IMG/VR virus record: IMGVR_UViG_2617270976_000018
Length of the DNA stretch: 12,354 nt
Origin: a virus
Taxonomy: Duplodnaviria; Heunggongvirae; Uroviricota; Caudoviricetes
Reading direction: 5' to 3' (one strand)
Below the pieces are notes generated by a model. That model was not told the origin of the DNA, did no database searches, and saw nothing but the letters and a program-made list of their open reading frames with translations. Numbering within the stretch: position 1 is the first letter of the stretch; every line of letters starts with the position of its first letter. The position numbers and the translations under genes were made by a program. Below, one piece after another: positions 1 through 12,354 of this stretch.

Positions 1-276
1 TTACCGACTGCGGCCTGAGTTTTTTAAGTGACGTAAAATCGTGTTGAGGCCAACGCCCATAATGCGGGCTGTTGCCCGGCATCCAACGCCATTCATGGCC
101 ATATCAATGATTTTCTGGTGCGTACCGGGTTGAGAAGCGGTGTAAGTGAACTGCAGTTGCCATGTTTTACGGCAGTGAGAGCAGAGATAGCGCTGATGTC
201 CGGCGGTGCTTTTGCCGTTACGCACCACCCCGTCAGTAGCTGAACAGGAGGGACAGCTGATAGAAACAGAAGCCAC
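1..276 (-). CDS. insA: IS1 InsA (transposition regulator, N-terminal zinc finger)
   Basis: The 91-aa [43 protein letters not shown]... matches IS1 InsA as recalled. The window starts exactly at its stop codon (TAA, read as tta on the plus strand at 1-3). Confidence 0.92.
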
Positions 277-331
277 TGGAGCACCTCAAAAACACCATCA
301 TACACTAAATCAGTAAGTTGGCAGCATCACC
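1..331 (-). mobile_element. IS1 insertion sequence, partial: left end only, the rest lies beyond the window start
   Basis: insA reading frame at 1-276 (minus). Positions 309-331 are the reverse complement of the IS1 terminal inverted repeat GGTGATGCTGCCAACTTACTGAT. Homology stops sharply at 331, where cspF-like sequence begins. Confidence 0.9.
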
Positions 332-430
332 GAGCGCTGAAACATGAAGCTGGACATCGATACGACCATCGGATGGGGTGATAAGACCCTTGCCGCTTTT
401 GCCGTCAAAGGTTTTGACAATTCCTGTCAT
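332..430 (-). pseudogene. cspF: Cold-shock protein CspF-like gene, 5' fragment only, truncated by the IS1 insertion
   Basis: Minus-strand translation from ATG at 430-428 gives [33 protein letters not shown], an N-terminal cold-shock domain of the CspF/CspH type, then runs into the IS1 inverted repeat. A possible TTG start lies at 442-440 (LSRKMTG). It is divergent from cspB, as in Qin. Confidence 0.7.
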
Positions 431-544
431 TTTACGGGACAAAAAAATTCCTTAATACTGATAACTTGGCGCACTATACACACGTTCCTGAAGAAAGCTA
501 TAGTTTTTTGATGGGGTTGAAGATGGCTGGATGTCTAAAATAAA

Positions 545-742
545 CATTGCTTCATATGTTCAACTATGCGTTAATGATTGCGTCGGTTTGAAGAACAGAC
601 GATATACGAAGTAGTTTACTAAAGCAGTTCTCATTTCAGGTGTTATTCACTTATTCCTTCTTTGAGTCTCTCCAATTAAGTACGAAGTCGTTTCTGTTAT
701 GCAAACCATTTATGCCGAAAGACTCAAGTTAAGGAATGTAGA
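545..742 (+). promoter_or_regulatory. cspB promoter and long cspA-type 5' leader (about 160 nt) with cold-box-like block
   Basis: The block GCGTTAATGATTGCGTCGGTTTGAAGAACAGAC (568-600) parallels the cspA -10/transcript-start region as I recall it (CTTAAT ... ACGGTTTGACGTACAGAC). A -35-like TTGCTT lies 17 bp upstream of GTTAAT (570-575). The upstream-box-like GCCGAAAGAC and SD AAGGA (731-735) sit 7 nt before the ATG. Confidence 0.5.
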
Positions 743-958
743 ATGTCAAATAAAATGACTGGTTTAGTAAAATGGTTTAACGCTGATAAAGGTTTCGGCT
801 TTATTTCTCCTGTTGATGGTAGTAAAGATGTGTTTGTGCATTTTTCTGCGATTCAGAATGATAATTATCGAACCTTATTTGAAGGTCAAAAGGTTACCTT
901 CTCTATAGAGAGTGGTGCTAAAGGTCCTGCAGCAGCAAATGTCATCATTACTGATTAA
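743..958 (+). CDS. cspB: Cold-shock protein CspB (CspA family, 71 aa)
   Basis: [74 protein letters not shown] carries the RNP1/RNP2 motifs of the cold-shock domain. Synteny next to divergent cspF and the lysis genes supports cspB rather than another paralog. Confidence 0.9.
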
Positions 959-1069
959 AATTCATCGCTCGTCTGTATACGATAACGAAGAAGGCTGATG
1001 CCTGAGTAGAGATACGGACAGAGTAGTGAATATTGGATCTCTTTAATAAAAAGTAAGGAGGTCCAATAC

Positions 1070-1105
1070 ATGAAACAATGGCTAGCATATTTGGCAAAAT
1101 ATTAA
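1070..1105 (+). CDS. Candidate 11-aa small ORF (MKQWLAYLAKY) behind a perfect Shine-Dalgarno; function unknown
   Basis: TAAGGAGGT at 1054-1062 is a full 9-nt match to the anti-SD complement, 7 nt before ATG 1070. There is no homology support and it is below the ORF-track size cutoff. Confidence 0.2.
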   Translation: MKQWLAYLAKY

Positions 1106-1239
1106 TCAGGAAAAGTATGCTAACCATTGTGGTGAAGTGCAGGTTTGCTGCATGAATAGTTTTACAGCAGAAGCTAACTGCTGGCATGGCAAAACAAAGT
1201 GCGTAAGTGGATGACTCCCACAAAAAGCACCACAATCTC

Positions 1240-1266
1240 AAACCCGCTCAGGCGGGTTTTTTATTA
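1240..1266. terminator. Intrinsic (Rho-independent) terminator, probably bidirectional
   Basis: AAACCCGC-TCAG-GCGGGTTT hairpin followed by TTTTATT on the plus strand. On the minus strand the same stem sits 56 nt downstream of the ynfU stop. Confidence 0.7.
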
Positions 1267-1321
1267 TCTGCTTTAAATATATTATTAAAATATAAAAAAT
1301 ACTTGTTACTAATAAAATCAA

Positions 1322-1492
1322 TCAGGCTACAGCTTTAAGATTTGTCTGGAATACTTTGTTGCAATGAGGGCAGATCAAAAGGGCACCTTTTTGTACTCTT
1401 GAAAAACTGTGTTCTGACTCTTGGGTGCAGTTTGGGCAGGAACATTTAACGAGATAATTACGGCGTGATTTTGAGTTTTTACGTTCTGACAT
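1322..1492 (-). CDS. ynfU: Small zinc-ribbon protein (CxxC...CxxC), YnfU-like, 56 aa
   Basis: Within the 73-aa track ORF, the internal Met gives MSERKNSKSRRNYLVKCSCPNCTQESEHSFSRVQKGALLICPHCNKVFQTNLKAVA with two CxxC pairs. AGGA lies 9 nt upstream of this ATG. The symbol is from memory of Qin small proteins. Confidence 0.6.
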   Translation of the reverse strand: MSERKNSKSRRNYLVKCSCPNCTQESEHSFSRVQKGALLICPHCNKVFQTNLKAVA

Positions 1493-1711
1493 AGGCTTTT
1501 CCTGTATAAATGGCCGTATACAGTACACTAAATATGAAAACATTTCTCGTATTATTATTTTATATATGACTTTCTTTCAAAATAATTACCCACATTTTTA
1601 ATGTGTATGTTTTTTTAGCGCCGTTGAGAACAACGTGTGCTGTCAAAACTACCCCGTAGACTCCGATCTTTTCAAACATATTGCACCATCCGTGTACATC
1701 GGGGTGAGGAT

Positions 1712-1927
1712 ATGAAATCAATGGATAAGTTAACAACAGGTGTTGCCTATGGCACATCGGCGGGTAATGCTGGTTTCTGGGCATTGCAGTTACTCGATAA
1801 AGTAACTCCGTCACAGTGGGCTGCAATCGGTGTGCTGGGTAGCCTGGTTTTTGGCCTGCTGACGTATCTGACAAATCTTTATTTCAAGATTAAAGAAGAC
1901 AGGCGTAAGGCTGCGAGAGGAGAGTAA
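1712..1927 (+). CDS. essQ: Class II holin, phage 21 S-type pinholin with dual-start motif (antiholin from Met1, holin from Met4)
   Basis: [71 protein letters not shown] (71 aa) closely resembles S21 as recalled. Two TM segments, the MKSM dual start and SD GGTGAGGA upstream are all present. The track ORF starts further 5' at 1637, probably too far. Confidence 0.85.
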
Positions 1928-1931
1928 TCCA

Positions 1932-2239
1932 ATGACTCAAGACTATGAACTGGTTGTGAAAGGAGTCCGTAATTTTGAGAATAAAGTTACGGTAACTGTA
2001 GCCTTACAGGACAAAGAACGCTTTGACGGTGAAATTTTTGACCTGGATGTCGCCATGGACCGTGTTGAAGGAGCTGCGCTGGAGTTTTATGAGGCAGCAG
2101 CCAGAAGGAGCGTCCGGCAAGTCTTCCTGGAAGTAGCAGAAAAATTGTCAGAAAAAGTTGAGTCTTATCTGCAGCATCAGTACTCCTTTAAGATTGAAAA
2201 TCCTGCCAATAAGCACGAGCGTCCTCATCATAAATATCT

Positions 2240-2243
<4 letters not shown>
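1932..2243 (+). CDS. ydfR: YdfR-family protein (DUF1327), unknown function, wedged between holin and endolysin
   Basis: 103-aa ORF with SD AGGAGAG upstream. Its stop overlaps the rrrQ start (ATGA at 2240-2243), indicating translational coupling inside the lysis operon. Confidence 0.8.
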
Positions 2244-3267
<1,024 letters not shown>

Positions 3268-3439
3268 GGTAATATTAAATCGGAACATTTACATCGCGGA
3301 ATGTAAAATTTAAATAAAAAGGACTCTTCCATGAGCCAAAATTCCTGAAATCTTAAGGGTAAGATAAAAGGTCTTAATCAGAATGACACGTTTTATTAAT
3401 AAATAAAGCTATTCTTTCATTGCTGTGTTTTTCTTTACA

Positions 3440-3629
3440 AAAGTAATCCTTGCTATGGGTGGTTAATCATGCGTTAATGGTGTTCTGGTTTGTTACAAAT
3501 TTATCTGAAGCAGTCATTGTTATAATTTTATTATTTGTACCTCTTGAGATTTCCTTGTTGGTTTTTCTCTCTGATATTTTTTTTCGGACCATTCTGCCCA
3601 AGGGCTAATTTCTTCAAAAGGTAATAATT
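3440..3629 (+). promoter_or_regulatory. cspI promoter and cspA-type 5' leader
   Basis: GCGTTAATGGTGTTCTGGTTTG (3471-3492) is paralogous to the cspB block at 568-590. An AT-rich UP-like region lies upstream, and the leader ends AAAGGTAATAATTATG. Confidence 0.45.
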
Positions 3630-3842
3630 ATGTCTAACAAAATGACTGGTTTAGTGAAATGGTTTAACCCTGAAAAAGGTTTTGGTTTCATCACGCCGAA
3701 AGATGGCAGCAAAGATGTGTTTGTCCATTTCTCAGCAATTCAGAGCAACGATTTCAAAACATTAACTGAGAATCAGGAAGTTGAATTTGGTATTGAGAAC
3801 GGACCTAAAGGTCCTGCCGCTGTTCATGTAGTGGCGCTTTGA
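3630..3842 (+). CDS. cspI: Cold-shock protein CspI (CspA family, 70 aa)
   Basis: [73 protein letters not shown]. It sits directly downstream of rzpQ, as in Qin. Confidence 0.9.
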
Positions 3843-3852
3843 GGTAGACAAT

Positions 3853-4041
3853 ATTACAAACCATATTCACTTTAGATGCCCGTGTTGTCATGGTTCCCAG
3901 TATAGAACATCATCTTTTGATGTTTCTGACATGAATCCTTTCGGGGCAAAATGTATCTTTTGTAAATCAATGATGATTACATTTGATAATATTTCACAAT
4001 ACTTAAATGCCAGCCGTCTGTCGTTGGATTTAAAAAAGTGA
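3853..4041 (+). CDS. Ogr/Delta-like four-cysteine zinc-ribbon ORF with no canonical start codon; possible AUU start, frameshift product or decayed gene
   Basis: Frame 1 is open from 3832 to the TGA at 4039-4041 and encodes ...HFRCPCCHGSQYRTSSFDVSDMNPFGAKCIFCKSMMITFDNISQYLNASRLSLDLKK. There is no ATG/GTG/TTG in frame. GAGGT (3841-3845) lies 7 nt before ATT 3853. An intrinsic terminator follows the stop. Confidence 0.3.
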   Translation: MTNHIHFRCPCCHGSQYRTSSFDVSDMNPFGAKCIFCKSMMITFDNISQYLNASRLSLDLKK

Positions 4042-4046
4042 AAATG

Positions 4047-4070
4047 AAGGCTCCTTCGGGAGCTTTTTTG
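4047..4070 (+). terminator. Intrinsic terminator
   Basis: AGGCTCC-TTCG-GGAGC hairpin followed by TTTTTT, 6 nt after the stop of the zinc-ribbon frame and about 205 nt after the cspI stop. Confidence 0.6.
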
Positions 4071-4188
4071 CTTGGTGTCTATTCGATGGATACTCACATA
4101 CTACGGTAACATCATGAAAAAAATCATAGTTTTTTTTAACTCTGAACCAGCAGTGGTAGTGCCAGCGATGACTGGAGTTAACACCATC

Positions 4189-4344
4189 ATGCGTGAATAT
4201 CCAAATGGCGAAAAAACACACCTTACTGTAATGGCCGCAGGGTTTCCATCTCTGACCGGAGATCATAAAGTCATTTATGTAGCCGCGGATCGACATGTTA
4301 CTTCAGAAGAAATTCTGGAAGCAGCAATAAGGCTCTTGAGTTGA
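4189..4344 (+). CDS. ynfN: Small hypothetical protein, YnfN-like (51 aa from ATG 4189; longer forms possible from ATG 4114 or TTG 4072)
   Basis: The open frame ends ...MREYPNGEKTHLTVMAAGFPSLTGDHKVIYVAADRHVTSEEILEAAIRLLS. The 51-aa length from ATG 4189 matches my recollection of YnfN length; I cannot recall its sequence. No strong SD precedes any candidate start. Confidence 0.45.
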   Translation: MREYPNGEKTHLTVMAAGFPSLTGDHKVIYVAADRHVTSEEILEAAIRLLS

Positions 4345-4515
4345 TTTGATGCTATTGCATTGATAATTCAGGAAAATTCTCTTTGTCTGTTTGTGTAAAA
4401 TTTAGACTATCGTATGTTGATTATTGCGATGTTTCATCTTATCTTTTACACGTTTGCACCATATAATCGACTTACTGTGTAACTGGAAAGTCATAACAGA
4501 CTAAAAGAGGAAATG

Positions 4516-4689
4516 ATGAATATTGAAAACTTAAAAACAAAAGCAGAAGCAGATATTTCTGAATATATAACAAAAAAAATTATTGAACTTAAGAAAAAGA
4601 CCGGGAAAGAAGTTACCAGTATTCAGTTTACCGCACGGGAAAAAATGACGGGTCTTGAAAGCTATGATGTCAAGATTAATTTAATCTGA
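4516..4689 (+). CDS. gnsB: GnsB-like small protein (Gns family; 57 aa)
   Basis: MNIENLKTKAEADISEYITKKIIELKKKTGKEVTSIQFTAREKMTGLESYDVKINLI, with SD AAAGAGGA at 4503-4510. An in-frame ATG immediately upstream at 4513 gives an MM start. Below the ORF-track size cutoff. Confidence 0.8.
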   Translation: MNIENLKTKAEADISEYITKKIIELKKKTGKEVTSIQFTAREKMTGLESYDVKINLI

Positions 4690-4715
4690 TGTATTCAATA
4701 ATAAAATTTATCCAT

Positions 4716-4742
4716 AAACCTCGTTTTTACGGGGTTTTGTTA
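4716..4742. terminator. Putative intrinsic terminator between convergent gnsB and ydfO
   Basis: AAACCUCG-UUUUUAC-GGGGUUU hairpin (one G-U pair) followed by a U-rich stretch. A second hairpin TCCGGC...GCCGGA lies at 4806-4834. Confidence 0.4.
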
Positions 4743-4840
4743 TATTTGAATGGTTCCGAATATCTAAATCACAATTGTTGATGGTTTTTATTAAACCAAT
4801 GCAGTCCGGCTCAGGAGTGAGAGAAGCCGGACGTTATGGT

Positions 4841-5251
4841 TTAGCGTGGTAAGATCTGTGTAGTTTTCTGGATGCTTTCAGTAAATAGTAATGAATTATC
4901 AAAGGTATAGTAATATCTTTTTTGTTCGTGGATATTTGTAACCCACCGAAAAACTCCTGCTTTAGCAAGGTTTCTTCTGTATTCCTGAAATGTGATCTCT
5001 CTGGATTTCAGCTTATTAGAGGTCGTTTCTATAAGATGCCTATCCTTTGAAAATTTGACAGACACAATGTTTTTTAGGCCCTTTAATAACACTGTATTAT
5101 CATTTTTTAATACAATATGAACATTCTCTGTGGCTAAATAGTAAATGTAATGTGAGACATTGTGACGTTTTAGCTCAGAATAAAACCATTGATAGTTTAA
5201 ATCGTTTCGAACTTTATCAAATATTTGTTTAAAAATGACTACCTGATCCAT
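4841..5251 (-). CDS. ydfO: YdfO-family protein (DUF1398), function unknown
   Basis: 136-aa ORF from the internal Met ([24 protein letters not shown]...). The track ORF extends 5 codons further 5'. It lies 57 bp downstream of ynfO on the same strand. Confidence 0.8.
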
Positions 5252-5308
5252 AGATAAACCTTCCATGTGATATGAGGGGGCGTAGTCTGCACGATTATCT
5301 AAATTGCT

Positions 5309-5542
5309 TCAATCTGGTCTGACCTGTTTTCTGAGCAATTCAGTAATGTCACTCTTTTCTTTGTTTGCTTCAGAAGAAACTCTTTTTTCTGAGCACAGTC
5401 TCCGGCGGCAGGCTTCAATGACCCAGGCTGAGAAATTCCCGGACCCTTTTTGCTCAAGAGCGATGTTAATTTGTTCAATCATTTGGTTAGGAAAGCGGAT
5501 GTTGCGGGTTGTTGTTCTGCGGGTTCTGTTCTTCGTTGACAT
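5309..5542 (-). CDS. ynfO: YnfO-family small protein with ribbon-helix-helix-like DNA-binding signature (77 aa)
   Basis: The segment RNIRFPNQMIEQINIALEQKGSGNFSAWVIEACRRRL fits a beta-strand/helix/helix RHH pattern of the Arc/MetJ/CopG type. It sits at the right-arm end of the phage genome, abutting cos. Confidence 0.75.
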   Translation of the reverse strand: MSTKNRTRRTTTRNIRFPNQMIEQINIALEQKGSGNFSAWVIEACRRRLCSEKRVSSEANKEKSDITELLRKQVRPD

Positions 5543-5566
5543 GAGGTTGCCCCGTATTCAGTGTCG

Positions 5567-5930
5567 CTGATTTGTATTGTCTGAAGTTGTTTTTACGTTA
5601 AGTTGATGCAGATCAATTAATACGATACCTGCGTCATAATTGATTATTTGACGTGGTTTGATGGCCTCCACGCACGTTGTGATATGTAGATGATAATCAT
5701 TATCACTTTACGGGTCCTTTCCGGTGATCCGACAGGTTACGGGGCGGCGACCTCGCGGGTTTTCGCTATTTATGAAAATTTTCCGGTTTAAGGCATTTCC
5801 GTTCTTCTTCGTCGTAACTTAATGTTTTTATTTAAAATACCCCCTGAAAAGAAAGGAAACGACAGGTGCTGAAAACGAGCTTTTGGGCCTCTGTCGTTTC
5901 CTTTCTCTGTTTTTGGCCGTGGAATGAACA
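5567..5930 (+). other. Lambda-type cohesive end site (cos): cosQ, cosN (12-nt cohesive end GGGCGGCGACCT at 5742-5753) and cosB with Nu1-binding R elements
   Basis: 5567-5741 matches the lambda right terminus as recalled (...GATAATCATTATCACTTTACGGGTCCTTTCCGGTGATCCGACAGGTTACG). It is followed directly by the lambda left terminus GGGCGGCGACCTCGCGGGTTTTCGCTATTTATGAAAATTTTCCGG. R-like elements lie at about 5783-5796, 5851-5865 and 5891-5906. Confidence 0.85.
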
Positions 5931-9046
<3,116 letters not shown>

Positions 9047-9143
9047 GGTAAAACATATAAATTCTATAATTAGATGTATCTTTCCATTTACGGCAAGGAA
9101 GGTGGCTTGGAAGACGTAAAGCATCTCACACCGAGATTATTTT

Positions 9144-9734
9144 TTATATGTCAGGTGTCTGAAGTTTTGCTTTGGCTCTTAAAATGGTTTGCCGCGAGGT
9201 TTTGAATTCCCGGGCAATGGCACTTATACTTACACCTGACTTAATTCGTTCGAATACCACCTGTTTCTGTTCTTCATTTAACACAGGTGGTCGACCAAAA
9301 CGTTTCCCTGCGCCCCGGGCTCTTACTATCCCGGAATGAGTGCGTTCAAGTAAAAGGTCTCGTTCAAATTCAGCGACTGCTGAAATTACTTGCATCATCA
9401 TTTTTCCTGTTGGACTGGTCAGGTCAATGCCCCCCAATGCTAAGCAATGCACTCTGATACCTGTTTCGGTCAGTTGTTCCACTGTTTTCCTGATATCCAT
9501 TGCATTACAACCAAGGCGATCCAGTTTTGTCACAATCAATTGATCACCACATTTCAGGCGAGCAAGCAACCGGTTAAAACCAGGACGCTCACTGGTTGCT
9601 GCTGAGCCGCTAATGTGTTCTTCGATTATTTGCTGAGGTTTGATTTTAAAACCTGCACTTTCGATTTCCCGGCGTTGATTTTCGGTGGTCTGATCCAGCG
9701 TTGATATCCGACAGTAAGCAAAAATTCGAGACAT
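9144..9734 (-). CDS. pinQ: Serine recombinase, Pin/Gin/Hin/Cin-family DNA invertase (196 aa)
   Basis: [29 protein letters not shown]... has the resolvase/invertase N-terminal catalytic domain with the active-site Ser in the RIST motif, and a C-terminal HTH ([20 protein letters not shown]). Confidence 0.9.
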
Positions 9735-10050
9735 AGTGAGACTCTATACGAAATTGGTGTTCATATCATAATGCATCTCAGAAAATAATTTTGATTATTT
9801 TTGTGCATATTTGTATGTACACGTTCGAAAATAAACGAATGCGTATGCAACCCCGTAATTTTGGTGAGACCCAAAATCGATTTTGTGAAAAATGGCTTTA
9901 ACTCGGTTTGTTTTTCGAGTTCCGGGCGGACTCAAGGAAGAAGAATAGTGTTGCGTGTTATTTTAACCAGATTTCAAGTTGTTTGGTCGTGGAAAAGTGG
10001 AGCAAAATGTTGTTAAAGTGGAAAAATGATAAAAAAGTAAGTTTATTATA

Positions 10051-10284
10051 TTACATTTTACCATTTAAATTTTGGTTGTCTTTAAGAACTGATATCGCTG
10101 TTTGTAATAATTCTTTGTTATCCAGCCATGATTTTTTCTTTATGTTTCCTTCAATGTAATCAAGCAATGTTCTGGTATTGATAGGTCTTCCCTGTTTTGC
10201 TACTTCCACTACAGCATCCCCTAGGATAATTCTTACTTCAGGAAGCTGCGCAGGGAACCACTTTAGGGTGTCTTTTGATTTCAT
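10051..10284 (-). CDS. ydfK: YdfK/YnaE-family small protein (77 aa), prophage moron reported as cold-shock induced
   Basis: MKSKDTLKWFPAQLPEVRIILGDAVVEVAKQGRPINTRTLLDYIEGNIKKKSWLDNKELLQTAISVLKDNQNLNGKM, with SD AAGGAA 7 nt upstream. The track ORF extends 11 codons further 5' to 10317. Confidence 0.8.
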   Translation of the reverse strand: MKSKDTLKWFPAQLPEVRIILGDAVVEVAKQGRPINTRTLLDYIEGNIKKKSWLDNKELLQTAISVLKDNQNLNGKM

Positions 10285-11070
10285 GAAGATATTCCTTAAA
10301 ATATTATTGATTTTCATTGCGATATTGTATGTCTGATTCAGGATATGTTGACTTATACATCGGTTTTGTCTGGGTTATTGGATATGCCAATCCCTAATTT
10401 TATTAGGGCATGACTAAAAATGCTGAATATGATAAGGAGAGATGTGATTATCAGTATGCTGTTCATATAGCCTCGAATTAGTAATGTGTTATATATGATA
10501 TAGTTGACAATTTTTATCTTGGGTGTTCTTAAAGTTCGTAGATAAACATTGTCGTTTCAGGTATACAGGAATGCTAACAGGTGGCAGCAAAAATCAGGCG
10601 GTTTATGGCGCAAGCTGAAGCGGCAACTGCAAACTATCTTATGCAGAGACTCTACACGGATTGGGTTTAAAAGTATACATAGATAACAGTTTTTATCTGA
10701 AAAATAAAAATATCAAGGTGATATAGCCTATATGCCTTTGATGCGGAGGAATGAATGTGATGGGAGTGATGTATCTGAATAGTTGAAAAACCGCAGACAC
10801 GCCTTATGCAAGAACGTGCTGCGGTTGGCTGGTAAATTTTTCGATAGTGTGAGTATTGAATGATTTCCAGCCGTTCTTGATTTTACGCATAAATCCATGA
10901 AAAAACTACTTATCTGTTGGGGAGTTTTTTTTGGGGCATATATGGGACATAAATAGGCCCCAGATAGACACTGAGATCGAACTTAGGATGCTTTTTAAAA
11001 AATGCAACTATCTGAAAAAACCTAGAAAACGCCAAGGAAACCACAGGATGGGAAAAAACACCTGTGAATT

Positions 11071-12354
11071 ATGGATTTCCAGTTATATTCGCTCGGCGCA
11101 GCGTTAGTGTTTCATGAAATATTTTTTCCTGAATCATCAACGGCAATGGCGTTAATTCTGGCAATGGGAACCTACGGTGCAGGTTATGTGGCGCGTATTG
11201 TCGGAGCATTTATTTTCGGCAAAATGGGCGACAGAATAGGGCGTAAAAAAGTGCTCTTTATTACCATCACCATGATGGGGATCTGTACCACCTTAATTGG
11301 TGTGTTACCGACCTATGCACAGATTGGTGTTTTTGCACCCATCTTGCTGGTGACGTTGCGTATTATTCAGGGGTTGGGTGCAGGTGCGGAAATTTCCGGT
11401 GCCGGTACGATGCTGGCGGAATATGCGCCAAAAGGTAAGCGCGGAATTATCTCCTCATTTGTGGCTATGGGAACTAACTGCGGAACCTTGAGCGCAACGG
11501 CAATCTGGGCCTTTATGTTCTTCATTCTCAGTAAAGAGGAACTGCTGGCGTGGGGATGGCGTATACCGTTCCTGGCGAGCGTTGTCGTGATGGTCTTTGC
11601 TATCTGGTTGCGTATGAATCTGAAAGAAAGCCCGGTCTTTGAGAAGGTTAACGACAGTAACCAACCGACAGCAAAACCTGCACCTGCTGGTAGCATGTTC
11701 CAGAGCAAATCCTTCTGGCTGGCAACAGGGCTGCGTTTTGGTCAGGCGGGTAACTCCGGGTTAATTCAGACTTTCCTTGCAGGCTATTTAGTGCAGACGT
11801 TATTGTTTAACAAAGCAATTCCAACAGATGCATTGATGATCAGTTCGATTCTCGGCTTTATGACCATTCCGTTCCTTGGTTGGTTATCCGATAAAATTGG
11901 TCGCCGGATCCCGTATATTATTATGAATACCTCCGCGATTGTGCTGGCATGGCCAATGCTTTCTATCATTGTAGATAAAAGCTATGCCCCGAGCACCATT
12001 ATGGTTGCACTGATTGTGATTCATAACTGTGCGGTGCTGGGATTATTTGCTCTGGAAAACATTACCATGGCAGAAATGTTCGGCTGTAAAAACCGCTTTA
12101 CCCGGATGGCTATTTCTAAAGAAATTGGTGGTCTTATCGCTTCCGGTTTTGGTCCTATCCTGGCGGGTATTTTCTGCACCATGACGGAATCCTGGTATCC
12201 GATCGCCATTATGATCATGGCATATTCAGTGATTGGTTTAATCTCTGCGCTGAAAATACCAGAGGTGAAAGACCGTGATTTAAGTGCGCTGGAAGACGCT
12301 GCGGAAGATCAACCGCGTGTTGTAAGAGCTGCGCAACCTTCCAGAAGTCTGTAA
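11071..12354 (+). CDS. ydfJ: MFS transporter (metabolite:H+ symporter / ProP-like family) YdfJ, N-terminally truncated at the prophage junction; probable pseudogene
   Basis: The 427-aa ORF starts at MDFQLYSLGAALVFHEIFFP, which corresponds to the conserved E-W-(F/Y)-D-F...FFP motif that normally lies about 25-35 residues inside MHS transporters. The frame is closed by TGA at 11065-11067. The window ends at its stop codon. Confidence 0.85.
   Translation: MDFQLYSLGAALVFHEIFFPESSTAMALILAMGTYGAGYVARIVGAFIFGKMGDRIGRKKVLFITITMMGICTTLIGVLPTYAQIGVFAPILLVTLRIIQGLGAGAEISGAGTMLAEYAPKGKRGIISSFVAMGTNCGTLSATAIWAFMFFILSKEELLAWGWRIPFLASVVVMVFAIWLRMNLKESPVFEKVNDSNQPTAKPAPAGSMFQSKSFWLATGLRFGQAGNSGLIQTFLAGYLVQTLLFNKAIPTDALMISSILGFMTIPFLGWLSDKIGRRIPYIIMNTSAIVLAWPMLSIIVDKSYAPSTIMVALIVIHNCAVLGLFALENITMAEMFGCKNRFTRMAISKEIGGLIASGFGPILAGIFCTMTESWYPIAIMIMAYSVIGLISALKIPEVKDRDLSALEDAAEDQPRVVRAAQPSRSL

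Follow-up and report, generated by a model that had tools for sequence, protein, structure and literature searches.

The window, i.e., the whole 12,354-nt stretch of DNA analysed here, is the late region of a Qin-type lambdoid prophage of Escherichia coli. The part from 940 to 1330 matches strain CFSAN061762 at 100% identity and the listed K-12-derived strains at 99.5-99.7%, and it is found in 1640 of 5426 complete E. coli genomes. Its genes and features are collected in Table 1. The plus strand of the window is the minus strand of K-12, and the K-12 position equals 1642297 minus the window position, a conversion that was verified at the cspB start codon. In K-12 MG1655, the gap between cspB and ynfU carries no annotation. 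RefSeq and phage records leave this stretch unannotated or hold ORF calls only.

Table 1. Genes, RNA helices and transcript ends at the cspB locus, in window coordinates
Feature	Position	Strand	Basis or remark
IS1 insA	1-276	minus	cuts into cspF
cspF	305-442	minus	
cspB CDS	743-958	plus	ORF list; RefSeq annotation of identical or near-identical loci
DomA, long hairpin	960-1031	plus	begins right past the stop codon
DomA outer stem	971-980 / 1009-1019	plus	covarying
H2, 15-bp hairpin	1031-1045 / 1054-1068, loop 1046-1053	plus	-18.3 kcal/mol, z = -6.3
11-codon ORF, MKQWLAYLAKY and stop	1070-1105	plus	translation; overlaps the 5' half of hairpin P0
Dominant K-12 RNA 3' ends	1071 and 1073	plus	Term-seq; 3-5 nt past H2, on or just past the ATG
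P0ext	1075-1079 / 1126-1130	plus	5 bp; competes with outer P1
P0	1080-1091 / 1114-1125	plus	main stem
P1	1126-1134 / 1228-1236	plus	long-range; closes the junction of P2, P3 and P4
P2	1137-1142 / 1148-1153	plus	
P3	1165-1170 / 1178-1183	plus	invariant loop AAGCUAA
Near-invariant unpaired stretch AAAGUGCGUAAG	1194-1205	plus	
P4	1207-1211 / 1217-1221	plus	
Intrinsic-terminator hairpin AAACCCGC-TCAG-GCGGGTTT and T run	1240-1262	plus	terminator scan
ynfU	1322-1492	minus	convergent to cspB
essQ (at 1712), ydfR, rrrQ	beyond ynfU		essQ is the next same-strand gene after cspB

The cspA-family cold-shock genes are the textbook example of mRNA-level thermoregulation through the 5' UTR. The 5' UTR and coding sequence of cspB (582-974) match the cspA thermoregulator of Rfam, RF01766, with 152 bits. 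This known element belongs to the same transcript and gene family as the RNA described here, and both are RNA structures attached to a cold-shock gene. The thermoregulator stops ~16 nt past the stop codon, whereas DomA, H2, and P0-P4 lie beyond it and have no Rfam match.

The segment downstream of cspB is strongly folded. Its predicted energy (959-1270) is -105 kcal/mol, compared with -72 +/- 4.8 kcal/mol for shuffled sequence (z = -6.9). The evidence supports the 959-1266 segment as a cspB 3' UTR that is almost wholly folded RNA and is made up of four modules, in 5' to 3' order DomA, H2, P0-P4, and an intrinsic terminator. Two of the four, DomA and P0-P4, are conserved with covariation between genera. 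An unusually structured cspB 3' UTR was among the readings offered by the original prediction, and it is borne out in a stronger form than was proposed. The features listed there are all present at the positions given, e.g., the inverted repeat CAGCAG-N7-CTGCTG at 1165-1183, which forms the two arms of P3.

DomA has an MFE of -25 kcal/mol (z = -4.0). It contains an inner hairpin, AGGC/GCCT, and a conserved interior sequence, AACGAWGAAGG...CCUGAGUAG. In an RNAalifold analysis of 15 homologues, compensatory changes are found in 8 of the 10 pairs of the outer stem. Copies of the PHB10 type do not have DomA. H2 is lineage-specific and is found only in the Escherichia lineage; most genera have no hairpin here, and phage Cyrano carries an unrelated 12-bp hairpin at this position.

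The P0-P4 domain is composed of five helices and spans 1075-1236. Given 27 sequences, RNAalifold predicts all of the helices independently, with P0 followed by a P1 that encloses P2-P4. The MFE fold of the isolated window core contains the same helices. The covariance model has one match in the window, at 1122-1239, with 124 bits. In P1-P4, which has 25 pairs, 97.6% of cells are paired and 9 pairs have changed on both sides. None of 500 shuffles is as good, and sliding the partner by 1-3 columns leaves 25-62% paired. P0 and P0ext add 17 pairs, 92.2% paired over 21 sequences and 5 of them changed on both sides (24-46% in the slid controls).

Compensatory base changes are thus seen in every helix of P0-P4. 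Independent compensatory events are few per pair because sequence conservation is so high. U.G and G.U pairs are frequent, and the functional strand is therefore the plus strand. Outside the five helices, GUGC (1197-1200) and GCAC (1227-1230) can form an extra helix in 22 of 22 sequences, which varies on one side only.

Rfam 15 was searched by E-value over 400-2000 and at gathering thresholds over the whole window, and five homologues were scanned as well. Nothing reaches threshold in 975-1266, where the best scores are 16-23 bits against thresholds of 35-140. The equivalent stretch of the five homologous loci also has no match at threshold; their only match is the cspA thermoregulator, which covers the upstream gene in 5 of the 5 homologues tested. 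No cspB 3' UTR RNA or sRNA is named for this place in the full-text literature searched. Measured against Rfam 15 and that literature, P0-P4 is an undescribed conserved RNA domain.

The element is also found outside E. coli. A distant BLAST search against phages gave 75-82% matches to 1113-1266 in two unrelated phages, Cyrano and PHB10. Both matches directly follow a cspB-like gene; the one in Cyrano lacks annotation. With one genome taken per bacterial species, a scan for a two-motif pattern found 29 loci, which come from 11 named genera (Escherichia, Shigella, Kosakonia, Enterobacter, Phytobacter, Kluyvera, Superficieibacter, Pseudescherichia, Raoultella, Leclercia, and Atlantibacter) and also from MAGs. 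A same-strand cspB-like gene ends ~165-215 nt upstream of the anchor motif in 26 of the 26 loci that have enough upstream DNA. The amino-acid identity of these genes is 65-100%. A divergent cspF-like gene is the usual companion, and roughly half of the loci also have a convergent ynfU-like gene.

Plasmids are also hosts of the element. In the E. coli plasmids p503829_100 and pJNE132847_1 a csp gene is followed by the element; 92 plasmid places matched in total, and phage-plasmids carry the csp-element pairing as well. The distribution is narrow, and all loci returned by an exact-motif scan of one genome per species are of the Enterobacteriaceae type. By the covariance model, a second cspA-type gene of the window (RF01766 match at 3484-3869, cspI by comparison with an annotated locus) is not accompanied by a copy. 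A 15-mer scan of viral contigs gave 36 further loci without flanking similarity. These were discarded as chance matches because they score at most 19 bits with the covariance model. One divergent copy (L289) scores 45 bits and looks degenerate.

The P0-P4 domain is under purifying selection. For pairs of homologues with csp genes below 85% identity, the CDS is on average 75% identical and third codon positions are 50% identical. In the same pairs P1-P4 is 86% identical and the spacer between the stop codon and P1 is 48% identical. Part of the homologue sample was gathered with patterns that force two motifs. In a metagenome scan with the pattern restricted to P1 and P2, the P3 loop and AAAGUGCGUAAG are intact in 20 of 22 variants, and the two exceptions (L305 and L317) are visibly decaying copies. 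P0-P4 therefore shows both properties by which a conserved structured RNA is generically recognized, i.e., helices with compensatory changes and a conservation that exceeds the neutral rate. No bacterial genome has been mined more thoroughly than that of E. coli K-12, yet its unannotated 300-nt gap between cspB and ynfU holds an RNA domain that is constrained more strongly than the adjacent protein gene.

Similarity of this kind could in principle reflect the recent horizontal spread of one csp cassette by phages, with no function in the element. The cassette is indeed mobile and is found in lambdoid prophages, other phages, and phage-plasmids, and a core that is 80-90% identical is compatible with recent spread. 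The coding sequences, however, have diverged to 65-75% identity, with third positions near saturation and a spacer that is unalignable, and P1-P4 has kept its identity in the same pairs. The substitutions that do occur are compensatory, and the degenerate copies that exist (L289, L305/L317) look different from the rest. An element without function is already contradicted by these observations and is considered highly improbable.

A second explanation for the conservation is that the core encodes a small cysteine-rich protein, in a frame that ends in ADRCDEVQVCCMNSLKAEANCL and a stop codon. This frame is open through P1-P3 in most homologues with a similar peptide, and in phage PHB10 it is annotated as a 41-aa hypothetical protein, QBJ00788.1. 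Yet it has no conserved start codon or SD, and its first start codon in the window is a GTG within P2. In seven lineages (Cyrano, L131, L137, L138, L143/L146, L144, and L149), 1-nt indels, early stops, or tandem insertions interrupt the frame. Nucleotide conservation is unchanged downstream of the breaks, and it runs ~60 nt beyond the stop codon of the frame. Moreover, the paired substitutions of Cyrano preserve the helices and give radical replacements in the peptide, Gln to Arg and Cys to Arg. The frame was thus rejected as the cause of the conservation, given the missing start, the seven broken lineages, and the conservation that persists past them; a protein product is given almost no credence. 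ORF calls that phage annotations place on the element are corrected accordingly.

A perfect SD, TAAGGAGGT, is located at 1054-1062, and the ATG at 1070 follows it after 7 nt, both as originally described. This sequence occurs once in the window, where 0.04 copies are expected, and is present in 9 of 200 shuffles. The ATG opens the 11-codon ORF. Translation of this ORF could yield a small protein, or a leader peptide that remodels P0 and P1. A 9-nt SD with a 7-nt spacer is improbable by chance in one window, the 11 codons are retained in 184 of 185 Qin-type copies, and the ORF overlaps the 5' arm of P0.

Translation is nonetheless very improbable. The SD lies wholly within the 3' arm of H2, where it is inaccessible and fully paired in 72% of the ensemble. 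The dominant K-12 RNA ends within or just after the ATG. In other genera the ATG is aligned to ATC or ATT, and the SD hairpin is missing from Kosakonia, Enterobacter, Kluyvera, Phytobacter, PHB10, and Cyrano, all of which keep P0-P4. The ORF is limited to Escherichia Qin-type copies, and the SD-ATG pair, whose conservation had been put forward as a check, is confined to this type.

The peptide itself shows no constraint. Seven substitutions are seen in the ORF among the 185 Qin-type copies, and each is either non-synonymous (e.g., Leu/Pro) or nonsense (one TGG to TGA). The peptide reads MKQW[L/P]AYLA[K/I][Y/S/T/P], and 4 of its 11 positions vary. Loci that were fetched through the CspB protein are only 100%-identical Qin copies, which served for this variation count and added no diversity. 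The substitution G1061A (9 of the 185 copies) weakens the SD and improves H2 by turning a U.G pair into U-A. The sequence MKQWLAYLAKY is absent from the full-text literature searched and from the Stringer 2021 supplement, in limited look-ups.

The position of the ORF also argues against a regulatory leader. It lies 3' of cspB, and the next same-strand gene, essQ, is found only past the intrinsic terminator and the convergent ynfU. A trp/his-type leader-peptide attenuator is not supported, because the ORF is not in the 5' leader of any regulated gene and because the ORF and its start signals are not conserved where the P0-P4 structure is conserved. P0ext competes with outer P1, and the terminator at 1240 takes part in neither alternative. 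The Trp_leader family of Rfam has a weak match (21.7 bits against a threshold of 41) that comes from the terminator alone. The leader-peptide element or small protein of the original prediction is accordingly not supported, and the ORF is judged to be incidental, a by-product of H2 and P0 and not a gene. As a caution for similar cases, a perfect SD followed by an ATG can be merely one arm of a hairpin.

The RNA 3' ends of this region in K-12 are available from published Term-seq data. Adams et al. 2021 list minus-strand ends at 1641226 and 1641224 (PMC7815308, supplementary file 1), which correspond to 1071 and 1073 of the window. The read scores in the three tabs, in order, are 604,404, 1,233,565, and 2,464,295; the conditions (LB OD 0.4, LB OD 2.0, and M63) are taken from the order in the caption and not from tab labels. 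Other ends listed nearby score 10^3 to 10^5, and the position moves between 1071 and 1073 by growth condition (PMC7815308). For most RNA molecules the 3' end is therefore at the ATG or just past it.

These ends have the appearance of a trimmed transcript. They lie 3-5 nt past H2, which points to exonuclease trimming, and no U tract is present, so the end looks trimmed to a protective hairpin and not terminated. No RNase E consensus is recognisable at the cut site. Because H2 is lineage-specific, the end position is not comparable across genera. Instead of the cspB mRNA, a short fragment of DomA and H2 could be the abundant RNA with this end.

Hairpin-capped mRNA 3' ends block 3' exonucleases as a general mechanism. 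H2 resembles such caps in its 15 bp, in the in vivo ends just downstream, and in the missing U tract. This mechanism accounts for H2 only, and not for purifying selection on the 160-nt domain downstream.

The intrinsic terminator is composed of a hairpin at 1240-1259 with 8 pairs (5 of them G-C) and a 4-nt loop, followed by a T run. It folds with -12.8 kcal/mol (z = -4.7). The textbook terminator of the original prediction is thus present in sequence, but no minus-strand K-12 end is listed for it (1641031-1641035) in the three Term-seq conditions (PMC7815308). Ends with scores near 800-1000 are listed close to this region (PMC7815308). Since no terminator end is listed, the downstream RNA may be scarce or decay very quickly at 37 C, or polymerases may mostly fall short of it. 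In other genera the terminator differs or is missing, and diverse sequences follow P1. A consensus scan of the plus strand from 959 to 1120 found no promoter that would belong to P0-P4, and inspection by eye found none that is convincing in other genera.

We infer, with moderate confidence, that P0-P4 acts at the RNA level as a module for control or processing of the csp mRNA 3' end. Transcripts started at the cspB promoter would extend to the terminator. The RNA would then be cleaved within the AU-rich single-stranded linker that separates H2 from P0, and the upstream product would be trimmed as far as H2. The outcome would be a hairpin-capped cspB RNA and a detached piece with P0-P4 and the terminator. 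H2 itself marks where the RNA accumulating in K-12 has its stable 3' end. P0-P4 would act in cis and control processing and stabilisation of the csp mRNA 3' end, i.e., if, when, or at what temperature they occur. It may do so by toggling between two folds, in which 1126-1130 forms P0ext with upstream nucleotides or outer P1 with downstream ones. On the phage-borne cspB branch, a conserved structured 3' UTR would add a second control point to that of the 5' UTR. The function of P0-P4 is directly testable in K-12.

The main rival is that P0-P4 and the terminator form a trans-acting 3' UTR-derived RNA that is released by cleavage upstream of P0. Its AAGCUAA loop and AAAGUGCGUAAG would act on host or phage RNAs, or the RNA would titrate Hfq, ProQ, or Csp. 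The domain does present invariant single-stranded motifs within a conserved scaffold. In all types P0 is preceded by an AU-rich single-stranded linker, the in vivo end of the upstream RNA falls shortly before P0, and the Qin type closes with a hairpin and then U6. Moreover, the A-rich junction UAAAUAAUAAAG resembles ARN-type Hfq sites in sequence and may be a candidate of this kind. As a lead only, cspB is listed among RyhB partners and PAP I-affected RNAs, with the region of cspB unspecified (PMC6191717). RNAduplex runs of RyhB on long sequences gave full-length duplexes that are uninterpretable.

Several observations make a trans-acting RNA unlikely, though it deserves weight. The terminator has no Term-seq end of its own in three conditions although weak ends nearby are listed, and it is not conserved in other genera. 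The complements of the invariant motifs are found nowhere else in the window. A five-helix domain of ~160 nt is also more elaborate than typical sRNAs, which consist of a seed and a terminator. An sRNA gene, as in the original prediction, is the less likely alternative for the P0-P4 part, and no 3' end at the terminator is listed in the Term-seq data.

Known 3' UTR-derived small RNAs of enterobacteria, e.g., CpxQ and SroC, lie in the 3' UTR of a protein gene and share the mRNA terminator. IpeX comes from the 3' region of nmpC in the lambdoid prophage DLP12, where a moron of the Q-to-lysis interval precedes it. The cspB element has the same 3' UTR location and shared terminator, and like IpeX it follows a moron in the Q-to-lysis interval. 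An upstream RNA that ends before P0 fits release by processing. Unlike these RNAs, the element has no stable RNA recorded at its terminator, the terminator is not conserved with the domain, and the structure is a five-helix junction and not a seed with a terminator. A stable RNA that shares the terminator and a tail that is conserved with the seed, the marks of an Hfq-type 3' UTR-derived sRNA, were not found.

The end at 1071/1073 could also be made by P0-P4 itself, through self-cleavage at its own 5' edge, or by RNase P acting on a hairpin substrate. The domain, a multi-helix junction with invariant unpaired nucleotides, has its first paired nucleotide 2-4 nt downstream of the abundant end. 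This suggestion is a long shot, prompted only by the position of the 3' end. Rfam ribozyme families give no match even at E <= 10. ARAGORN finds no tRNA or tmRNA in the window, and the junction, with linkers of 11 and 23 nt, does not resemble that of a tRNA. Self-cleavage leaves 2',3'-cyclic phosphate ends, which ligate poorly in Term-seq, and the shift between 1071 and 1073 with growth condition is as expected for exonuclease trimming to H2. This origin of the end is held to be very unlikely.

A bolder form of the control module is a two-state 3' UTR regulatory RNA, either riboswitch- or thermosensor-like, self-processing, or RNase-guiding. Cold, a Csp chaperone, or a small ligand would flip the RNA between P0ext and full P1. 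The flip would decide whether a phage-borne cold-shock mRNA keeps or loses its 3' end. The idea depends on 5 nt, 1126-1130, which pair with either 1075-1079 or 1232-1236, and both partners co-vary. ViennaRNA pair probabilities for P0ext and P1 show no consistent temperature trend (10-42 C, 13 homologues), and the energy model disfavours P1 in several of these.

Orphan RNA motifs with riboswitch-like or complex folds, known from comparative genomics, resemble P0-P4 in form. P0-P4 has a multi-stem junction, invariant unpaired nucleotides, covariation in every helix, and linkage to one gene family, as such motifs do. It differs in lying 3' of the gene and not in the leader, and in having no expression platform or ligand that can be named. 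A two-state RNA is considered rather improbable; if true, E. coli K-12 itself would possess a 3'-end control element of a new class. In the reverse direction, the terminator beyond P0-P4 ends the convergent ynfU, and Term-seq places a K-12 plus-strand 3' end at 1641060, which is position 1237 of the window.

The cspB terminator hairpin (window 1237-1262) also ends the transcript of ynfU, the convergent gene. Published K-12 Term-seq data place a plus-strand RNA 3' end at 1641060 (window 1237), with a score of ~1000 (PMC7815308), and the hairpin is therefore a bidirectional terminator. The same data contain a strong minus-strand end (score 55,000-123,000; PMC7815308) at the hairpin AAACCCGCTGATGAGCGGGTTTT, which directly follows ydfT/quuQ, the gene for the Q antiterminator. 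This end probably represents tR', where the transcript from the Qin late promoter terminates.

In another publication, cspB of K-12 is listed among the reported partners of RyhB and among the RNAs up-regulated in the absence of poly(A) polymerase I, the responsible part of the transcript being given in neither case (PMC6191717). Both listings could be due to the abundant RNA capped by H2, a 15-bp hairpin, or to P0-P4, the conserved five-helix domain 3' of cspB.

The P2-P3 junction linker of this element is expanded by tandem 8-nt repeats in Raoultella lignicola (L138; GAAAGCCT x7) and in metagenome loci, e.g., L317 (GAAAGCAT xN), and looks like a slippage hot spot. In L305 and L317 the junction motif is also degenerate. 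One Qin-type copy, on viral contig IMGVR_UViG_2872698443_000005 (L112), is split at the P0/P1 boundary by an insert of ~1.26 kb, probably an insertion sequence.

Cyrano-like phage-plasmids of ~100 kb carry a gene annotated cspG followed by the element (p503829_100, L288; 92 places on plasmids across E. coli genomes). These cassettes adjoin dnaE and hicAB and lack cspF and ynfU. In phage Cyrano itself (OV696614), the cspB-like gene has no annotation. Hypothetical proteins have been called over the RNA element in PHB10 (QBJ00788.1) and, on the opposite strand, in PhiR42_1 (XSB42601.1).

In two homologous cassettes, L131 and L004 (PHB10), the element is followed at a distance of ~0.45-1.2 kb by Rfam matches to the STnc100 sRNA; Rfam gave no STnc100 match in the window. 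Comparison with an annotated locus identifies the second cspA thermoregulator match in the window as cspI, a gene that lacks the 3' element. At the left end of the window (1-442), cspF is interrupted by IS1, leaving a stump of 45 codons. An intact cspF occupies the corresponding place in K-12 and strain CFSAN061762.

Coordinates of hairpin, insertion, Rfam and annotation features
Feature	Location	Strand	Remark
Hairpin AAACCCGCTGATGAGCGGGTTTT	L002 ~4357 = K-12 1642356, outside window	minus	Term-seq
Insertion in element	L112 1705-2964		~1.26 kb
insA ORF of the IS1 copy	window 1-276	minus	IS1 terminal repeat near 305-330
cspF stump	window 305-442	minus	
Second cspA thermoregulator match	window 3484-3869		Rfam
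IS009	window 8798-9012		Rfam, 128 bits
STnc100	L131 2941-3070		Rfam
STnc100	L004 3788-3989		Rfam
cspB-like gene, Cyrano	L003 2130-2345		
QBJ00788.1, PHB10	L004 2450-2575		
XSB42601.1, PhiR42_1	L005 2990-3265

Follow-up and report, generated by a model that had tools for sequence, protein, structure and literature searches.

The window analysed here is the whole 12,354-nucleotide stretch of a Caudoviricetes record (IMG/VR IMGVR_UViG_2617270976_000018), and the features described below are all on its plus strand. The upstream cistron at the locus is cspI, which encodes 70 amino acids at 3630–3842 in the ORF listing (RefSeq cspI, WP_000066495.1) and ends in CTT-TGA. Its 5′ UTR and coding sequence together match the cspA thermoregulator (3484–3869; Rfam RF01766, 112.8 bits against a gathering threshold of 78, model positions 1–428 of 428), and this match continues beyond the cspI stop to cover the opening codons of the next gene. 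That gene, ynfQ, lies at 3853–4041 and comprises 62 codons counted from an ATT at 3853; it is assigned to the YmcF family, predicted Cys4 zinc ribbons, on the basis of RefSeq, Pfam, UniProt and dN/dS. Read directly from the sequence, its frame opens at 3832, just after a TAG (3829–3831), and is closed by a TGA at 4039–4041, giving 70 codons. The initial annotation had described a frame that is open from 3832 and devoid of ATG, GTG and TTG, and this holds as far as ATG 3931. No canonical start is found between 3832 and 3930, and the ORF listing, which uses canonical starts, gives only a 36-residue ORF (3931–4041) in the ynfQ frame. A Shine–Dalgarno-like GAGGT (3841–3845) overlaps the cspI stop codon and is separated from ATT 3853 by 7 nt (3846–3852).

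Database comparisons identified the frame as a catalogued gene. The RefSeq annotation of K-12 has a CDS at matching coordinates (WP_071524604.1), named ynfQ/ymcF and described as ‘cold shock small protein’, with its start at the codon corresponding to ATT 3853. An exact-sequence look-up of the product returned UniProt YNFQ_ECOLI (Protein YnfQ), which is identical except at residue 1, where the ATT of the window translates as Ile and the databases give Met. The protein matches the Pfam family YmcF-like (PF23641) with 109.9 bits (cut-off 27; E 6.9e-32) over its whole length, residues 1–62 aligning with profile positions 1–62 of 62. The profile, which matches 40 of 40 aligned family members, begins at the codon of ATT 3853. 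Coordinates, ATT start and the place directly 3′ of cspI all agree with the catalogued locus, and the position between cspI and ynfR/ynfN in the Qin prophage is the one given for E. coli in the K-12 RefSeq feature table. We therefore consider it probable, at roughly 0.85, that 3853–4041 is the catalogued ynfQ, translated from AUU 3853. Its paralog ymcF is a core gene, ynfQ itself residing in the Qin prophage. Since public annotation already contains the gene under this name and with the ATT start, none of these is new, and the main effect of the present analysis is to correct the record. Between the window and K-12 MG1655, 1 nt in 800 differs; ynfN is intact in the window and frameshifted in MG1655. 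The name ‘ynfQ’ has also been used by VanOrsdel 2018 for another ORF, of 37 amino acids, located between ydfJ and ydfK.

The earlier proposal that the frame is a real gene is supported by these RefSeq, Pfam and UniProt entries and by its pattern of substitution. Across the Enterobacteriaceae the frame is kept with a dN/dS of ~0.06 over 775 sequence pairs, dS being saturated. As a control, the +1 frame of the same DNA was stop-free in only 20 pairs, with a median ratio of 1.9, and the +2 frame was stop-free in none. The exact YnfQ protein occurs on at least 1000 contigs. These observations bear on the suggestion that the gene is freshly inactivated, having recently lost an ATG and left an open frame by chance. 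The lack of a canonical start would fit such a pseudogene, as would the ATG found at the homologous codon in orthologs from Klebsiella, Raoultella, Enterobacter and Leclercia. However, ATT/ATC is no private mutation of this locus; it is the majority state in at least 10 genera and is present in both E. coli paralogs, ymcF being likewise annotated from ATT. The low dN/dS with saturated dS, the four Cys and 16 other columns that are invariant or nearly so in the family alignment (A2), the frame intact both in the ynfQ lineage of 95% identity and in free lambdoid phages, and the presence of the paralogous pair cspG–ymcF in 5414 of 5426 complete E. coli genomes also argue against recent decay, and we give the pseudogene reading a nearly negligible probability. 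The pairing with a cold-shock gene, thought unusual at first, turns out to be normal: csp next to ymcF/ynfQ is the ancestral arrangement, as exemplified by cspG–ymcF.

To define the start codon we compared 80 enterobacterial loci, 48 of which carry an intact csp gene ending 9–10 nt upstream of the homologous codon (10 nt in 41 loci, 9 nt in seven). Over the whole set this codon is ATT in 54 loci, ATC in four and ATG in 22, and the codons alternate across genera. In the csp-linked loci it is ATT or ATC in 48/48, and in every one of these 48 an AAGG/GAGG Shine–Dalgarno sequence overlaps the csp stop codon (TAAGG or TGAGG). The picture differs in the 31 loci without an upstream csp, where ATG occupies the homologous codon in 21 and the next codon in three (Atlantibacter, with ATT-ATG), and seven retain ATT (six Pseudescherichia and one further locus, L080). 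Klebsiella and Raoultella retain a 3′ remnant of csp and have ATG in place of ATT, and the csp-less Enterobacter and Leclercia loci have a new AGGAG together with ATG. The Fisher p of 2e-14 for csp-linked loci having non-AUG starts overstates the association, to which only some three to four independent lineages contribute. Stop codons just upstream leave no room for a canonical start in two groups, so that ATT must be the start there: seven Kosakonia-type loci have the csp stop in frame with ymcF only 3 codons before ATT, and the Pseudescherichia loci have a TGA in frame 5 codons before it. In addition, the start codon is biased towards ATT relative to its synonyms ATC/ATA (47:4), more so than three internal Ile codons taken together (125:62; Fisher p = 2e-4, uncorrected for phylogeny).

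The initial annotation had offered initiation at AUU 3853, with GAGGT 7 nt upstream, as one of two routes of expression, and this route is the one favoured by the RefSeq CDS start, the Pfam profile start and the 80-locus comparison. The comparative evidence shows that ribosomes in all probability initiate at AUU 3853, guided by GAGGU, which shares nucleotides with the cspI UGA. Could a shorter product be made instead from an internal start? ATG 3931 is the sole canonical start in the frame and ATT 3865 is a second in-frame AUU. A product begun at 3931 would lack the first zinc knuckle as well as HFRCPCCHGSQYRTS, the block conserved best, and residue 27 is Met in the lineage of the window only, being R, K, Q, S or N elsewhere. 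ATT 3865 sits 19 nt from the Shine–Dalgarno sequence, and the codon there behaves as any internal Ile/Leu position, with ATT, ATC, ATA and CTC in mixed use. Either internal start is thus highly improbable. A literature search returned no mapping of the YnfQ or YmcF N-terminus, no demonstration of either protein, no test of its function and no data on IF3 sensitivity of the start, and neither gene is mentioned in the TetRP paper and its supplements, the Onc112/retapamulin preprint, the Ribo-RET preprint or the all-64-codons paper. The case for AUU initiation, and for the coupling discussed below, is therefore one of comparison and annotation.

The second route suggested earlier was a programmed +1 frameshift at the cspI stop, similar to that of prfB (RF2), which would give a CspI–zinc-ribbon fusion as a main or minor product. 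The last sense codon of cspI is CTT (3837–3839), followed by TGA (3840–3842) and then G, so that the CUU-UGA-G junction is present as described, as is the lack of an upstream Shine–Dalgarno stimulator. ynfQ occupies the +1 frame with respect to cspI, and this frame is open through the junction from 3832, just as in prfB a CUU-UGA core is followed by an open +1 frame. The +1 relation is found in 41/48 csp-linked loci, and Citrobacter sedlakii L010 has an in-frame csp::ymcF ORF of 130 amino acids at the DNA level, which indicates that a fusion protein may be tolerated. However, the junction itself did not survive comparison across orthologs. CUU-UGA is found in 8/48 csp-linked loci and the CUU-U slip site in 14/48, the rest ending in CUC, CGC, CGU or GUA; the E. 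coli paralog ymcF follows CUC-UAA. In the Kosakonia-type loci (7/48) ymcF is in frame 0 and the csp stop is in frame. The rarity of CUU-UGA and the coincidence of frames in these seven loci mean that a +1 shift cannot express the family. The 31 loci without an upstream csp are also difficult to reconcile with a fusion, being standalone genes mostly with ATG at or beside the homologous codon, and the Pfam profile begins at the ATT codon, not upstream of it. The site further departs from that of prfB in having UGA-G for UGA-C and GUAGUGGCG in place of an AGGGGG-like stimulator 3 nt upstream of CUU, and neither the site nor the frame relation is conserved in orthologs and the paralog. Frameshifting is accordingly very unlikely as the means by which ynfQ is expressed.

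Having placed the start at AUU 3853, we considered the nature of the protein. The conserved block of the YmcF-like family, HFRCPCCHGSQYRTSxFDV...NPxGAKCIFCKS, holds both zinc knuckles (CPxC ... CxxC). The first, C9-P-C-C12, is encoded at 3877–3888; C9, P10 and C12 are invariant in the 40 sequences of alignment A2, and the family keeps FRCPCCHGSQYRTS. The second, C34-I-F-C37 (CxxC), is encoded at 3952–3963, with C37 invariant and C34 at least 90% conserved in the same alignment. An AlphaFold2 model of YnfQ (mean pLDDT 73.7) has short strands between the knuckles and a helix at 44–57, and the 62-residue protein is predicted to form a zinc ribbon with a C-terminal helix. The metal site has also been modelled elsewhere (PMC13348028). 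Given the conserved cassette csp – ymcF – ymcE/ynfN – gnsA/gnsB, our best guess for its role is that YnfQ may bind a nucleic acid or a partner protein in a zinc-dependent manner during adaptation to cold. A profile search of 1.84 billion representatives returned 41 small proteins and one spurious long match, and no informative fusions. YnfQ also matches the NCBIfam family ECs_2282_CxxC weakly (E 0.003, below the cut-off). Kinship with the neighbouring CPxC protein YnfU was considered and rejected, BLASTP giving no alignment and YnfU belonging to a separate NCBIfam family.

The initial annotation had placed the frame among the Ogr/Delta-type zinc fingers, according to which YnfQ would be a divergent phage late activator carried by the Qin prophage. 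The likeness of the motif F-x-C-P-x-C...R-T-S...C...(I/F)-T-(F/Y)-(D/E) is real, and both YnfQ and Ogr are Cys4 zinc ribbons, predicted as such for YnfQ, of ~60–70 amino acids. Weak similarity is also detected by pairwise and profile methods: BLASTP aligns YnfQ with P2 Ogr at 27% identity over 48 amino acids (pairwise E 3e-6), and hhalign of the two family alignments (A2 for YmcF, A3 for Ogr) gives E 5e-4 over 50 columns, although with a probability of only 30.8%. On the other hand, a search with the Pfam Ogr_Delta HMM (PF04606) gave no match at E ≤10 for YnfQ or any of 40 homologs, against E 1.1e-21 for the P2 Ogr control; it should be noted that the HMMER speed filters discard most matches above E ~0.1, which bears on this null result up to E 10. 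The knuckles are spaced C-x2-C-x21-C-x2-C in YnfQ and C-x2-C-x22-C-x4-C in Ogr (C4, C7, C30 and C35 in A3), and the Ogr-invariant residues A11, Y18, K24, Q29, N32 and E43 are not common to YnfQ. Foldseek searches of the PDB and BFVD returned only generic zinc ribbons with E >0.4; the top 50 matches included no Ogr/Delta name, many viral matches being unnamed, and the YnfQ fold shows no structural preference for Ogr-like models. The genetic setting differs too. Ogr/Delta proteins belong to P2/P4-like phages, whereas the YnfQ family is found in cold-shock csp operons, the core chromosome and a lambdoid accessory region, and ymcF, its main copy, belongs to the core chromosome, where it follows cspG, rather than to a phage late region. 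Given the Pfam null in 40 sequences, the knuckle spacing, the low hhalign probability and the generic fold matches, the proposed membership was not substantiated, and we judge a late-activator identity to be quite improbable.

Downstream of ynfQ, a hairpin resembling an intrinsic terminator and followed by a U-run is located at 4047–4070 (AAGGCUCC-UUCG-GGAGCUUU; −14.5 kcal/mol in a 40-nt context, z = −2.5). A consensus terminator scanner listed this hairpin on the minus strand only, not on the plus strand. The plus-strand call is based on the RNA fold and on a comparable hairpin and T-run after the paralog ymcF. The terminator reported previously was therefore recovered with its hairpin and T-run, although it begins 5 nt from the ynfQ stop, not 6 nt. 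RefSeq places ynfR, a small ORF of 21 amino acids (4044–4109), 2 nt after the ynfQ stop, such that it runs through the terminator hairpin. The SPA-tagged YnfR protein has been detected and is induced by cold shock (PMC6001520). RNA-seq has shown co-induction of cspI, ynfQ and ynfN (6.5-, 5.9- and 5.8-fold in one column, 38, 42 and 51 in another; PMC11228462), and butanol treatment of E. coli lowers the expression of cspG, cspH, cspI, ymcF and ynfQ alike (PMC11728337). Co-regulation of ynfQ with cspI is thus reported, at the RNA level only. From this co-regulation and the layout of the genes we infer that ynfQ is probably transcribed together with cspI, from the cold-shock promoter and with the long thermosensor leader, and most cspI–ynfQ transcripts would end at the hairpin at 4047–4070. 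Ribosomes translating ynfR across the terminator stem may, in addition, adjust the level of read-through into ynfN–gnsB.

The absence of AUG where an intact csp ends 9–10 nt upstream raises the question of how a weak start codon is maintained. We infer that the AUU may be kept by selection because the csp cistron that ends 10 nt before ynfQ is translated very heavily. Ribosomes ending translation of cspI would be handed to the Shine–Dalgarno sequence and AUU by coupling or re-initiation, and the poor start codon would keep YnfQ output small and proportional to Csp. Once csp is lost, the gene would need a canonical AUG, and it appears to have gained one. That initiation of ynfQ is coupled to termination of cspI is suggested by the arrangement of the two genes, and we advance it tentatively, at somewhat less than even odds. 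The fuller proposal is marginally more doubtful. It holds that the AUU/AUC start of ymcF/ynfQ is tied mechanistically to its place 9–10 nt behind csp, that initiation depends on ribosomes terminating at the SD-forming csp stop, that this would give a low YmcF:Csp ratio in cold shock, and that each loss of csp was followed by an AUG (Klebsiella/Raoultella, Enterobacter/Leclercia and Atlantibacter) or a leader mini-ORF (Pseudescherichia). On the present comparative data, a weak codon that simply lowers the dose and a re-initiation mechanism are indistinguishable. One structural form of coupling was considered and rejected, namely an RNA hairpin that masks the Shine–Dalgarno sequence and AUU until cspI is translated. 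Such a hairpin has −11 kcal/mol in the window, −0.5 in ymcF and is absent in many orthologs, and since it is not conserved in ymcF, structural coupling is unsupported.

For comparison, AUU starts have been confirmed by experiment in two E. coli genes, infC and pcnB (PMC3592434; bioRxiv 10.1101/063800). Output from AUU is ~1–15% of that from AUG (PMC3592434; bioRxiv 10.1101/063800). In both genes, as in ynfQ, the AUU is accompanied by a Shine–Dalgarno sequence at normal spacing. The start of infC (IF3) resembles that of ynfQ further in following soon after the stop of the upstream cistron (thrS, UAA-GGU-AUU), the stop region supplying the Shine–Dalgarno sequence, although the gap from stop to AUU is 3 nt at infC and 10 nt at ynfQ. 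In a reporter assay of the thrS–infC junction, re-initiation and de novo initiation contributed about equally (PMC3592434). The start codon of pcnB is reported to alternate with canonical codons in other taxa, as it does in the ymcF/ynfQ family. YnfQ is no translation factor, and hence has no obvious autoregulatory logic, and its start is supported by comparison and annotation. The confirmed pair would be joined by two paralogs, ynfQ and ymcF. If the proposed coupling is true, they would constitute a third AUU-start family in E. coli and a model, provided by nature and repeated in evolution, of how initiation at a non-AUG codon can be coupled to termination. Beyond the correction of the record, the remaining value of YnfQ/YmcF, a conserved and predicted zinc ribbon of a cold-shock operon, is modest but real. 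The link between csp coupling and the non-AUG start is a small side result that is possibly new: the start is non-AUG whenever an intact csp lies just upstream and AUG in most csp-less loci, which provides a testable hypothesis for the maintenance of weak starts.

The cspI gene (3630–3842, + strand) ends in CTT-TGA, with G as the next base. In the +1 frame relative to cspI, a TAG at 3829–3831 is followed by a zinc-ribbon frame that is open from 3832 up to the TGA at 4039–4041. This frame, which contains ynfQ (3853–4041), lacks ATG, GTG or TTG until ATG 3931, and for this reason the mechanical ORF list gives only a 36-aa ORF at 3931–4041. An SD-like GAGGT (3841–3845, + strand) overlaps the cspI stop and is spaced 7 nt from ATT 3853. 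The frame is followed by a + strand hairpin, AAGGCUCC-UUCG-GGAGCUUU, with a U-run (4047–4070; fold −14.5 kcal/mol), which begins 5 nt past the ynfQ stop rather than 6 nt as first described; at this hairpin a consensus terminator scanner lists the minus strand only. The paralogue ymcF also has a comparable hairpin and T-run on its 3' side. The factual elements of the initial annotation's ‘start-less’ ORF, namely the frame, CUU-UGA-G, GAGGT-N7-ATT and the terminator hairpin, were all confirmed.

The gene itself is already known and its AUU 3853 start is already in public annotation. Megablast placed window 3600–4400 in 2147 of 5426 complete Escherichia coli genomes, in which the annotated order is cspI, ynfQ (alias ymcF, ‘cold shock small protein YmcF’), ynfR and ynfN. 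The K-12 MG1655 CDS WP_071524604.1 equals 3853–4041, and the annotated ynfQ start is therefore ATT 3853; the 62-residue product, with its first codon written as Met, is UniProt YNFQ_ECOLI, and the exact sequence occurs on at least 1000 contigs. Pfam PF23641 (YmcF-like) matches YnfQ (E 6.9e-32) over residues 1–62 against profile positions 1–62/62, so that the first position of the family model also falls on the ATT codon. The window corresponds to the region of the Qin prophage in which cspB, ynfU, essD, rrrQ and rzpQ precede the cspI-ynfQ module and ynfN, gnsB and later genes follow it; the module is also carried by free lambdoid phages at 96–100% identity. When only the ynfQ segment was searched, at higher sensitivity, 5414 of the 5426 genomes matched because of the core paralogue ymcF, whose annotation likewise starts at ATT and whose cassette, cspG-ymcF-ymcE-gnsA, parallels cspI-ynfQ-ynfR-ynfN-gnsB in the window. 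VanOrsdel 2018 used the name ‘ynfQ’ for another ORF.

We compared the start region across 80 ymcF/ynfQ loci (one genome per species), anchoring on the first Cys codon and taking the codon eight positions upstream as the homologue of 3853. An ATG, which the initial annotation had proposed to look for in orthologues, is present in 22 loci (Klebsiella, Raoultella, Enterobacter, Leclercia, Silvania and one Citrobacter sedlakii locus); the other 58 carry ATT (54 loci: Escherichia, in both paralogues, and Citrobacter, Kosakonia, Scandinavium, Yokenella, Trabulsiella, Intestinirhabdus and Pseudescherichia) or ATC (four loci: Salmonella and Siccibacter). AAGG or GAGG lies 7–8 nt before this codon in all compared loci. 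In seven Kosakonia-type loci the csp stop falls in the ymcF frame just three codons before ATT, and the Pseudescherichia loci have an in-frame TGA five codons before it; with no canonical start available, ATT must be the initiator in both groups. Among unique sequences the codon is ATT in 47, ATC in four and ATA in none, compared with 125:62 for the three internal Ile codons pooled (Fisher p = 2e-4, uncorrected for phylogeny). Initiation at AUU 3853, one of the routes first suggested, thus appears to be right, as judged from its agreement with the RefSeq start, the start of the Pfam profile and the alternation of ATT, ATC and ATG. Our literature search found no paper mapping the ynfQ or ymcF start experimentally. 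Three records (L005, L057 and L082), whose titles name a Veillonella parvula MAG, a Mucilaginibacter MAG and Chryseobacterium sp., carry enterobacterial csp-ymcF loci with protein identities to the query that reach 98%; these are probably contaminating contigs in the respective assemblies.

The coding frame has a median dN/dS of 0.06 over 775 pairs; the +1 frame of the same DNA gives only 20 stop-free pairs, with a median ratio of 1.9, and the +2 frame gives none. These comparisons indicate that the ynfQ frame is under strong purifying selection, which rules out a freshly inactivated gene, another of the initial readings. The internal ATG 3931 was excluded as the real start: Met occurs there only in this lineage, and initiation at this codon would leave out both the first knuckle and the block with the strongest conservation.

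It had also been proposed that +1 frameshifting at the cspI stop yields a CspI-zinc-ribbon fusion. The window does have the CUU-UGA-G junction and the +1 relation; however, neither the shift site nor the frame relation is conserved. CUU is the last sense codon in 14 of the 48 loci with an intact csp, only eight of which have CUU-UGA, and in the remaining loci the last codon is CUC (12), CGC (12), CGU (5) or GUA (5). The E. coli ymcF junction is CUC-UAA, a 9-nt gap in seven loci puts ymcF in frame 0, the window CUU has no SD-like stimulator upstream, and 31 loci have no upstream csp at all. Frameshifting is therefore not the expression route of the family, though it may occur at a low level in the particular allele of the window.

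When csp linkage was scored by tblastn with CspI over the 80 loci, an ATT or ATC start was found in 48/48 loci in which an intact csp ends 9–10 nt upstream. Among the 31 csp-less loci, ATG occupies the homologous codon in 21 and ATT-ATG is found in three (Atlantibacter, where TGAGG-N10-ATT is kept and ATG added as the following codon). In Klebsiella and Raoultella some 20 nt of the csp 3' end are still present and ATT has become ATG, and in Enterobacter, Leclercia and Silvania the leader is unrelated and carries AGGAG and ATG. Six Pseudescherichia MAG loci without upstream csp (L019, L021, L022, L025, L027 and L029) keep ATT; here an 8-codon mini-ORF (ATGAAAAAAGGATACTATTATTACTAA; about 1165–1210 of the loci) overlaps the start, contains its SD and ends 4 nt past ATT, and may stand in for the upstream cistron in coupling. 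The sole csp-adjacent ATG is in C. sedlakii NBRC 105722 (L010, 997–1389), where a deletion fuses csp, whose 3' end appears shortened, to ymcF in a single 130-aa ORF (...GPRGPHFKVTVMTPHIHFRCPCC...); either a natural gene fusion or an error of assembly could account for this. From this pattern, to which few independent lineages contribute, we infer that the weak start may be kept because it follows a csp cistron that is translated at a very high level, perhaps to limit dose, through a dependence on terminating ribosomes, or for both reasons. The layout resembles the thrS-infC junction (UAA-GGU-AUU), where re-initiation supplied, by the estimate of a reporter study, about half of the output (PMC3592434). 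That study puts AUU at about one-sixth to one-eighth of AUG, and another reports 1–2% of AUG (bioRxiv 10.1101/063800). The association of csp linkage with a non-AUG start is a small, testable residue beyond the known gene. A window-specific hairpin that would mask the SD and AUU was rejected as a coupling device, as ymcF does not conserve it.

The product had been likened to Ogr/Delta-type late activators. The motif resemblance holds as far as both being Cys4 zinc ribbons, and YnfQ shares 27% identity over 48 residues with P2 Ogr (pairwise E 3e-6; as a control, the Ogr sequence used matched Pfam Ogr_Delta at 1e-21). Nevertheless, none of 40 YmcF-family members matches Ogr_Delta, even with E allowed up to 10, the family has CxxC as its second knuckle where 25 Ogr proteins have an invariant C-x4-C, and profile–profile comparison gave a probability of 31%. 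Foldseek of the YnfQ model against PDB and viral models returned nothing below E = 0.4; the top matches were ribosomal eL43-type and TFIIE-alpha zinc ribbons and unnamed phage zinc-ribbon proteins, none being named Ogr or Delta, although many viral ones are unnamed. The Ogr/Delta label is not borne out, and nothing supports a transcription-factor role for YnfQ. The 40-member alignment has an invariant or near-invariant block, HFRCPCCHGSQYRTSxFDVxxxNPxGAKCIFCKSxM, and a variable tail usually ending in RK. The AlphaFold2 model (mean pLDDT 73.7, about 81–89 over residues 11–40) places short strands between two knuckles and a helix at 44–57; a rubredoxin-like metal site is likewise the model given for YnfQ in a 2026 review (PMC13348028). 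Profile searching across 1.84 billion representatives recovered just 41 proteins, all small and with no informative fusions among them. The family is narrow and essentially confined to Enterobacterales. A second small CPxC zinc-knuckle protein of the prophage, ynfU (1322–1492, − strand; NCBIfam NF038384, E 1e-22), has no detected sequence similarity to YnfQ.

At the RNA level, ynfQ, cspI and ynfN share an induction pattern (PMC11228462), and ymcF and ynfQ group with cspG, cspH and cspI (PMC11728337); overexpression of gnsA or gnsB raises unsaturated fatty acid content (bioRxiv 10.1101/2024.03.27.586906). Given this co-regulation and the gnsA/gnsB neighbours, the cassette looks like a cold-adaptation module. 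The 21-aa ynfR (MKAPSGAFLLGVYSMDTHILR; 4044–4109, + strand) begins 2 nt past the ynfQ stop and overlaps the hairpin at 4047–4070; its coding sequence opens with the terminator hairpin itself. YnfR has been verified by SPA tag and is cold-shock induced (PMC6001520); ribosomes entering ynfR could block the hairpin and tune read-through into ynfN-gnsB. In a 95%-identity ynfQ lineage the ynfR ORF is truncated (annotated ‘too short’). The ynfN gene (4114–4344, + strand) is intact in the window, with 76 aa from ATG 4114, but carries a frameshift in the K-12 MG1655 annotation; over 3600–4400 the window is one base longer than MG1655. The Rfam cspA thermoregulator model, which covers an entire csp mRNA, matches 3484–3869 (+ strand), running through cspI and beyond it to take in the SD of ynfQ and its first six codons, with the part for the cspA terminator hairpin deleted in the alignment. 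A second match covers cspB (582–974, + strand, 152 bits), and the Rfam IS009 RNA family matches 8798–9012 (+ strand, 128 bits).

Follow-up and report, generated by a model that had tools for sequence, protein, structure and literature searches.

The 316-nt spacer between ydfK and the small serine recombinase gene pinQ in a Qin-type prophage of Escherichia coli appears to be a join of two modules rather than a dedicated cluster of protein-binding sites. Its pinQ-proximal part (9735–9846) is very probably a decayed version of the res-type control sequences that precede the genes of close PinQ relatives, and the rest (approximately 9847–10050) appears to be junction DNA. A sequence-only reading had singled out two palindromes in this spacer as possible regulator or nucleoid-protein sites controlling pinQ, or as the ydfK terminator. 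For these palindromes the result is mostly negative and matters only for work on this locus.

The stretch analyzed, hereafter the window, is 12,354 nt long and corresponds to one end of a Qin-type prophage of E. coli, running as the reverse complement of MG1655. Positions 332–6439 and 8885–12354 are 99.6–99.95% identical to MG1655, and positions 1–331 and 6440–8884 differ from it. PinQ carries the Resolvase and HTH_7 domains (Pfam PF00239 and PF02796). Since pinQ and ydfK are both encoded on the minus strand at the coordinates in Table 1, the spacer lies downstream of ydfK and upstream of pinQ. This geometry, with a minus-strand pinQ start at 9734 and the ydfK 3′ end beyond it, had already been read correctly, as the open reading frame list and RefSeq both show, and so had the AT-richness of the spacer (approximately 34% G+C, range 29–36%). 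RefSeq annotates no feature within it. The same ydfK–spacer–pin arrangement occurs in approximately 2800 of 5426 complete E. coli genomes, in the Rac prophage (as ynaE–pinR), and in live lambdoid phages, among them mEp460, Tritos, Kati, Turner, and 2H10, where it lies downstream of stf–tfa.

Table 1. Genes, candidate control elements, and palindromes of the ydfK–pinQ locus, in window coordinates
Feature	Position	Strand	Description
pinQ CDS	9144..9734	-	196 aa small serine recombinase; ORF list, RefSeq annotation on identical DNA
Putative relic res site III	9746..9766	-	IIIb TTTCGTAT (9753->9746); IIIa ATATGAAC (9766->9759)
Candidate promoter P2	9765..9794	-	-35 TCAAAA (9794->9789), 18-nt spacer, -10 TATGAT (9770->9765)
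Putative relic res site II	9777..9806	-	II-L GCACAAAA (9806->9799); II-R TTTCTGAG (9784->9777)
Palindrome a (new here)	9782-9801		AAAATAAT-N4-ATTATTTT
Candidate promoter P1	9794..9821	-	TGTACA-16-AATAAT, 9/12, promoter scan
Putative relic res site I	9823..9846	-	I-R TTTCGAAC (9830->9823), 8-nt spacer, I-L ATACGCAT (9846->9839)
Predicted two-hairpin RNA domain d + b	9852..9927	-	closed by CCCG (9926-9923)/CGGG (9855-9852)
Palindrome b (flagged)	9858..9877	.	ATTTTGG-N6-CCAAAAT, 7-nt arms
Palindrome c (new here)	9872..9885	.	perfect 14-mer CAAAATCGATTTTG, overlaps b
Palindrome d (flagged)	9900..9921	.	AACTCG-N10-CGAGTT
Rut-like tract	9976..10053	-	C-rich, G-poor, C=19, G=2; candidate Rho loading site
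ydfK CDS	10051..10284	-	77 aa cold shock protein YdfK
ydfJ	11071-12354	+	

The relatives of PinQ provide the key to the spacer. On plasmid pOkiPb01701_1, a PinQ homologue with 84% amino-acid identity is transcribed divergently from a Tn3-family transposase gene 160 nt away. This recombinase–transposase pair recurs in 458 plasmid records, in several lineages that are 77–80% identical, and its hosts include Escherichia, Klebsiella, Enterobacter, Salmonella, Citrobacter, Vibrio, and Providencia. The Klebsiella recombinase, for instance, is 79% identical to PinQ and its neighbor matches DDE_Tnp_Tn3 at 500 bits. PinQ itself reaches 105 bits against Gin and 82 bits against the gamma-delta/Tn3 resolvase, and its published identity to PinE is 38% (PMC12529663). 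The premise that PinQ belongs to the Din family thus looks weak.

Comparison of seven diverged spacers upstream of such relatives (three from plasmids, and one each from Photorhabdus, Shewanella, Erwinia, and Mycoavidus) shows that all seven contain six GTMCGAAA half-sites, each at a constant distance from the ATG. The distal site I is an inverted pair (I-L at -114, plus sense; I-R at -98, minus sense) with an 8-bp spacer (8+8+8 bp); site II (II-L at -74, plus; II-R at -52, minus) has a 14-bp spacer (8+14+8 bp); and site III comprises two same-sense copies (IIIa at -34 and IIIb at -21, both minus). A TATAAT or TATGAT -10 element abuts IIIa. This arrangement appears to be a res-type layout. Exchange at site I, considered for two plasmid loci (H103 and H105), was rejected: both simply retain the whole res without the transposase.

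The window carries a recognizable, decayed counterpart of this region in register with the relatives (Table 1). A half-site weight matrix built from 42 half-sites of the relatives gives IIIb 11.8 bits, I-R 5.2 bits, and I-L 4.6 bits, and leaves site II below threshold. IIIb is the sole well-kept half-site, its 12-mer (9744–9755) being the second-best score in the whole window, and, apart from IIIb, only I-R has the TTTCG core. Both half-sites of site II have lost their CG core. The decay has proceeded unevenly: where the Qin/Rac type and the type represented by phage 2H10 differ at half-sites, the 2H10 type has the consensus base at six of eight positions, so the Qin type is the more decayed. 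In the 2H10 lineage I-L is still recognizable as ATCCGAAT, and on this account the idea of a hybrid site, with homology broken exactly at the center of site I, was dropped. Binding of PinQ may be gone altogether, because the CG cores of site II are lost and the left half of site I is poor. No half-site above 4 bits is found at 9853–10050. A tblastn search of the window with TnpA returned no transposase remnant, the best match having E=2.6.

Homology limits bracket the remaining DNA on both sides. Matches to Photorhabdus and Shewanella cover 9743–9814, and those to E. coli plasmids end at 9814. Identity to the relatives is 70–87% at 9735–9794, approximately 55% at 9795–9840, and at a background level of 30–40% at 9841–9860, such that homology stops at 9846, the outer end of relic site I, and only 9735–9846 of the spacer is kept in distant relatives. 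On the other side, the similarity of the ydfK homologue in Salmonella phage 118970_sal3, which is 83% identical, ends at the stop codon. DNA similar to 9838–10050 is found at this locus only. Therefore, the flagged motifs lie in junction DNA that is private to the E. coli lambdoid ydfK–pin module.

Among known systems, the res sites of Tn3 and gamma-delta offer the closest parallel. As in those elements, the putative site immediately precedes the gene of a small serine recombinase, and in the PinQ relatives it contains three subsites, each with a different half-site spacing; the gene-side subsite overlaps the -10 element and the start region, and beyond the distal subsite lies a divergent Tn3-family transposase gene. 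In Tn3, promoters lie inside res and are autoregulated by resolvase binding (PMC7157771). The differences are that the half-site of the PinQ relatives is GTMCGAAA instead of the Tn3 motif, that their site III consists of same-sense copies instead of an inverted pair, and that the window has no transposase and mostly degenerate half-sites. A direct-repeat subsite also forms the accessory site II of Sin resH, which resembles site III of the PinQ relatives in its same-sense half-sites. However, Sin belongs to another recombinase clade, and no architectural-protein site was identified here. The likeness to Din-type systems consists of a neighboring gene named pin and the reported inversion of the e14 P segment by PinQ in trans (PMC12529663). 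In contrast to those systems, no 12+2+12 AAACC-NN-GGTTT site exists in the spacer or within 5 kb, and site I of the relatives has AAACC and GGTTT 4 bp apart, not 2.

Two candidate promoters for pinQ fall within the putative relic (Table 1). P2 scores 8/12, and its -10 element is conserved, as TATAAT or TATGAT, in every relative. The hexamers of P1, which are not conserved in the relatives, appear to have arisen from the decay of site II. In genomic SELEX, the ydfK–pinQ and ynaE–pinR spacers each have a peak for the RNA polymerase sigma-70 holoenzyme, and the ydfK–pinQ spacer also has an H-NS mark (PMC3946193). The spacer thus combines the two features by which a sigma-70 promoter was judged, namely, hexamers spaced 16–18 nt apart and an in vitro polymerase peak. 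The promoter predicted for pinQ and pinR in the same study (Shimada 2014) has the hexamers of P1 (PMC3946193); these published hexamers are a sequence pick within a low-resolution SELEX peak. A separate pinQ promoter is consistent with single-cell data, in which the rare cell clusters marked by pinQ differ from those marked by ydfK. Regarding expression, pinQ/pinR mRNA rises 14-fold upon T2 infection, and a published study describes PinQ as a recombinase-activated defense against phage that inverts DNA located in another prophage (PMC12529663).

At the other end of the spacer, the 78 nt directly after the ydfK stop codon (9976–10053) constitute the most C/G-skewed segment of that length in the 12.3 kb, on either strand, with a C/G ratio of up to 5.7–6.7 that is unique in the window. 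The tract is unpaired in the centroid fold, and it has what was sought in a rut site, that is, approximately 70–80 nt of C-rich, G-poor, poorly structured RNA past a stop codon. Within it, a 53-nt block (9976–10028) lacks differences between the two lineages; as a signal of constraint the block was set aside, being by estimate not significant given the number of gaps. An intrinsic terminator is absent: a search of 9600–10600 returned zero terminator-like sites on either strand, which gives no support to the palindromes as an intrinsic terminator of ydfK. Stems b and d have two and three G–C pairs, respectively, and on the sense strand they are followed by UACGGGG (b) and AAAGCC (d), with a U-run after neither.

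A rut-like tract combined with the lack of an intrinsic terminator is the signature expected for a Rho loading site, and 9976–10053 looks like one, judged solely by its C/G skew. Tiling-array data show one differentially expressed transcript that spans ydfK and pinQ, which fits leaky termination of ydfK. In these respects the locus resembles the Rho-dependent terminators of horizontally acquired genes, in which a C-rich tract follows the stop codon, an intrinsic terminator is lacking, and read-through into the next gene is detected; here, the action of Rho is predicted from composition. Our literature searches found nothing that links ydfK, ynaE, or pinR with Rho or bicyclomycin, and nothing at nucleotide resolution on start sites, 3′ ends, Rho, or H-NS in the spacer. 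One Term-seq supplement has no entry for the four genes of the ydfK–pinQ and ynaE–pinR loci, possibly because the Rac and Qin copies are approximately 99.7% identical and short reads may not map uniquely.

The model that we tentatively prefer, with a confidence that stops a little short of even, joins these two ends: a Rho-type termination of ydfK that leaks, and a weak pinQ promoter that lies within a decayed res and is covered by H-NS. pinQ would be transcribed from a weak sigma-70 promoter in the res relic, P2 and/or the lineage-specific P1, with H-NS covering the AT-rich spacer DNA. Any residual binding of PinQ at site III or I-R would repress the gene, as resolvase does at the res of Tn3. 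We consider this part of the model, a weak promoter in the relic with possible repression by PinQ, to be evenly poised between right and wrong. Transcripts of ydfK, lacking an intrinsic terminator, would enter 9976–10053 and load Rho there, with termination in the next 100–150 nt, and those that escape would give the ydfK–pinQ co-transcript. Rho-type termination of ydfK is the more tentative of the two parts, plausible but leaning toward doubt. The flagged palindromes would then be the first modest hairpins past the rut-like tract and, at most, RNA pause or 3′-end-protecting structures.

The palindrome cluster is itself real and mildly unusual. Both flagged palindromes exist, displaced from where they had been placed: TTTTGG-TGAGAC-CCAAAA lies at 9859–9876 and not at approximately 9865–9882, and AACTCG-N10-CGAGTT lies at 9900–9921 and not at approximately 9912–9933, that is, 6 and 12 nt further left. 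Two palindromes of the spacer, a and c, had gone unlisted; a is the inner part of relic site II. Against 2000 dinucleotide shuffles, the spacer has eight perfect 6-nt inverted repeats with an inner spacer of up to 12 nt (mean 2.0 in shuffles; P=0.018, uncorrected) and four perfect 7-nt repeats (0.5 in shuffles; P=0.02, uncorrected). The excess is modest, because the eight counts represent four distinct elements, with overlapping registers counted.

How the palindromes vary is informative about what they might do. From 110 loci, 34 distinct spacer alignments were obtained, and these fall into two lineages, the Qin/Rac type and the phage 2H10 type, with approximately 30 differences between them. 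Relative to phage 2H10, the window differs at 3 of 591 nt in pinQ (0.5%) and approximately 5 of 234 nt in ydfK, and in the spacer at approximately 30 positions (approximately 10%) plus a 63-nt insertion. The approximately 10% divergence of the spacer, set against 0.5% in pinQ, argues for little constraint anywhere in it. Stem b has undergone four independent events (9858 T>G, 9859 A>G, an insertion at 9863, and 9872 G>A/T), which amount to four polymorphic events in 14 arm positions, or approximately three times the spacer-wide average of approximately 0.1 per nt. In palindrome d, the two lineages share the same right arm and loop, and the left arm is AGTTCG in most 2H10-type sequences, which loses the DNA symmetry and pairs by G–U only on the sense strand; in two alignments (L074 and L075) it is ATTTCG, with one broken pair. 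As sense-strand RNA, b is predicted to form an 8-bp hairpin (-7.9 kcal/mol) and d a 6-bp hairpin with a 10-nt loop (-6.6 kcal/mol). Together with a closing helix they make up a predicted domain of -17.7 kcal/mol (z = -2.26) that is better than 97% of shuffles. Covariation does not corroborate this fold: across 17 distinct variants of d, b, and the closing helix, there are zero double-sided changes, the same as in shuffles.

Given these patterns, the strongest competitor to the preferred model is that the palindromes have no function at all and arose as inverted repeats by chance, in AT-rich junction DNA of low complexity that drifts freely under H-NS. This is a serious prospect, even if we judge it somewhat improbable. 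It accords with the lack of covariation, with the hyper-polymorphic arms of b and the three alleles at 9872, with a spacer that has diverged by approximately 10% between lineages whose flanking genes remain 98–99.5% identical, and with the small number of elements, only four, behind P~0.02. It accords as well with the absence of any consensus match and of any Rfam family in the spacer at gathering or E-value thresholds, save a chance snoRNA match (E=4.3). It accords, too, with two alignments (L024 and L025) that break b, c, and d together, although their decay says little, because both flank damaged pin genes. Drift alone is harder to reconcile with a repeat count above 98% of shuffles, with a d + b fold of the rank given above, and with the parts that have stayed identical in both lineages, namely, the right arm and loop of d and the 12-nt core of c (AAAATCGATTTT).

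Another explanation is that b and c, with three ATTTTG/CAAAAT units in alternating orientation (-> <- ->), and perhaps d serve as an operator for a dimeric regulator of pinQ, phage- or host-encoded, which would explain the 14-fold rise of pinQ/pinR mRNA on T2 infection. Palindrome c is a perfect 14-bp palindrome with what reads as an H-NS-type TCGAT core inside it, and in most 2H10-type sequences its outer pair changes from C..G to A..T; in those sequences b keeps 6-nt arms, with the inner spacer shortened from 6 to 5. However, the outer pair is compensated inconsistently, being A..G in L060, L074, and L075 and A..A in the L069 group, and the apparent compensation was rejected as evidence because 9872 is T, A, or G within one lineage. 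The arms of d are asymmetric in the 2H10 lineage, the distance from the sites to the downstream -10 elements of P1 and P2 is approximately 65–130 nt, and no regulator gene is linked to the module. Nor do consensus sites for nucleoid proteins support an operator. The proposed Fis/IHF-type sites at the palindromes found no backing, in that no consensus match overlaps 9858–9921, which is a weak test; likewise, the counts of the IHF (WATCARNNNNTTR) and Fis (GNTYAWWWWWTRANC) consensus across the window are not above chance, again a weak test. The nearest matches are IHF-like at 10003–10015 and Fis-like at 9759–9773 and 10041–10055. An operator at b and c is, in our assessment, improbable.

It is scarcely credible that the palindromes are PinQ recombination sites, be they crossover sites, accessory sites, or a Fis-dependent enhancer of Din-type inversion, even though they adjoin a serine recombinase gene and GTCTCACCAAAAT reads as loosely like the outer part of Din half-sites, since the spacer lacks the relatives' half-sites beyond the relic, AAACC-NN-GGTTT is absent together with any inverted partner within 5 kb, and a published BLAST survey limits inversions to e14, on which PinQ acts in trans (PMC12529663). 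The mismatch to AAACC-NN-GGTTT had been noted correctly: none occurs with two or fewer mismatches in 9735–10050, and the seven matches in the whole window, against 7.8 expected, are at chance level. An inverted partner was sought at 5500–10400 for every spacer motif and found for none, and a Din crossover site of the gix/hix/cix/pix kind is accordingly rejected by both the pattern scan and the partner search. Two other candidates were also discarded. Small open reading frames in the spacer do not keep their frames between lineages, show approximately 10 amino-acid changes per 14 nt differences, and are broken in L025; and the published Fur cluster lies at the ydfK start, outside the spacer.

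The preferred model of leaky ydfK termination and a weak promoter within the relic leaves the hairpins little to do. An RNA pause or 3′-end role is the only one compatible with the conservation of d by G–U pairing on the sense strand alone, and that the flagged hairpins have any role is, overall, unlikely. The general expectation of regulation in this region fared better for the spacer than for its palindromes. The spacer appears to hold control signals of pinQ and binds a nucleoid protein in genomic SELEX; for control of pinQ by the palindromes, the null covariation result and the polymorphic arms of b are unfavorable, and the conserved promoter-proximal elements lie instead at 9735–9846.

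A broader reading, which we regard as a rather long shot, is that the pinQ/pinR cassette, in the Qin and Rac prophages as in live lambdoid phages, is a domesticated Tn3-family resolvase module, consisting of a recombinase and its own res. On this reading, the res of the phage lineage has decayed, further in the Qin than in the 2H10 type, and the catalytic arginine equivalent to R71 of gamma-delta has become a cysteine. If the cassette is such a module, PinQ that still binds site III and I-R would repress its own promoter, the 14-fold rise on T2 infection would reflect derepression and/or lost Rho termination of ydfK read-through, and the flagged hairpins would be a conditional pause or attenuator between ydfK and pinQ.

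The relic of res and the descent of PinQ from resolvases, neither of which was described in the literature returned by the searches run, constitute a modest new observation and nothing categorically new. Three practical leads follow. PinQ appears much nearer to the resolvases of transposons than it is to Gin, Hin, or PinE. For work on the pinQ promoter, the relevant DNA would be the probable decayed res-type operator/promoter at 9735–9846, not the flagged palindromes, and read-through from ydfK over the rut-like tract may provide a second route to pinQ expression.

PinQ carries a cysteine at residue 76, within the motif LDRLGC, and the live phage 2H10 (L003) encodes a PinQ with the same cysteine. 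The equivalent position is occupied by arginine (LDRLGR) in Gin, in the gamma-delta/Tn3 resolvases, and in all five Tn3-linked relatives, that is, PinQ-like recombinases beside Tn3-family transposases. In the alignment, PinQ residue 76 corresponds to R71 of gamma-delta resolvase, a catalytic residue. The substitution is noteworthy because PinQ has been reported to be active as an invertase (PMC12529663).

The top match across the whole window to the half-site of res, the recombination and operator site of Tn3-type transposons, is CTGACCGAAACA, located within the pinQ coding sequence; it could reflect chance, coding constraint, or an internal site. Among the relatives, the Erwinia oleae locus (L018) presents IIIb-type half-sites at 1878-1888 and 2045-2055 that flank site I in mirror symmetry, which suggests that the res arm has undergone a larger inverted duplication there. 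Separately, the IncF plasmids pSA186_2 and p16_1068_1 (L117 and L118) retain a PinQ-like recombinase together with a complete res-type spacer (~116-124 nt), with other DNA, adjoining an iron-uptake cluster, in the transposase's place. The recombinase and spacer of these plasmids may constitute a multimer-resolution cassette.

Between the window and 2H10, across 9735-10700, both coding sequences are 98-99.5% identical, whereas identity drops to ~90% in the two noncoding segments, the ydfK leader and the ydfK-pinQ spacer, and 2H10 bears a 63-nt insertion directly 3′ of the ydfK stop. The contrast in identity reflects either a recombination mosaic or far faster drift of noncoding DNA. In some genomes the spacer harbors IS1 (L111, NZ_CP024232.1; H1, NZ_CP101233.1); in the former, homology ends at window position ~9899, adjoining palindrome d (AACTCG-N10-CGAGTT, 9900-9921), and pin is absent.

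Of the RNA family matches in the window (see table), IS009 falls in a tail-fibre-assembly gene remnant directly 3′ of pinQ. The ydfK leader, an Hfq-bound candidate thermosensor according to PMC4152368, returned zero Rfam matches.

Features of the window and their coordinates
Feature	Position	Strand	Details
Rfam IS009 (RF02111)	8798-9012	+	128 bits; gathering score 117
cspA-thermoregulator family	582-974	+	spans cspB (ORF 743-958) 5′ UTR and start
cspA-thermoregulator family	3484-3869	+	spans cspI (ORF 3630-3842) 5′ UTR and start
PinQ Cys76 codon	9507-9509	-	
res half-site match	9462-9473	-	13.7 bits
pinQ codon 3	9726-9728	-	CGA (Arg)
Departures from MG1655 Qin	1-331; 6440-8884		
Side-tail-fibre ORF	6460-8700		746 aa

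The window departs from MG1655 Qin in two stretches, the second of which contains a side-tail-fibre ORF whose K-12 counterpart is the shorter stfQ/tfaQ. At codon 3 of pinQ, the window agrees with pinR, the paralogue in Rac, while MG1655 Qin has CAA (Gln). The mutations given elsewhere as "R3Q (PinR)" and "Q3R (PinQ)" (PMC11297538) coincide with this difference between the paralogues, and could stem from cross-mapping or gene conversion. Codon 3 thus exemplifies how the pinQ and pinR copies can be confused by short reads.
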